From NCBI GenBank assembly GCA_037445065.1, contig JBBILD010000001.1, forward strand, positions 96,001 to 160,000: a DNA stretch of 64,000 nt. Reading direction: 5' to 3'. The position numbers and the translations under genes are program-made. This stretch comes from Myxococcales bacterium (GTDB taxonomy: Bacteria > Desulfobacterota > Binatia > HRBIN30). Positions 1-64,000 of this stretch are shown piece after piece. Below the pieces are notes generated by a model. The model was given only the letters and a program-made list of their open reading frames with translations, was not told the DNA's origin and made no database searches. The number at the start of each line of letters is the position of its first letter. Position 1 is the first letter of the stretch.

Positions 1-1349
1 TTGAAACGGCGGAAGCCGGACCATGAGTCTCCGGAACGATCAAGAAACCCTAAGCCGACACCCGCAGCGGCAATCAGGACTGTGTAGCCAATGCGGCGCA
101 CGGAATTGGGGAGAAGAGGCGAAAGGAAGTACCACCCCAGAAATAACAGGATGGCTCCGAAGAGGTGTTCCACCCAGACGAGCCAGTCACCGGCTCGGGG
201 CAGGGCTCGCAACGATCCCGCCGCGAGCGCGAGGGCCAGATACGGTAGTCCGAGCCCGAGGCCCAGTGCGCTGAAGAGCTCCAGACCGAGCCACGGTTGC
301 TTTTGGCTGCTCACGAACACGATCAGACCCACGACCACAGGACCAATACACGGAGCGGCGACGATCCCCATGCTCAATCCCATGAGGAGGGCACCCAGCA
401 TGCCGGGGCTGCTTGTACCAGCAATCCGCAGCCATCGAGCCGGTAGGCGGAGCTGGTATACCCCAAAGGATGCAAGCGCCAGGACAACCATCAGCCCCGC
501 GGCCCCGATGAGAACGATGGGCTTTTGCAACCAGGCCCCGAACAAACCTCCAGTTAACGCTGCGGCCGCGCCCAGTGACGCGAAGCTGACGACGATTCCC
601 GCAACATACAGGGAAGCGAGCATCACGAGGTGGCGGAAACTCTGTCGAGCTTGGCGCCCGAAGTACGCAAGGGTCACAGAAATGAGAGGGTAAACACAGG
701 GGGTCAGATTCAACCCTAAGCCCAGCAGCAAAACGAGCAAATAGGTTGCTAAATGCCCCCGCTGCTCTAACCAGGCGGCGAAGTCAAATGGGCCGGTGCT
801 AAGACCTACGGTCCCCACCTGGTCGCCAGTTGTGGAGGCGGCATCCCCGACCGGCAGAAGCAAGGACGCATGGGTGGTTGCGGGCGGTGCGCACGTGGTG
901 TCTGTACAGGCTTGGTAGCGTAGCTTGGCCTCGAGGCGAACCTCCGAAGCGAGATACTCGGGCGGGAGTTCGATCCACGTGAGGAACCGTACGGTCCCTT
1001 CGTAAACGCGCAGCACCTTTTGCGGGGCAAAGGAGAAAGAGCGAGTTTCTGGAGGCGGGTATTGCACGGGACCGATGCGGACGCCTTGGTCGGAAGCGAG
1101 CTGTAACTCGCTCGGTACGAGGAAGGGCTCCGTCGGGTCGTTGGCGTGAATATGCCACCCGGAGGCAATATCCGCTCGTACTTCTACTGGCACGCGGCCT
1201 CCTCGCACTGCCGCCGGAGCGAGAGAATGGAAGCGCAGCTTTACGACGTCAGACCCGCTGGCAAGGCTGGGTAGGATAGCCAGCGCAAAGCTGATCCACC
1301 GTGCGGCGAGCAGCCATTTGCTGATGCCCACGGCCGCGTCCCTAATCAT
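1..1349 (-). CDS. dsbD: Thiol:disulfide interchange protein DsbD-like (partial; 3' end runs off window start)
   Basis: Not in the ORF track (no stop in window). Manual translation from ATG 1349: MIRDAAVGISKWLLAARW...; N-terminal DsbD domain motifs GWHIHAN and YQACTDTTCAPP, then TM domain LNLTPCVYPLI and VVGPCIGP. Confidence 0.85.
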   Translation of the reverse strand, partial: MIRDAAVGISKWLLAARWISFALAILPSLASGSDVVKLRFHSLAPAAVRGGRVPVEVRADIASGWHIHANDPTEPFLVPSELQLASDQGVRIGPVQYPPPETRSFSFAPQKVLRVYEGTVRFLTWIELPPEYLASEVRLEAKLRYQACTDTTCAPPATTHASLLLPVGDAASTTGDQVGTVGLSTGPFDFAAWLEQRGHLATYLLVLLLGLGLNLTPCVYPLISVTLAYFGRQARQSFRHLVMLASLYVAGIVVSFASLGAAAALTGGLFGAWLQKPIVLIGAAGLMVVLALASFGVYQLRLPARWLRIAGTSSPGMLGALLMGLSMGIVAAPCIGPVVVGLIVFVSSQKQPWLGLELFSALGLGLGLPYLALALAAGSLRALPRAGDWLVWVEHLFGAILLFLGWYFLSPLLPNSVRRIGYTVLIAAAGVGLGFLDRSGDSWSGFRRF

Positions 1350-1396
1350 GTGCCCCGGTTGCTTGCAATTTGCGCAGCCGGCACCATGCGTGGGCC

Positions 1397-2281
1397 ATGC
1401 GAGCGCAATGGGTGAACCTGAGTCTGTTTTGCTTGATTCTCTCATGGGTTGTTTCCGTGCGGGCTCAGTCGCCCTCCGCTCTCGCTCCATTACGAACGGA
1501 AGTGGCTGCGCCGGTAGGCGATGGCATCGCGGAAGCGAGCCTAGCGTTCGTGTACCAGCGGAACGAGCGTTTTCCGTTTTTCACCACTCCCGGAGCGATC
1601 CGCACGCAGGATCGCATTCACCTGCCGGTGCTGAGATTCCGCGCCGGGGTGGGCTCGCGCGTTGAGATCGACGCCCAGCACGAAATGATCTACCTGGACG
1701 AGACAACTCGCGACGGCTTGTCCAACTGGCAGTACGGGACCGGGGATGCGCAGCTTCACACGAAGGTCGCCGTCGTGAAGGAGCAGGGGCTCGTTCCGGC
1801 AATCTCCGTCCGCTTCGGTACCAAGCTCCCGAACGCGAGCCGCGTTGATCGACTCGGCACCGATGAGACCGATTTCGACATCCTTGCGTTGCTAAGCAAG
1901 GACCTGGGAACTGTGTCTCTTCACACCAACTTGGGGATCGCTCTTCTCGGCAATCCTGGATCATCCCCGCTGCCCGGTGCTTTCGAAGCCGGAGGTCAGG
2001 ATGACCTATTTGTTTACTCCGTGGCCTTGGCTTCTAGGCCCTGGGCTGTTTGGGGCCAGGAAGCTCCTGCGCTCCGATGGGTCCTAGAGTTCGATGGTAC
2101 GACAGGGTCGCGGTTCGGTAACGATCGCTCGCGCTGGAGTGCGGGGGTCAGATGGGAGCACCTCGGCTGGAGCTATTTCTTCGGCGGCAGCGCGGGGCTA
2201 ACGCGAGGCAGCGAAGACTTCGGGCTCGGCCTGGGCCTGGCGTACCGATGGGATTTGGGAGCGTTGTTGCGCGGCCCGTGA
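1397..2281 (+). CDS. Secreted / outer-membrane beta-barrel-like protein (MetA-pathway 'transporter'-like)
   Basis: Signal-peptide-like N-terminus, alternating amphipathic strands, GTGD and KLP motifs, aromatic C-terminal strand (GLGLAYRW). Start at ATG 1397 chosen within ORF 1370..2281. Confidence 0.55.
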   Translation: MRAQWVNLSLFCLILSWVVSVRAQSPSALAPLRTEVAAPVGDGIAEASLAFVYQRNERFPFFTTPGAIRTQDRIHLPVLRFRAGVGSRVEIDAQHEMIYLDETTRDGLSNWQYGTGDAQLHTKVAVVKEQGLVPAISVRFGTKLPNASRVDRLGTDETDFDILALLSKDLGTVSLHTNLGIALLGNPGSSPLPGAFEAGGQDDLFVYSVALASRPWAVWGQEAPALRWVLEFDGTTGSRFGNDRSRWSAGVRWEHLGWSYFFGGSAGLTRGSEDFGLGLGLAYRWDLGALLRGP

Positions 2282-2301
2282 GAGAAAGACCGTTGGAAGG
2301 T

Positions 2302-3513
2302 TCAAGGCGCCGTTCGTCGAGCAGCCCGCCTGCGATGCGTCCGCGCGTTTTCGAGCGCAGTATCGTGCAGATGAATGGGCACACACTCGACGATCTCTAG
2401 CCCATACCCAGGCAGACTGACGAGCCGCCGAGGGAAGTTGCTCAGCAAACGAATTTTACGTACGCCAACATCGCGTAAGATTTGCGCCCCGATCCCGTAG
2501 TCCCGAAACGCTCGCTGCCGAGAGTCGGGATCTGTGGTGGGGTTGCGCGCAAAGGCCTTCTTGATCTGTGCGAGTTCCGCTCCTCGCCCCTCTCGTCGGA
2601 GATACACGATGACGCCTTTTCCAGCCTCGCCAATCGTCCGCATGGCTTCGTGTAGTAGCGCGGCGGTGTTTTGTTCCGCCATTTGAAAGACGTCTCCGGG
2701 TAAAAACTCGGCGTGGGCCCGGACAAGCACGGGCTCTTCCGGATCGAACTCGCCCTTCACCAGGGCAACGTGCTCTCCTTCGTCCACGTCGGTGTGATAG
2801 ACAAAGATGCGAAATTCGCCTCCGTAGCGGCTGTACAACTTTGCCTCCGCAACGCGATGGACCAAAGAGTCGTGCTGAAGGCGGTACTGGACCAGATCGG
2901 CAATTGTACAAATCTTCAGGTTGTGCTCCGCGGCAAAACGTTCCAAATCCGGCAGGCGGGCCATGGTTCCGTCTTCTTTCATGATCTCACAAATCACGCC
3001 GGCCGGTTTGAGCCCGGCGAGTCGAGCAAGATCAACAGAGCCTTCCGTCTGACCGGTTCGCACTAGCACGCCTCCACGCCGGGCAATCAAGGGGAAGACG
3101 TGCCCCGGAACGACAAAATCAGTCGGCCGAGCCCCCGGTCGGATCGCGGCGCGAATCGTGTGCGCGCGGTCCGCGGCGCTCACTCCGGCCGCAATCCCAT
3201 GCTTCGCATCAATGGAAACCGTGAAGGCTGTTCCCAAGGGAGCGCGGTTTTCCTCTACCATCATGGTCAGGCCAAGCTGGTGGGCGTGTTCCTCCGTGAG
3301 GGTCAGGCAAATCAACCCGCGGCCGTATTTGGTCATGAAGTTAATCGCTTCCGGGGTCACCTTCTCCGCGGCCAAGCACAAGTCCCCTTCGTTTTCCCGA
3401 GTTTCGTCATCCATGAGAATGATCATCTTGCCCGCCCGCAGGTCGGCCAAGCACTCTTCAATGGGGCTGGTACGTTTAGGCCGCCGAGAAGGCAAACGAA
3501 CCGCTGTAAACAT
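2302..3513 (-). CDS. ribB: 3,4-dihydroxy-2-butanone-4-phosphate synthase fused to a degenerate GTP cyclohydrolase II domain (RibBX-type)
   Basis: RibB motifs DDETRENEGDL, GLIC, TAFTVSID, PGHVFPL, RTGQTE, VICEI. C-terminal RibA-like domain (EGRG, RDYGIGAQIL) lacks the Zn-binding cysteines. Confidence 0.9.
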   Translation of the reverse strand: MFTAVRLPSRRPKRTSPIEECLADLRAGKMIILMDDETRENEGDLCLAAEKVTPEAINFMTKYGRGLICLTLTEEHAHQLGLTMMVEENRAPLGTAFTVSIDAKHGIAAGVSAADRAHTIRAAIRPGARPTDFVVPGHVFPLIARRGGVLVRTGQTEGSVDLARLAGLKPAGVICEIMKEDGTMARLPDLERFAAEHNLKICTIADLVQYRLQHDSLVHRVAEAKLYSRYGGEFRIFVYHTDVDEGEHVALVKGEFDPEEPVLVRAHAEFLPGDVFQMAEQNTAALLHEAMRTIGEAGKGVIVYLRREGRGAELAQIKKAFARNPTTDPDSRQRAFRDYGIGAQILRDVGVRKIRLLSNFPRRLVSLPGYGLEIVECVPIHLHDTALENARTHRRRAARRTAP

Positions 3514-3699
3514 GGTGCCAGAGCGTATAGCGAAGGGCTTCTGATCGAGAAAGCAAGGCCTTTGGCCGGGCAAAGCGAGACCCTGGGTGGCGGGTGAGAT
3601 TCAATGTCCGCTCCGCGCAGAGTTCCCCACAAGGCTTGCACAGGAGCGCAAAATTGCGTTCCTTGGTACCACGCACCGAGTGCGCGGTGGCTGCGATCC

Positions 3700-4182
3700 A
3701 TGCGAATATCGGAAAAAGTCGACGGATCTCTAGTGCTCGTCGGGAAATCGTGGGGAAGCTTCGAGGAAACTGTGCGCGCCATGGTCGAGCATCTCGCAGC
3801 CGCGGGCCGTTTGCCAGCGGAACTGGTCGAGCCCACGATCGACGGTGTTTGCCGGCGAGAACGGGAAGCGAGCATGACGATGGCGGACGTTGGGGTGAGC
3901 GTACCTCACCTGCGCGTGCCAGGGGTTCGGGGAATCGTCTGGGCATTGGCGGTGGCTGCCCCAGCAGTGTTTTCAGTCGGTGTCGGTCTGCCGATTTCCA
4001 TCGTGGCACTCGTGCTTTCCTCGCCTTCTCTCGTTGGCGATCATTTGGAGTTCCTTTCGTCGTTGTCGCTGCTCCTCCAGTCCCCGCGTTGTCGGCAACG
4101 ATTGATGCAGGCTCGCTCGAGCGAGGAGGTCGTGGCGGTCATTCAGGCGTTCGAGGAGCGCGGTGGCCCCTTGGCTCGCTGA
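3700..4182 (+). CDS. PTS EIIA domain protein (PtsN/fructose-mannitol EIIA family)
   Basis: RRERE.SMT...GVSVPHLR motif containing the phosphorylatable His, and C-terminal HLEFLSSLS...RQRL pattern. Confidence 0.75.
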   Translation: MRISEKVDGSLVLVGKSWGSFEETVRAMVEHLAAAGRLPAELVEPTIDGVCRREREASMTMADVGVSVPHLRVPGVRGIVWALAVAAPAVFSVGVGLPISIVALVLSSPSLVGDHLEFLSSLSLLLQSPRCRQRLMQARSSEEVVAVIQAFEERGGPLAR

Positions 4183-4224
4183 TGGAGTGGCCTGCTAGAC
4201 ACGCCGGTACAGGGAGACAAAGCT

Positions 4225-6981
4225 GTGGAAAACCTTGATGCGTTGCTGCGAGCGAACGCGGAGTACGTCGAGCATTTGTACGAGCAATACCGTCGCGACC
4301 CGCAGTCCGTGGATCCCTCTTGGGCGCTGCTCTTCGCGGGCTTCGAGATGGGGCGCTCGGTAGCGGTTCGCACCCCCGCCACGGGGAAAGTGAGCGAAGG
4401 TTTGGTCTCACGCCGCCAAATCGGCGTCTACAACCTCATTCACTCGTATCGGGAGATTGGGCATTTAATCGCCAACTTGGACCCTTTGGGGGACAACTTG
4501 CAGGCGCACCCGCTGCTCGAGCCCGAGGAGTTCGGCTTCTCTGCCGATGAGTTGGATACGATCGTAGTGGAGACGCCGACGCTGAAGGGGTTCACCCGGG
4601 GCACGTTGCGAGAGGTCATCGAGCGCTTGCGCGCGATTTACTGCGGAACCCTGGGAATCGAGTACATGGATACCGACAGCAAAGAGGAGAGAACCTGGTT
4701 TCAGGATCGCATCGAACCAACCCTGAACAAACCGCGATTGGACTCGGAACAACGCAAGTCGGTTCTCTACCGCCTGACTCAGGCCGAAGCCTTTGAGCAG
4801 TTTTTGCAGGTGAAATACCTGGGTCAGAAGCGCTTTTCCCTGGAAGGCGCCGAGGCTCTGATCCCCTTGCTGGACGCGCTGATTGAAGAATCGGTTGAGA
4901 ATGGTGTGGAAGAGATCGTGATGGGCATGGCGCATCGGGGACGCCTGAACGTGCTCGCCCACGTATTGCGGAAGCCGTACGAGATGATCTTTGCGGAATT
5001 CGAGGGAACTCGACTGCCCCCGCACGTACCGGGGGACGGGGATGTAAAATACCACTTGGGTTACTCAAAGGACCTGGTGACTAGCAGCGGTCGCAAGGTG
5101 CACCTGTCGTTGTGTTCCAATCCGAGCCACTTGGAAGCCGTCAACCCTGTGGTCGAGGGGATCGTCCGCGGCAAACAGTATTACATGGGAGATGTTGACG
5201 GTACGCGAGTGCAACCCGTGCTGATCCACGGCGATGCTGCCTTTTGTGGTCAGGGGATTGTAGCCGAGACGTTGGCGCTCACTGCGCTGCCGGGATACCG
5301 AACGGGGGGCACGATTCATATTATCGTGAATAACCAAATCGGCTTTACCACTTCGCCGCCTGATTACCGCCCCACGCGCTACCCGACCGATATTGCGAAG
5401 TTTCTGCATGTGCCGGTGTTGCACGTAAACGCAGACGACCCCGAGGCGGCGATCCAAGCCGCCCGTTTGGCAGCCGCCTATCGCGCTCGGTTTCGACGCG
5501 ACGTTTTTATCGACCTCGTTTGCTACCGCCGTCATGGCCACAACGAGACGGACGACCCGACGTTCACCCAGCCGGTGCTGTACCGGAAAATTCAGGAGCA
5601 TCCTACGGTGCGGGCGCTTTACGCTGAGAAACTGTTGCACGACGGGGTGGTGACTCGCGAGGAACTGGATCGGCAGGCGGCATCGCTGCGCGAGATCTTC
5701 GAGGATGCTCTCAATTACGCCAGGGATTTCATGCCACGGCAGCAAGTGTTTGTGTTTGGGGGCGTATGGAAAGGGATGCGCTGGGCAGGTGACGACTGGA
5801 GCGCCCACACCGCCGTAGCCCGTGAAACGCTGGACGCGATTGTCCAGGCTGTGCAGCGGGTGCCGGAAGGCTTTTCCGTGCATCCCAAGGTGCGAAAACT
5901 TTACGAGCAGCGCGCCCAGATGCTGCAGGGCGAGGGAGAAGTGGACTGGGCTTGCGCGGAAATGCTCGCCTTCGGCACCTTGCTACTCGAAGGAACGCAT
6001 GTGCGATTGGCCGGCCAGGATAGTGGCCGGGGTACGTTCAGCCAGCGGCACGCAGTCTGGCGTGATCTGCAAACCGGGAACGCGTACGTGCCCTTGAACC
6101 AGCTAGCGGAACGGCAGGGATGTTTTACGGTCCTCGATACGATGCTTTCAGAGCTTGCCGTCTTGGGGTTCGAGTATGGCTTTAGCTCCGCTGACCCCCG
6201 GAACCTCGTGCTTTGGGAGGCCCAGTTCGGTGACTTTGCCAACAATGCTCAGGTCATTATCGACCAGTTCATCAGTTCCGCCGAGTCCAAGTGGCAGAAG
6301 ATGAGTGGTTTGGTCCTCTTGCTGCCGCACGGATACGAAGGCCAAGGGCCAGAGCATTCTAGCGCCCGCTTGGAGCGCTTTTTACAGCTCTGCGCAGAGA
6401 ACAATATGCAAGTCTGCAACTTGACGACACCAGCGCAGTACTTTCACGCGCTGCGCCGGCAAATCCACAGGAACTTCCGGAAGCCGTTGATCCTCATGAC
6501 ACCGAAGAGTTTGCTTCGTCACAAGTTGTGCGTTTCGCCGGTGGAGGATTTTACCGACGGCACCTTTCAACCGGTGCTCGGCGATGTGGATCCGATTGTG
6601 CCCTCGAAAGTGCGCCGCGTGGTCCTCTGTTCCGGGAAGATCTTTTACGACTTGTTGGTGGCCCGGCACGAACGAGACATTGATGATATTGCCTTCGTGC
6701 GGGTAGAACAGTTGTATCCGTTCCCGGAAAAAGAACTGCAGGCAATCCTGCAGCAGTATCCGCCGCGGTGCGAGATCATGTGGGCACAGGAAGAGCCTTG
6801 GAACATGGGAGCTTGGCCCGAAATGTTCCGCCGCTTGCTTCGCGTGGTCGGCATGGAGAGGCCGATCCTGTACGCGGGCCGCAGAGCAGCAGCGAGCCCA
6901 GCCACGGGATCGTACAAGGTACACCAAAGCGAGGAGCAAGAGGTGATTCAGGCGGCACTGCGGAGGACTTATGGCCGTTGA
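4225..6981 (+). CDS. sucA: 2-oxoglutarate dehydrogenase E1
   Basis: [71 protein letters not shown]. Confidence 0.97.
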
Positions 6982-8269
6982 GGTGCGGATTCCGAGCCTA
7001 GGCGAATCGATTACGGAGGGGGTCATCGTTCGCTGGATCAAACAAGAGGGCGAAGAGGTGCGGGCGGATGAACCGCTCCTCGAGTTGGAGACAGAAAAAG
7101 CGAGTGTTGAAATTCCTGCCGCCGCAACGGGACGGCTGCGCGTTTTGAAGGCCGCCGGAACCACTGTGCGTGTAGGCGAGGTTGTGGCCATGATCGAGAC
7201 CGAGGCCGCCCACGCTGCTCGGTCGGTTGGCGCGCGGCAGGCGGCCCCTGAGAAACAGCGTGCTCCCTCCCTCACGTCACCGGCAGCGCCGCAAGAGCGC
7301 CCGGAAAAACCGGCAGCAACAAGCGAAGCGCTGCCTCCATTGAGCCCCGCAGTGCGGAGGCTTGTCGAAGAGCACGGCCTCGATGCGAGCACGATCCCAG
7401 GCACGGGCAAAGGTGGGAGGTTGACGAAAGCAGACGTTCTGGCGCGCTTAGAGGAATTGCAGCGAGAGGCGTCTTCAAGTGCCTCACAGCCGGCCCCGGG
7501 AGGGGCGGCCGAGCCGTTGGGCGGCACTCCGCGCGCGGCCGAGGAACCCATCGTTCGGCCCCCGGAGGAGCGCAAGGAGCGGCGCGTTCCCATGACCCCG
7601 TTGCGCCGCAGGATTGCGGAACGCCTGGTCCAGGCTCAGCGTACGGCGGCGATTTTGACCACGTTCAACGAAGTGGACATGAGCGCGGTACTCGAACTGC
7701 GGGCGCGATACCGCGACTCGTTCCAGAAACGGCACGGAATTGGTCTGGGCCTGATGTCTTTCTTTGCCAAGGCGTGTGTCGCGGCCCTGCAGGAAATTCC
7801 GGTGGTGAATGCCTTTATTGACGACGAGGACATCGTATACCACGACTACGTTCACCTGGGGATCGCAGTTGCCACCACGCGCGGGTTGGTGGTGCCGGTG
7901 ATTCGCCACGCCGAGCGGCGATCGTTTGCAGAGATCGAACAGGAAATCGAACGCTTGGCAGGACTTGCCCGGGAGGGCAAACTCGGCATCGAGGATGTTT
8001 CTGGAGGCACGTTTACGATTACAAACGGTGGGGTGTTCGGGTCTTTGCTGTCCACCCCGATTCTCAACCCGCCTCAGAGCGGCATTTTGGGCATGCACAA
8101 GATCGAGAAACGACCTGTCGTGGTGAACGATCAAATCGTAGTTCGGCCGATGATGTATGTTGCGCTTTCGTACGATCATCGCTTGGTGGATGGAGAGCAA
8201 GCGGTCACCTTCCTGGTACGGGTGAAGGAGCGAATCGAAGACCCTTCGCGCCTCCTGCTCGATCTGTGA
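6971..8269 (+). CDS. sucB: Dihydrolipoamide succinyltransferase E2
   Basis: Lipoyl domain ETEKA, E3-binding domain [12 protein letters not shown], catalytic SYDHRLVDG; overlaps the sucA stop. Confidence 0.96.
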
Positions 8270-8328
8270 AGAGCGTGGCGGACTCGCGGCCGAACATCTG
8301 AGGAGCCAGGCGGAGAGAGGAGTGAGGA

Positions 8329-9747
8329 ATGCCAGCAGACTCTGGTATGCCTACAGGAGTGTTTGACCTCGTCGTGATTGGCGCAGGGCCGGGGGGATAC
8401 ATTGCCGCGATTCGAGCGGCACAGCTCGGGATGAAAGTGGCTTGCGTCGAGAAGGAAGCTGCGCTCGGTGGCACATGTCTCAACATCGGGTGCATCCCGA
8501 GCAAAGCCTTGCTTGACTCGAGCGAGCATTACTACGCTGCGCGGACCGAGTTTGCGGCGCACGGCATTCGGGTCAACACGGTCTCGCTCGATTTAGCCGC
8601 GATGATGACGCGCAAAGAACGCGTGGTGAAAACCCTTACGCAAGGCATTGCGGGGTTGTTCAAAAAACATGGAATCGAGCGGATTACCGGTATCGGTCGC
8701 ATCGCGGCTCCAGGCGAGGTTCAGGTCCAGGGCGAAAAAGCGGAACAGCGCTTGCGCGCAAAGAGAATTTTGATTGCGACCGGAAGTGTCCCTGCCGCGC
8801 TTCCGGGCGTACCTTTCGATGGACAGAAGATCCTGTCATCCACGGAGGCCTTGTCCCTCCGCTCGGTGCCGAAGCGATTGCTGGTCGTCGGTGCAGGCGC
8901 GGTCGGGCTCGAGTTGGGGTCGGTCTGGGCCCGTTTGGGAAGCGAGGTTCTCGTAGTCGAACTGCTCCCGCGGATTGTGCCCGGGATGGATCGCGGTCTC
9001 GCGGAACTGTTGCAAAAGTCGTTGCAGAAGCAGGGGCTCAAATTCGAACTCGAGACGACGGTGCGCAAGGCCGAGGTGCAAGCGGACGGAGTACGCGTAA
9101 CCGTGGAGCGGCAAGGGCAGCAGCGGGAAGTCTCGGTGGATTGCGTTCTTGTGGCGGTTGGTCGCAAACCGTTTACCGAGGGATTAGGACTCGAGGCGCT
9201 GGGAGTTGTGTGTGACAGAGCGGGGCGGATTCAGGTGAACCAAGATTACGAAACCACGGTGCGCGGCATTTACGCGATCGGAGATGTCATTCCCGGCCCC
9301 ATGCTAGCGCACAAGGCGGAAGAAGAAGGAGTTGCGGCTGTGGAGCGGATGTGTGGCATCGCCGGCCACGTCAATTACAACGCGATTCCCAACGTCGTGT
9401 ATACGAACCCCGAGCTGGCCGGCGTGGGGCAGACGGAGGAAGAGGCCCGCGCCGCGGGTTTGGACGTGCGCGTGGGCGTGTTTCCTTTCCTTGCAAACGG
9501 GCGGGCACGCTGCCTCGGAAATCCAGAGGGGCAAGTGAAAGTGGTTGCCGATGTTCGGACCGATCGAATCCTAGGGGTTCACATACTCGGCCCACGGGCT
9601 TCGGACTTGATTGCGGAGGCGGTTCTGGCGATCGAGTTTGGCGCGAGCGCCGAGGATTTGGCTCGAACCTGCCATGCACACCCAACTCTTCCGGAAGCCC
9701 TCAAAGAAGCTGCACTCGCTGTTGCGGGGCGTCCATTGAATCTTTGA
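8329..9747 (+). CDS. lpdA: Dihydrolipoamide dehydrogenase E3
   Basis: GAGPGG, GGTCLNIGCIPSK redox disulfide, HAHPTLPE. Confidence 0.97.
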   Translation: MPADSGMPTGVFDLVVIGAGPGGYIAAIRAAQLGMKVACVEKEAALGGTCLNIGCIPSKALLDSSEHYYAARTEFAAHGIRVNTVSLDLAAMMTRKERVVKTLTQGIAGLFKKHGIERITGIGRIAAPGEVQVQGEKAEQRLRAKRILIATGSVPAALPGVPFDGQKILSSTEALSLRSVPKRLLVVGAGAVGLELGSVWARLGSEVLVVELLPRIVPGMDRGLAELLQKSLQKQGLKFELETTVRKAEVQADGVRVTVERQGQQREVSVDCVLVAVGRKPFTEGLGLEALGVVCDRAGRIQVNQDYETTVRGIYAIGDVIPGPMLAHKAEEEGVAAVERMCGIAGHVNYNAIPNVVYTNPELAGVGQTEEEARAAGLDVRVGVFPFLANGRARCLGNPEGQVKVVADVRTDRILGVHILGPRASDLIAEAVLAIEFGASAEDLARTCHAHPTLPEALKEAALAVAGRPLNL

Positions 9748-9923
9748 GGAGGCGCGTGCCTTCACCCTCAACGATGGAGGGTGGGGCCCGCAGAGCAGGG
9801 TGCACTTTGGAAACCCGCCGATAGGCGTTTGTCGGAACCCGCGCGCCGGTTGCCATTCGGCTGCAAGCTGCAAACAAAGGGAAGGCTCACTCGGGAGTTT
9901 GTGGTTCAAAGAGGGACGCAGGC

Positions 9924-11228
9924 ATGAGCGCAAAACACCTTGCTGTTCTGGTGGGCGGCGGCCCCGCCCCGGGAATCAACAGTGTGATTGGAGCAGCTAC
10001 GATCCGAGCCCAGTTAGAAGGGGTGCCGGTGCTGGGCGTTCGCGACGGGTTCGAGCACATCATGCAAGGACGCACCGACCAGGTAGTACCGCTCACCATT
10101 GAAAAAGTGAGTCGGGTACATTTTCGCGGAGGATCCATCATTGGGATCTCGCGCGCCAACCCGACTAAAAGTGCAGATCTTCTCGAGCGGTGCGTGCGCA
10201 CGTTGTTGCAACTGAACGTGAACTCGCTGATCACGATCGGCGGAGATGACACAGCCTACTCCGCGATGCGCCTGGCGCAGCAGTCCGCTGGCCGTCTGCG
10301 TGTGGTGCACGTGCCGAAGACCATTGACAACGACTTGGATCTGCCACCTCACGTGGACACGTTCGGCTTTCAGACGGCCCGCCACGTCGGTGTCGAACTG
10401 GTGAAAAACCTCATGGTCGACGCCTACACGACCTCGCGCTGGTACATTGTGGTCACCATGGGCCGCAAAGCTGGACACTTGGCCTTAGGAATCGGCAAAG
10501 CGGCGGGAGCAACGCTGACCTTGATCCTCGAGGAGTTCCTGGGTCGGCCGGTGCGTTTGCAGCATGTCACCGACATATTGGTTACAGCGATCCTCAAACG
10601 CTTGGCCGACGGCCGGCGCGACGGAGTGGCAGTGGTGGCGGAAGGGGTGGTACTCGATATGGCCCCGGAGGACATCCAAGGGCTCGAAAACGTCGAGCGC
10701 GATGAACACGGCAACGTCCGTTTGGCTGAGATCGATCTGGGCGAGATTCTCAAGAGAGCGGTCACCGCTCAGCTCCGGGCGATGGGAATCAAATTAACCG
10801 TTCAGGCCAAAAACATTGGCTATGAATTGCGTTGCGCCGATCCGATTCCGTACGACATGGAATACACGCGGGACCTTGGTTACTGCGCCGCAAAATACTT
10901 GCTCGAAGGGGGTGATCAGGTGATGGTTTCTCTTCAGGGCGGGCAGTTCGTTCCGATTCCGTTTACCCAGCTTCTCGACCCGAACACTGGGCGTGCGCGA
11001 GTGCGCCTCGTTGATATTTTTTCCACCCGCTACGCGATTGCACGGCGGTACATGATCCGACTGCGCAGGGATGATTTCGAACGGCCGCAGGAAATCGAGC
11101 GCTTTGCACGTGTCGCGGGTATGACGGCGGAGGAGTTTCGGCGCCGGTACGAGTACTTGGTCGATCTCGAACCGCCCCCTCTCGTCCTACCCAAAGCGAG
11201 CTGGGGTGGGGCGGGTCCGGTGCTTTAG
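9924..11228 (+). CDS. pfp: Pyrophosphate-dependent 6-phosphofructokinase
   Basis: GGGPAPG, GGDDT (Asp typical of PPi specificity), PKTIDND, MGR, GYELR. Confidence 0.9.
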   Translation: MSAKHLAVLVGGGPAPGINSVIGAATIRAQLEGVPVLGVRDGFEHIMQGRTDQVVPLTIEKVSRVHFRGGSIIGISRANPTKSADLLERCVRTLLQLNVNSLITIGGDDTAYSAMRLAQQSAGRLRVVHVPKTIDNDLDLPPHVDTFGFQTARHVGVELVKNLMVDAYTTSRWYIVVTMGRKAGHLALGIGKAAGATLTLILEEFLGRPVRLQHVTDILVTAILKRLADGRRDGVAVVAEGVVLDMAPEDIQGLENVERDEHGNVRLAEIDLGEILKRAVTAQLRAMGIKLTVQAKNIGYELRCADPIPYDMEYTRDLGYCAAKYLLEGGDQVMVSLQGGQFVPIPFTQLLDPNTGRARVRLVDIFSTRYAIARRYMIRLRRDDFERPQEIERFARVAGMTAEEFRRRYEYLVDLEPPPLVLPKASWGGAGPVL

Positions 11229-11252
11229 CGCGGAGGACGAGCGGCCCAAACT

Positions 11253-11585
11253 TCAAGCGAGTTTGAAGCCCAGCGTAAATCCGGCCGTAAAAGCGGCGCC
11301 AAATGGCAGATTGCTGGTGAGAATCTCCCAAGCCCGTTGGAGCCAGGAAGAGCCGCCGCCCTCGTTCCAGAGATGCTGCGCGGATTCTTGAACCGCACCC
11401 CAGTGAATCGTAATCCAACCCTCGTGGGCCAAGATTTGAAGGGTGAAAAAGAGCAGACCGAGAAGTAGCGCCAGCAGACGGGTGATTTTCTTTGCAGCGT
11501 AACCCGCTGCAAAGCCAGCGAGCCCCCCGAAGCCCAACTGGGCTGGCGGCAAGAAGGTCGTGAGTGCCGTCCACGGAGGTTCCAC
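11253..11585 (-). CDS. FUN14-family membrane protein
   Basis: QLGFGGLAGFAAGYAAKK and C-terminal FTAGFTLG patterns, hydrophobic. Confidence 0.75.
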   Translation of the reverse strand: MEPPWTALTTFLPPAQLGFGGLAGFAAGYAAKKITRLLALLLGLLFFTLQILAHEGWITIHWGAVQESAQHLWNEGGGSSWLQRAWEILTSNLPFGAAFTAGFTLGFKLA

Positions 11586-11642
11586 CGGCGTGCTACCTCG
11601 TCGCGGTGCAGGAACGGCAGGTCATCCCGACTCGAGGTCCAG

Positions 11643-12110
11643 CTACGGAGCCGTGCCTCCCTCGCCCGCGGATACAGGTGGCCGAGCTGTTTGGGGCAGA
11701 GTTGCGCTTCGCCACGAATCCACCGGTTCCCGCTGCCACGCGGCGAACAAGAGAACTCCGGCGCAGAGTAAGTCGAGCCCCAAAAACGCCCAACCTGGTA
11801 GTCCTGGATTCCCTTCTAGAGCAAAACCCAGCGCTCTACCCCCCGCTAGCCCCAGCCATAGACTGCCAAGGAAAACCAGCAGGAGCCGGGCTTCGCTCCC
11901 CTTCCAAATGGCGTACAAGTTCCACAGTCCAGCCATCAGAAACAGCCCTCCGTAGACGGCTCGGATTTCTGCCAGCACCGCGCTTCGGCTCGTCTCGCTG
12001 GCCGGCGTGAGCGCGAGTACGCCCATCAACCGTTCCGGGTAGGCCAACGCCCCCAAGCCGAAAAGAACGGTTGCCACTCCCACCCACGTTGCACCCATTC
12101 GTGCAGACAC
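11643..12110 (-). CDS. DUF4345-like membrane protein
   Basis: Four TM segments, EIRAVYGGL motif, GR...G motif. Confidence 0.65.
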   Translation of the reverse strand: MSARMGATWVGVATVLFGLGALAYPERLMGVLALTPASETSRSAVLAEIRAVYGGLFLMAGLWNLYAIWKGSEARLLLVFLGSLWLGLAGGRALGFALEGNPGLPGWAFLGLDLLCAGVLLFAAWQREPVDSWRSATLPQTARPPVSAGEGGTAP

Positions 12111-12155
12111 GTTTTCCTCCTTTGTTGTCGGATTCTCCGCGGCCGCCCAACCCCT

Positions 12156-13145
12156 TCATCCCACCACACGCCCCAGCGCTTGGCGATAGCTTGTTTCCAC
12201 GTACGCACGTTGAAAGCTTCGGTTCGCGCGAAGTGCGCGATGAAGTCGCGACAAGTTGTAATGAGGAACTCCGGGATAAAGGTGGTGCTCCAGATGAAAG
12301 GCCACGTGATGGGGGGCCAGGAAGAAACGCGCCAACGGATTGCGGGAAATCACGGTGCGGGCATTGCGCAACGGGTCTTCCCGGTCGGGCACCGCCGCAT
12401 GTTCTAGGACGCCACGAACCCGGAGAATCACCTGGTACACAGTGAGAAGGGGGAGAACCCACAAGATCAGAAACGCAGGCCCGTACCCTGCCCACAGCAG
12501 GCCGGCGATGGCCGCACCACCTGCGAGCCGCTTGGCCGTGTTTGCCCCGTCCCATTGGCGGAGAAGCCTTCCCGCGCGCGGCCGCATACGCCCGCTCACC
12601 CGATCCACAACCAAGTATCCTCGCATCACAAGCGCAGAGATGCCCACGGCGTCCCGCAAAAGCTTACGGCGCCAACTGGCCCGCCCGCATGGGAACGGGA
12701 GTGAAAGGGACAGATCAGGATCCTCAGCCGTGAGTAAGTACTTGTGATGGCGCAAATGCACCGTACGGTAGGCAAGCAAGTGGCTGGCAATCGGTTGTGC
12801 GCAAAGCCAGTGCCCCACCCAATCGTTCCAACGTCGGCTAGGTAAGAGCCGGAAGTGTGCCGCATCATGCATCAGCACAGCGAGTGCATGTTGGCAGCGA
12901 CCGATCACCAGCATCGCAAGCCCCCAGATCACAGGATGGGGCAGCGAGACAGCGGTTAGCAATGTGGCCGCGATCAGTCCCCAGGTAGAAATCAGGGACA
13001 AACCCGAGCGGAGCCAACTCACTTCTTGAAGGGATCGGAGGACCTCTGCCGGGAGCCGTAAGGACACAGTAGGCTCAGCAGCCTCCCAACCAGCGCTGTC
13101 ATGCAGAACAGGGCTCGGGGTTGGCTTCTCCATCCCTGTCTCCAT
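12156..13145 (-). CDS. Membrane fatty-acid desaturase family protein
   Basis: His boxes HDAAH, HLRHH, HLEHH(LYP) plus TM segments. Start estimated at ATG 13145. Confidence 0.88.
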   Translation of the reverse strand: METGMEKPTPSPVLHDSAGWEAAEPTVSLRLPAEVLRSLQEVSWLRSGLSLISTWGLIAATLLTAVSLPHPVIWGLAMLVIGRCQHALAVLMHDAAHFRLLPSRRWNDWVGHWLCAQPIASHLLAYRTVHLRHHKYLLTAEDPDLSLSLPFPCGRASWRRKLLRDAVGISALVMRGYLVVDRVSGRMRPRAGRLLRQWDGANTAKRLAGGAAIAGLLWAGYGPAFLILWVLPLLTVYQVILRVRGVLEHAAVPDREDPLRNARTVISRNPLARFFLAPHHVAFHLEHHLYPGVPHYNLSRLHRALRANRSFQRAYVETSYRQALGRVVG

Positions 13146-13245
13146 GGTCACTTCCCATAGCATTAGGCTCTTGTCAAAAGGAAGCTGCCGGGTGCGGCGA
13201 GGTGGAGTCTGCACCTGGTGCGCACGGCAATTGCAGGAGGCCAAC

Positions 13246-14478
13246 ATGATCGAGTGGAGCGAGCAGCATCGAATGATTCAGGACATGGTGCGGCGTTTTG
13301 TAGAGGCTGAAGTTGTGCCGCGGCTCAAAGACCTCGAGCACGGTGACCTGCCTCCCTACGAGATCATGCGCAAACTCGCGCAGCAGTTTGGGATCGCGGA
13401 AGCGGCACGCGCTCGTTACGAGGCGCAAAAAGCGCGCGCCCTTAGGGGAGAAACCGATCCGGGCCGCGAGTCGCGTGGTGGGCAGGCCGCCGCGGATGCT
13501 TTGGCAATGCAGATCATTCCGGTGATCGAATTGTCGAAATACTGCCCGGGACTTGTGACCGCGATGGGGGTCAGCATGGGCCTGACCGCGGGCGCAATCA
13601 TGAGCCGTGGCACATGGGCACAAAAAGACCGCTGGGCGCTTCCGTTGTTGACCCTCGAAAAGATCGGTGCGTGGGCTATCACCGAGCCTGGTTCTGGGTC
13701 TGACGCGTTTGGTGGCATGAAATCCACAGCACGACGCGAACGGGACGGTTACGTTCTGAACGGGCAGAAAACGTTCATTACAAACGGGCCGTACGCGGAC
13801 ACGATCGTGTTCATTTGTAAACTGGATGACGGGGTGACACCGCCGCGCGACCGCAAAATCGTCGCGTTTATCCTCGACAAGGGGATGGATGGGCTGATCC
13901 AGTCCAAGCCGTTGCGCAAGATGGGCCTCCATTCGTCACCAACCGGAGAGTTGTTCCTGGATAACGTCCGCGTCGGGCGAGAACGGTTGTTGGGGGAAAA
14001 CGAAGACGCGTATGGCGGACGCTCCGGGGCAAAGGCGACTTTTGGAGCGGAACGTAGTGGCGTAGTTGCCATGGCTTACGGCATCGTGGAACGTTGCATT
14101 CAGCTTTGCACGGAATACGCCCGAAATCGGGTTCAGTTCGGGCGCCCGATTGGGGAGTTCCAGTTGATTCAGCTGAAGCTTGCGAAAATGTACGTTGCGC
14201 GGATGAACATCCGGAACATGCTTTTCCGCCAAATCGAGCTGGCAGCTCAAGGGAAATCCCTCAGCTTCGCTGAGGCATCGGCAAACAAGCTGTATGCTGC
14301 CCAAGCAACCATGGAAGTGACGCTAGAGGCGGTGCAGTTGTTTGGCGGGAACGGGTACATGGCCGAATACGGCGTCGAACAGCTTTGTCGCGACGCGAAG
14401 GTGCTGCAGATATACGGAGGCACGGACGAAATTCAGATTTCCCAGATCGCCCGCTCCATGCTGAAGGGCGAGGCGTAA
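13246..14478 (+). CDS. Acyl-CoA dehydrogenase
   Basis: AITEPGSGSD, LNGQKTFITN, RVQFGRPI, QLFGGNGY, IYGGTDEIQ; AGGAGG RBS before ATG 13246. Confidence 0.93.
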   Translation: MIEWSEQHRMIQDMVRRFVEAEVVPRLKDLEHGDLPPYEIMRKLAQQFGIAEAARARYEAQKARALRGETDPGRESRGGQAAADALAMQIIPVIELSKYCPGLVTAMGVSMGLTAGAIMSRGTWAQKDRWALPLLTLEKIGAWAITEPGSGSDAFGGMKSTARRERDGYVLNGQKTFITNGPYADTIVFICKLDDGVTPPRDRKIVAFILDKGMDGLIQSKPLRKMGLHSSPTGELFLDNVRVGRERLLGENEDAYGGRSGAKATFGAERSGVVAMAYGIVERCIQLCTEYARNRVQFGRPIGEFQLIQLKLAKMYVARMNIRNMLFRQIELAAQGKSLSFAEASANKLYAAQATMEVTLEAVQLFGGNGYMAEYGVEQLCRDAKVLQIYGGTDEIQISQIARSMLKGEA

Positions 14479-14482
14479 GGAG

Positions 14483-14956
14483 ATGGTCATGTCCGAACCA
14501 AGCCGGTTCGATCACTACGATGAGCGGATCGCGGAGGCGATGATCCGTGCAAACGCCGCGGCCACAGGTCTTCCTCAATATTTGGGAGTGCGCTTTCTCG
14601 AGTTCGGGCCGGGAACTCTCGTGGCGGAGATGCCGGTTCGCGAGGAGCTGATCACCCCTGTAAGTGCCTTGCATGGGGGTGTGATGGCTGGCCTCGTGGA
14701 TCACGTTTTGGGCTGCGTCTTGTATCCGTTGATGCGACCGGGCCAATGGGCAGCGACCACCGAGTTCAAGCTCAATTATCTCGCAGCGGTGCGAGGGGGG
14801 ACCCTGCGTGCAGAGTCTCGCGTCATTTCCCTCACTCGCCGTACCGCTGTCGTGCAGGTGCACGTTTGGAACGAAGGCACGCTTGCTGCTCTCGCACAAG
14901 GAACACTGCTTGTGTCTGAACCACCGGGAAAAGCGGACAAAAGCAAAACTGCCTGA
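14483..14956 (+). CDS. PaaI-family (hotdog) thioesterase
   Basis: LHGG...LVD motif, TTEFKLNYL; immediately follows the ACAD with its own RBS. Confidence 0.88.
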   Translation: MVMSEPSRFDHYDERIAEAMIRANAAATGLPQYLGVRFLEFGPGTLVAEMPVREELITPVSALHGGVMAGLVDHVLGCVLYPLMRPGQWAATTEFKLNYLAAVRGGTLRAESRVISLTRRTAVVQVHVWNEGTLAALAQGTLLVSEPPGKADKSKTA

Positions 14957-15100
14957 AGCCCTTGCTCGTTCGACGATCGGGTGGGAGGTTACGATGGGGC
15001 GTGATACGGCTGCAGCGCCGTTTGCCGCGCGAATCGGGCGCCGCGCACTTGTGCAGAGTTGCGGCGAGGCAGGTACGGCCAGCAAAATTGTCCCCGGGCC

Positions 15101-15781
15101 TTAGTCTCGTCGTAGCTCGTCAATGCGATCCCTGTGTGCGACGAACACCCGATGAGCCAAGCCAAGAAACAAACCGGTGCCAACGACGCCTGGGATGGCG
15201 CGCAGTGCTTGTTCGACTTCGTATGGGTTCGCTAGCGGCGGGACCGCACAATCCAGAATGTGATTATACCCGTCGCTCAGAAACGGCCCATCACCGTGGC
15301 TCCGCAAGACTGGGTCGAAGCCGAGTGCCCGAATCCGTCGCCGGCAGAACCCGAGAGCGAAGGGCAGGACCTCCACCGGCAGGCGCCCGCGCTGTCCTAA
15401 CTGGGTAACGAGCTTTTCGGCGCCGACCAGAATGATCACTTCCCGTGAGGCCGAGGCGACAACCTTCTCACGCACAAGCGCGCCTCCGTAGCCCTTGATG
15501 AGGTTGAGCTGTGGGTCGACTTCATCCGCGCCGTCCACGGTAAGGTCAATCGCGTCCACCTCGTCCAGGCTGGTGAGCGGAAGCTTGAGCTGACGCGCTA
15601 GGGCAGCGGTTGCTTCGGACGTGGGTACACACCGCAACGTTTCCGTAAGGTGGTTGCATTCAGCCAAGGCACGGACAAAGGCGCTGGCTGCACGCCCAGT
15701 GCCTAAACCAATGGTCATCCCTGTACGCACGAAGCCGACTGCGCGGCGCGCCAGCAGATCGAGTTGGTCATTTTGCGACAT
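15101..15781 (-). CDS. rpiA: Ribose-5-phosphate isomerase A
   Basis: GLGTGR, DGADEVD, LIKGYGGALVREK, PVEVLP, IPGVVGTGLF. Alternative TTG start at 15799. Confidence 0.93.
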   Translation of the reverse strand: MSQNDQLDLLARRAVGFVRTGMTIGLGTGRAASAFVRALAECNHLTETLRCVPTSEATAALARQLKLPLTSLDEVDAIDLTVDGADEVDPQLNLIKGYGGALVREKVVASASREVIILVGAEKLVTQLGQRGRLPVEVLPFALGFCRRRIRALGFDPVLRSHGDGPFLSDGYNHILDCAVPPLANPYEVEQALRAIPGVVGTGLFLGLAHRVFVAHRDRIDELRRD

Positions 15782-15795
15782 GTTTGCGCTGTTTG

Positions 15796-17007
15796 TCAAA
15801 TGATCCCTGCCTCCCGCAAGGCGCGCCGCTGATCCTCGTCGAGGCCAAGAAGGCCTCCATAGACCTCGTCGTTGTGTTCTCCTAAGCGCGGGGCACCGCT
15901 GCGGATCGCGCCCGGGCTTGCCGACAATCGCGGGTAGACACCTTGCATGCGGATGGGGCCTAGCACGGGGTCTTGGACAGTGACCAGGCTGCCTCGCGCG
16001 GCATAATGCGGGTCTGAAAAAATGTCTGCAATTGAGTAAATCCGCGAGACCGGGACTTGAGCTGCTACCAAGATTCGCTCGATTTCCCCGGCCGTGTGCT
16101 CACCGACCCACTGACCGACGATCCGGTGGATCTCGTCCGCGTGTTCGACTCTAGCGGACAGGGTGGCAAAACGCGGATCCTCGGACAATTCTGGCCTGCC
16201 CATTGCACCCGCTAAGCGGCGGAACAATTCGTCACCGGCGGCGACAATGCAGATATACTGGCCGTCTTTCGTGCGCCAATTATCGAGCGGCGCGGAATTG
16301 GGCAAGCAATTCCCGGTTCGTTCGCGCACCTCTCCCAGCCGGTCGTACGCTGCAGCAGTGTATTCGAGCACGCGAAACACAGCCTCGTATAAGGCGGCAT
16401 CAATGCATTGCCCAGGGCCTTGCCGGCAGTCGCGGTAATAAAGGGCGGTGACAATCGCGAACGCATTGAATACCCCAGTAAGGTAGTCCGCAATCAAGGT
16501 TCCCGGCCGCACCGGGGGGCGGTCCGGGAAGCCGGTAAGGTACAGGAGGCCGCCAAAGGCAATTGCAATGCGGTCGAGACCTGGTCTGGGGGCGTAAGGC
16601 CCATGCTGCCCGTACACGGAAACCCGTGCCAGGATCAAGCGAGGGTTGATTTGTCGTAACGTGTCGAAGTCGAGGTTCCACGACTCGAGGGTGCCGGGCT
16701 GAAAGTTTTCGACAACGACGTCGGCGTGCGGAACTAATTGGCGGAACAATTCTTGCCCTTCAGGCCGGCGAAGGTCCAGCGTGATGGACTTCTTGCCGCG
16801 ATTCTCCACCGCCCACCAGAGAGAGTAACCACGTTCGAACGGGCCAATATGCCGCAAAAAATCACCACGGTCGGGGAGTTCGACTTTGATGACTTCCGCA
16901 CCGAAGTCGGCGAGGAGGGTGGCGGCAAAGGGTGCGGCAATTCGGGTCCCGAGGTCCAAGATGCGGACGCCAGAAAGGGGACCTGGATTTTGTTCCCTCG
17001 CTTGCAT
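15796..17007 (-). CDS. CaiB/BaiF family III CoA-transferase
   Basis: LADFGAEVIKVE, NRGKKSITLDL, VVENFQPG, APRLGEHN. Confidence 0.92.
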   Translation of the reverse strand: MQAREQNPGPLSGVRILDLGTRIAAPFAATLLADFGAEVIKVELPDRGDFLRHIGPFERGYSLWWAVENRGKKSITLDLRRPEGQELFRQLVPHADVVVENFQPGTLESWNLDFDTLRQINPRLILARVSVYGQHGPYAPRPGLDRIAIAFGGLLYLTGFPDRPPVRPGTLIADYLTGVFNAFAIVTALYYRDCRQGPGQCIDAALYEAVFRVLEYTAAAYDRLGEVRERTGNCLPNSAPLDNWRTKDGQYICIVAAGDELFRRLAGAMGRPELSEDPRFATLSARVEHADEIHRIVGQWVGEHTAGEIERILVAAQVPVSRIYSIADIFSDPHYAARGSLVTVQDPVLGPIRMQGVYPRLSASPGAIRSGAPRLGEHNDEVYGGLLGLDEDQRRALREAGII

Positions 17008-17096
17008 GCCGCGTTACTGGCGCGAAGCGTGCGGCGCTGCAAGCCTGCCACCGCTCCTTGCGCTGGCCTCCAAGCGCGCCTTAGAATCGCGGTTCG

Positions 17097-19322
17097 ATGA
17101 CGGCGGACCCGCAGTCGCCTGCCTTCGAGAGCGAGCTTTCGGATGACGAGCGCCGTCGCAGGCGGCGTGAGGCGTGGCTCATCCTGATCGGTCTCTTGCT
17201 CTTTGTTGTGCTGACCTGGCTGACGGTGGCGCGGGCGCCGGAAGGGGGAGTTTTCGGCAACAGCACGTTTTCCTTCCTCCTCATCAATGTCAACCTGCTA
17301 CTGCTGATTCTCCTTGTCTTCCTGGTGACTCGGAACTTGGTCAAACTCGTGGCGGAACGGCGGCGTGGAATTTTTGGGTCGCGCCTGCGCAGCCGCTTAG
17401 TGGCCGCGTTCCTGCTGATCACCCTGGGACCGAGTGTCCTCTTGTTCTTCGTGGCCCAAGGATTCTTGCAGGCCGTTTTCACTAGTTGGTTCAACGTTCG
17501 CGTAGAGTCCGCGCTTCGCAACTCGGTGCAGGTGTCTCAGAGTTACTACCAGTTCGCTGCGAATGGTGCGATTCACTTCGCTCGCGAACTGGCACGTGGA
17601 TTGGGCGAACGCTGGTTACTGGAGTCGCGCGGGACCGAGATTGCTGGTTGGCTGGAAAGTAAACGAGCGGAGTACGGACTTGCGATGGTGGGGCTTTGGA
17701 ACCAAGGGGGGAGCCCGCTGGCGATGGCGCGAGAGAAACAGATGCACAACGCTCCACTGGCAGATCCAGCCGCGATTCGGGAGGCTCTGGCCGGTGGAGA
17801 AGCGGCCGACACGATGCGCTGGGGGAGGTCGGACGTGGTTTGGGTAGCCGTTCCGGTTCGCGACCCCGGAGGAGCGGTGGTTGCGGCTTTGGGAGTGGCA
17901 TACTGGGTGCCGCGCAGCGTGAGCGAATTGACGCGGGCAATCGCCCGTTCATACGCGGAGTACCGACAGTTGGAGATTTTGCGCCAGCCGATCAAAAACA
18001 GTTACATACTCACACTGGCACTCATTACGTTGGTGCTGATTTTTTCCGGAACCTGGTTCGGGATCCGGCAGGCGCGAAGAATCTCGAAGCCGTTGCTGGA
18101 ACTCGCCGCTGGAACTCGCGAGGTGGCACGGGGGAATTGGAGTTACCGGATCGAACCCCCGGGCGATCACGAGATTGCCTTGCTTGTCGAAGCGTTCAAT
18201 CAAATGACGGCGGAGCTGGAGCAAACGAACCGGGAACTCGTGCAGCGCCGAACGTACGTGGAAAACCTCCTGGCGAACATTGGAGCAGGAGTGCTGTCGT
18301 TGGATTCCACCGGCGTGGTGACCACGGTCAACCCAGCGGCCGAGCGCTTGCTCGGAGTCGCAGCCAGCAGCGCACTGGGTAAGCATTGGGGTGCAGTGTT
18401 TGCTGGCAGCGGCTGGAGCAAGCTCCAGGAGATGGTGGCTGAGGCAACCGTAGAACCTAGGAGAGAAATCCAGCGACAGATGCAGCTGACCTCGTCGGGA
18501 GAGGGTCGGGTTGTGCTGGTCACAGCAACGCCTCTGGGGGAAGGAACGCAGGGTAGGCAAGGTCTGATGCTGTTTTTTGAGGATGTTACCCACCTCATGC
18601 GGGTACAGCGGATGGAGGCTTGGCGTGAGGTTGCGCGCCGCCTTGCACACGAAATCAAGAACCCGCTGACCCCGATTCAACTGTCCGCGCAACGGTTGGA
18701 GAAGCGGCTGCTGCCGCTCCTTTCACCCGAGGACCGCGCGATCGTCGAAGAGTGCACGGAAACGATTGTCCAGGAGGTTGAGCACCTGAAACGACTGGTT
18801 ACGGAGTTCTCTCGGTTTGCGCGCTTGCCTGCAGTGCAGTTGGTGCCGAGCGACGTCAACGCATTGGTGGAAGACACGGTGCGTATGTTCCGCAGTGGAC
18901 AGCCGAAGCTCGAGGTGCGTTTTTACCCAGGCTCGGGACTGCCACTGGTTGAGCTCGACCGCGACGCGATTAAGCGCGCGCTGTGGAATCTGCTCGATAA
19001 CGCTGCCGCGGCAGTGGCGGAGGAAGCATCGCCCCGGGTTGAGGTGCGCACGGAATACCATCCCGACGCGGGCGCGGTTCGCATCGAGGTGGCCGACAAT
19101 GGTTGTGGTATCCCCCGCGATGCGAAGGCGCGGTTGTTCGAGCCTTACTTTTCGACCAAGCCGGAAGGCACCGGGCTGGGACTTGCCATCGTGGCCTCGA
19201 TCGCGGCGGAGCATCAGGCTTACGTGCACGTGACGGATAATCTTCCGAAGGGGGCGCGCTTTGTACTCGAATTTCCATTGCGATCCTTGAAAGCGCTGCG
19301 TCCTTCGGCTGTAGGAGCGTAG
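17097..19322 (+). CDS. NtrY-type sensor histidine kinase (TM, periplasmic, HAMP, PAS, HisKA, HATPase)
   Basis: H-box AWREVARRLAHEIKNPLTPIQLSAQRL, N-box NLLDNA, DNGCGI, FEPYFSTK, GTGLGL; N-terminal GSRLRSRL and SWFN features typical of NtrY. Confidence 0.92.
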   Translation: MTADPQSPAFESELSDDERRRRRREAWLILIGLLLFVVLTWLTVARAPEGGVFGNSTFSFLLINVNLLLLILLVFLVTRNLVKLVAERRRGIFGSRLRSRLVAAFLLITLGPSVLLFFVAQGFLQAVFTSWFNVRVESALRNSVQVSQSYYQFAANGAIHFARELARGLGERWLLESRGTEIAGWLESKRAEYGLAMVGLWNQGGSPLAMAREKQMHNAPLADPAAIREALAGGEAADTMRWGRSDVVWVAVPVRDPGGAVVAALGVAYWVPRSVSELTRAIARSYAEYRQLEILRQPIKNSYILTLALITLVLIFSGTWFGIRQARRISKPLLELAAGTREVARGNWSYRIEPPGDHEIALLVEAFNQMTAELEQTNRELVQRRTYVENLLANIGAGVLSLDSTGVVTTVNPAAERLLGVAASSALGKHWGAVFAGSGWSKLQEMVAEATVEPRREIQRQMQLTSSGEGRVVLVTATPLGEGTQGRQGLMLFFEDVTHLMRVQRMEAWREVARRLAHEIKNPLTPIQLSAQRLEKRLLPLLSPEDRAIVEECTETIVQEVEHLKRLVTEFSRFARLPAVQLVPSDVNALVEDTVRMFRSGQPKLEVRFYPGSGLPLVELDRDAIKRALWNLLDNAAAAVAEEASPRVEVRTEYHPDAGAVRIEVADNGCGIPRDAKARLFEPYFSTKPEGTGLGLAIVASIAAEHQAYVHVTDNLPKGARFVLEFPLRSLKALRPSAVGA

Positions 19323-19450
19323 CCTTGGTGTTCTGGGTGAGTAAGAAAGGTGGGGCTACCGCTTGGGCGTTACGCTGCGAACCTTCGCTCGCCTGAGATT
19401 CCGGTGGCAGCAGCCGGAACCAGGTGCGAAAGTCGGTGGGAGGAGGAGCC

Positions 19451-20728
19451 GTGACAACAGTTTTGGTTGTGGATGACGAAGCTCACATCCGTTCCTCGCT
19501 GCGTGGAATTTTGTCGGAAGAAGGCATGCACGTGGTGGAGGCGGCGAACGGGCGAGAAGCCCTGGCTTTGCTCGAACAATGTAGGCCTGACCTGGTCGTG
19601 CTCGACGTCTGGATGCCCGAGGTAGATGGTCTAGAGTTCTTGCGCGCCATCCAGAACCGGGCCCAGGCGCCCGCGGTCTTGATGATTTCCGGCCATGGCA
19701 ACATCGAGACCGCGGTCAAAGCCACACAACTGGGAGCCGTAGATTTTATCGAAAAGCCATTCTCGCTTGCGGGATTCCTGGGTGCGGTTGAACGCGCCCT
19801 GCGCCGCCAGCAGGTTCAAAACCAGCAGGATCCCCACCCTGCCTCCCCGCTCCCTACGAGTAGCCGCTCGGTGGAGGGGGTTGCTCCGCAAGTCCGTGGG
19901 CGTTTTCGGCAACGGACGGTTGCGCGGAGCATGGTCGATACCGGAACGGGTTTGCATAGCGGAGTAAAAACAGGACTGATCTTACAGCCCATGCCGCCAG
20001 GTTCGGGGATCGTGTTCTCGAACCTTTCCGCCGAGACGCCCGTACCCGCTCATTTGGACTTCGTGGACTCCACAGGCTACGCCACCACATTGCATCGCGC
20101 CGGGGTGACCATCCGTACGGTCGAGCACTTACTGGCCGCGCTCCATGCGTACCGAGTCACGAACTTGTTCGTGAAAGTCCAAGGGGAAGTCCCGATTATG
20201 GACGGTTCTGCGCAGCGTTGGTGCGAGCTGATCGAGAGCGCTGGGGTGGAGGAGCAGGACGCTTGGGCCGAGGAATACGCGGTGCGCGAGGTCGTGGAGA
20301 TAAGGCGCAGCGAGGAGGAGTGGATTCGGATCGAGCCCTTCGACAGACTCGCAGTGACGTACGTGCTCGAATATCCGCCACCCGTGGGCAGGCAAGAGTA
20401 TTCCTTTGTGTTGCAGGACCCGCACAGTTTCCGGGAGCAGATTGCACCCGCGCGCACGTTCGGATTCGTGAAGGACATGAAGCTCTTAGCCTCGATGGGC
20501 TTAGCGTCCGGCGGCCGCTTAGATAACTGCATTCTGATCGACGACGAAAAAATCGTGAACACCACCTTGCGGTTCCCTGAAGAACTCGCTCGCCACAAGA
20601 TCCTCGACATCTGTGGCGACATGTATTTGCTGGGCCGGCCGCTGCGCGGGAAGATCACTGCGAAAAGAACCGGTCACTCCGAAAACATCGCCTTACTTCG
20701 CAAGCTTCGCAGTCAGTTCGAGGGGTGA
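19451..20728 (+). CDS. lpxC: Fusion of an NtrX-like response-regulator receiver domain and UDP-3-O-acyl-N-acetylglucosamine deacetylase
   Basis: REC: VVDDE, LDVWMP, MISGHGNIETAVKAT, FIEKPF. LpxC: QRTV, GTGLHSG, TVEHLLAAL, EVPIMDGSA, APARTFGF, RHKILD, TGH. GTG start after AGGAGG. Confidence 0.92.
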   Translation: MTTVLVVDDEAHIRSSLRGILSEEGMHVVEAANGREALALLEQCRPDLVVLDVWMPEVDGLEFLRAIQNRAQAPAVLMISGHGNIETAVKATQLGAVDFIEKPFSLAGFLGAVERALRRQQVQNQQDPHPASPLPTSSRSVEGVAPQVRGRFRQRTVARSMVDTGTGLHSGVKTGLILQPMPPGSGIVFSNLSAETPVPAHLDFVDSTGYATTLHRAGVTIRTVEHLLAALHAYRVTNLFVKVQGEVPIMDGSAQRWCELIESAGVEEQDAWAEEYAVREVVEIRRSEEEWIRIEPFDRLAVTYVLEYPPPVGRQEYSFVLQDPHSFREQIAPARTFGFVKDMKLLASMGLASGGRLDNCILIDDEKIVNTTLRFPEELARHKILDICGDMYLLGRPLRGKITAKRTGHSENIALLRKLRSQFEG

Positions 20729-20861
20729 GACAGGCGCTGGCCCCCCCTGTGCCGCCAGCGACAATGCATTCGTGTTCAGCAGCGAACGCTTCCCCTGCGA
20801 GGAGACACGCCGCCGGCCTGAACCAGACGCGAAAGGCGGGCGCGGAGAAGACTCGCGTGCT

Positions 20862-22055
20862 TCAACGTTGCACCACCGTGGCAGCAAGGCGATGACTGCG
20901 CCGGATTTCCCGGGCAACCCGCTGTGCTTGTTTGGGGCTCGGGAAATCTCCTACCGTCACCCGATACACGGCCTGGCGCTTGGATCGGCCCTGTTCGATT
21001 TTGGCGGGGTAGCCGGAGCGGTCGAGCGATTTTTGTACCCGCTCTGCGAGCGCATAGTCCCGAAAGTTGCCCAGACGCACTGCGTAGGCCGAGCGTTTCT
21101 GTGCGCTTCCCTGCCCTACTTCGTCACCCCCGCCGCGTGTGGTCTCGCCGCTCCCTGCCACTTGCAGAGTTTCAGGAAATACCTCCGGCCACGATTCACC
21201 TTCCAATGCTGCGGCCAGCAGGCGTTTGATATCCCCCCATAGATCAGTGGAGCCGAGCACTGCAAAACTGACGCTCCGCTCACCCGCCCAAGCTGCGCCG
21301 ACGAAGCAGCGTTTTGCCGCCCGAGTCCACCCTGTTTTGCCCACAACTCGAAGGTGGTAGTCGCCGAGCAAGCGATTGTGATTGCGAAGCGCAATGCGTC
21401 GCATTGAGCCTGACGTCGGCCGGATCTCTCCCGTACGCGTGCTCACGATTGCTTCGAACAAAGGATGGCGGAGTGCATACCGGAAAATGACGGCCAAGTC
21501 CCGCGCACTCGATACGTGCCGATCATCGGGCAACCCGTGAGGATTGACAAAGTGTGTGTTTCGCGCCCCCAATTTCCAGGCCAGCGCATTCATCCGTTCC
21601 GCGAAGGAAGCAACCGAGCCTGCCAACCCCTCGGCAATGACCACACTGGCGTCATTGGCCGAATTGAGCAGCACCGCGTAGACAAGATCCGCAAGCCGCA
21701 GGGTCATTCCCGGTTTGAGCCCCAGCTTTGAAGCCGGGGTCGCCGCAGCTTCTTTGGAAACCGGAAAGGACTCCTGCATACGTCCGCTCTGGATTGCCAG
21801 CAGGGCAGTGACCACTTTCGTTGTGCTGGCGGGGGGTAGGGGCGTATCCGGCTCGTGTGCCCACAACACGGACCCGGTTGCGTTGTCCAGCACGATTGCG
21901 GCACGAGCCGTGAGCAGGCGGGGTGAGTTCCCTCCGTTCGCGGCTTCGACACCGGACGCACCCCACCCCGCAGCCCAAAACGCGATGACCGCCAAAAAAC
22001 GCCATGTCCGCACCTGCACCACCTCCTCAGCCGCGAGTTTCCTCCAACCCAACAC
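20862..22055 (-). CDS. D-alanyl-D-alanine carboxypeptidase (peptidase S11) with C-terminal SPOR domain
   Basis: SxxK (ASTTK), SAN, NPHGL, KTG motifs; C-terminal YAVRLGNF...YRVTVGDF SPOR pattern. Confidence 0.88.
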   Translation of the reverse strand: MLGWRKLAAEEVVQVRTWRFLAVIAFWAAGWGASGVEAANGGNSPRLLTARAAIVLDNATGSVLWAHEPDTPLPPASTTKVVTALLAIQSGRMQESFPVSKEAAATPASKLGLKPGMTLRLADLVYAVLLNSANDASVVIAEGLAGSVASFAERMNALAWKLGARNTHFVNPHGLPDDRHVSSARDLAVIFRYALRHPLFEAIVSTRTGEIRPTSGSMRRIALRNHNRLLGDYHLRVVGKTGWTRAAKRCFVGAAWAGERSVSFAVLGSTDLWGDIKRLLAAALEGESWPEVFPETLQVAGSGETTRGGGDEVGQGSAQKRSAYAVRLGNFRDYALAERVQKSLDRSGYPAKIEQGRSKRQAVYRVTVGDFPSPKQAQRVAREIRRSHRLAATVVQR

Positions 22056-22115
22056 ACAGCATGCGCCAAGACACCCAGCGCTGTCAACGGAAAGTCAACA
22101 GGCGAATTCCTCCAG

Positions 22116-23219
22116 CTATTGAGCCCGCAGGTCTTCGTCAAGCCACGGCGCCGCTGGTGCAGCGTGTGTCAGCACCGAGCGGAACAGAAACACACTGAGA
22201 ATGAGAGGCAGCACGTAGTACGCGACACGAAAAATCAGTACTGCAATGACCGCGACCTCGAATGGCACGCCCAATCCGGCAAAGATGGCGGCCATTGAGC
22301 CTTCCATGATTCCCAGACCACCCGGAATAAACGACACCAAGGACAAGACAATCCCAACTGCGAAGCCAACAATCACGAAACTGAAGGGTAAAGGATAACC
22401 CACGGCCAGAAACGCCGTGTGCAGGATGAGCAGAGTTGCCACCCAGTCTACCGCGATCCAGAAAATCGGCCCCAGCATGTGGGTCTTCCGTTCCATCAAG
22501 AACTCGATGCCGCGGTCTAGATTTCTTTGAAAACGCCAGATCCGAACACGCCGGAGTTTGAGCCGGGGGGCTACCCGGTGCACTAGCCAGTGCCCTACCT
22601 CGGCGAGCAAAAACAAGGTGCGCCGGCGCACGCGGCGGTGAATGAGTAAGAAAACGGCAATCAGGGACGCGATGGTGAAAACCGCGGTAAGCACGGCGCT
22701 GGTGATGAGTGTGAGGCCAGTGAGTTCGTGGGTTTTGAGCAGGTAGAAAAACCCGGCAAGCACGAACAGCAGCAACATCAGGTTGGTGATGAACGTTTGC
22801 ACCAAGGAAATCGTCACGGCTCGCCCAGACGGCACCTTGAGCCGCAGAAAGAAGTACATCCGCACGGCAAAACCGCTGAGCCCTCCACTCGTGATCAAGT
22901 GGTTGATGGTGTTTGCGACGAAGGTCACCTTGAGCATGTCCCAGAACGGGACCCAGTACCCGGCAGCGCGCGCAATGTCTTGATAGGACCGGGCCATCGC
23001 CACATAACTCGCCATGGAGCACAGCACGGGTAAAAGCAGGCGGGAGGGGTGCACCTTTTGCGTCGTGCGCCAAAGCTCGCGTGCATCGGAAAACGCAAAA
23101 AGAGCCACCAAAGCCGCGAGGCCGAAAACCAGCAGCCAGGAAAGCCACTGTGGCCGCCGCAATAGGCGCTGGGCGAGAGGATCCGCCGCCGCAACCTCGG
23201 CATTGGAGTTTTTTGCCAT
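22116..23219 (-). CDS. Lysylphosphatidylglycerol synthase TM-region / flippase-like membrane protein (UPF0104)
   Basis: Multi-TM protein, PGGLGIMEG motif, LIFRVAYY. Confidence 0.82.
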   Translation of the reverse strand: MAKNSNAEVAAADPLAQRLLRRPQWLSWLLVFGLAALVALFAFSDARELWRTTQKVHPSRLLLPVLCSMASYVAMARSYQDIARAAGYWVPFWDMLKVTFVANTINHLITSGGLSGFAVRMYFFLRLKVPSGRAVTISLVQTFITNLMLLLFVLAGFFYLLKTHELTGLTLITSAVLTAVFTIASLIAVFLLIHRRVRRRTLFLLAEVGHWLVHRVAPRLKLRRVRIWRFQRNLDRGIEFLMERKTHMLGPIFWIAVDWVATLLILHTAFLAVGYPLPFSFVIVGFAVGIVLSLVSFIPGGLGIMEGSMAAIFAGLGVPFEVAVIAVLIFRVAYYVLPLILSVFLFRSVLTHAAPAAPWLDEDLRAQ

Positions 23220-23339
23220 CGTGCCAACGCGTGAAAGAAGCAGCGAATTACTTTTGCTGCGAGGAGAGGTCAAGGATGCTCGAACTTGTGGGCTTGCCAG
23301 CGAGTCGCTAAGCAGGGGCGTACTCTCGTTGGCGCGCCT

Positions 23340-23639
23340 ATGTTTGTGATCGCGAACTTACTTGTGGCTCTGGCGCGTGTTCTAGACCTCCTGCTCCACA
23401 TCTACAGTTTGATCCTGATTGTCCGTGTCATTGTGTCTTGGGTCAATGCTGACCCGTACAATCCGCTCGTGCGCTTCTTGTACCAGGCCACCGAGCCGTT
23501 GCTGTACCGGGTCCGACGTGCTCTGCCGGTTGTGTACGCGGGGATCGACTTTTCCCCCCTCGTGGTACTGATCGCGATTTTTTTCTTGCAGGGGTTTTTA
23601 GTGACTACGTTGCAAGACATCGCAGCGTCTCTGCGGTGA
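23340..23639 (+). CDS. YggT-family membrane protein
   Basis: RVIVSWVN.DPYNP...TEPLL..VRR.LP...IDFSP. Confidence 0.9.
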   Translation: MFVIANLLVALARVLDLLLHIYSLILIVRVIVSWVNADPYNPLVRFLYQATEPLLYRVRRALPVVYAGIDFSPLVVLIAIFFLQGFLVTTLQDIAASLR

Positions 23640-23647
23640 GGCTCGCG

Positions 23648-23676
23648 TTGACAAGGATGGGGCCAGTGATTATCGC
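23648..23676 (+). promoter_or_regulatory. Possible sigma70 promoter for the FmdB-family gene
   Basis: Perfect TTGACA, 17-nt spacer, weak -10 TATCGC; upstream of the AGGAGG RBS and GTG 23719. Confidence 0.3.
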
Positions 23677-23718
23677 GCTTGCCGCGTTTCATCTAGCTGT
23701 TGATGCAGGAGGGATCCG

Positions 23719-24015
23719 GTGCCGATTTACGAATACATGTGTGAAACCTGTGGTGAGTTCGAAGTGACCCAGCGCATCACCGATCCTCCGCTCAAACGGT
23801 GCCCGACTTGTCGGAGTAAAGTGCGCAAGCTGATCTCGGCTAGCTCTTTCCAACTGAAAGGATCTGGTTGGTACCTGACCGATTACGCCCGCAGTGGCAG
23901 TGGGAAGTCGGCAGGTGGAGAGGAGAAGTCGGGGAGCGCCGCAACGGCTGGCGAGGTGAAGACGGAAGCAAAGGCGGGAGGAAAGGGATCGGCTGCGGCG
24001 TCCACAGGTTCCTGA
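23719..24015 (+). CDS. FmdB-family zinc-ribbon regulatory protein
   Basis: MPIYEYMCETCG...CPTC...FQLKGSGWYLTDY, low-complexity tail. Confidence 0.9.
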   Translation: MPIYEYMCETCGEFEVTQRITDPPLKRCPTCRSKVRKLISASSFQLKGSGWYLTDYARSGSGKSAGGEEKSGSAATAGEVKTEAKAGGKGSAAASTGS

Positions 24016-24230
24016 CAGCCACGGCCTAGGGCCCTCAGCGAGCCCGTGCCACGAGCACCAGTCTCGGCGATAGAATTTCCCGCCTTCTGGCGGAGTGCGC
24101 TCTTCGCGCAGAAGTTCTGCCGAACGGCAACGTGCGATGCCTATGCCTGAGCAGCGCACGTTGCGAAAAGATCAGGTCGTTGGCGCCTGGTCCAGGGCGG
24201 GCACAGGAGCTTGGGCGCTATAGAGCCGCA

Positions 24231-26021
24231 CTAACGGGCGCCGCGATTTTGCGGAGCCGGGGGACTTGCCAGGGCTTTGCTGCGGCTTGGATGGCGCAGT
24301 TTGCGTAAGGCCTTCGCCTCGATTTGCCGGATTCGCTCCCGGGTGACCGCAAAACGCTGACCAACCTCCTCGAGGGTGTAATCCGAACGCTCACCGATTC
24401 CAAATCGCATGCGCAAGATTTGCTCCTCGCGAGGCGTGAGAGTGGCCAGAACCCGCCGGGTTTGCTCTTCGAGGCTGGAGAAAACGGCGGCGTCCGCCGG
24501 GGAAATGGTCTGCCGGTCTTCCACGAAATCCCCTAGGGAGCTGTCTTCCTCGTCTCCGATCGGAGTTTCCAAGGACACCGGTTCTTTGACGATGCGCAGG
24601 ACCTTGCGGACCTTCTCGATCGGCATTTCCATCCGTTCGGCAATCTCCTCCGGAGTGGGTTCGCGGCCGAGTTGTTGAACTAAATACCGGGAGGAACGCA
24701 CCACTTTGTTGATCGTCTCGATCATGTGCACAGGAATACGGATCGTTCGCGCCTGGTCCGCGATTGCCCGACTGACAGATTGCCGAATCCACCAGGTCGC
24801 ATACGTCGAGAATTTGTACCCGCGCTGGTACTCGAATTTTTCCACGGCACGCATGAGCCCGATGTTGCCTTCTTGAACAAGGTCTAAGAAGCTGAGGCCG
24901 CGGTTCGTGTACCGCTTCGCGATACTGACGACGAGCCGTAGGTTGGCCTCGATCAGCCGTTTTTTGCCGGCGTCTGCCTTTTGCTCGCCCTCGCGGATCA
25001 CCTGCAGGGCCTGCGCAAGCGCGGAATGGCTCATGCGAACGCTGCGCTCCAGCTCGTGCAGTTGCTTTCGTGCTGCTTGAATTTCATCTGCCGCGCGTCG
25101 TACCTCCTCTGCGCTACGCCGGCCCTTACCTCCCTCCTCGCCGATGCCCTTTCCCCGAGCAGCGAGTCGCAAAGTTTGTTGCGCCGAGCAACCGAGGCGC
25201 CCCTCCCAGCGCCGCAGAATCTCCCGCTGCACCTCCATTTCCTTGTCAACCCGGCGCAGGTGCTCCACGATTTTGCGAAAATGCCGCCGACCAACCTCGA
25301 GTTCCTGTACCAGTTGAGCAAAGCGCTGCTGCAATCGGTCTGCTTTTTTGGTATCCGCACCTTTCCGCTGGGACAAAGTTTGCCGACGCGCTCCAGCCCT
25401 CCGGCGAGCACTTAACTCGGAGGCGACTCGGACCAGTTCTTTGAGCCGCCTCAAGCTCTCTTGTTGCTGCGCTTCGACCCGTGTGGCCTCGGCCTCTTCG
25501 TCGCCTTCCACACTTTCTTCCTCGGATGGCTCGGGATCTTCGTCGTACAAATCTCGCAGCGGTGCTTCCCCGTTGAGGATCTGTTCTGCCAACCCGACCA
25601 GGTATTCCCGCGTGAACGGCAAAGACAAGATCTGATCTCGCACGATCCGTTCGCCAGCCTCGATTTGCTTGGCGATCTCCACTTCCTGCTCGCGGTTGAG
25701 GAGGGCTACAGAGCCCATTTCTTGCAGGTACATCCGGACTGGATCGGAATGATCCTCGGCCAGAGCTTTTTCTTCTGGCTCTTCGTCACCCCAATCGTCC
25801 TTGTCCTCGTCCTTGGGGGCGACTTCGTTCAGTGGCTCGACCGCCTCCGCGTCGATTTCTTCGAGAACAGAAATCGGCGCCTCGAAGTCTGGATCGGTCG
25901 GAACTTCGGGACCCAGAGGGAGTAACGATTCGGCAGCATCGTGAGCCATGGGTGGCGGCAAAGAGCGCCCTTGAACGTTTGCCTGAGAACCCCGTTTGTG
26001 GGAAGCTCGCTTCGTGCTCAC
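24231..26021 (-). CDS. rpoD: RpoD/sigma70-family sigma factor (group 1/2-like)
   Basis: Region 1.2 [11 protein letters not shown], region 2 [13 protein letters not shown]...[12 protein letters not shown], region 4 TLEEVG...[21 protein letters not shown]. May be a paralog rather than the primary sigma. Confidence 0.85.
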
Positions 26022-26260
26022 GCCGCTCTACTCCTCTTCGAATCGACCGAGTCCCTTACCGTTACGGAACCTGCCCTCGCTGGCGGGAAGAACGCACGGT
26101 TGGCTGACGTCGTAGGTGGGGCTCGCGAGCAAAAATGAGCGCACCTCGGCAGCGCGAGGTTTCGGGTGCGACGCGGGAGCCCAACACGGAGTCTGACGGC
26201 ACGAATGCCACGAGTACCGAGACGTCAACGGCCGCCATTTAGACGCCGGGTCTCGGGCCG

Positions 26261-28765
26261 TCAAGAAGACGTCGACGGCGGCTGGTTCGTCGCCGGAGCC
26301 GCTGGTTCCGAGCGCCGTGTCTCGGGGGCCGCGAAGTTCCGTAAACCTTCGGCAAGCGAGCGCAACCGCTGCGCAACGAGCCAGTGTACCGTACCTTCTT
26401 CCCCCAGCGAACCAGCTCTGACACCGGTCAGGACTTCCAGACCTTCATCAATGTTGCGAATCGGGTACAGGTGAAACTGCCCGGCGCGGATTGCATCCAC
26501 GACTTCCGAGCGTAGTACGAGCTGTTGGACGTTTTGTGCCGGCATCACCACACCTTGAGAGCCGGTGAGACCCACTACTTTGCAAGTCGCGAAGAACCCC
26601 TCCACCTTCTCGTTGATGCCACCGATGGGCTGGATTTCACCCCACTGGTTCACACTCCCCGTGACCGCGAGGTCCTGCCGCAACGGTAGGCCACTCAGCG
26701 CGGAAAGAATCGCGAACAGCTCGGTGGCCGAGGCGCTGTCACCATCGACCCCGGAGTACGACTGCTCGAAGCAAATACTGGCAGTCAGGCTGAGAGGAAA
26801 ATCCTGCGCGTAAGTACGCCGCAGGTAGCCCGTTATGATGAGTACGCCTTTGTCGTGCGTCCGGCCGCTGAGTTGAGCCTCCCGCTCGATGTTGATGATT
26901 CCCTGGTTGCCCATGGAGACCGCGGCGGTAACCCGCGAGGGTCGCCCAAAGTCGTAGCCTCCTACGTTGAGAACAGCGAGCCCGTTGACCTGTCCCACCC
27001 GCTTCCCAGCAACGTCGAGGAGCAGGATTCCATCTCGAACCAGCTCTCGCACCCTTTCCTCTACCCGGTTCAAGCGAAAGATGCGCTGCTCGATGGTTTG
27101 TAGCACGTGCGCTCCATCGACCTCTGCGGCTCCCTCTTGCCGCGCCCAGAAGGTGGCTTCGCGCATGATGTCAGCAATCTCACTCAATTGGCTGGGAAGC
27201 TTGTTGCGATGCTCAACGGAACGCGCACCGTATTCGATCAAGCGTGCTACCGCGTTTGCGCGAAACGGGGGCAAGCCTTCCTTGCGAGCAATGCGAGCCA
27301 CCTGCGATACGAATTGAGCGCGCGCCGTCGCTGCATCGACGTCGAACCCGAAATCTGCGCGAACTTTGAAAATCTCCCGGAACTCATCATCGAGGAAGTA
27401 CAAGATTTGGAAGACCTCTGCCGGACCAACCAGCACCACCCGCACCGCAACCTCCATCGGCTCCGGCTTGAGGGTGGTGGTCGCAAGAAGGGCAAATGGA
27501 TCGTACGCCTCGATTTCGAGTTTTCCACTCTTGAGGCAGCGCTTTAGTGCTCGCCAGACCAAAGGCTCGGAGAGCACGTCCACGATGTTGAGCACGATGC
27601 AGCCGCCGTGCGCCCGCAACAGCGAGCCTCCTTGGACGCGCGTGAAGTTCGTGACCAGCTTTCCGAACGGATCGACAATCCGTTCCACCGCCCCGAAAAG
27701 ATTCTTGTATGTGGGGGAGTTCTCCACAATGACCGGGGCGCCCGGGCTGTCACTGTTGTCAACGAGAACGTTGACTTGATAATCCAGGAAGGCGCTCTCG
27801 GCGAGCGCGGCTGGGGAGAACGGCATCGGCAGGGGCAAGGGAATCGGGAGTGGGCTTTGCGTGAGTTCTCGAACCGGTTCGCGGAAAAGGTCGAGGTTGT
27901 CGAGCATGTGCTCGCGGACCTCGTTCAAGTACTGGTGCACCTCGGGAAGATCGTAACGTTGGGCAATCTCTTCAATGAGCGGGTGGATAACCTCAGCTGC
28001 GACTCTTCGCTCTACCGCCTTGATCTCCCGCGCTAAACGGCGGCCAAGCGCCTGTTGCCTGCGCAACATGGCTTTGAGTTCGCGCGACACCTCACGCTCC
28101 CGCCGCCGCAGGTCTTCTTGCTGCTCGGGACTCAAGCGTTCCAGCTCTTGAGGGTTCATGGGCTCTCCGTCAGCCTTGATCGGGATGAACAGAATCCCGC
28201 CTTGCGGATGAGCCTGCAGCAAGAAGCCCTTTTCCGCAGCGCGCCGCTCCATTTCCCGGGCGATTTCCTCGCCCTCGTGCCCAAAGCGCTCAGCCAGTTG
28301 TTCCTTTTCTTCCTCGAACGTTTCTTGGCGGAATGTTTCTGGCAGGAGGCGCTGCAAGTCTTCGACAAGTTCCTGCATATCGCGGCGCAGTTGCTTGCCT
28401 TTCCCGGCGGGCAGAAAAAGGGCGCGTGGCCGATCCCGGTTCTGGAAGTTTTGGACGAGCACCCGGTCCCCTGGCACGGGGAAGTGTGCCGTGAACTGCC
28501 GCAGCAGCTCACCAATCGCGTGCTCTTTGTCCGTGCCCGTTAAACCAACGACGTAGACGTTGAAACCCCGATCCGGTACATGGACTGCGAGCTGCAGTGC
28601 CGCGAGCGCGCGATCCTGCCCAAACCATGGGGGTAGCTCTGCGACCTCGTCCGTTGTCCGGAAGCCGAGCTCTTCCGGGGAGACAACAAACGCTGCCTCT
28701 TCGGGTAAAAGACGCCTCGGGGGCGAGGCCGGCTGGACCTCGCCGGGACGTTCAAGGGCATCCAT
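26261..28765 (-). CDS. Lon-like S16 protease, LonC / AAA_32 type
   Basis: FGQDRA, coiled-coil insertion, GSLLRAHGG, GQVNGL, FEQSYSGVDGDSAS (catalytic Ser), IGGINEKVEGF (Lys). Walker A appears degenerate (GLTGTDKE). Confidence 0.9.
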   Translation of the reverse strand: MDALERPGEVQPASPPRRLLPEEAAFVVSPEELGFRTTDEVAELPPWFGQDRALAALQLAVHVPDRGFNVYVVGLTGTDKEHAIGELLRQFTAHFPVPGDRVLVQNFQNRDRPRALFLPAGKGKQLRRDMQELVEDLQRLLPETFRQETFEEEKEQLAERFGHEGEEIAREMERRAAEKGFLLQAHPQGGILFIPIKADGEPMNPQELERLSPEQQEDLRRREREVSRELKAMLRRQQALGRRLAREIKAVERRVAAEVIHPLIEEIAQRYDLPEVHQYLNEVREHMLDNLDLFREPVRELTQSPLPIPLPLPMPFSPAALAESAFLDYQVNVLVDNSDSPGAPVIVENSPTYKNLFGAVERIVDPFGKLVTNFTRVQGGSLLRAHGGCIVLNIVDVLSEPLVWRALKRCLKSGKLEIEAYDPFALLATTTLKPEPMEVAVRVVLVGPAEVFQILYFLDDEFREIFKVRADFGFDVDAATARAQFVSQVARIARKEGLPPFRANAVARLIEYGARSVEHRNKLPSQLSEIADIMREATFWARQEGAAEVDGAHVLQTIEQRIFRLNRVEERVRELVRDGILLLDVAGKRVGQVNGLAVLNVGGYDFGRPSRVTAAVSMGNQGIINIEREAQLSGRTHDKGVLIITGYLRRTYAQDFPLSLTASICFEQSYSGVDGDSASATELFAILSALSGLPLRQDLAVTGSVNQWGEIQPIGGINEKVEGFFATCKVVGLTGSQGVVMPAQNVQQLVLRSEVVDAIRAGQFHLYPIRNIDEGLEVLTGVRAGSLGEEGTVHWLVAQRLRSLAEGLRNFAAPETRRSEPAAPATNQPPSTSS

Positions 28766-28768
28766 CGC

Positions 28769-29143
28769 TCAGGATCGGCGGATATGAATGCGCAAGCAAC
28801 CGTCCTCGAGCCGGGCTTCCACCGCCTCGGCTGGCACCGCTTCGGGGAGTCTGAAGGAGCGGAGAAACGTGACGTCTCGAGCGGATCGGGCGTAGCCATA
28901 CGAGCCGAGCTGCCGGGATCGTTTGCTTCGTTTGGCTCCGCGCACCGTCAGTTCCTTGCCGTGCACTTCCACAAGGAGATCCTCGGGCGCCATATCCGGA
29001 ACCGGGATTTCGATCTCCCACCCGTCTGCAACTTCCCGGACTCGAGATGGAGCAATTCTCGTCTCCGTACCCCAGCGCCGCCGGACGAGTTCGTCGAACA
29101 GCCGGTCGATTTGCTCCATTAAAAGCGAGGGGACCTGCGACAT
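28769..29143 (-). CDS. Small heat-shock protein (Hsp20 / alpha-crystallin)
   Basis: FLRSFRLPEAV...VEARLEDGCLRIHI motif; 4 bp upstream of the Lon-like gene. Confidence 0.85.
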   Translation of the reverse strand: MSQVPSLLMEQIDRLFDELVRRRWGTETRIAPSRVREVADGWEIEIPVPDMAPEDLLVEVHGKELTVRGAKRSKRSRQLGSYGYARSARDVTFLRSFRLPEAVPAEAVEARLEDGCLRIHIRRS

Positions 29144-29361
29144 GTGTTTCGGTTACCACTGCTGCGCGCCAGTGGCAACGACGGGACCGCAGGCGGAGTA
29201 ACGAGGCCCCTCCTGGGCTGCCAGGAGAACAGGGTTACTTCTGGGCGGAATTAGAAGAACTCGGCAACGCGCGCGTTGCCTGGTGGTATGCGGATGGTAC
29301 GTTGTTCAAGCAAGCGAAGTTGGTTAGGACACGCTGGCTCGTCGTAAATGGAGTAACGCGC

Positions 29362-29946
29362 ATGGCAACGGTGGCAAAACAACAAAGAGTGGCAGAGGGG
29401 TTCTTAGCGCGGCTGCGTGCAGCGACTGGCCAGCCGCTGGAAGCGTCCGAAGCGTTCGCCGACAGTTTCGTGCTCACGAAGTTGGCAGATGCCGTCCAAT
29501 GGGCGCGCAAGTACTCTTTTTTCCCGTACCCTTTCGTAACCGCTTGTTGCGGGATGGAGTATATGTCCACCGCTGGCCCGCGCTTTGACATCGATCGTTT
29601 CGGAGCGGCGCTGCCGCGCTTCACTCCGCGTCAAGCGGACCTTTTGATGGTGGTCGGCACCATCACTCATCGGATCGCGCCGGTGTTGCGGCGTGTGTGG
29701 GAACAAATGGCGGAGCCGAAGTGGGTAGTTTCGTTTGGTGCCTGTACGTCTTCGGGCGGGCCTTACAACAACTATGCGGTGGTACAAGGGATCGACACGA
29801 TCGTTCCCGTGCACTTGTACATTCCCGGTTGCCCCCCGCGCCCCGAGGCGGTTCTGGACGGCCTGATCAAACTGCAAGAACGAGTGCAAAAAGAGCGAGG
29901 GAACCAGCGCGTGCCAGAGATTCACGGCAGCGGACGGGTGCTTTGA
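29362..29946 (+). CDS. nuoB: NADH-quinone oxidoreductase subunit B
   Basis: TACCGME, PRQADL, EPKWV..FGAC, YIPGCPPRPE. Confidence 0.93.
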   Translation: MATVAKQQRVAEGFLARLRAATGQPLEASEAFADSFVLTKLADAVQWARKYSFFPYPFVTACCGMEYMSTAGPRFDIDRFGAALPRFTPRQADLLMVVGTITHRIAPVLRRVWEQMAEPKWVVSFGACTSSGGPYNNYAVVQGIDTIVPVHLYIPGCPPRPEAVLDGLIKLQERVQKERGNQRVPEIHGSGRVL

Positions 29947-29972
29947 TTCCTGCGAGCACGGTGGGGAGCGCG

Positions 29973-31562
29973 ATGCCCAAGATCACCATCGACGGCCGCG
30001 AGATCGAAGTTTCTGCCGGTAGCATGTTGTTGCCGGCAGCGCTCGAAGCGGGAATCCACATCCCCCATTACTGTTGGCACCCGAAGCTTTCCATCGACGG
30101 AAGTTGCCGTATGTGCCAGGTGGAAGTGGAAGGCAGTCCGAAGTTGGTGATTGCCTGCAACACACCTGTGCGTGAAGGAATGGTAGTCCGCACCAACACG
30201 CCGCGCGTCGAAAACGCACGCCGCGGCGTCATGGAACTGCTTCTGGTGAACCATCCGATCGACTGTCCGATCTGCGACAAAGCGGGAGAATGTTTGCTGC
30301 AGGACTACTCGTACGCCTTTGGATCCCGGCAAACCCGTACCCGCGAGGTTCGGCGCAAGCTCGAGAAGCGTAAGGAGATCGGGCCGCGCATGATTCTCGA
30401 TCAAGAGCGCTGCATTCTGTGCCGCCGGTGCGTTCGTTTTTGCCGGGAGATCGCGGGTACGAGCGAACTGGGTGTGTTCGGGATGGGTGATCGTTCGGTG
30501 CTCGACGTTCTGCCAGATCGGCCGTTGGCGAATGATTACTCGATGAACACGGCAGACATTTGCCCGGTGGGTGCCTTGGAGACGAAAGATTTTCACCACC
30601 GGCTGAGGGTTTGGTTTTTGAAAAAAACTCCGAGTGTCTGCCCGAGTTGCTCGCACGGCTGTAACATCACGATTCAGCATTACCGCAACCATATTTGGCG
30701 CATCATGCCGCGCCGCAACGATGCGGTGAACGACACTTGGATGTGCGATCACGGGCGGCTGAATTATGCCTTTGCACATGACACCAATCGGTTGCGACTG
30801 CCGCTCGTGCGGCGTGACGGCGAGCTACGTCCGTGTCATTGGGATGAGGCGGTGCAGACTGTGGCACGCTTGCTGCGGGACACCGTGCGGGCGCACGGCC
30901 CCGCAAGCGTAGGATTGATCGCCTCTGCTCACCTGACCAACGAGGAGTGTTTCCGTCTGGCACAACTCGCGGATTGTCTAGGTTTGCAGCACGTCGACAC
31001 CGTTGTCCCGTTGGGCAAGGCCGACGGGTTTTTGATCGAGGCGGAGAAGGCGGCGAACGGACAGGGAGCGAGGGACATGGGACTGCAGCCGCGTAGCGGT
31101 GGCTGGAGCTGGCGGAACATGCTCGCTGCTGCCGAGCGGGGCGAGTTGCGACTACTGTATATTTGCGGTTCCGATCTTGTGCAGGTCGCGGAAGAAGGAA
31201 GCTGGCAGACAGCAATGGAGCGAGTGGAGCATGTGATCGTCCAGGATCTTTTTTTGGCCCCGCTCGCGCAGCGGGCCGAGGTGGTACTCCCTTCGTTGAG
31301 TTGGGCCGAAAAAACCGGGACGTTTACGAATTCGAAACGGCGGATCCAGCGCATTCATCGCGCTTTGCAGCCGGCGGAGGGGCAGCCAGGGGACGGCGAG
31401 CTCTTCACCCGCATTTTGGCGCTGTTGAGCGAAGGGCCGTGGAGCTTTGATCCGGCGGCTGTACTCGAAGAAATTGCGCAGAGGCACCCGGCCTATGCGG
31501 GCGTGACGTTCGCAGGCGTTGGCCCTTTAGGGCAGCAACTCGCCGAGGGAGGGCTCGATTAA
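29973..31562 (+). CDS. nuoG: NADH-quinone oxidoreductase subunit G (short form)
   Basis: Fe-S motifs CWHPKL...CRMC...C, HPIDCPICDKAGEC, CILCRRC...CPVGAL and CPSCSHGC...C; C-terminal AEKTGTFTN. Confidence 0.88.
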   Translation: MPKITIDGREIEVSAGSMLLPAALEAGIHIPHYCWHPKLSIDGSCRMCQVEVEGSPKLVIACNTPVREGMVVRTNTPRVENARRGVMELLLVNHPIDCPICDKAGECLLQDYSYAFGSRQTRTREVRRKLEKRKEIGPRMILDQERCILCRRCVRFCREIAGTSELGVFGMGDRSVLDVLPDRPLANDYSMNTADICPVGALETKDFHHRLRVWFLKKTPSVCPSCSHGCNITIQHYRNHIWRIMPRRNDAVNDTWMCDHGRLNYAFAHDTNRLRLPLVRRDGELRPCHWDEAVQTVARLLRDTVRAHGPASVGLIASAHLTNEECFRLAQLADCLGLQHVDTVVPLGKADGFLIEAEKAANGQGARDMGLQPRSGGWSWRNMLAAAERGELRLLYICGSDLVQVAEEGSWQTAMERVEHVIVQDLFLAPLAQRAEVVLPSLSWAEKTGTFTNSKRRIQRIHRALQPAEGQPGDGELFTRILALLSEGPWSFDPAAVLEEIAQRHPAYAGVTFAGVGPLGQQLAEGGLD

Positions 31563-32110
31563 TGGCGACTCGAACAGTTCCGGTTTCCCGTCCGGCTCCA
31601 TTGCGCGGCCCGAGCGTCATGCGAGCGGGTGTTGCGTTGCTGAAAGGGTTAGCGATCACCAACCGCCACTTTTGGCGCAACTTATGGGGCTTCATCCGGC
31701 GCAAACCAACAGTTTTTACAGTCCAATACCCGGAGGAGCGGCTGGAGCATCCACCCGCGTTTCGCGGCATGCCCGTTTTGGTGCAAATGGACAATGGAAA
31801 AGAGCGCTGTGTGGCATGCGGGCTGTGCGAGTGGGCATGTCCGACTGACTGTATCACGATTTTCCCTGCTGAAACCGAAGACGAAATTGAGCGCTACCCG
31901 CGTGTGTTCGATATTGACATGTCACGCTGCATGTTTTGTGGCCTGTGTGAAGAAGCGTGCCCGGAAGAAGCGATTGTGATGAGCCATCGCGTGGAGATCG
32001 CGGCCTTTTCGCGACGAGGCACCCTCTGGCATAAAGAGGATCTGCTCGTGCCGGTAAGCGAATTGGAAAAAACCCGCCTGCGGCATGTGCGCCGCACGTA
32101 CGGTGGGTGA
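31562..32110 (+). CDS. nuoI: NADH-quinone oxidoreductase subunit I
   Basis: TVQYPEE, two CxxCxxCxxxCP motifs. Confidence 0.92.
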   Translation: MATRTVPVSRPAPLRGPSVMRAGVALLKGLAITNRHFWRNLWGFIRRKPTVFTVQYPEERLEHPPAFRGMPVLVQMDNGKERCVACGLCEWACPTDCITIFPAETEDEIERYPRVFDIDMSRCMFCGLCEEACPEEAIVMSHRVEIAAFSRRGTLWHKEDLLVPVSELEKTRLRHVRRTYGG

Positions 32111-32157
32111 GCGAGCCCCGCACGCTGGGCGCGAGCATTGCTGGCAGAAAAAACACT

Positions 32158-33870
32158 ATGGCAGATGTAACCACAATCCTCTCGACACTGCGCGACCGTT
32201 TCCCGGACGCAGTCATACAAACGGACTCGTACCGGGGCGATGCAGCGGCTCGCATTACTCCGGAGCGCTTGCTCGAAGTCGGTCGTTTTCTACGCGACGA
32301 GCCGAGTCTGGCGTTCGATCTATTGCTGGACGTCACTTGCGTGGACTACCTGGGCCAGCAGCCCCGTTTCGAAGTTGTGTATCACTTCCTCTCCACGCGG
32401 CACCGCCATCGGCTGCGGCTCAAAGCGAGGGTTCCGGAACATATTCCTGAGATCGACAGCTTAGTTCCCCTTTGGGTGGGGGCAAACTGGCTGGAACGCG
32501 AGACCTACGACATGTACGGAATCCGCTTCCGGGGCCATCCGGACCTCAGGCGCATTTACTTGTACGAAGAGTTCGAAGGTCACCCCCTGCGCAAGGACTA
32601 CCCGAAGGAGAAGCGCCAGCCCTTGATCGGGCCCGGCGCGAAGGGCGACTACGTGCCCAGGCTTCCAGAAATCCCCAACACCACACGCGCAGAAGGGTTT
32701 CTCGGTGCCGAACTGCTGCGTGTTCAGCTCGGTCCCTCACACCCCGCCACCCACGGCACCGTGCGCATCGTGCTGGATTTGGACGGGGAAACGATCGTGA
32801 ACGCCGATGTGGAAATCGGTTACTTGCACCGTGGTTTCGAGAAGGAGTGCGAGAGCGGTTTCTACTATCAGGCAATCCCGTACACCGACCGCCTCAACTA
32901 CAGTTCCGCGATCCTGTGCAACATCGGTTACTGCATGGCCGTGGAAAAATTGTTCAACGTTGAGGTGCCGCTGCGAGGACAATTTGTCCGGGTGATCGGG
33001 GGCGAGATTTCGCGCATCGCCGACCACTTGCTTTGCGTCGGGGCCACGGCGTTGGAACTCAATGCGTTTTCTGCCTTCCTGTACGCGCTCGAGGCCCGTG
33101 AACTGGCTTGGGATTTGGTCAACGCCCTGTGTGGGGCGCGGGTGACGAGCAACTACATCCGGATTGGCGGAGTCAGCGCCGACTTGCCCGAGGGCTTCGC
33201 CGAATTGTGCGCGCAAAACTTCAAGCGCATCCTGGAGCTGGTGGGTGAAACGGAGGGCTTGCTGCTGGAAAACCCAATCTTCCGTGCGCGGATGGAGGGA
33301 GTCGCGATCATGTCGCCTGAGCGCTTGATCGCCTACGGGGTCACAGGACCTCTGCTCCGCGCGGCTGGGGTCGACCTCGATTTGCGGCGCGCCGAACCAT
33401 ATTTGATCTACGACCAGCTCGATTTCGATGTGCCGGTGGGAACGCAAGGCGACAACCTGGACCGATTCTTGGTGCGCCTTGCTGAGTTGCGGCAGAGCGT
33501 GCGTATTGTCGAGCAGTGCCTGCGCATGATCCCCCCGGGGCCGGTGGATCTGGAGGACCCGGCGATTCGTTTCCCGCCCAAGGGTCGCGTGTTCACGCGG
33601 ATGGAAGACATGATTAACCAGTTCAAGTTGGTGACCGAGGGCCCGAAGCCTCCTCCAGGGGAGGTGTATTTCGCAGTGGAATCAGCGAACGGGGAACTCG
33701 GCTTTTACTTGGTGAGCGATGGGACCGGAAAGCCCTACAAGTGCCGGGCCCGCACGCCGAGTTTTTCGAATACCCAACCGCTGGCCGAGATGATTCGTGG
33801 GCGGTTGCTCGCTGACATGGTGCCCACGTTCGATATGATCAACATGATCGGAGGGGAATGTGATCGTTGA
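32158..33870 (+). CDS. nuoCD: NADH-quinone oxidoreductase fused subunit C/D
   Basis: NuoC ERETYDMYGI.F.GHPDLRRI, GHPLRKDYP; NuoD GPSHPATHG, GYLHRG.EK, DRLNY, C-terminal GECDR; no [NiFe] CxxC motifs. Confidence 0.92.
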   Translation: MADVTTILSTLRDRFPDAVIQTDSYRGDAAARITPERLLEVGRFLRDEPSLAFDLLLDVTCVDYLGQQPRFEVVYHFLSTRHRHRLRLKARVPEHIPEIDSLVPLWVGANWLERETYDMYGIRFRGHPDLRRIYLYEEFEGHPLRKDYPKEKRQPLIGPGAKGDYVPRLPEIPNTTRAEGFLGAELLRVQLGPSHPATHGTVRIVLDLDGETIVNADVEIGYLHRGFEKECESGFYYQAIPYTDRLNYSSAILCNIGYCMAVEKLFNVEVPLRGQFVRVIGGEISRIADHLLCVGATALELNAFSAFLYALEARELAWDLVNALCGARVTSNYIRIGGVSADLPEGFAELCAQNFKRILELVGETEGLLLENPIFRARMEGVAIMSPERLIAYGVTGPLLRAAGVDLDLRRAEPYLIYDQLDFDVPVGTQGDNLDRFLVRLAELRQSVRIVEQCLRMIPPGPVDLEDPAIRFPPKGRVFTRMEDMINQFKLVTEGPKPPPGEVYFAVESANGELGFYLVSDGTGKPYKCRARTPSFSNTQPLAEMIRGRLLADMVPTFDMINMIGGECDR

Positions 33871-35701
33871 TCATCCAGCCGCTCCCGAGGTCCCGCCGGC
33901 ACCGGCTCGGGCAGGGCAGGTTCTGACACCACAAACGCGGGCGCGGATTTTACGCGAAAAGCAAAACTTTCCCGAGCCACGTTCCGCTTTGCTCGCGGCC
34001 TTACACCTGGCGCAAGACGAACACGGATGGATCTCTCCTACCATCGTGCGGGAAGTCGCGGAGCTGCTCGAGATCCTGCCCATTCAGGTGCAGGAAGTGG
34101 TGTCGTTTTACCCGATGTTTCACAGTCGGCCGAAGGGTCAGTGCCACATCCAGGTTTGCACGAACATCGCGTGCGCTTTGGCCGGTGCCCGCAAACTGGT
34201 GCGTCAGATCGAAGACGCTCTCGGCATTCAGCCGGGCGAGACAACGCCGGATGGCCGCTTCTCCCTGGCGGAAGTGGAGTGCTTGGGGTCGTGTGGCACT
34301 GCTCCCGTGGTGCAGGTGAATAACGAGCCGTACCTGGAGCGAGCGAGCGCTGAGGATATCGCCGCGCTGCTGCGGGGCGAATCGCTAGCGCGTCCGAGCC
34401 CGATGATTTCCCTGATTCCGGACGGCGTGGAGGGCTACCTCCTCCCGCCAAATGGAGTCGAACGCACGCGCATCGAGGACTATTTGGCGGTGGGTGGGTA
34501 CGAGCAGGCACGGCGCGCTTGGTGCGAATTGGACCCAGAGCAGATCATCGAAATCGTCAAGGATTCGGGGTTACGCGGTCGAGGAGGTGCGGGCTTTGTT
34601 ACCGGCGTGAAGTGGGGCTTCATGCCGAAAGACTCCACCAAGCCGAGTTACCTTGCGGTGAACGGCGATGAAAGCGAGCCCGGTACCTTTAAGGACCGGC
34701 AGATCCTTGAACGAAACCCGCATCAGTTCATCGAGGGCGCTCTCATCGCTGGCCGGGCGATCCGGGCCGTTGCCGCCTATGTGTACTTACGGGGGGAGTA
34801 CTCGGGACCGTACCGAATTTTGATGGAAGCGATCCGCCAAGCCTACGCGCGCGGTTTCCTCGGCGACAACGTGTTTGGATCCGGTCGTTCGTTCCACATG
34901 TACGTGCAGCGGGGCGCTGGCGCGTACATTTGCGGTGAGGAAACCGGCATGATCGAATCCATGGAGGGCAAGAAGGGGCAGCCTCGAAAGCGGCCACCGT
35001 TTCCCGCCGCATATGGCCTGTGGGGCTGTCCGACCACGGTGAATAATCTGGAGACCATCGCGCATGTTCCTGCGATCTTGCGCCACGGAGCGGATTGGTT
35101 TCGCCGGCGGGGAACCGAACGCAGCACTGGCAACACCCTCTTTGGTGTCAGCGGGCACGTCAAGCGCCCGGGAGTGTACGAATTACCGCTCGGTACCAGC
35201 CTGCGTGAGATCATTGAGAAGCATGCGGGTGGGACGGCAAGCGGCCGCCCCGTAAAGGCGGTGATTCCTGGCGGAGTTTCCATGCCCGTGCTGACTGCCG
35301 ACAAGCTCGATACGCCAATGGACCACGAGTCTTTGCAGCAGGCGGGTAGCTTGCTCGGCACTGGTGGGATCGTGGTCTTGGACGACTCTGCATGCCCGGT
35401 GCGTGCCGCGGGCGTGATCGCGCGCTTCTTCCGGCACGAAAGCTGCGGCCAATGCACGCAGTGCCGAGAAGGCACGGGCTTCCTTTACAAGCTATTGAAG
35501 CGCATCGAACGTGGGCAGGGCACGATGCAAGACTTGGAGACCATCGAAAGCGTATGCGGTTTTATGGAGGGGCAAACCATTTGCGCTCTCTCCGATGCGG
35601 CTGCGTGGGCTGCTGGGAACTTTCTGCGCCGCTTCCGGGCTGATTTTGAACGTCACATCGAGCAGCGAGGATGCCCGTTCCCCGATAGCTTTGAGATGTA
35701 A
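33860..35701 (+). CDS. nuoEF: NADH-quinone oxidoreductase fused subunit E/F
   Basis: NuoE CTNIAC...CLGSC; NuoF SGLRGRGGAGF, DESEPGTFKDR, GAYICGEET, ESCGQCTQCREG...IC. Confidence 0.9.
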   Translation: MIVDHPAAPEVPPAPARAGQVLTPQTRARILREKQNFPEPRSALLAALHLAQDEHGWISPTIVREVAELLEILPIQVQEVVSFYPMFHSRPKGQCHIQVCTNIACALAGARKLVRQIEDALGIQPGETTPDGRFSLAEVECLGSCGTAPVVQVNNEPYLERASAEDIAALLRGESLARPSPMISLIPDGVEGYLLPPNGVERTRIEDYLAVGGYEQARRAWCELDPEQIIEIVKDSGLRGRGGAGFVTGVKWGFMPKDSTKPSYLAVNGDESEPGTFKDRQILERNPHQFIEGALIAGRAIRAVAAYVYLRGEYSGPYRILMEAIRQAYARGFLGDNVFGSGRSFHMYVQRGAGAYICGEETGMIESMEGKKGQPRKRPPFPAAYGLWGCPTTVNNLETIAHVPAILRHGADWFRRRGTERSTGNTLFGVSGHVKRPGVYELPLGTSLREIIEKHAGGTASGRPVKAVIPGGVSMPVLTADKLDTPMDHESLQQAGSLLGTGGIVVLDDSACPVRAAGVIARFFRHESCGQCTQCREGTGFLYKLLKRIERGQGTMQDLETIESVCGFMEGQTICALSDAAAWAAGNFLRRFRADFERHIEQRGCPFPDSFEM

Positions 35702-35739
35702 CGTTCGCGCACCGTTCGGCTCCGGGGGAGGCTCGATCC

Positions 35740-36621
35740 ATGCCTGTGACGATCATCGGCCCCACGTCCCACTATTTTTACTCGCAGCGGCTAAAGCTGC
35801 ATTACGTTGATTGGGGAAACGCGCATTTGCCTCCTTTGTTGCTCATTCATGGCGGGCGCGACCACGCGCGCAGCTGGGACTGGGTTGCGCAGGAGCTCCG
35901 GGATGAGTTTCACGTGATCGCACCGGACTTGCGCGGCCACGGCGATTCGCAGTGGGCCGTTGGAGGGTCCTACTCGCTTGTGGACTACACCTTGGATGTG
36001 GCCCAACTTCTCGACGCGTTGCAGTTGTTTCCGGTTACGGTCATCGGCCATTCCCTTGGTGGTTCTGTGGCCCTGCAATACGCCGGTACGTACCCCGAGC
36101 GAGTGCGGAAGGTGGTTGCCATCGAAGGGCTAGGACCGCCGCCGTGGTTGGTCCGAGAGCGGTCCGCTCAAGTCCGTATGCGGGAGTGGATCGCCGAGAT
36201 GCAGGCGTTAGCACGGCGCCACCCGCGCCGTTACCCGAGCCTGGCGGAAGCCATCCGCCGCATGCAGGAAGCGAACCCGCGGCTTACTGAGGAACAAGCG
36301 CGGCACTTGACCATTCACGGATCGTATCGCGACGAGGATGGTACGTACTTGTGGAAGTTCGACAACTATGTGCGCGCCACGTCTCCGTATTTATCGAGCT
36401 TTCAGGAGGCGCAGGCTCTTTGGTCGGAGATCACCTGCCCGGTGCTGCTGTTGCGGGGCACGGAATCATGGGCGTCTGACCCAGCGCAAGATGGCCGTGC
36501 ACGCGCCTTCCGGAAGGCCCGCGTTGTGAATATCACCAACGCTGGGCACTGGGTGCATCACGACCAGCTCGAGGAGTTCCTGCGCGTCGTGCGGCACTTC
36601 CTGCACGCGGAACCTGCGTGA
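35740..36621 (+). CDS. Alpha/beta hydrolase
   Basis: HGG, DLRGHGDS, GHSLGG nucleophile elbow, AGHWVHHD. Confidence 0.9.
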   Translation: MPVTIIGPTSHYFYSQRLKLHYVDWGNAHLPPLLLIHGGRDHARSWDWVAQELRDEFHVIAPDLRGHGDSQWAVGGSYSLVDYTLDVAQLLDALQLFPVTVIGHSLGGSVALQYAGTYPERVRKVVAIEGLGPPPWLVRERSAQVRMREWIAEMQALARRHPRRYPSLAEAIRRMQEANPRLTEEQARHLTIHGSYRDEDGTYLWKFDNYVRATSPYLSSFQEAQALWSEITCPVLLLRGTESWASDPAQDGRARAFRKARVVNITNAGHWVHHDQLEEFLRVVRHFLHAEPA

Positions 36622-36624
36622 TTC

Positions 36625-37686
36625 TCAAGTTGGGAGTCCGTGCGGCCCAAGGGTCGGAGCCGGTCGGTCCGGCTCGATGATTTCCTCGATCGTCATGGGC
36701 TGGCGTTGGCGAAACGGCTCGCAACGAATGGGGCAGTCCGGCAGCTCGCACTGCGCGCAGTACAGCCGCCGGCACGGGTCGGTGTGAAAGACAATTTCTC
36801 CGCGCAAGTGACCGCTACTCATGACGGCGCGCTCGAAGGCGTCGGACTCGTCATGGGCCTGGCGCACGGTCCAAAACTCGGGCACTACCAGGTGCGCGTC
36901 TACGTGCGTGAACCTTCCGGAGCGAATTGCCCGTGTATTGTGTACGCGGATGATCCCTGGGCGCAAGTTGGCATTCATCAAGTGCACAAGTTGCTGCAGC
37001 AGCTCGGGGTCCTCTTCATCCAAGAGTCCCCCAGCGGCGTAGCGTACGAGGCGGACGCCGGTAAGCAACAAATGCCCGCCGATGACTGCAGCAGTCAGGG
37101 GGTCCAGCCACGTCAGACCGGTCCAGTCAACAAGAACCAGTCCGACCACCACGCCGGCGCTCGTCCAAAAATCCGAGATCACGTGCTGCCCGTCTGCGAC
37201 CAAGGTGAGAGAGTGATGGCGCCGGCCGGTCCGAACTAGGTAAAGGCCAAGGAAGAGGTTGGCGACGCCGGCGGCCGCGGTAATCGCCATGCCGGCGTCG
37301 AGTTGCCGCAGCTCAGACCCGTGTGCGAGGACGAGAGCGGCCTCGTACCAAATCATCACCGCGGCGAAGGCAATCAACCCGCCCTCGAACACCGCCGAAA
37401 AAAACTCGATTTTGCCGTGCCCGTACGGATGGCTACGGTCCGCGGGCCTGGTTGCAAATAGAAGCCCGCCTAACGCGAAAACTGCCGCAGCGACATTGAC
37501 GATGCTCTCCAGGGCATCCGAAAACACTGCTGCAGAGCCGGTGAGCTGATACGCGAAGAACTTTGCGACCAGCAATACACAGCCCACGGAGAGAGACACG
37601 ACCCCTGCAAGCAGGCGCGCACGCCTACCATGCGCTTCTCCCAAGGCGGCAGACTCAGCGACGGTCGGAGCAAGCATCGTCTCCAA
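36625..37686 (-). CDS. Cation diffusion facilitator (FieF-like) with Cys-rich C-terminus
   Basis: SDALES, PADRSHPYGHGKIE, ADGQHVISD, HVDAH; tail DPCRRLYCAQCELPDCPIRC. Confidence 0.9.
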   Translation of the reverse strand: METMLAPTVAESAALGEAHGRRARLLAGVVSLSVGCVLLVAKFFAYQLTGSAAVFSDALESIVNVAAAVFALGGLLFATRPADRSHPYGHGKIEFFSAVFEGGLIAFAAVMIWYEAALVLAHGSELRQLDAGMAITAAAGVANLFLGLYLVRTGRRHHSLTLVADGQHVISDFWTSAGVVVGLVLVDWTGLTWLDPLTAAVIGGHLLLTGVRLVRYAAGGLLDEEDPELLQQLVHLMNANLRPGIIRVHNTRAIRSGRFTHVDAHLVVPEFWTVRQAHDESDAFERAVMSSGHLRGEIVFHTDPCRRLYCAQCELPDCPIRCEPFRQRQPMTIEEIIEPDRPAPTLGPHGLPT

Positions 37687-37766
37687 AGCCTACCACGCGA
37701 GGCTGCGGCTGCCACCCGGTCCAAGAGCGCCTCTCCCGCCCCCGAAAGCGCGCAGGGAAGAGTTTT

Positions 37767-39023
37767 CTAGCGAACCACTCGTTGGTCCCAGCTTGGGCCG
37801 ATCGCTTCCTCCCCGAGGGCGCGACGGGCGTCGTTCATGGCTGCACGGTAAATGCCCTGCGCCATGAGCGAGTGTTCCTCTTCCAAGCGGCGGGCAAAAA
37901 CGTCCCGCTTGAGTTCCCAAGCGGCTCGTTGCTTGGGAAAGGCGCGCACCGCCCACTCCGCAATGTGGGCGGCGAGTACGGTTTCCCCATTGGCCAGAAG
38001 CTCGCGCCCACGTGCGATTAAAGCAGCCGCTCCGCCAGCTAGATGCGCAATCTCTGCTGCCAGTCGGTCCGGATGAGCCGGCAAAAGGTCGGCAGGGTTG
38101 CCGTTCCACCAGCCTCCCCACAGTCGCAGCAAATTGCGCACAATGAACTTGGGGTGGTCATAGGTAGGCTGCAAGTAAGGGCGTCGGCTCAATTCCGGGT
38201 CTGGCTGAACCGCGTGCAAAATTTCTTCCGGGCTTTCGCCAGCGTTCATGCGTTCGAGCACTTGTTCGATGATCACTCTCAGGTACCGAGCAGTGTCAAG
38301 GAGCACGAGCCGCACCGCTTCCTCACCCCGGACGACCAATCCGTGCCCTGGGAACAGGTACTCGGCATTCAAGCTAGCCATCCGCTCCAAAGCCTCGGCC
38401 CATTCCAAGGGGTAGCGCTGCACCTTTTGCGGGTTTCCACAATTCGGCGATTGCCAGATGATCAGATCACCACAGAATAGGTAGCGCAGCTCCGGGATCC
38501 ACACGTAACAGGCATCGTCAGTTTCCCCTTTTGCGGCGAAGTAGTACACCTCCTTGCCCCCGATCCGTTGCTGTAAAGCATCCCGAAACGTGAGCGTCGG
38601 CCAAGTGAACTCCGCCGGAAACACAGGTTGCGGCAAGCTGAACTGCCGCTGGTTGATATGTGCGTTCCAACCGTGCGTGAGGGCGTAGCGCCGGAACCGT
38701 TGAACGCAGTTCTCCTGCGCGATGATCTGCGGGCGCTCGCCTGCGGCGAGAAACGGGCCCAGGCCGAAGGCATGGTCTGCGTGGCCGTGGGTGTAGACGG
38801 CGGTGTCGAGGGGTGCCGACGTCCACCGCCGGACCGCCTCGTGGAACACTGGGCCGAGGTGTTGAAACCCGGGGTCTACGATCAGCAGTCGGTCGCCCAA
38901 GACAAGCGCGTAGTTGTTTACGAAGTTCGCGAACATGAGAACGCCGGGCGCCACCTCGTGCGAAGGCGCAAACAGGCGCAGGGTGGCGTGCAGGGGATCG
39001 TCGGTACACATCGGCGAGGTCAT
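37767..39023 (-). CDS. Metallo-beta-lactamase fold alkyl/aryl-sulfatase-like protein
   Basis: THGHADH, GETDD, PGHG, GGWWNGNPADL dimerisation-region motif; ATGA overlap with nth. Confidence 0.82.
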   Translation of the reverse strand: MTSPMCTDDPLHATLRLFAPSHEVAPGVLMFANFVNNYALVLGDRLLIVDPGFQHLGPVFHEAVRRWTSAPLDTAVYTHGHADHAFGLGPFLAAGERPQIIAQENCVQRFRRYALTHGWNAHINQRQFSLPQPVFPAEFTWPTLTFRDALQQRIGGKEVYYFAAKGETDDACYVWIPELRYLFCGDLIIWQSPNCGNPQKVQRYPLEWAEALERMASLNAEYLFPGHGLVVRGEEAVRLVLLDTARYLRVIIEQVLERMNAGESPEEILHAVQPDPELSRRPYLQPTYDHPKFIVRNLLRLWGGWWNGNPADLLPAHPDRLAAEIAHLAGGAAALIARGRELLANGETVLAAHIAEWAVRAFPKQRAAWELKRDVFARRLEEEHSLMAQGIYRAAMNDARRALGEEAIGPSWDQRVVR

Positions 39024-39724
39024 CGCGCAGACCTCCTTCTTGATTTGTGTGCATGCTTGGCCGGTGGGTTCTGTGAAACGACAGCGGTTTTGTTGGGATA
39101 CGGGCACAAATCGTTCAGGACGCACTCTCCACACTTGGGCTTACGCGCCAAACACACCTGCCGGCCGTGAGTTTGCATCAGGTGGCAAAAGCGCGTGCGT
39201 TCCGGAACCGGCACGAGCTGATTCAGGTCTTGTTCGATTTTGTCCGGGTCCGTGTGGCGGGTAAAACCTAAGCGTTGTGCCAAACGCATCACATGGGTAT
39301 CCACTCCAATGGCCGGCTTTCCGAAGGCATTACCGAGCAGGATGTTGGCGGTTTTACGTCCGACGCCGGGCAGTTCGAGTAGATCCTCCAGCCGATTTGG
39401 TACTTCACCGTGGAATCGCTCTAGCAAAGTCTGACAGCATTTTTGCAACGAGCGCGCTTTTTGCCGGAAGAAACCAGTGGGGTGGATGAGCTTTTCGAGT
39501 TCATTCAAGTCCGCCCGAGCGTAGTCTTGAGCAGTCCGATAGCGGTCGAAAAGAGTCCGGGTGACTTGGTTGACTTTCTCGTCCGTACACTGTGCGGCGA
39601 GGATGAGCGCAACCAGCAACTCCAGCGGGTTGCGGAAATGGAGCGCCAGGCGCGCGTCGGGATACGCCTTTTTTAGGCGTCGTAAAACCTGCCGCATGCG
39701 CTGCTGATCTTCAGTGGCGCTCAC
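39020..39724 (-). CDS. nth: Endonuclease III
   Basis: LAAQCTD, HhH LPGVGRKTAN, VDTHV, Fe-S CLARKPKCGECVLNDLC. Confidence 0.95.
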   Translation of the reverse strand: MSATEDQQRMRQVLRRLKKAYPDARLALHFRNPLELLVALILAAQCTDEKVNQVTRTLFDRYRTAQDYARADLNELEKLIHPTGFFRQKARSLQKCCQTLLERFHGEVPNRLEDLLELPGVGRKTANILLGNAFGKPAIGVDTHVMRLAQRLGFTRHTDPDKIEQDLNQLVPVPERTRFCHLMQTHGRQVCLARKPKCGECVLNDLCPYPNKTAVVSQNPPAKHAHKSRRRSAR

Positions 39725-39822
39725 GCAACAGGGCTCTACTCGAAGCTTGGTCGCTTGGCAACGCGCCCTTGACCGAACCCGTTGGGATGGCGATCATCGA
39801 GGCCGCCGCGAATGGGAAGCAC

Positions 39823-40215
39823 ATGCGCAGGATTGGGCTAGGGTTCTGGGTCTTGCTCCTTGTTGCCGGGATGTACTTGGCATCCTGGCACATGGATGCG
39901 CCGCAGGCGGAGGAGTTGCCCGGTTCACCGACCCCATCGGTCAGCGATGCTGAGTTGAACCTCTACATCACGGTGTACAAAGCAATGCAGGAGGACCATA
40001 GCCTCGAAATCGAGGCCGCCTTACGCGAACACCAAATGGACCTCGAGACCTTTCGTTCGCTCGAACGGCGGATCCAAGCCAATCCGAGACTGGTCGAAAA
40101 GGTGCGCGAAGCGCTGTTAGAATTCGCGCGTTCCCGCTCCGCGCTGGCTTTCTCGCCCGCGACTCCGACGCCGTCTGCCACACCGACCTCGCGGGCGCAA
40201 AAGAAGGCGCGATAG
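39823..40215 (+). CDS. Hypothetical exported protein (DUF4168-like) with Pro/Thr tail
   Basis: N-terminal hydrophobic segment, helical core VSDAELNLY, PATPTPSATPT tail. Confidence 0.55.
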   Translation: MRRIGLGFWVLLLVAGMYLASWHMDAPQAEELPGSPTPSVSDAELNLYITVYKAMQEDHSLEIEAALREHQMDLETFRSLERRIQANPRLVEKVREALLEFARSRSALAFSPATPTPSATPTSRAQKKAR

Positions 40216-40275
40216 TGCGACGATTGAAAGCGGTTGGTCCACGACTCGTTGCGTACAATGTAGGCAATCAAGGCG

Positions 40276-40527
40276 ATGAAGGTGGAAGTGAGTTGCCGTA
40301 AGTGCGGACGGCGCGACGCTCTCCCTCTGGGGAGCCCTGAACCTGGCCAGAGCTTGGAAGATTTTCTTCACTTGTGGGACGAGCGACTTCGCCACCAGCC
40401 CAGCTTTGGTTGCTTCGGGGGCCACTTCGAGCTGTGCGCCCCGGTGCCGAGATTTTGGACAGTGCACTGGGATACGCTCGTGGAAGAGCCCGGCTGCACA
40501 GAATCCTTGCGGCAGGACAAGCAGTAA
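40276..40527 (+). CDS. Small hypothetical protein, possible metal-binding (CxxC...CxxxH...C)
   Basis: ATG with AAGG upstream; fills an otherwise empty gap in a co-oriented run. Confidence 0.55.
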   Translation: MKVEVSCRKCGRRDALPLGSPEPGQSLEDFLHLWDERLRHQPSFGCFGGHFELCAPVPRFWTVHWDTLVEEPGCTESLRQDKQ

Positions 40528-40581
40528 GGCAGATTGAAAAACAAGCGAAGACAAAAACCCCTGCGTGAGGGAGAGAGAAGA

Positions 40582-40842
40582 ATGGCCGACGATCAACAGG
40601 ACCCGGTGGTGGTTGACCCGCATGAAGCGCTGCGCCTGATGGACGAAGCGCGCAATCGCTTGCGCACGGCAATCTGGGCCCTTCACGGCATGCACCAGGA
40701 CATGAAGGCGCTGACGGCGGACGACATCGCGGACGTCGAACAACTCCTAACCGAGATCCTTGACGCGGCACTGACGCCGGCGTACGAGTCGTTGAGCCAG
40801 ATTGTGGGCACGAGCCCGGACGGCACGGTCACCACGCACTGA
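40582..40842 (+). CDS. Small acidic helical hypothetical protein
   Basis: Purine-rich RBS (GAGGGAGAGAG) before ATG 40582; typical codon usage. Confidence 0.6.
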   Translation: MADDQQDPVVVDPHEALRLMDEARNRLRTAIWALHGMHQDMKALTADDIADVEQLLTEILDAALTPAYESLSQIVGTSPDGTVTTH

Positions 40843-40888
40843 CCTTGGTTCGCGTGCACGCAGCTGAGCGGGTTCCGGGTGGATCGTC

Positions 40889-41611
40889 GTGAGTCTGCGG
40901 GACTGGCAGCGGCTCGAACGCACAATCGTCCACTGCCGAAAGTGCCCTCGCTTAGTCCGTTACCGAGAAGAGGTTGCACGCCGCAAACGCCGCGCTTTTG
41001 CTGACTGGACGTACTGGGGAAAGCCGGTTCCGGGATTTGGCGATCGCCAGGCGAGGTTGCTCGTTGTTGGTCTTGCTCCCGCCGCCCATGGTGGAAATCG
41101 CACAGGTCGGATTTTTACAGGCGACCGGTCGGGAGACTGGCTCTTTCGTGCCTTGTTCGAATTTGGCTTCGCCAATCAGCCAACCTCGCAGCACAGGGAT
41201 GACGGACTGGAGCTACACGACGCATTCGTTACGGCGGCGGTGCGCTGCGCACCACCACAAAACAGGCCAGAACGCGAGGAGTTCCTGCGGTGCCGGCCAT
41301 ATCTCGTACACGAGTGGCAGCTACTGCCAGTGCGCGCCGTCGTGGCTCTGGGTGCGGTGGCATTCCGCTCCGTGCTCGAGGTTTGGCAGGAGACTACCGG
41401 CACCCGGTTAAAACCGTTGCCGCGCTTTGCGCATGGCGTATGCGTCCGGCTCGGTCATGTGCGTTTGTGGGGCTCATATCATCCGAGCCAGCGCAACACG
41501 CAAACGGGCTTTCTGACTCGAGCCGCCTTTCATCGCGTGTTTGGCGAGGTGCGCCAGTACCTTGAGCGCGAAGGTAAGCTCACGCAGGAAGGAGAGTCGA
41601 GAGAGTCATGA
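40889..41611 (+). CDS. Uracil-DNA glycosylase family 5 (UdgB-like, Fe-S)
   Basis: CRKCPRL, GLAPAAHGGNRTGRIFTGDRSG, RCAPP.NRP, HPSQRN. Confidence 0.92.
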   Translation: MSLRDWQRLERTIVHCRKCPRLVRYREEVARRKRRAFADWTYWGKPVPGFGDRQARLLVVGLAPAAHGGNRTGRIFTGDRSGDWLFRALFEFGFANQPTSQHRDDGLELHDAFVTAAVRCAPPQNRPEREEFLRCRPYLVHEWQLLPVRAVVALGAVAFRSVLEVWQETTGTRLKPLPRFAHGVCVRLGHVRLWGSYHPSQRNTQTGFLTRAAFHRVFGEVRQYLEREGKLTQEGESRES

Positions 41612-42624
41612 AGCGAAGGAGGTTGGGCCGCACCGGCTTGGTTGTGTCCGAGATTTGTATCGGCACGATGACGTTCGGTAACCAGGCCGATGAGAAAACG
41701 AGTTTTGCCATTCTGGAGCGGGCGTTTGACGCGGGGGTTGACTTCATTGACGTCGCCGAGGTGTATCCCGTCCCACCTGAGCGAAAATGGGCCGGGCGCA
41801 GCGAGGAGATCGTTGGTAGGTGGTTGAAAACGAAACCACGGGATGCTGTCTTCTTGGCTACCAAGGTGGCCGGGCCTGGGGGAGGATGGTTCGTAACCCC
41901 AGTGCGCGAGAACAAAGGATCTCTCGATCGTCACCATATTCGCCGCGCAGTCGAAGGCAGCTTGCGCCGTTTGGGTACCGATTACATTGATTTGTACCAA
42001 ACCCACTGGCCGGATCGCGGTGTGCCCTGGGAGGAAACGCTGGCGGCGCTGAGCGAACTCGTGGAAGAGGGGAAGGTGCGCTACGTTGGCTGCTCTAACG
42101 AAACCGCGTACGGGCTTACGAAGAGCCTCTGGGTCAGTGACGTCCACGGCTTTGTTCGTTATGAGACCATTCAAAATAACTACAGCCTGTTGCATCGCCG
42201 CTTTGAGGACGAGCTTGCCGAAGTGGGCCGCCGCGAGTCTGTGAGCCTGCTGGCGTATAGCCCGTTGGCCGGTGGCGTGCTTGCAGGCAAGTACCAAAAC
42301 GGGGCGTGGCCAGCCGGTGCACGCTTCACCTTGTACAGGGACTACAATGAGCGGACCCGCGTCATGACGCAACGCTTCGTGAATGAGCGCACCTTGGCGG
42401 CGACGGAACGATACGCGGCCATCGCGCGCGAGGCGGGTATTCCACTTCCCACCTTGGCAATCGCCTGGGTGCTGTCGCGGGACTTTGTGGGAGCCGCCAT
42501 CGTCGGCGCCACGACGCCCGAACAACTGCAAGCGACAGTCAAGGCAAGCGAAGTCACCTTGGACGAAGAGGTGCTGCGCGCTTGCGAGCAAGTCGCACGC
42601 GAGTGGCCGTATCCGATGGGCTAG
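41608..42624 (+). CDS. Aldo/keto reductase (Tas-like)
   Basis: GTMTFG, DVAEVYP, ATKV, SLRRLGTDYIDLYQTHWPD, YSPLAGG. Confidence 0.92.
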   Translation: MKRRRLGRTGLVVSEICIGTMTFGNQADEKTSFAILERAFDAGVDFIDVAEVYPVPPERKWAGRSEEIVGRWLKTKPRDAVFLATKVAGPGGGWFVTPVRENKGSLDRHHIRRAVEGSLRRLGTDYIDLYQTHWPDRGVPWEETLAALSELVEEGKVRYVGCSNETAYGLTKSLWVSDVHGFVRYETIQNNYSLLHRRFEDELAEVGRRESVSLLAYSPLAGGVLAGKYQNGAWPAGARFTLYRDYNERTRVMTQRFVNERTLAATERYAAIAREAGIPLPTLAIAWVLSRDFVGAAIVGATTPEQLQATVKASEVTLDEEVLRACEQVAREWPYPMG

Positions 42625-42647
42625 GGATGCGGGAGGAAGGCTGAGTC

Positions 42648-42896
42648 ATGGCTGATCAAGCTTTTGTCGTCCAAGAGGTGAAGTGGTACCAGTTTCGAGG
42701 CCCAGATGGCCGACCGTTCTTGGTGATGGTGGCTTCGCTACCGAACGGGTTTTACACCGCAGTGCCCTGTAAATGGGAAATGACCTTGGCTGCACATGGG
42801 CACATGGCGCTGGGGAGCTCGATCGAGGCGGCTCTGGATCAGTTGCAGGGAACCCTCGCTGGGAAGTCGATCGAGGAGATCTTTGCTTCGGAGTGA
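42648..42896 (+). CDS. Small hypothetical protein
   Basis: GGAGGA upstream, co-oriented with the AKR; no recognisable motif. Confidence 0.55.
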   Translation: MADQAFVVQEVKWYQFRGPDGRPFLVMVASLPNGFYTAVPCKWEMTLAAHGHMALGSSIEAALDQLQGTLAGKSIEEIFASE

Positions 42897-43009
42897 CAGG
42901 CGCATGGGGAGCAGATCGCAATCTGGTCGCGGTTCGCCTGCTTTCGGAGCCCTGGCTCGGCGCCGGAGTGGATCGCTCTCTGGAAGGAAAAGCAAGGCCC
43001 GCCGCGCGC

Positions 43010-45133
43010 CTATGTCGCGAGGCGGTAGCGCTTGACGAGTTGTTGCAACGTAGAACTGACTTCGACCAGACTCTGGATGGACTGCTCGATCTGCTCCACA
43101 CTCTGCAAGTTGGCGCGGCTCGCCTCATCGATTTGCCGCATGGCTTCCGTAACTTGCTCCATCTCGGCGAGTTGGCGCTGGCTGGTTTGAGTCAGATTTG
43201 CGACCGATGCGGTAGCCTCGGCTAAGCTCTGCGCTAAAGTGCGGATCGCCTCGCCAGAGTCCAAGCTTTGCTGGATGCCGGCTTCGGCAGCCTTGGTGGC
43301 ATGTTCGCTGGCTAGAATGACGTCTTGTGCGGCCTTCTGGATGTCTGCCAGAATCGTCGTGATTTGCGCGGTGGCACGCTTGGAACGGTCGGACAGGTTT
43401 TTCACCTCTTGTGCGACGACCGCGAATCCCTTGCCGTGGACCCCGGCGCGCACCGCTTCGATGCCGGCATTGACGGAAAGCAGGTCGCTCTGATCCGCTA
43501 GATCGTTGACCGTCGCAGTGATCTGGGCGATGGCGCGAGTTTGCTCCCCCAGTTGGTTGATCTTTTTGGCGATGAGTTTCATTTGCTCCCGCACATTCTC
43601 GATTCCTTTGATTGCATCCTGAACCGCCTTTTCCCCAATCTCGGAAATGGCCACAGCTTGCTCGCCCGCAGCGGCCACTTCGGCAGCCCGGCGGCTTGCA
43701 GCCTCGGATACTTGCTTCACTTCTTCCACTGTGCGGGTCGCCTCGCTGACGGCTTGGGTGGCGCGCTGCGCCTCGTTCATGAGCCGAACGAGGGCCGAGT
43801 TCACGTTGCGGTTGGTCTCTCCTAATGCGCGGATTTCTTCCTGCAGAAGGCGGAGTTCCTCTTGAAGGCTGCGCACCATCCGTGCCAAGGCGTGGCCGAG
43901 CACGTCATGTTCTGACTGAGGCTCAAAGGTAACGGCCAAGTCTCCACGGGAGATACGGTCAGCCGCTTCCGCAACGCGGCGCAGCGACTGCACCATATGT
44001 TCGAAGGCGCGTGCGAGTGCTCCAACCTCGTCACCTCGCCCGTTCGCAGACAGGTGTACGGAGAGATCGCCCATGGCGAGACGGTCGGCTGCCACCACAG
44101 CTTCCTGGAGGGGACGGTTCAAATCGCGAATGATAAAAATCGCCAGCCCGCTGACGATCACGCCGGCGAGTAGGAGCAGAGCAACGGTTACTGTTAGTTG
44201 GCGGCCGAGGGCCTGGGCGCGCGCTTCCAAAACTCCACGCAGCGCGGGAGTGGCCACTGAGTGGAGCGCGTACGCCGCATCGAGTGCTTTGGTGGAAAGT
44301 GCCCACCACTCAGCGGGAGAGATTTTTGCGTACTCGACGTTGATAAACTCCCGGTCGAGAGCCGCCAGGAACTCGTTTGCCGCCTGGGCGACCGTCTTGC
44401 GCGGTTCCTCCAGGATGTCGCGCAAGCCGGGTTGAGCCGAGTAGACGCGGTTCAAGTCAGTCTGCAGCCGGTCCGTGTAGTAGTACACGAGTGCGTATCG
44501 CCGGCTGAAGGCCTTCAACTCCTCTTCGCGGATCATCCCGCCTTGGACCGCGATGCTGAGGGCGAGGTCACGCACTTGCCCCATGATTTCGGTCAACTCG
44601 GGGACGATGACCCGAGTCGCGTCCGCTAGGTAGTAAGAGCCTGGGTCGGGATCGAAGGAGAGATGCGACGCGTCCCCGACTTGGGCCAGCAAGCTCAGCA
44701 ACTGGCGGTGAATCGCGTTTTGCTTGTCGAATAAGTCTCGTCCCAACTCCTGCCAGTGAGCCAGTAAGCCCTCGACTTCTTCACGTAGTTTGCCCCAAGG
44801 TTCGCGGATGCCCAACTGTTCTCCGAGTTTTGCATCCACGGTGTTGACGGCCTGAAGGTCCTCTTTAACTTTGGCAGCAATTTTTGCGCGTTCGGCAACG
44901 AACTCCCCCTCGCCGTGCATCAGTCCGGTGCTGAGGCCCCGGTGGATTTGCAAATCACGCAGTAGTTGTACGAGCGACTCGGAGTACTGGAGGCCGGCGA
45001 GTTCCCTGTGTGTGATCTCCGTTCCGAGAGCCCTCATGCCCGCTACTAGCCGGTAGGTGACGACGGCCAGCGGGACGAAGAGCAGCAACCCCATCAGAAT
45101 GAACTTCTGCGGGATACTGAGCCGAGCGAGCAT
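43010..45133 (-). CDS. Methyl-accepting chemotaxis protein
   Basis: Two TM segments flanking a periplasmic domain, tandem HAMP, signalling hairpin QSDLLSVNAGIEAVRAG..GKGFAVVAQEVKNLS; AGGAGG RBS before ATG 45133. Confidence 0.92.
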   Translation of the reverse strand: MLARLSIPQKFILMGLLLFVPLAVVTYRLVAGMRALGTEITHRELAGLQYSESLVQLLRDLQIHRGLSTGLMHGEGEFVAERAKIAAKVKEDLQAVNTVDAKLGEQLGIREPWGKLREEVEGLLAHWQELGRDLFDKQNAIHRQLLSLLAQVGDASHLSFDPDPGSYYLADATRVIVPELTEIMGQVRDLALSIAVQGGMIREEELKAFSRRYALVYYYTDRLQTDLNRVYSAQPGLRDILEEPRKTVAQAANEFLAALDREFINVEYAKISPAEWWALSTKALDAAYALHSVATPALRGVLEARAQALGRQLTVTVALLLLAGVIVSGLAIFIIRDLNRPLQEAVVAADRLAMGDLSVHLSANGRGDEVGALARAFEHMVQSLRRVAEAADRISRGDLAVTFEPQSEHDVLGHALARMVRSLQEELRLLQEEIRALGETNRNVNSALVRLMNEAQRATQAVSEATRTVEEVKQVSEAASRRAAEVAAAGEQAVAISEIGEKAVQDAIKGIENVREQMKLIAKKINQLGEQTRAIAQITATVNDLADQSDLLSVNAGIEAVRAGVHGKGFAVVAQEVKNLSDRSKRATAQITTILADIQKAAQDVILASEHATKAAEAGIQQSLDSGEAIRTLAQSLAEATASVANLTQTSQRQLAEMEQVTEAMRQIDEASRANLQSVEQIEQSIQSLVEVSSTLQQLVKRYRLAT

Positions 45134-45158
45134 CGGCCTGTCCTCCTGAGTAGCCGGG

Positions 45159-47177
45159 TTACTTTCCGAACCGGACGAGCGAGCCGGCGTCGAAAACCGC
45201 GGGGTCGATTTTGACGCGGCGGTCAAACGGAGATCGCGGGTCGTAGCGAGCCCCGGCGAGTGAGGCCCGTTTCATCTTGAAGTTTTCTGCCACGGCCCAA
45301 GTTTGGGTCGTTACGGGCACCGTTTCTTGTCCGTCCGGTGTGCGATGGTTGGGCAAGCCAAGCACCGCATAGGTGAGAATGTGCTCCCCATTCCAGTTGA
45401 ACTTCTGGTGGTACGCCCCTGCGAAGGTTTCGGCGTCAATCCACAGCACCAGGCGACCGTACAAGTAGTACTTGTCTCGCGGTACCGCCTCCACCAGGTA
45501 CATAGGCCGCCGTGCCAACCCGCCTTGGGGCAATGCCCAAGGCACGCCAGTCCAACCCGGGATTTCGTATCCGTAGTAACCGCTACGGTCCATCAGAGAA
45601 TCCCAGCCGCCTTCTTTGCCGGGACGAGGGACGATCCGGTTCGGGGGCAGCGATTCGGGATCGACTACACGCAGCGCCTCACGTTTCTCGAGGAGGCGCC
45701 AGCGAAACTCTTGAGGCTTCCCGTCGAACAGGTACCCGTCATCCGAGCAGATGTCCGAACCAAGGTAACCGTCGGAGCGGTTGGCAGGGCTGACGGCTCG
45801 TACTCGCCGCAACGCGGGTACGAATGCCCACTGCGAGTCGCGCACGTCCGGGTCTCGGTAACGCCAGAACAAAACCGCAGTGCCCTGTGTGTCGAGCGGA
45901 GATAAGGCCACGGCCAGGAACTGGTTTTGGAGGTTCATCGGGTTCTCCTTGCGGTACTTCGGCGCTTGCCCATCGTAAAACTCAAACCAGCCCTCCGCGC
46001 CGAGTTCTCGCTCGACCCCTTTGTAGTTCATCATGATCAGGCGTGTGCGGGTGTGAGCGTTGCCTCCGTACCAGGTGGCGAGGTAGTAATTCCAAACCAC
46101 CTTAACGCCGGCCTGTGGGTCATTCGGATCAATGTTCGGGAAAGGCAGACCATACAGATAATCGGGTTGCTTTCCGGTAGTCCGATCGATGACGGTACCC
46201 CGCTCGTCCACAGTGAGCCGGGTGGCGTTTTCCTGAGTCGCGTCAACAAAGCTTTTTTCCCAATTGGGATTGCCCAGAGGGTAGTCCACGATTTTGCTCA
46301 CGTATTCTCCCTTCTGGTAGTGCTGCCAAATCTCGGGCGGGAGCAGATCCTTCGCCAAGGGTGCTGTTGTTTGATCTAGAATCATCCCAGGCTTCAAAAC
46401 CCCCACGGCGGGAGCGGTCTCGCGCGGGCTCTCGACTTCTCGGGCAGCTGTGTGGGTAGGGGGCGGTGCGGTGGTGAACGTGGGGCTCGGTATCGAGGCG
46501 GCAGTGTGGGTAGGCTCGACAGCCCGCGGAGAGGGTTCCTCACCCGCTACTTTGCCAATCGTCTCCTGCGTTGCGGTGGGCATAGGCCGGGTTGGGGTGG
46601 GAGCTGGACGGGTTGCCGTCGGTTGAGGTGGCGCAACAACTTCGGTCGGTGAGGGAGATGGACTCACCTTGGCGACGTGCGTTTCTCTCACGCCGAAGGC
46701 CAGATTTTGGCCCCATACCCAACCTTCCTGGCCAGACGAAGTGCGTACGCGGTAGTAACCATTGCGGGGTTGCGGCTCGACCAGTGTCAGAACCATCCCT
46801 GCCTCCAACACCTCCACGACCCCCTCACGGGTGCTGGGTCCCGAGCGCAAGTTCGTCGCTTGAAGGAGCTGCGCGTTCTGGGCCTGAGCAGTGGCGCCAA
46901 GCCCAGTGATCCGGAGGTTCCGTGCCCACAGCCAGCCTTCCTCCCCCCGCTCCGTCTTTACTTTGTAATAGCCGTTTTCGAACACGAGCCCGGGGACCTC
47001 TACTCGCTCCGGTGGCGTCACTAACCGTAGAGGAGCAAGGCGCATCGAGGGCTCGGGGCGTAGATTCGAGTTCCGGCGTACCTCCGCCGTTTGTGCCGCC
47101 ACCGAACCCCAGCTCGTCATGACCGTGAGCGCCACTCCCCCGGCCGCCCAACACCAATGCACGCGTTTTCCTTTCAT
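45159..47177 (-). CDS. Exported protein: two SH3b-like repeats, Pro/Thr linker, DUF1329-like domain
   Basis: Signal peptide; repeats NLR.EPS/NLRSGPS...NGYYKV/RV...GEEGWLW/GQEGWVW; P/T-rich linker; DUF1329 motifs GLPFP, PALRRVR, YLYGRLVLWID. Confidence 0.75.
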   Translation of the reverse strand: MKGKRVHWCWAAGGVALTVMTSWGSVAAQTAEVRRNSNLRPEPSMRLAPLRLVTPPERVEVPGLVFENGYYKVKTERGEEGWLWARNLRITGLGATAQAQNAQLLQATNLRSGPSTREGVVEVLEAGMVLTLVEPQPRNGYYRVRTSSGQEGWVWGQNLAFGVRETHVAKVSPSPSPTEVVAPPQPTATRPAPTPTRPMPTATQETIGKVAGEEPSPRAVEPTHTAASIPSPTFTTAPPPTHTAAREVESPRETAPAVGVLKPGMILDQTTAPLAKDLLPPEIWQHYQKGEYVSKIVDYPLGNPNWEKSFVDATQENATRLTVDERGTVIDRTTGKQPDYLYGLPFPNIDPNDPQAGVKVVWNYYLATWYGGNAHTRTRLIMMNYKGVERELGAEGWFEFYDGQAPKYRKENPMNLQNQFLAVALSPLDTQGTAVLFWRYRDPDVRDSQWAFVPALRRVRAVSPANRSDGYLGSDICSDDGYLFDGKPQEFRWRLLEKREALRVVDPESLPPNRIVPRPGKEGGWDSLMDRSGYYGYEIPGWTGVPWALPQGGLARRPMYLVEAVPRDKYYLYGRLVLWIDAETFAGAYHQKFNWNGEHILTYAVLGLPNHRTPDGQETVPVTTQTWAVAENFKMKRASLAGARYDPRSPFDRRVKIDPAVFDAGSLVRFGK

Positions 47178-47598
47178 CTCCCTTCCCCTGAATCGAATCT
47201 ACCGTCACAGAAGTTCCGGCAGGCCGAATCTCTGCGAGCAAGGCATGGGCCAACAGGGTAGGGCTTACGGTTTTCTCAAAAACGAGACTGAGGGGCGCAA
47301 AGCGTCATTTTTGAACAGCCGCATGGCGAATTCCTGTCAGCCCCTTCGGGGAACCTGCGGGCCCAGCAGAGGGGCTGAAGGCCGCCGCTTTGAGACGGCC
47401 TCGGGAGGGCCTTCCCTAAAACCCGCGCCGGGGGCAGCGATCGCTGCCCGAGCTCTGCCGCTGTCGGAACCCAAACCCTCCGCCCGTGTGCGGGATGGGG
47501 TTTCTCACTCCCCTTGCGGGAGAGCTTGGCCTTGCGTAACTGCTAGCGCTCTGTTGGCGCTTACGAGCGGGCTGGCTCTCAGCGTGAGGAGGATAGTG

Positions 47599-48153
47599 AT
47601 GACGAAGGGGAGGCTTACGTTGTGGGCAGTGGCTGGGTTTTGCGCGGTTGCAAGCGTCTTGCTGTGGGGTCGGGCCGTCACTGCGGAAGCTGGACTAGCC
47701 GCACTCGATGCGGAATATGGTTTTCGTGGGGTCAGCTTTGGGGACGATGTCAGCAGCGTGAAGGGCTTAAAAAAGGTAGGTGAGCGCGGCGAGTGTGAAA
47801 TTGCCTACCAGCGGCCTTCCGACAAGCTCGACTTCGAAGGCGTCCCTTTGACCGGCATCGAGTACTCTTTCCAGAACGATCGCTTCACCCTGGTGTCCCT
47901 ACTTGCGCAGCCGCAGCACTGTGTGCGCTTGTACCACGCGCTGCGGGCAAAGTATGGCGAGGATATGACCAAACTGGGCGAGCAGGGCCTGCAGAAGCCA
48001 TTCTGGACCGCTACGTGGCAAAGCAAGCGGGTACGCATTGACCTCACCGGCCCGGTCGGCTGCATTGCCACAATTAGCGCCCCGGAAGAGGCGATCCTGG
48101 AAGAGCGGCGATGTCGGGAGGACGACCGGGTCAAAGCGGGACCAGGCCACTGA
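47599..48153 (+). CDS. Hypothetical exported protein
   Basis: GAGGAGG RBS, signal peptide ending A-x-A, YGFRGVSFG motif. The upstream part of ORF 47119 is judged non-coding. Confidence 0.65.
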   Translation: MTKGRLTLWAVAGFCAVASVLLWGRAVTAEAGLAALDAEYGFRGVSFGDDVSSVKGLKKVGERGECEIAYQRPSDKLDFEGVPLTGIEYSFQNDRFTLVSLLAQPQHCVRLYHALRAKYGEDMTKLGEQGLQKPFWTATWQSKRVRIDLTGPVGCIATISAPEEAILEERRCREDDRVKAGPGH

Positions 48154-48224
48154 AGGTTCCGCGCCGTGTGGACCGTGGGTGTCGGCGGGGCTTGTTCGAA
48201 GCCGACAGACTTGTTTGCGACCGT

Positions 48225-49463
48225 TCAGAGCCCCCGGTGGAGGCGTACTGGATAGGTCCCCAGCACGCGAAATAAGGAGCGGCCCCACACCGTCTCCTCG
48301 CTCAAGGGCTCGATCCGGGCGAAGCGGCGGGCAAGTCCGCCGATGGCCTCCTGAGCCTCCATGCGTGCTAAGTGCGCGCCGAGACAAAAGTGGACGCCAC
48401 CCCCGAAGGCCAAATGGTCGTTGTCCTCGCGGCGGATGTTGAACTTGTCCGGTTCTGGGAACTGCTCAGGGTCGCGATTGGCGGCGGCTAGGAAGCACAT
48501 CACCGGGGTGTCCTCGGGGATCGCCGTGTCGCCGAAAGCGGTGTCTTGGCGGGTGACCCGCATGGTCAGCACGATGGGACCATCGTAGCGCAAACATTCC
48601 TCGACCGCGTTCTCGATCAGGTGTGGCTCTGCACGCAGCAACTGCCATTGCTCGGGGTGCCGAACGAACGCACGCACGCCATTGCCAATCAGACCGATGG
48701 TGGTTTCGAACCCGGCAATGAGTAGCCCGATCGCCTGCGCCAGGAGTTCACTTTCCGACAGGCGGTCGCCCTCTTCCTCGGCTCGGATCAAGTCGCTCAA
48801 GATATCGTCCCGCAAGTTTTTCCGGCGCTCAGCGATGAGGGCGCGAAAGTATTCGGCAAGCTGGAGTGCAGCTTCTAAGCTTCGTTGCAGTTGATCGGAA
48901 CTCAGCATCGCAGCGGCGAGCAGATGGGTCGCAAGCGCAGTCCACTCGGTGAACATGGGCCGGTCACTCAGCGGCACACCCATCATTTCGCAAATCACAG
49001 TTGAGGGAACCGGCAGGGCGAGGTCGGCAATCACGTCCATCTCCCCGCGGCGCGCAGCCTCGTCGAGAAGTTCGTCCACGAGCGCTCGCACCCGTCCGCG
49101 CAATTGCGCCACCGCTCTCGGGCGGAACGCTTGATTCATGAGTTTACGGATGCGCGTGTGGTCCGGAGGATCCAGGCGCAGTACGAATTGGCCCGGCCCG
49201 CCAGGGCCCGGTTGCAGGTCGGGCAGAGATCCATACACGGTGCCGTCTTTCCGCCGGACGCCCGAAGGGACCTCCTTGAGCATCCGCACCACGTCCCGGT
49301 ACCGAGTGAGTCGGTAAGTTCCCTCAGGAGTGGCGTGGACCGGCGCGTAGGTTCGCAGACGCGCGAGAAATGGGTAAGGATCGTCGCGAAACGCGGGGTC
49401 GGCGACGTGTACGCCAAGGTACGGGTCGGTTCGCCAATCTTCGCTTTGCACGGTGGCTTCCAT
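48225..49463 (-). CDS. Cytochrome P450
   Basis: DPPDHTRIR, I-helix AGFETT, ExxR (EECLR), heme ligand FGGGVHFCLG. Confidence 0.95.
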   Translation of the reverse strand: MEATVQSEDWRTDPYLGVHVADPAFRDDPYPFLARLRTYAPVHATPEGTYRLTRYRDVVRMLKEVPSGVRRKDGTVYGSLPDLQPGPGGPGQFVLRLDPPDHTRIRKLMNQAFRPRAVAQLRGRVRALVDELLDEAARRGEMDVIADLALPVPSTVICEMMGVPLSDRPMFTEWTALATHLLAAAMLSSDQLQRSLEAALQLAEYFRALIAERRKNLRDDILSDLIRAEEEGDRLSESELLAQAIGLLIAGFETTIGLIGNGVRAFVRHPEQWQLLRAEPHLIENAVEECLRYDGPIVLTMRVTRQDTAFGDTAIPEDTPVMCFLAAANRDPEQFPEPDKFNIRREDNDHLAFGGGVHFCLGAHLARMEAQEAIGGLARRFARIEPLSEETVWGRSLFRVLGTYPVRLHRGL

Positions 49464-49589
49464 CGCTTGGGTGCCCTCTTGAAAGCAGCCGTACTGCGAC
49501 ACGGGATTTATGGCAACCACGGCCTAACCAGGCCACGCGGGGGGAAGCCGCTGGATCGCCGACCGCGTACCCTGCTCGGTGTGGGCCGG

Positions 49590-51266
49590 TTACCAGCGGG
49601 TCAGCAGCATGCAGCCCGCCACTGGCCCGCCGCCCACCGCAACAGCCGCGACTTCGCAGTCCGGCACCTGTCGTTCACCGCACTCGGCACGCAACTGACG
49701 CACGGCTTCTGCAACGAAGCCGAAACCGTGCAAGCGGCCTCCGGAGAGTTGCCCACCCCACGTGTTCATCGGCAGGGTCCCGCCCAGCTTCGTGCAGCCG
49801 GCCTGCACGAAGGGACCCCCTTCCCCGGGAGCACAGAACCCCAGGGCTTCGAGCCAAGCCAGAGGCAGGAACGAGAAGCCATCGTACAACTGCACCGTGT
49901 CGACGTCGCTCGGCCGTAGGGAAGTGCGCTGCCATAAGTGTCGGGCCGCGTCGTGCGCCGCCATTGTGGTGAGGTCGGGCCATTGGTCCCACACCGGCCG
50001 GTGCCAAAGTGCCGTCCCGACTGCTTCGATGCGCACCGGTGGTTTTGCCAGATCCCGGGCAAAGTCTTCGTGCGAAAGTACGATGGCGGTGGAGCCGTCC
50101 ACCGGAGCATCGCAGTCATACAAACAAAACGGATCGCTGATCATGCGAGCCTGCCAGTAATCCTCCCAGGTGAGGGGTTCCCGGTACACTGCTGCAGGAT
50201 TTCGCCGGGCGTGCTCGCGCTCGAGCAGCGCCACCGCGCCCAGGTGCTCTCGTGTGGTCCCATAGCGGTGCATGTGGCGGCGCGCGTACAGGGCGATCCA
50301 ATTTGCTGCAGACATGGCGCCGAATGGGACCAGCCAGGCGGCAAAGCCAGAGATGCGGGGCGATCCGGAACCAATTCCACGCCGACCTGTGTCCGCCGCC
50401 GCAGTTGCTTCCGTAACCGTCCGGTACACTAGCGCATGCCGGCACAGTCCTGAGCCGATGGCCAGCGCTGCCGCGATCAAAGGCATGATTTGCCCCGGTC
50501 CCTCGAGGCCAGAGAGATGCCAGCGAACGTGCAAGCCGAGGGCGTCTTGTACGTCGTAAATGCTCGGACCGCTGAAGCCTGGGGCGGCCTGTCCTGGTCC
50601 CGGGTAGGCAGCGATGCCGTCAATATCGCGCGGCGTGAGCCCAGCGTCTTCGATCGCCCTGAGGGCTGCTTCGCAGGTGAGGTCTAGATCGTCTCGAAAT
50701 AGACGGCGGCCGATCGCCGACTGCCCCACCCCGGAAATCAGCGCTTTCCGCTCCAACGGTAGAGGCCTGGTGTGGACAGCGGCAGGACCCAACGGAGGAG
50801 AATCACCTGCCGTGTCGCGGCTGGAGTGGCTTAGGTCTCCCTCTTCTGGCGCGACAGAACTCGACGCAGGGCGGAACAGTGGCAGGCCGATTTCCTCGCT
50901 TACAGGCAAGAAGTGGGCCTCTACTGCCATGCCAATCTTGACCTCCTCTGGCCGGCAATCCACCAGGTTCGTGGTCAAGCGAAGGCCGTGCTGCTCCTCT
51001 AATTCGACCAGCCCGATTACGTAAGGCACTTCTTGGCCCGGGTACCAGGGCTTGTGATTCACAGTGAAACTGTAAACGCGGCCGCGCCCGCTCACCGCTT
51101 CCCAGCGCAGGGTGCTCGTCAGACAGCGTGGGCACAGTGGCCGCGGTGGGTGCACGAAGAAATGACAGGAAGAGCAGCGGAGAAATTCGAGCCGGCCTCC
51201 GCGGCAGGCGCGCCAGAATCTTTCTGTGAGCGGTTCTAATGCAGGTAAGGGGCGAAAACCGTTCAT
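49590..51266 (-). CDS. DUF35 (Zn-ribbon/OB-fold) fused to a thiolase-like (Ltp2/SCP-x type) domain
   Basis: RCSSC...CPRC, SGRGRVYSFTV, VELEEQ; thiolase-like GVGQS, YDCDAPVDG, QLYDGFS, NTWGGQLSGG, EAVRQLR. Confidence 0.88.
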   Translation of the reverse strand: MNGFRPLPALEPLTERFWRACRGGRLEFLRCSSCHFFVHPPRPLCPRCLTSTLRWEAVSGRGRVYSFTVNHKPWYPGQEVPYVIGLVELEEQHGLRLTTNLVDCRPEEVKIGMAVEAHFLPVSEEIGLPLFRPASSSVAPEEGDLSHSSRDTAGDSPPLGPAAVHTRPLPLERKALISGVGQSAIGRRLFRDDLDLTCEAALRAIEDAGLTPRDIDGIAAYPGPGQAAPGFSGPSIYDVQDALGLHVRWHLSGLEGPGQIMPLIAAALAIGSGLCRHALVYRTVTEATAAADTGRRGIGSGSPRISGFAAWLVPFGAMSAANWIALYARRHMHRYGTTREHLGAVALLEREHARRNPAAVYREPLTWEDYWQARMISDPFCLYDCDAPVDGSTAIVLSHEDFARDLAKPPVRIEAVGTALWHRPVWDQWPDLTTMAAHDAARHLWQRTSLRPSDVDTVQLYDGFSFLPLAWLEALGFCAPGEGGPFVQAGCTKLGGTLPMNTWGGQLSGGRLHGFGFVAEAVRQLRAECGERQVPDCEVAAVAVGGGPVAGCMLLTRW

Positions 51267-51379
51267 GCTCGGCCCGTAACCACAAGTTTGGCCGAAGCGC
51301 AAACCAGGCTGTGTACCCTTGCATGACTGTTGCCGCCTGCGATCGTGGCAGAGTCAGCGTGGCCCGTTGAGGAGGAGAC

Positions 51380-53431
51380 ATGGAGAAACGGCCGAATCGT
51401 TTGATTCATGAGAGTAGCCTCTATTTGCGCCAGCACGCGTACAACCCGGTTGACTGGTATCCATGGTGCGAGGAGGCATTCGCGCGTGCGCGCGCAGAGC
51501 AAAAACCCATATTGCTCAGCATCGGTTACTCGGCCTGCCACTGGTGCCACGTTATGGAACGGGAGTCCTTCGAAGATCCCGAGACCGCGCGCCTGATGAA
51601 CCAGTTGTTCGTTAACATCAAAGTGGACCGCGAGGAACGCCCAGACATTGACCAGGTATACATGAATGCGGTCCAACTCCTGACGGGTCGTGGTGGTTGG
51701 CCGCTGACGGTGTTTTTGCGGCCTGACGGCACTCCGTTTTACGGCGGTACCTATTTTCCGCCGGAGGATCGGTTTGGCTTGCCATCTTTCCGGCGCGTCT
51801 TGCTGGCGGTCGCTCAGGCATACCGCGAGCGGCCGGACGAAATCGACAAAACCGCGGCGCAAATCCTCGATGCCCTGCGCAAGATCGAGGCAACCGCCGC
51901 GCCGGGCGAAGAATCCCTGGATGCCTCCTTGCTCGACACCGCTACGGCCCGGCTTACCGCTTTGTACGACCGGGAACACGGAGGACTCCGCGGAGCTCCG
52001 AAATTTCCCAATCCCTCCGTCTTTGAGTTTTTCCTGCAACAGGCTGTTGCAGCGCAGCGCCCCGAGCTGCTCTCGATGGTCCGCCACACCCTCGAAGCGA
52101 TGGCGCGGGGCGGCATTTACGACCAACTTGGCGGTGGTTTTCACCGCTACTCGGTAGACGAGCGTTGGCTTGTGCCGCATTTCGAGAAGATGCTGTACGA
52201 CAACGCGTTACTCGTCCCCTTGTACTTGCGCGGCTTTCTGTGCACCGGCGAGCGCGACTTCGTGCGGGTGGCGCGAGAAACGTTGGCTTACCTGTTACGC
52301 GAAATGCGTCACCCTGAAGGGGGTTTTTACGCTTCGCAAGATGCCGACAGCGAGGGCGAAGAAGGTCGCTTCTTTGTTTGGCGGCACGACGAAATCCAGC
52401 GCGTGCTGGGCAAGGATCTAGGCGAACTTGCCTGCCGCTACTTCGGGGTCACCGAGGTGGGGAACTTCGAGGCCGGCCGCAATGTCTTACATCGGAGTTT
52501 GACGGTGTCCCAACTTGCCGGCCTCTACCAACTTCCAGAGGCCGATGTGGAGAGCCGACTGAAAGAGGCACGGCGGCGGCTGTTCGAGGTGCGGGAGACA
52601 AGGGTACGGCCGGCTCGCGATGAGAAGATCTTGGCCGCTTGGAACGGCATGGCGGTGTCCGCCTTTGCGTTTGCGGCCGGAGTGCTCAACGATTCACACT
52701 ACCAGGCAGTGGCCGAAGCGGGGCTGCGATTCCTACGGGAAAGGATGTGGCGGGATGGGCGCTTACTCAGCGTTTACGCGGATGGCCAAGCGAAGCATCT
52801 GGGCCACTTGGATGACTACGCCTTTGTACTGACCGCGGTTTTGGATGTTTTCGAAGTGAGTCAGACCATGGAACTGCTCGACTGGAGCCAGCGTCTGGCC
52901 GGAGTCCTGCTCGATCGCTTTTGGGACAACTCTGCAGCCGGTTTTTTCTTTACCAGCGATGAACACGAGGCGCTCGTGCATCGGTGTAAACCTTCCTTCG
53001 ACGGGGCCGTGCCTTCCGGGAACAGTGTTGCCTGCCGTGCGCTGCTGCGCCTATTTCACTGGACCGGCGAGGAGCGTTACCGAACCCACGCAGAAGCGAT
53101 GCTGAGCGCGTACGCGCCGGCGATGCGGGACCAGCCGTCAGGCTTTGCGAATTTTCTGTGTGCGGCTTCGTTTCAGATTCACCAGCCAAAGGAGATCGTT
53201 GTGGTACGCCACGATGAGTCTGCCGAGGCGCTGCTGCGCGCCGTGTGGGAAGCGTGTCTGCCCCACCGGATCTTGCTGGTTCTTCGTCCGGGCGATGGAA
53301 AACAAGCGCTGCCGCTTGCCGAGGGAAAGGTCGCAGCGGGCCCTCCGTCGTGCGCTTTCGTTTGCCACCGGATGACTTGCTCGCCACCTCTCAGGTCGGC
53401 CCAAGACCTGCAGCTCGCTTTGCGCTCTTGA
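51380..53431 (+). CDS. YyaL/SSP411-family thioredoxin-domain protein
   Basis: [55 protein letters not shown]. Confidence 0.93.
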
Positions 53432-53540
53432 TCGTCGTCACGGGGCCAGCGGCGGACGATGGAACCGGCCCGGGGGGAGCGACGTTCCCAGGTGCGGGAT
53501 GACTGGAGGCGGGCCGCACACCTTTACGGACGTTTTGAAA

Positions 53541-53618
53541 CAACAGTGACCCAAGCCCGAAAGGGCCTTGGGTTGCTGTTGCAGGGTGGAACAGCAACCG
53601 ATCCTCTGAAACGGTCGG
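53541..53618 (+). other. Structured intergenic RNA element with alternative hairpins (candidate cis-regulatory RNA)
   Basis: 18-bp stem with GAAA loop (53541-53581); competing perfect 10-bp stem 53571-53580/53590-53599; third stem 53598-53618. Confidence 0.4.
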
Positions 53619-53658
53619 CATCTTGGCAATAGCTGGATCCTTCGGTAGACGCCCGCGC

Positions 53659-54852
53659 ATGGCGTACCTGCCGCTCGAGGGGACGCGGATTCTCGCCTTT
53701 ACCCAGTTGGGTGCGGGCCCGTACGCGATGACGATTCTAGCTGATCTCGGTGCCGAGGTAGTCAAAGTGGAGGATCCCCGCCTGGGTGGGGACGAAGCGC
53801 GGCGCGTGCCTCCGCAGGCGGAAGGAGGAGACAGCGTTTACTTTCAAGCGCTGAATCGAGGGGCGCGTTCCTTGACCTTGGATTTGCGCCATCCACTCGG
53901 ACGCGAACTCCTACACCGGCTAGTACGTGTGAGCGACGCGGTTTACGCGAATCTGCGCGGAGACCTTCCGAGCCGTTTAGGTCTGGATTATGCTGCGCTT
54001 GCCCCGCACAATCCGCGGATTGTTTGTTGTTGCCTGTCTGGGTTCGGGAAAACCGGCCCTCGTTGTACTCAGCCCGGCTACGACTTTCTCGTCCAGGCAT
54101 TGACCGGCTTCATGAGCCTCACGGGGGATCCGGATCAGAGTCCGCAGCGCTGCGGCGTTTCGGTGGTGGACTTCGCAGGCGGGCTCATGTCGGCTGTGGG
54201 GCTGTTGGCTGGCATCCTGCGTGCCCGGGCCACCGGCACAGGGGGCGATTTAGACGTTTCTTTGTTCGACACCGCGATTTCGATGCTCAACTACATGGCA
54301 GCATGGTGGTGGAATTTGGGACACGCTCCCCGGCGTTTGGCCGATGGTGCGCACCAGAGTTTGGTGCCGTCGCAAACCTTTGCGACCCGCGACGGCTTCG
54401 TCGTGATCATGTGCATGAAGGAAAAGTTTTGGCAGCGCCTGTGTGACCGGATTGGGCATCCTGAGTGGAAGCAGGATCCGCGCTTCCACACGTTTGCGGA
54501 CCGTTTCCGCAACCGGGATGTGCTGTTGCCTCTGCTCCGAGAAGTCTTCGCGCAGCGCACAACGGCGGAATGGATCCAGTTGCTCGAAGGGGAAGTACCG
54601 TGCGCTCCGGTACGATCTGTTCCCGAAGCGTTGGAGGACCCGCAGGTGGCTGCGCGCGAGCTGCGCATCTCCGTGCGCCATCCACGTTACGGGGAACTTT
54701 GGGAAGTCGGCTGTCCGATCCATTTTTCTGGCTGTGCGCCACGTTACCGAGCTGCCTCTGCCCTGGGAGCGGACACGCCGGAGGTGCTGGCGGACTGGCT
54801 CGGTATGGAAGCAGAGGAGATCCAGCGGTACCGGGCGGCGTGGCAGGTGTAG
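53659..54852 (+). CDS. CaiB/BaiF family III CoA-transferase
   Basis: LADLGAEVVKVE, LNRGARSLTLDL, PGYD, LGADT. Confidence 0.9.
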   Translation: MAYLPLEGTRILAFTQLGAGPYAMTILADLGAEVVKVEDPRLGGDEARRVPPQAEGGDSVYFQALNRGARSLTLDLRHPLGRELLHRLVRVSDAVYANLRGDLPSRLGLDYAALAPHNPRIVCCCLSGFGKTGPRCTQPGYDFLVQALTGFMSLTGDPDQSPQRCGVSVVDFAGGLMSAVGLLAGILRARATGTGGDLDVSLFDTAISMLNYMAAWWWNLGHAPRRLADGAHQSLVPSQTFATRDGFVVIMCMKEKFWQRLCDRIGHPEWKQDPRFHTFADRFRNRDVLLPLLREVFAQRTTAEWIQLLEGEVPCAPVRSVPEALEDPQVAARELRISVRHPRYGELWEVGCPIHFSGCAPRYRAASALGADTPEVLADWLGMEAEEIQRYRAAWQV

Positions 54853-54856
54853 AGTC

Positions 54857-56038
54857 GTGGACCTGAGTTTTTCGCCGCGCGAGGAACAATTCCGCAGCGA
54901 GTTGCGTGCCTGGCTGCGCGTGCACCCGCCCCCCGAGCTGCCGGCTGACCTACCGCTGGCGGAAGAGGTCGAGGAGCTACGTGGCTGGCAGCACCTGCTG
55001 CATGAGGGTGGGTGGGTTGGGGTGCACTGGCCTCGCGAATACGGAGGGCGTGGTGCCTCGCTGGTCGAGAACTACATTTTGCAGGAGGAATTGGCCCAAG
55101 CTCGCTCGCCAGAGCTGATCGGCCGGATTGGCGTGAATTTGGTGGGGCCGACGCTTATCGCGCACGGCACAGAAGCGCAAAAGCGCCGCTTTCTCCGTAA
55201 AATCCTCTCTGCCGAGGACATCTGGTGCCAGTTGTTCTCCGAACCGCAAGCAGGATCCGATCTCGCCTCGTTGCGCTGCCAGGCAGAACCTTGCGAGCGC
55301 GGGTTCCTTGTGACTGGGGAAAAAGTATGGACGAGCTACGCCCAATTCGCTCGTTGGGGCATTCTCCTCGCGCGCACGGGCAAAGGGAGACGGAAGACCG
55401 ACGGGATTAGTTGCATGATCGTCGATATGCAGAGTTCCGGTGTAGAAGTGCGTCCCCTGCGGCAAATGACCGGGAGCGAAGAGTTCAACCAGGTCTATCT
55501 CGACCGCGTCTTCGTGCCCAGCGAGCATTTGGTGGGGGAGTGCGGGAAGGGCTGGGAGATTGCGCAGACAACCTTGGCCCATGAGCGTGGCACTTCGCCT
55601 CGCCAGTACGTCATCCACCGGATCTTCGTAGGGGAACTCTTGCGCGCCGCTCGTTCCTACCCCAAAGGCGGCATTCCGGCCGCGCGCCAACCGCAGTTGC
55701 GTCAGAGCCTCGCACAAGCGTGGATCGACGTGGAACTCTTCCGCCTTCATAATTGGCGCACTCTGAGCTTGCTTCAGCGCGGTTTGCCGCTCGGAGCACG
55801 AAGCTCGGTCGTCAAGTTGTTTTGGAGCGAAATGAGCCAGCGAATGCACGAGACGGCTCTTGCCCTCTTGGGTGCAAGCGGCACGCTGCTTGCCGGCGAC
55901 CCGCGGGCGCCGTTTTCGGGAAAGTGGGCGCGATCCTTCCTTTATTATCGGGCCGCGACGATTTTCGCTGGCACCTCCGAAATTCAGCGCAACATCCTTG
56001 CTACTCGTGCGCTTGGGCTGCCTCGCGGCGAGACCTGA
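54857..56038 (+). CDS. Acyl-CoA dehydrogenase (FadE-like)
   Basis: WPREYGG, WCQLFSEPQAGSDLA, GEKVWTS, TIFAGTSEIQRNI. GTG start 4 nt after the CoA-transferase stop. Confidence 0.92.
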   Translation: MDLSFSPREEQFRSELRAWLRVHPPPELPADLPLAEEVEELRGWQHLLHEGGWVGVHWPREYGGRGASLVENYILQEELAQARSPELIGRIGVNLVGPTLIAHGTEAQKRRFLRKILSAEDIWCQLFSEPQAGSDLASLRCQAEPCERGFLVTGEKVWTSYAQFARWGILLARTGKGRRKTDGISCMIVDMQSSGVEVRPLRQMTGSEEFNQVYLDRVFVPSEHLVGECGKGWEIAQTTLAHERGTSPRQYVIHRIFVGELLRAARSYPKGGIPAARQPQLRQSLAQAWIDVELFRLHNWRTLSLLQRGLPLGARSSVVKLFWSEMSQRMHETALALLGASGTLLAGDPRAPFSGKWARSFLYYRAATIFAGTSEIQRNILATRALGLPRGET

Positions 56039-56137
56039 CGCGAGCGATTACGCTGCCACGCGGCAAAGCAGATTGCAGGTCTCTTACCATGCGCGGGTGG
56101 GATCCAGTTCCAACATCATTGCGCTTGTTGGCAGCCC

Positions 56138-56168
56138 AGGCCACGGCTTCCTCGCCCGTGGCCTTTCT
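56138..56168 (+). terminator. Possible intrinsic terminator after the CoA-transferase-ACAD pair
   Basis: AGGCCACGG-N9-CCGTGGCCT stem followed by a short TTTCT tract. Confidence 0.35.
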
Positions 56169-56260
56169 GCTGGGACCGGCCGACTCGGACTTGCACGGGC
56201 GCAAATTTGGGTTCAGACTTACGCGGCCAGATTGCGAGGCGGTTCTGGCGGAGGGTTGGC

Positions 56261-57004
56261 ATGCCGGCGCGCGGGAAGGGAGCGAGAGGAGATCGCACAC
56301 GCGAGCAGCGATTCAGCATACGGCCCTTTGCAAACTTGGCAGCCGCGTTTCGGGCTGTGCCACCGAGCGAGTCGCTTCCGCGTGCACCGCAGTTTCGGAG
56401 CGAGTTCGCTTCGAACGCGGAGAGCGACGCAGAACTCTTCTCGAAAGCGATGGCCGACGTAGTACCGCTCCCCGACCAGGATCGCGCACGTGTGGAGATG
56501 GCCGGTCCGGCTTGCCCGCCTCGGCCGTTGACGGACGAAGACGCGGAGGCGCTGGCTGAGCTGTCGGAGTTGGCAAACGGGGGCGGAAGCTTCGACGTGA
56601 CACTGACCGACGAGCATGTGGAGGGAATCTGCTCGGGCCTCGACTTGCGCCTACTGCAGCGATTGCGCCGGGGGGAGTTCGCTTGTCAGGGCCACTTGGA
56701 CTTGCACGGTTGCACTTGGGAGCAAGCGAAGCTCCGCGTAGATGCGTTTCTTACCCAGGCGCTGCGCGATGGGAAGCGTTGCGTGCTCATTGTCCACGGC
56801 CGCGGGAGGAACTCAAAGGACCAAGTCCCAGTGCTCAAATCGCGCCTGACCACGTATTTGTCGCGGAGTCGGTGGTCGCGGGCGCTGCTCGCTTTTTGTA
56901 GTGCACGTCCGGTCGATGGAGGTCCGGGCGCAACGTACGTGTTGCTGCGCCGCCGCCGTGGGGGCCGGGGCCAATGGCGGGTTGCAGCCGGAACCCACTG
57001 GTGA
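56261..57004 (+). CDS. Smr/MutS2-domain protein
   Basis: LDLHG, LIVHGRG.NS, PVLK, GGPGATYVLL. Confidence 0.9.
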   Translation: MPARGKGARGDRTREQRFSIRPFANLAAAFRAVPPSESLPRAPQFRSEFASNAESDAELFSKAMADVVPLPDQDRARVEMAGPACPPRPLTDEDAEALAELSELANGGGSFDVTLTDEHVEGICSGLDLRLLQRLRRGEFACQGHLDLHGCTWEQAKLRVDAFLTQALRDGKRCVLIVHGRGRNSKDQVPVLKSRLTTYLSRSRWSRALLAFCSARPVDGGPGATYVLLRRRRGGRGQWRVAAGTHW

Positions 57005-57057
57005 GTGTTGCTACCAGCGGGAAAGGGCCAGAAGTCGGACGTGGGGAGGAGAAAATC

Positions 57058-57573
57058 GTGCTGAAATCGACGTGCACCGGTATGGTGCTGCTTCTGTTGA
57101 TGGCGGTGGCCGTCGCGGGCGCCGAGCTGTTGCTCCAGGGTGTGCCGTTGGAGGTCGCGGAAAAGCTTGCTGACGCGAAAACCATTTACGTTGCTACTGA
57201 GCGAAAAGACGGTTCGCGCAGCCGTCCCGCACCCGTGTGGTTCGGAGTAATGGACGGGGCGATTTGGTTCACCACCAGCCCGGAGAGCCACAAGGGAAAG
57301 CGCATTCGCCGCGGAAGCCCGGTGTATATCTCGGTCAAAGGGAAGGACGGGCCGTTTTTGCGCATGAAGGCCGAAGTCGTGCAAGATGGCGAAATCGCGG
57401 AAAGGCTGGGGAGGCTCTATGAGCGCAAATATTGGATCGCTTGGCTCGGCTTCTTTCGACCGAGTCGCGAACGTGTGGAATCGGGCCAGACTTTGCTCAT
57501 TCGAGTGAGCCCGGAGGCTAGCTCCGCAGAGCGGCCTTCGATCGGCACACAACGAAGCGAGGAGGAGCGGTAA
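57058..57573 (+). CDS. Pyridoxamine-5'-phosphate-oxidase-like (split barrel) protein with N-terminal signal/TM
   Basis: YVATERKDG...PVWF...SHKGKRIRR pattern; GGAGGAG RBS before GTG 57058. Confidence 0.7.
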   Translation: MLKSTCTGMVLLLLMAVAVAGAELLLQGVPLEVAEKLADAKTIYVATERKDGSRSRPAPVWFGVMDGAIWFTTSPESHKGKRIRRGSPVYISVKGKDGPFLRMKAEVVQDGEIAERLGRLYERKYWIAWLGFFRPSRERVESGQTLLIRVSPEASSAERPSIGTQRSEEER

Positions 57574-57575
57574 CG

Positions 57576-58721
57576 GTGGACTTTGCGATTCGAGAGGAAG
57601 ACCGACTTCTCGCCGAAGCGGTTCGGTCCTTTGTCGAGAACGAGGTAAATCCGCGCTGGCGTGACATCGAGAGGGAAGATCGCATTCCCGAGGAGATTAT
57701 CGAGGAGGGGCGCCGTTTGGGCTTGTTCGGCCTCAGCGTGCCGGCTCAGTATGGAGGGCTTGGTTTGAGCGTTCTGCAGAAAGCGCTCGTCCATGAACAA
57801 CTGGGGCGCGGGCCGTGGGGTTTAGCGAGCTTTATCAGTGTTCATACCGGCATTGGCTGCGTCGGGATCGTGCGCTTTGGCTCGGAGGAACAAAAGCAGC
57901 GCTATCTGCCAAAAATGGCGCGGGGGGAGTGGTTGGGCTCTTTCGCCCTGACCGAACCGGACGCGGGTTCCGATGCAGGAGCCTTGCGGACTCGGGCGCA
58001 ACGGCGGGGCGACGAATTCGTCCTGAATGGCCGCAAGATCTTCATCACGAACGCGCCCCTCGCGCATCAATTTTTCTTGTTCGCTCGCTCCGAAAAAGGG
58101 ATCAGTGCGTTCTTAGTGGATCGCGACTCCCCGGGACTCAAGATTGGCAGCATTTTCGACACGCTCGGGCACCGCGGATCGCAGATTTCGGAGGTGGTGT
58201 TGGAGGATTGTCGGGTGCCGGCGAGCGCGCTGGTGGGAGAGGAAGGAAAAGGGTTTGAATACGCGAAGCGGACGCTGGCGGAGGGAAGAACGACGCTGGC
58301 AGCTCGCTGTGTCGGAGCCGCTCAAAAGGCGCTCGAACTCGCCCTGGAGTACGCCGAACAACGCCATACCTTCGGGAAGCCGTTAATCGAGCATCAGAGT
58401 ATCGCGTTTCGCTTGGCACAAATGAGCGCCCGTACCGAGGCGGCGCGTTTGCTGGTGTACCGGAGCGCGTGGCTGTTGGATCAAGGTGAGCCTGCGATTC
58501 GCGAGTCGTCTACGGCCAAACTGGTCGCTGCGGAGAACGCTTGGCAGACAGTTGACGATGCCATGCAGATTTTCGGCGGTAACGGTTACGTCCGGGGCGA
58601 GTACATGATCGAACGCATCTGGCGGGATGTGCGCGTGGCGCGTGTTTATGACGGCTCGAGCGAGGTGCAGCAAATCGTCATCGCCCAGCGCTTGCGCAAA
58701 GGGGACGTCGAGACCCGTTAG
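57576..58721 (+). CDS. Acyl-CoA dehydrogenase
   Basis: FALTEPDAGSD, LNGRKIFITN, TFGKP, QIFGGNGY, VYDGSSEVQ. Confidence 0.93.
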   Translation: MDFAIREEDRLLAEAVRSFVENEVNPRWRDIEREDRIPEEIIEEGRRLGLFGLSVPAQYGGLGLSVLQKALVHEQLGRGPWGLASFISVHTGIGCVGIVRFGSEEQKQRYLPKMARGEWLGSFALTEPDAGSDAGALRTRAQRRGDEFVLNGRKIFITNAPLAHQFFLFARSEKGISAFLVDRDSPGLKIGSIFDTLGHRGSQISEVVLEDCRVPASALVGEEGKGFEYAKRTLAEGRTTLAARCVGAAQKALELALEYAEQRHTFGKPLIEHQSIAFRLAQMSARTEAARLLVYRSAWLLDQGEPAIRESSTAKLVAAENAWQTVDDAMQIFGGNGYVRGEYMIERIWRDVRVARVYDGSSEVQQIVIAQRLRKGDVETR

Positions 58722-59521
58722 GCCGTGCCCAACTTGCCGTGCGCCTGGAGTAGCTCCAGCACCGCATCGTGCAGGAATCCGTTGGTGGCAATGATGCCTG
58801 GGAGGCGGGTGTTTTCTTGGTTGAAGCGTAAGGGCTGGCCGTAACGGTCGGTAATTTTTCCGCCCCCGGCTTCGATCAAGGCCGCACCCGCACAGATGTC
58901 CCACTCGTTTTTGGGAGTCAGGCTAAAGGTGGCATCCGCCTTGCCAGCGGCGATGAGCGCCAACTTATAGGCGACGCTTCCCGTGAGTTCCACGCGCAGC
59001 TCTCCTTTGAACTCATCCCACTCACCGCGGCGGTCTTCACTGCGACTCGCCAAAAAGCGCGCCTGCTGGAGATCCGCGGCGGTGCTGACCTTTGCGGGCT
59101 TCCCATTGAGAAACATACCTCTCTGCCGCGCCCCGCAGAACAATTCTTCTCGCACCGGATTGTACGCGATACCGAGCACGGCCTCCCCCTCCACCGCTAG
59201 CGCAATGCACACCACGAACTCCGGAATCTGCTCCACGAATTCGCGGGAGCCGTCGAGTGGATCGACGATCCAAACTCTGCCGCGGTGGAGGCGTTCTTTT
59301 GAGTCGCGGGTCTCTTCCGAGAGCCAACCGTGGTCAGGAAACGCACGGCGAAGGCTGTCTTCGATCACGCGGTTGGCAGCTAGGTCTGCCTCCGTGACTG
59401 GATCGTTGGCGCGTTTGTAGCGAACGTGAAGGTTGCCTCCGAAGCGTTGCCGAATTTCGGTTCCGGCGCGTAGTGCGGCTTCAATCGCCACCGCCCACTC
59501 TCGCTCGGAGACCCAGGTCAT
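58718..59521 (-). CDS. CysQ / inositol monophosphatase family phosphatase
   Basis: [40 protein letters not shown] overlap with the upstream gene. Confidence 0.88.
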
Positions 59522-60615
59522 CGCATCTGCTCGAGCACGGTGCGGTATTTTGCACTGAGTGCCGCCAACATTTCCTCGCGCCGGTGATAAAGCCGTTTGG
59601 ACCGGCGGCGCCGCCGGTTGCTCAGCGCGTAGGCAGTGAGAATAGGCAGGGCCACTGTGGTATCTACGTAACAGACGATCGAACGAGGCAGGGCGGCAGG
59701 GTCCACCTTCCCCCAACTCACTGCCTCCGCCGGCGTCGCCCCCGACAACCCTCCGGTGTCGGGACGTGCATCGGTGAATTGGATGAAGTAGTCGTGCCCT
59801 TTTTCGGAGATGCCGAGCACTTCTTGAAGCTGGGGCTCTGTTTGCAGCACGAAGTTTTTGGGAGAGCCCCCTCCCAGGATCAACACACCGCTCCTACCTC
59901 CGCTAGTCTTGGCCTGGAAGACAATCGCCGTGGTCTCGTTTACGTCGCGAGACACGTCGAACGACAGTTGGTTCCCGATCAGGGCCAGCGCGGCAACGTT
60001 CATCCCGATCGAGCTGTCGCCAGGGGAGGAGGTGTAAATCGGTACCCCTTGCCGGTAAGCCGCTGCGAGTAACGAGCGTTTGCCGCCGAGGAGGCGTTCC
60101 CGTTCGGCGACGTACTTGCCGAGCCGGTAGTGGAACTCGGCAGTGCTCATGGAGGTTTGGAACTCCGGGGCGGTCAATACCTTGCGAAAGAAGGCGTCCG
60201 TTTTCAGGAGCACTTCGTACTCGAAGAAGATGTCGTAGATGCGGACGATGCCTTTCTCGCGAAGTTCCACGTCATTGGCGAACGGCGACCCGGCGTGCAG
60301 CTCGAGCCCGATCCCGAAGTGGGTGTCGTGGTACAAGTTCGCCCCGGTGCTCACAATCCAGTCGATGAAACCGGCGTCGACCAGCGGAATCAGAGCGGCG
60401 ATGCCAAGCCCGGCAGGGGTGAGCGCCCCAGTGAGGCTTACCCCCACAGTTACGTTGTCTTCGAGCATTTCGCGCGTGAACAACTGGCAGGCTTCACGCA
60501 AGCGCGCCGCATTGTAAGCGAGAAAGGTATGGTCCACGAGTTCGGTAAGGCTCATGCCCCGGCGAATCGGCTGGGGTTCGATGCGCGGATATCCCTGCAA
60601 ACGATCTTTCTTCAT
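59518..60615 (-). CDS. Deoxyhypusine-synthase-like protein (probable polyamine/homospermidine biosynthesis)
   Basis: [51 protein letters not shown] (catalytic Lys). Confidence 0.9.
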
Positions 60616-60766
60616 GGTCCCATCTCGAGCGGAGATCGAAGGTGCGGCGGTCGAGCAGGCGCTAACAAATCTCGCCTGGGCGGTGCAACCGGCCAGGCCG
60701 CAAGAGCAACCGCTGCAGTTGAATGCACAGGGTGGCAACCAGCGTCGAGTGTGCTTTTCCCGCGCT

Positions 60767-61324
60767 TCAGAAGTAGCGGCTGTTCGCCCGGTTGTGACCG
60801 CGTTGGGTGACGAGGGTTTGTACCTCGGCGAATAGCTGGTCGAGCGCCTGCTCTAATTCGAGACGGTTGCACTCGAGTTCTTGCGTGAGATCGCGCAGCC
60901 GCACCGGCTCGAGACTCTCGTAAGCGCGCAGGTAGCGGCGCTGCAGCTCGTTCCGTTCACTCAGAAGGCGGTCGGCCTTGGCCAGCGAAAGCAGTCGCAC
61001 GCTGCCCCCGCAGAGTTCGTTCGTGAGCGAAATCATACGCGCCAGCAACGCGGCGTGGTGGTTGACAACCTCGCTTAACAGGGCCGGCTGGCGCACGGGC
61101 TCGAGAAAGAACGCCAGGCGGAGCTGGCGCAGCGCAGCGTCGGCAGCTCCGAGCTTGAGCAATACATCCGATTGCTGCGCCTTGCGTTGGTGAGTGGCGA
61201 AGCGGCGCCGCTCGAAAAGATTCTCAATTGGCTCGGCTGCCGCAGAGAGAAGCAAAATGATCACGTAAGCGGTGATCACGATAGCGGCGAGGACGACTGC
61301 AACCGAGAAAACCGGTGTCAACAT
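60767..61324 (-). CDS. Hypothetical membrane-anchored coiled-coil protein
   Basis: N-terminal TM helix followed by helical, charged sequence. Confidence 0.6.
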
Positions 61325-61467
61325 GGCCGCACGACTTGCTTTTGCTGCAACGATTCAGATCGCAAGGATCGCTCAAATCAGCTGTGTTCCTTCATACGCC
61401 TTGTGGGCCTCTGAAACAATGGGGAAGAATGGAGTCGAGGCTGGATGAGACGCGGTGGGAGGAAACG

Positions 61468-62344
61468 ATGAACAAGGCGTGCCTGTTCCACGATCCCAGT
61501 GACGTGTACGTTGGCCGTTGGGTCACCTCGCACGACATTGAAATCAGCCCCGAACTCGCAGAGTGGTACTGCCAGGGCACCGGAGATTCGCTTCAGTCGT
61601 ACGGTGCTTTCTCCGTGGTCGGCTTGCCGGTTGCACCAGCCTTGATCCTGCACTCGGAGGTGCACAGCGATCTTTGTTGGTACCTTACCATCTTGTTCGG
61701 GAGCCTTCACGCGCGGCAAGAATGGGGGCTGTTCGCACCGATTTGTATTGGCGAACGCGTGCGGACCCAGGTGGTCGTGGTAGAGCGGTACCACAAGCGA
61801 AACCGCAATTACGCGGTAGCGGAAGTGTTGGTGATGGATGAACACGGACATTGGCTGCAGCGGAGCCGCACTCACCAGAGCCTCCCGACAGAGAATCCGG
61901 CGGATGGTTTTGCTGTCGATCGAGAAAGTGAGAAGGAGCCGCGCAAACCGTGGGAGGTCGAACCGCTGGGGGCAGCGCTAGAAGGGTTCGAGCGGATTAT
62001 TTCATTGCCAACGTGCGAGAGCTTCTCCGCTCCAGTCCGCACCTACCACACAGACCGAGAGATGGCGCGGGCGATGGGCTTTCCGGATGTCGTGGTGCAG
62101 GGAATGATGCCGATCTGCTTTGTGTCCGAACTGATGAGCCGGAGTTTCGGACAGGGCGGTGGTACGGGGGGAAGCTGAACGTGAAACTGGTGAACGTCGT
62201 GTGGGCCGGAGACCGCCTGCGTGTTCGTGGAACAGTGACGGAAACCGCCGCGAGGGCGCGAGGACGCGGGCGTTTTGCAAGGTGTGGTGCGAAAAAGACG
62301 GAGGCGTGGTGACATGAGTCGGAACTGCCAGTGCCCTCCGCTGA
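61468..62344 (+). pseudogene. Disrupted double-hotdog (MaoC-like) dehydratase
   Basis: GGAGG-ATG 61468; GSLHARQEW and YHTD..MAR.MGF...VVQGM motifs. Reading continues in a second frame near 62155 (WYGGKLNVKLVNVVWAGD) and a third near 62250 (KVWCEKDGGVVT*VGTASALR*), with an internal TGA at 62315. Confidence 0.7.
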
Positions 62345-62440
62345 TCAAGAAAAGCAGGCGCCCGGTGGAGCGTTCGGACTCCTCCCCGGGGCGGCGCTCG
62401 TGGGTTGCAGGAAGCGAATGCCGGGCTAGGGACATGGACC

Positions 62441-64000
62441 ATGCTGCACAGCGAGCGGATTGCTGCCCTTCGTGAGGCATTAACGCAGCGGATTCTCGTC
62501 TTGGATGGGGCGATGGGTACAGCCATCCAAGGATACCGCTTGACCGCCGAAGACTTCGGGGGCGAGGAATACGAGGGCTGCAACGAATATCTGGTGCTGA
62601 CCCGGCCGGATGTGATCGAGGCCATTCACCGGGGCTACCTGGAGGCAGGCGCGGACATGATCGAGACCAACAGCTTTGGCGGTACTCGAATTGTCCTCGG
62701 CGAATACGGCCTGCAGGACCGGGTTCACGAAATCAACTATGCCGCCGCCCAGCTCGCCCGACGCGCGGCGGATGCGTTTTCGACGCCGGAACGCCCACGC
62801 TTTGTAGCCGGCTCGATGGGTCCTGGCACCAAGTCGATCTCCGTCACCGGCGGGGTCACGTTCGAGCAAGTACGCGAGGTGTACCGCGAGCAAGCCCGCG
62901 CTCTGATCCAAGGTGGTGTCGACGTGTTGTATTTGGAAACGCAACAAGACACGCTCAACGTCAAGGCCTCCCTGCTTGGGATCCAAGATGCGCAGCGGGA
63001 TTTAGAAACCGCCGTTCCAGTGGTGCTCTCGGTTTCGATCGAAACCATGGGAACCATGCTCGCCGGCCAGTCGATCGAGGCTTTGTACGTGTCGGTGGCT
63101 CATTGGGACCTGTTAGCCATCGGCATGAACTGCGCTACCGGGCCGGACTTCATGACCGATCACTTGCGGACGTTGGCGGAGATCTCTCGGTTCCCGATCT
63201 CCGTATTTCCGAACGCTGGTCTGCCGGACGAAGAAGGGCATTACCATGAATCCCCAGAGCAGTTGGCGAAAAAAATCGAACGCTTTTGCGCGGAAGGCTG
63301 GGTGAACGTGATTGGCGGATGCTGCGGTACGACAGCCACGCACATCCGAGCCTTAGTTGAGGTGGCGCGCAAATACCCGCCCCGTCAGGTTCACCCCCCA
63401 CGGCGCTGTGCCGTGGCGGGCGTCGAAGTGCTGGTAATCGATGAGGATACCCGCCCGGTCCTGGTGGGCGAGCGGACCAATGTGCTGGGCAGCCGGAAAT
63501 TTAAGGAGCTGATTGCACAAGGAGACTTCGAACAAGCAGCCGAGATTGGACGCGCTCAGGTGCGTAAAGGCGCGCACGTGCTCGACGTTTGCTTGCAGGA
63601 TCCCGATCGGAACGAGGTCGAGGACATGCGGCGCTTCCTCGAAGTGCTGGTACGGCGCATCAAAGTGCCGATTATGATCGATTCCACCGACCCGGTGGTC
63701 ATCGAGGAAGCACTCAAACGCACGCCGGGCAAATCCATTATCAACTCGATCAACCTGGAAGACGGCGAAGAACGCTTTGCGCGCGTTGTGCCGTTGGCCC
63801 GCGCCTACGGTGCGGCGCTGGTGGTAGGGTGTATCGATGAGAACAAGGAGCAGGCCCAGGCGATCACCCGGGAACGCAAGCTGGAAATCGCCCTGCGTTC
63901 GTACGATCTGTTGACCCGGAAGTACGGTGTTCCGGCGGAGGACATCATTTTCGATGCCCTTGTCTTTCCGGTGGGCACCGGGGACCGCAATTACATTGGC
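62441..64000 (+). CDS. metH: Cobalamin-dependent methionine synthase (partial; runs off window end)
   Basis: Not in the ORF track. Manual translation MLHSERIAALREALTQRILVLDGAMGT..., ETNSFG, GMNCATGP, PNAGLP, IGGCCGT, VGERTNVLGSRKF. Confidence 0.95.
   Translation, partial: MLHSERIAALREALTQRILVLDGAMGTAIQGYRLTAEDFGGEEYEGCNEYLVLTRPDVIEAIHRGYLEAGADMIETNSFGGTRIVLGEYGLQDRVHEINYAAAQLARRAADAFSTPERPRFVAGSMGPGTKSISVTGGVTFEQVREVYREQARALIQGGVDVLYLETQQDTLNVKASLLGIQDAQRDLETAVPVVLSVSIETMGTMLAGQSIEALYVSVAHWDLLAIGMNCATGPDFMTDHLRTLAEISRFPISVFPNAGLPDEEGHYHESPEQLAKKIERFCAEGWVNVIGGCCGTTATHIRALVEVARKYPPRQVHPPRRCAVAGVEVLVIDEDTRPVLVGERTNVLGSRKFKELIAQGDFEQAAEIGRAQVRKGAHVLDVCLQDPDRNEVEDMRRFLEVLVRRIKVPIMIDSTDPVVIEEALKRTPGKSIINSINLEDGEERFARVVPLARAYGAALVVGCIDENKEQAQAITRERKLEIALRSYDLLTRKYGVPAEDIIFDALVFPVGTGDRNYIG

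Follow-up and report, generated by a model that had tools for sequence, protein, structure and literature searches.

Two adjacent genes on the forward strand, at positions 17097-20728 of the window (the whole 64,000-nucleotide stretch of DNA that was analysed), are best explained as the operon of a two-component system that would have an enzyme as its output. The first gene codes for a membrane-bound histidine kinase of the NtrY type. The second codes for a protein in which a receiver domain (REC) is joined through a linker to LpxC, the enzyme committing the cell to outer-membrane lipid A synthesis. The reading that best fits the comparative evidence is that phosphorylation of the receiver gates LpxC, to which we assign a probability of about 0.65. 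No description of a REC-LpxC fusion was found in the literature searched, and LpxC was not listed there as a receiver output.

Organisation of the kinase and fusion genes

An earlier note, made from the sequence alone, had described an NtrY-like kinase followed after about 130 bp by a single uninterrupted open reading frame. This layout was recovered, with a gap of 128 nt when counted from the GTG codon at 19451 (Table 1). The open frame of the fusion gene also permits a GTG start at 19424 (19424-20728, forward strand), which would give a protein of 434 aa. GTG 19451, which has a Shine-Dalgarno sequence just ahead of it, is likely to be the true start. The closest relative of the fusion protein among the matches listed is 425 aa long and shares 98% identity with it. 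Residue numbers of the fusion protein given here count from 19424, and 9 is to be subtracted for numbering from 19451. A promoter-like site was looked for in the gap 19323-19450 and none was found, while terminator-like sites there were not above chance (3 observed versus 4.0 expected).

Table 1 Features of the kinase and REC-LpxC genes, in window coordinates
Feature	Position	Strand	Basis
NtrY-type sensor histidine kinase, 741 aa	17097..19322	+	ORF list, Pfam, synteny
NtrY_N membrane region, kinase aa 27-153	17175..17555	+	Pfam PF19312, hydropathy scan, AF2 helices
Predicted periplasmic PDC/sCache-like sensor domain, kinase aa ~134-294	17496..17978	+	AF2 model, Foldseek
HAMP (aa 326-376) and cytoplasmic PAS (aa 388-499) of kinase	18072..18593	+	Pfam
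HisKA (aa 509-577) and HATPase_c (aa 621-729) of kinase	18621..19283	+	Pfam
Intergenic gap, 128 nt, with Shine-Dalgarno GGGAGGAGGAG at 19438-19448	19323..19450	+	Sequence read
REC-linker-LpxC fusion gene, 425 aa from GTG 19451	19451..20728	+	ORF list, Pfam, NCBIfam, start read
Receiver domain (REC), aa 13-119	19460..19780	+	Pfam Response_reg, residue conservation, model
Gln/Pro-rich linker, aa ~128-160	19805..19903	+	Alignment, model confidence
LpxC domain, aa 163-428	19910..20707	+	Pfam, TIGR00325, alignment, Foldseek

The kinase carries all five domains of the NtrY layout in Pfam, namely NtrY_N, HAMP (53.4 bits), PAS (PAS_4, 56.8 bits), HisKA and HATPase_c. The NtrY_N profile (PF19312) reached 31.6 bits (cut-off 23.2), over profile positions 6-132 of 291 only. 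Hydrophobic segments were located at about aa 24-48, 52-87 and 99-132 by hydropathy scan and are helices in the AF2 model, and a fourth membrane helix, at about aa 298-324, follows the PDC/sCache-like domain. The model of the kinase (m05e6741872d3) has pLDDT values of 85-93 across most of aa 140-290, and Foldseek comparison of its sensor domain with the extracellular domains of CitA, DcuS and WalK gave TMt values of 0.60-0.75 (E 1e-5 to 1e-4). The phospho-accepting histidine is His518 (nt 18648-18650), in the motif AHEIKNP. With regard to orthology to characterised NtrY proteins, NCBIfam ranked LIC_11548 (261 bits) and then AtoS (235 bits) highest, neither of them anywhere near its cut-off, and no NtrY model was among the best 25 families. 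The proposal that the kinase is intact and of the NtrY type, with its histidine in AHEIKNP, agrees with the NtrY_N match over cut-off, with His518 and with the synteny described below.

The receiver of the fusion protein matched Response_reg (PF00072) at 112 bits against a cut-off of 30.2, and its model shows five strand-helix pairs (aa 12-134) in a (beta-alpha)5 pattern with pLDDT 86-98. Its phosphorylation site consists of D17/D18, the acceptor D61 in LDVWMP (nt 19604-19606), S89 in ISGHG and K111 in EKPF, all of which are invariant in 60/60 diverse fused proteins (alignment A1). NtrX (NF051870) was the best NCBIfam family for this domain, at 119.8 bits over profile positions 3-127 only, and the fusion protein missed the NtrX equivalog cut-off of 600 bits. 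Instead of the NtrX architecture of REC, AAA+ and DNA-binding domain, Pfam found REC, linker and LpxC only. The earlier assignment of an NtrX-type receiver with a complete set of phospho-residues is upheld.

The LpxC domain scored 288 bits with PF03331 (cut-off 27; profile positions 1-266 of 268) and 257.2 bits with the lpxC equivalog TIGR00325 (cut-off 187.25). LpxC enzymes have His, His and Asp as zinc ligands and Glu, His, Thr, Lys and Asp as catalytic residues. The corresponding residues E234/H235 (TVEHLL), T345, H391/K392/D395 (HKILD), D399 and H418 (TGH) align with the motifs EH, RTFGF, HKILD, GD and GH of P. aeruginosa LpxC, and all eight catalytic and zinc residues checked are invariant in 60/60 diverse fused proteins. 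Foldseek against the PDB placed the domain with the LpxC structures of A. aeolicus, P. aeruginosa and E. coli (TMt 0.82-0.94, rmsd 1.6-2.6 A, approximately 275-285 columns). A full LpxC with the EH, HKILD and final GH motifs had been claimed from the sequence, and the profile scores and residue positions agree with it.

Whereas REC and LpxC are both under constraint, the linker between them varies in sequence and length, with 0 conserved columns in alignment A1 (60 sequences). It is 30-40 residues long and disordered in the AF2 model (pLDDT <50 at aa 140-156). Because it is long, disordered and hypervariable, coupling between REC and LpxC would need a docking or dimerisation surface. The AF2 model of the two-domain chain has a pLDDT of 90.2 and a pTM of 0.87, and these whole-chain values, taken apart from the error map and coordinates, are only a hint of a defined REC-LpxC arrangement.

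Occurrence of the fusion and of its kinase

An artefact of assembly or gene calling could have joined a receiver gene to lpxC, the source genome being a metagenome-derived assembly of 46 contigs (97.7% complete). This explanation has next to no probability: the fusion is encoded in one uninterrupted frame, the GC content is even over the REC-LpxC junction, and both Pfam domains (Response_reg and LpxC) were present in 360/360 homologs among the matches listed. Moreover, a 79,285-nt contig from an independent sample covers positions 18900-20900 unbroken with 0 indels in the frame, which, together with the presence of the fusion in 39/41 genomes of the host order, rules the artefact out. The chimeric or mis-assembled junction that the earlier note had considered was thus not found. 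Strain differences within the fusion frame comprise 8 synonymous and 6 non-synonymous changes, none at an invariant residue; on these small numbers the constraint on the frame looks only moderate.

The fusion is old and widespread. Other genomes sharing the domain architecture proved to be numerous, and it was found in 48/201 genomes of the host phylum and in 46/51 genomes of a second phylum (the one holding locus L033). Among the Nitrospinota the fusion takes a longer form, REC-AAA+-LpxC: LpxC lies in frames of 538-962 aa in 28/33 genomes, and in 22 of these the contig with LpxC also has a frame of equal length that matches REC.

The proposed pairing with an NtrY-type kinase also held across loci. 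A full-length homolog of the kinase directly precedes the receiver in 58 of the 69 loci with at least 2.3 kb of upstream flank, with a partial match in 2 and none in 9, and the kinase is adjacent to the fusion in 3/3 further genomes of the same class or order. NtrY_N was seen in 7/7 neighbouring kinases tested (over cut-off in 6), all seven with the same domain layout, and the kinase is the only gene kept next to the fused gene across loci. At the fused loci L113-L119 (n=7; 1.3-3 kb of upstream sequence covered) no adjacent kinase of the NtrY type was found. In these lineages and in the 9/69 loci lacking it, either the partner is encoded elsewhere or control is different.

Such loci could speak for a receiver that acts independently of phosphorylation. 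Its role would then be structural, serving dimerisation, membrane docking to the kinase or solubility, and LpxC would be constitutively active. Receivers of this kind exist, ChxR being an example in the literature covered. Nonetheless, we regard this explanation as quite improbable, given that the five residues of phospho-chemistry are invariant in 60/60 proteins from several lineages and that the adjacent kinase, found in 58/69 loci, has its phospho-histidine motif intact. Pseudo-receivers are usually missing some of the residues of phospho-chemistry.

Apart from the fused gene, nothing in the source genome matched LpxC, and this was equally so in 5/5 fusion-bearing genomes of other lineages. 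In answer to whether a standalone lpxC or a canonical ntrX is also present, profile searches of the source genome thus gave a single lpxC, and of 34 hits with the NtrX equivalog model 0 were over cut-off. As LpxB is also encoded in the genome, the fused protein must, on these profile matches, be predicted to supply the lipid A pathway. Two genomes, G074 and G238, have a standalone LpxC alongside the fused one, so activity does not in every case come from the fused copy alone.

Information might also flow in reverse, with the LpxC domain sensing substrate or product and binding shifting the rate of receiver phosphorylation or dephosphorylation, such that the protein would keep the kinase informed of the lipid A precursor level or would compete for phosphate with a different regulator. 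The kinase has an H-E-x-x-N motif (AHEIKNP), which is typical of bifunctional kinase/phosphatases, and the many NtrC-like regulators in the genome could share the kinase. However, catalytic residues and not just binding ones are all invariant, catalysis would be required anyway of the only LpxC in the genome, and a second receiver gene is not conserved in the operon. We consider this possibility most improbable.

Origin of the fused architecture

Long relatives of the fusion protein have the Pfam architecture REC, Sigma54_activat, AAA_lid_14 and LpxC. For their first approximately 450 aa, NtrX was the best family in 3/3 tested, aligning with the NtrX equivalog from positions 3-4 to 444-452 of 452 at 249-348 bits, scores that are below the 600-bit cut-off. 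These proteins are without the GAFTGA loop and their Walker B motif reads D-S instead of D-E. The segment ahead of LpxC can be aligned with NtrC-like proteins over their HTH region, and no HTH family was significant when the isolated segment was used in a profile search. As the NtrX model is matched over its full length by the long relatives, the family derives from an NtrX-like regulator: it arose as ntrY-ntrX::lpxC, and loss of the AAA+/HTH part came afterwards. Comparison of the two forms indicates that the short form in the window is the long form minus its middle part, namely the AAA+ module and the NtrX C-terminal region.

In a tree, 37 fused LpxC domains are split from 13 standalone LpxCs of the same phylum by a branch with 99% SH-aLRT support, which is consistent with one origin of the fused LpxCs. 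The earlier suggestion that the transcription-factor output had been replaced by the enzyme itself stands in part: the AAA+ and HTH domains are gone in the short form, but no simple swap took place, as in the long relatives LpxC is still preceded by REC, by an AAA+ module in decay and by the C-terminal region of NtrX. With a decayed AAA+ module lying between REC and LpxC in the long forms, direct REC-LpxC contact is not obviously the ancestral mechanism.

Proposed control of LpxC by the receiver

We propose that the membrane-bound NtrY-type kinase, with its periplasmic PDC/sCache-like sensor, would phosphorylate Asp61 of the receiver, which is covalently tethered to what appears to be the only LpxC of the cell. 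The phosphorylation state of the receiver would then alter the amount of UDP-3-O-acyl-GlcNAc that is deacetylated, so that lipid A flux would be set post-translationally, without a transcription step. Candidate modes of coupling are a CheB-like relief of autoinhibition, or a receiver-driven dimerisation as in receivers of the NtrC/NtrX type. We infer both the phosphotransfer from kinase to receiver and the resulting change in LpxC activity. The position of a sole LpxC fused to a receiver, behind a likely kinase, suggests a direct switch of lipid A synthesis by phosphorylation.

Several response regulators have a comparable arrangement. CheB (REC-methylesterase), PleD/WspR (REC-GGDEF) and RpfG (REC-HD-GYP) combine, as here, an N-terminal REC, a linker and a catalytic domain with a cognate kinase. 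In this arrangement, phosphorylation is expected to switch the enzyme via relief of autoinhibition or dimerisation. Their outputs are signalling enzymes, whereas the output here would be a zinc amidase with a biosynthetic role in an essential pathway. Regulators of the REC-HD-GYP type are the subject of a passage in a preprint (10.1101/2021.11.05.467447).

A further likeness is to NtrY/NtrX of the alphaproteobacteria Rhodobacter sphaeroides, Caulobacter crescentus and Brucella. The kinase layout NtrY_N-HAMP-PAS-HisKA-HATPase_c is common to both systems, NtrX is the best named family of the receiver, and the long relatives match the NtrX model, albeit without GAFTGA. NtrX is a DNA-binding regulator of dozens of genes, whereas the regulator here is covalently joined to LpxC and is, in the short form, without AAA+ and HTH domains. 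According to the sections consulted of PMC7240162 and PMC12444477, there is a connection of NtrYX with the cell envelope and with the expression of lpxC, and loss of NtrYX in R. sphaeroides indirectly raises lpxC transcripts 8.8-fold and also raises LPS. The effect of R. sphaeroides NtrX on lpxC is described as indirect, with no NtrX site reported upstream of lpxC in the sections consulted (PMC7240162). By weak analogy with the raised lpxC expression on loss of NtrYX in two alphaproteobacteria, the phosphorylated form might turn LpxC down.

In Desulfovibrio vulgaris, which belongs to the same broad bacterial group as the host of the fusion, the kinase DVU2931 and regulator DVU2934 are dedicated to lpxC, the only mapped target in the sections consulted of PMC3333781 and PMC4114195. 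That regulator is transcriptional, DNA-binding and encoded apart from lpxC, whereas in the fusion protein receiver and enzyme share one chain. Two-component control of lpxC thus has precedents, in the sources consulted in part, in NtrYX of R. sphaeroides and in the lpxC-dedicated regulator of D. vulgaris.

The E. coli FtsH/LapB/YejM route needs a C-terminal LpxC degron and the adaptor LapB, as outlined in the consulted part of PMC12444477. The fusion protein has no such tail: it ends with ...LRKLRSQFEG, 6 residues past the LpxC Pfam domain, and in the alignment the P. aeruginosa LpxC chain extends approximately 25 residues beyond this end. The best match in the genome to the LapB equivalog NF008757 reached 32.9 bits against a cut-off of 363 with partial profile cover, a result compatible with a very divergent LapB. 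The strongest match to the LapB zinc ribbon lies in RadA and was rejected as LapB. From the missing tail and the LapB search, control of the fused LpxC by an E. coli-type FtsH/LapB route appears to be absent.

A functional equivalent of that route may still be envisaged, in which the receiver would control the amount of LpxC: depending on phosphorylation, a degradation signal would be exposed or hidden, or an adaptor recruited, and a protease such as Lon, ClpXP or FtsH would remove the enzyme. Regulated proteolysis is the best-documented control of LpxC, and for alphaproteobacterial LpxCs without a degron a role of Lon has been suggested, both according to the consulted part of PMC12444477. 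With neither a C-terminal degron-like tail nor a LapB equivalog found, another handle would be needed, and the long disordered linker could start unfolding. On the other hand, a degradation tag or adaptor gene was not identified, and only the kinase is conserved beside the fused gene. We consider control of enzyme amount unlikely; it shares all the comparative evidence with gating of activity, and the sequence data therefore cannot separate the two.

Gating of LpxC through receiver phosphorylation remains our preferred reading, and it carries a wider, more tentative implication to which we give slightly less than even odds. Direct control of LpxC through phosphorylation by an NtrY-type kinase may be ancient and, in several phyla, the main control of lipid A flux, in place of FtsH/LapB; among these would be Binatia and other Desulfobacterota lineages, Nitrospinota, and the phylum holding L033. 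The fusion would then preserve, in the manner of a Rosetta stone, a functional coupling of NtrYX to LpxC of which alphaproteobacteria retain no more than an indirect effect on transcription, and the ligand of the kinase PDC domain would reflect the status of the outer membrane or of LPS.

Architecture of the gene pair and its surroundings

The kinase ORF carries the Pfam domains NtrY_N, HAMP, PAS, HisKA and HATPase_c. The ORF that follows it combines Response_reg at aa 13–119 (112 bits) with LpxC at aa 163–428 (288 bits, profile positions 1–266 of 268), residues of the fused protein being counted from nt 19424 throughout. With the NCBIfam models the fused protein exceeded the cut-off of the lpxC equivalog (257 vs. 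187 bits), and NtrX was the top named family for its receiver (REC; 119.8 bits, profile positions 3–127). An earlier note had proposed precisely such an NtrY-type kinase paired with an NtrX-type receiver fused to LpxC; this architecture was observed as described in the ORFs and with both sets of models, and every residue that it named in the two proteins was found in its place.

Coordinates of the kinase gene, the fused gene and the adjacent envelope-related genes
Feature	Position (nt)	Strand	Length (aa)	Basis
NtrY-type kinase	17097–19322	+	741	ORF list
REC-LpxC fused protein	19424–20728	+	434	ORF list
D-Ala-D-Ala carboxypeptidase	20862–22055	-		Peptidase_S11, 174 bits; C-terminal SPOR domain
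LPG_synthase_TM family membrane protein	22116–23273	-		125.9 bits; adjoins the carboxypeptidase gene

The start of the fused gene is most likely GTG 19451, since this codon is preceded by GGGAGGAGGAG, produces an N-terminus, ‘M-x-TVLVVDD’, that also occurs in homologs, and yields a protein of 425 aa, the length of the closest database relative among the matches listed. With this start the gap to the kinase gene is 128 nt, and because the genes on either side lie on the opposite strand, the kinase and fused genes form a two-gene operon. A search for operon signals at this pair gave no sigma-70-like promoter, and terminator-like sites occurred at chance level. Data sets of RNA containing the region were also looked for, and none was listed.

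The D-Ala-D-Ala carboxypeptidase gene is convergent to the fused gene, a position kept at many Binatia-type loci (about 15 of the 80 related loci compared) and lost at the more distant ones. Together with the LPG_synthase_TM protein, the carboxypeptidase and LpxC make up a small envelope-related gene cluster.

The fusion is not an artefact. GC content is unchanged across the REC-LpxC junction, and when positions 18900–20900 were compared with contigs of four other runs, one contig of 79,285 nt from a different sample spanned the whole region with 26 substitutions, the fusion being intact and free of indels within the ORF. The only indels fell at 19362 (intergenic) and 20741 (past the stop codon). 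The 14 differences within the ORF comprised 8 synonymous and 6 non-synonymous changes, none of which hits a residue that is invariant among 60 aligned fused proteins. Pieces of the same region were also present at high identity in hot-spring metagenomes from two other studies and in subsurface samples (runs X5–X8, short contigs only).

Conservation of the fused protein and of its kinase neighbour

The alignment of 60 fused proteins, 44–78% identical to the query, revealed that both active sites are fully retained: D17, D18, D61, S89 and K111 of the receiver and E234, H235, T345, H391, K392, D395, D399 and H418 of LpxC are invariant (60/60), the latter corresponding in alignment to catalytic motifs of the P. 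aeruginosa enzyme. The linker between them (approximately aa 128–160) has zero conserved columns. An AF2 model of the fused protein reached a pLDDT of 90.2 and a pTM of 0.87, with disorder only at aa 1–6 and 140–156, and solved LpxC structures match its LpxC half at a TMt of up to 0.94; no PDB chain spans both halves (TMq ≤0.60). The high pTM of the model hints at a fixed arrangement of receiver and LpxC. A complex prediction with LpxC (aa 158–434) and REC (aa 8–136) as separate chains, run without controls, scored 0.05 (mark 0.32) and counts neither way on docking.

Seventeen LpxC positions (aa 169, 171, 184, 241, 248, 251, 267, 304, 315, 317, 318, 322, 342, 370, 380, 401 and 416) hold a residue found in at least 90% of 37 fused domains and in at most 25% of 13 standalone LpxCs. 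These may be signatures of the clade or a candidate REC-facing surface.

Conservation extends to the kinase. Among 80 related loci, three had the REC outside the sequence, two had little sequence upstream and six showed a partial kinase match at a contig end, so that synteny was scored on the 69 loci in which the REC is preceded by at least 2.3 kb of sequence. A full-length kinase homolog lies directly upstream in 58 of these 69, ending less than 500 nt before the REC (44 loci of the short form, REC-linker-LpxC, and 14 of the long form, REC-AAA+-LpxC); two have a partial match and nine have none (L033, L034, L035, L037, L043, L046, L084, L099 and L101). No such kinase was found within 1.3–3 kb upstream at seven further loci, L113–L119. 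Syntrophus-labelled loci and the L033 lineage are among those lacking the kinase. The kinase was also present in three further genomes of the same class or order, and NtrY_N was detected in 7/7 neighbouring kinases tested, in six of them over the cut-off.

A model of the N-terminal 340 aa of the kinase (pLDDT 76 overall, 85–93 over most of aa 140–290) contains membrane helices and a predicted periplasmic domain, the top structural matches of which are the extracellular PDC domains of CitA, DcuS and WalK (TMt 0.60–0.75).

Stop-free frames of 1007–1423 aa in three sampled genomes (G026, G149 and G182) had raised the possibility of a single HK-REC-LpxC polypeptide. In all three the kinase was located by tblastn in a different frame, and the long frames are therefore artefacts of high GC content. 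In five other genomes, all of the same order (G016, G014, G038, G011 and G031), the frame of the fused gene extends upstream past a single TGA or TAA, up to approximately 1200 aa.

Distribution and origin of the fusion

The earlier note had left open whether other genomes carry the fusion, and many do. Both Pfam domains were present in 120/120 homologs listed for the query, in 120/120 for the form of the L033 lineage and in 120/120 for a Syntrophobacteraceae-labelled form. About a quarter of these 360 entries are named at all; the names are those of metagenome bins, with no cultured strain among them. In the ESM Atlas both domains occurred in 17 of the 30 nearest clusters. Databases already contain thousands of REC-LpxC proteins, annotated simply as LpxC.

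Within the same order the fused form was found as a full-length match in 39 of 41 genomes, and across the same phylum in 48 of 201. The latter comprise 27 genomes with a full-length match of the short type, 14 with an LpxC match inside frames of 690–837 aa, and seven with LpxC matches initially seen in frames of 450–497 aa, six of which were confirmed as REC-LpxC by tblastn. The other genomes of this phylum mostly gave LpxC matches of standalone size, and two gave none. The phylum that holds L033 has the short form at full length in 46 of 51 genomes. In that of the Nitrospinota-labelled genome the count was 28 of 33, with LpxC in frames of 538–962 aa (27 of these at least 674 aa) and a REC match in a frame of equal length on the same contig in 22 of the 28.

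The long relatives (677–769 aa) carry Response_reg, Sigma54_activat, AAA_lid_14 and LpxC. The NtrX equivalog profile aligns with their N-terminal ~450 aa from position 3–4 to 444–452 of 452, and NtrX was the top NCBIfam family in 3/3 tested, with scores of 249, 270 and 348 bits that do not reach the cut-off of 600. Alignment of 13 long forms with two NtrC-like proteins of the window's genome revealed that Walker A is kept, that Walker B has D-S in place of D-E and that the GAFTGA loop is absent. The stretch directly ahead of LpxC aligns with the Fis-type HTH region; in isolation this segment gave weak Pfam hits and no significant HTH family, and we call it an HTH-region remnant only because of this alignment and the end-to-end match to the NtrX profile.

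In a tree of 50 LpxC domains, the 37 fused domains are split from the 13 standalone domains of the same phylum at a branch supported by an SH-aLRT of 99%. Long forms fall within the short ones, but weakly (86%), and the tree does not order the two. On domain logic, the simplest history would begin with adjacent ntrY, ntrX and lpxC genes, of which ntrX was joined to lpxC; the AAA+ module would then have decayed, and the AAA+/HTH part would have been deleted in the lineages with the short form.

Putative control of the sole LpxC

The fused gene is the single PF03331 match in the window's genome, which is 97.7% complete and in which LpxB was found; there is hence no second, standalone lpxC. Nor is there a canonical ntrX at the equivalog cut-off, none of the 34 matches in the genome exceeding 600 bits (top score 402.6). 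The fused gene was likewise the single LpxC match in 5/5 fusion-bearing genomes of other lineages. In two genomes of the same phylum, G074 (L119, L131) and G238 (L118, L132), a standalone LpxC accompanies the REC-LpxC fusion; in G074 the fused copy is highly divergent (37–39% identity, end branch of 1.66 in the LpxC tree).

The fused protein stops six residues past the LpxC domain and, unlike the E. coli enzyme, is therefore without the C-terminal degron, a feature of E. coli LpxC described in the relevant section of a 2025 review (PMC12444477). The LapB equivalog gave partial matches only in this genome (at most 32.9 bits vs. a cut-off of 363). The zinc-ribbon model PF18073 was also tried as a LapB marker and was dropped, since its top match in the genome lies in RadA and it also matches the Gram-positive controls Bacillus, Lactococcus and Corynebacterium. 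The main rival to a control of enzyme activity is one of stability: phosphorylation would set the stability of LpxC and leave its activity as it is, a reading that we consider improbable, the sequence data being compatible with both.

The REC-LpxC architecture is real, ancient and common, and phosphorylation control of LpxC is plausible. In the best-supported reading, to which we assign a probability of about 0.65, the NtrY-type kinase would set the phosphorylation state of D61, and this state would alter LpxC output. We favour D61 control because both active sites are invariant and the kinase is syntenic, because the fused gene is the sole LpxC, and because the fusion is old and widespread and E. 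coli-type handles are absent.

Lipopolysaccharide synthesis is controlled at LpxC, an enzyme that has long been pursued as an antibiotic target. Details of its regulation in other bacteria “are still emerging” according to the section of the 2025 review that treats them, where R. sphaeroides and C. crescentus are also named as bacteria in which NtrYX reduces transcription of lpxC (PMC12444477). In the passages of Lemmer et al. 2020 (PMC7240162) that concern lpxC, its transcripts rose 8.8-fold without NtrYX, with more LPS, and no NtrX site was found upstream of it. A D. vulgaris regulator with lpxC as its single target appears in part of Rajeev et al. 2011 (PMC3333781). The words receiver, fused and fusion are absent from the text of the 2025 review, and a full-text literature search gave no description of a receiver-LpxC fusion; a response-regulator census or subscription journals may mention one.

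REC-LpxC is a new output for enzymatic response regulators, themselves a known kind of system, and its domain make-up suggests what is apparently a so far undescribed mode of LpxC control. If this holds, an enzyme from an essential biosynthetic pathway would join the short list of receiver outputs, and the reported link between NtrYX and the envelope would gain independent genomic support. Where a genome's sole LpxC bears a receiver, LpxC regulation outside the Enterobacteriaceae becomes directly testable; the fusion is also how LpxC usually occurs in whole lineages, and it hence bears on outer-membrane balance in a substantial fraction of environmental diderms.
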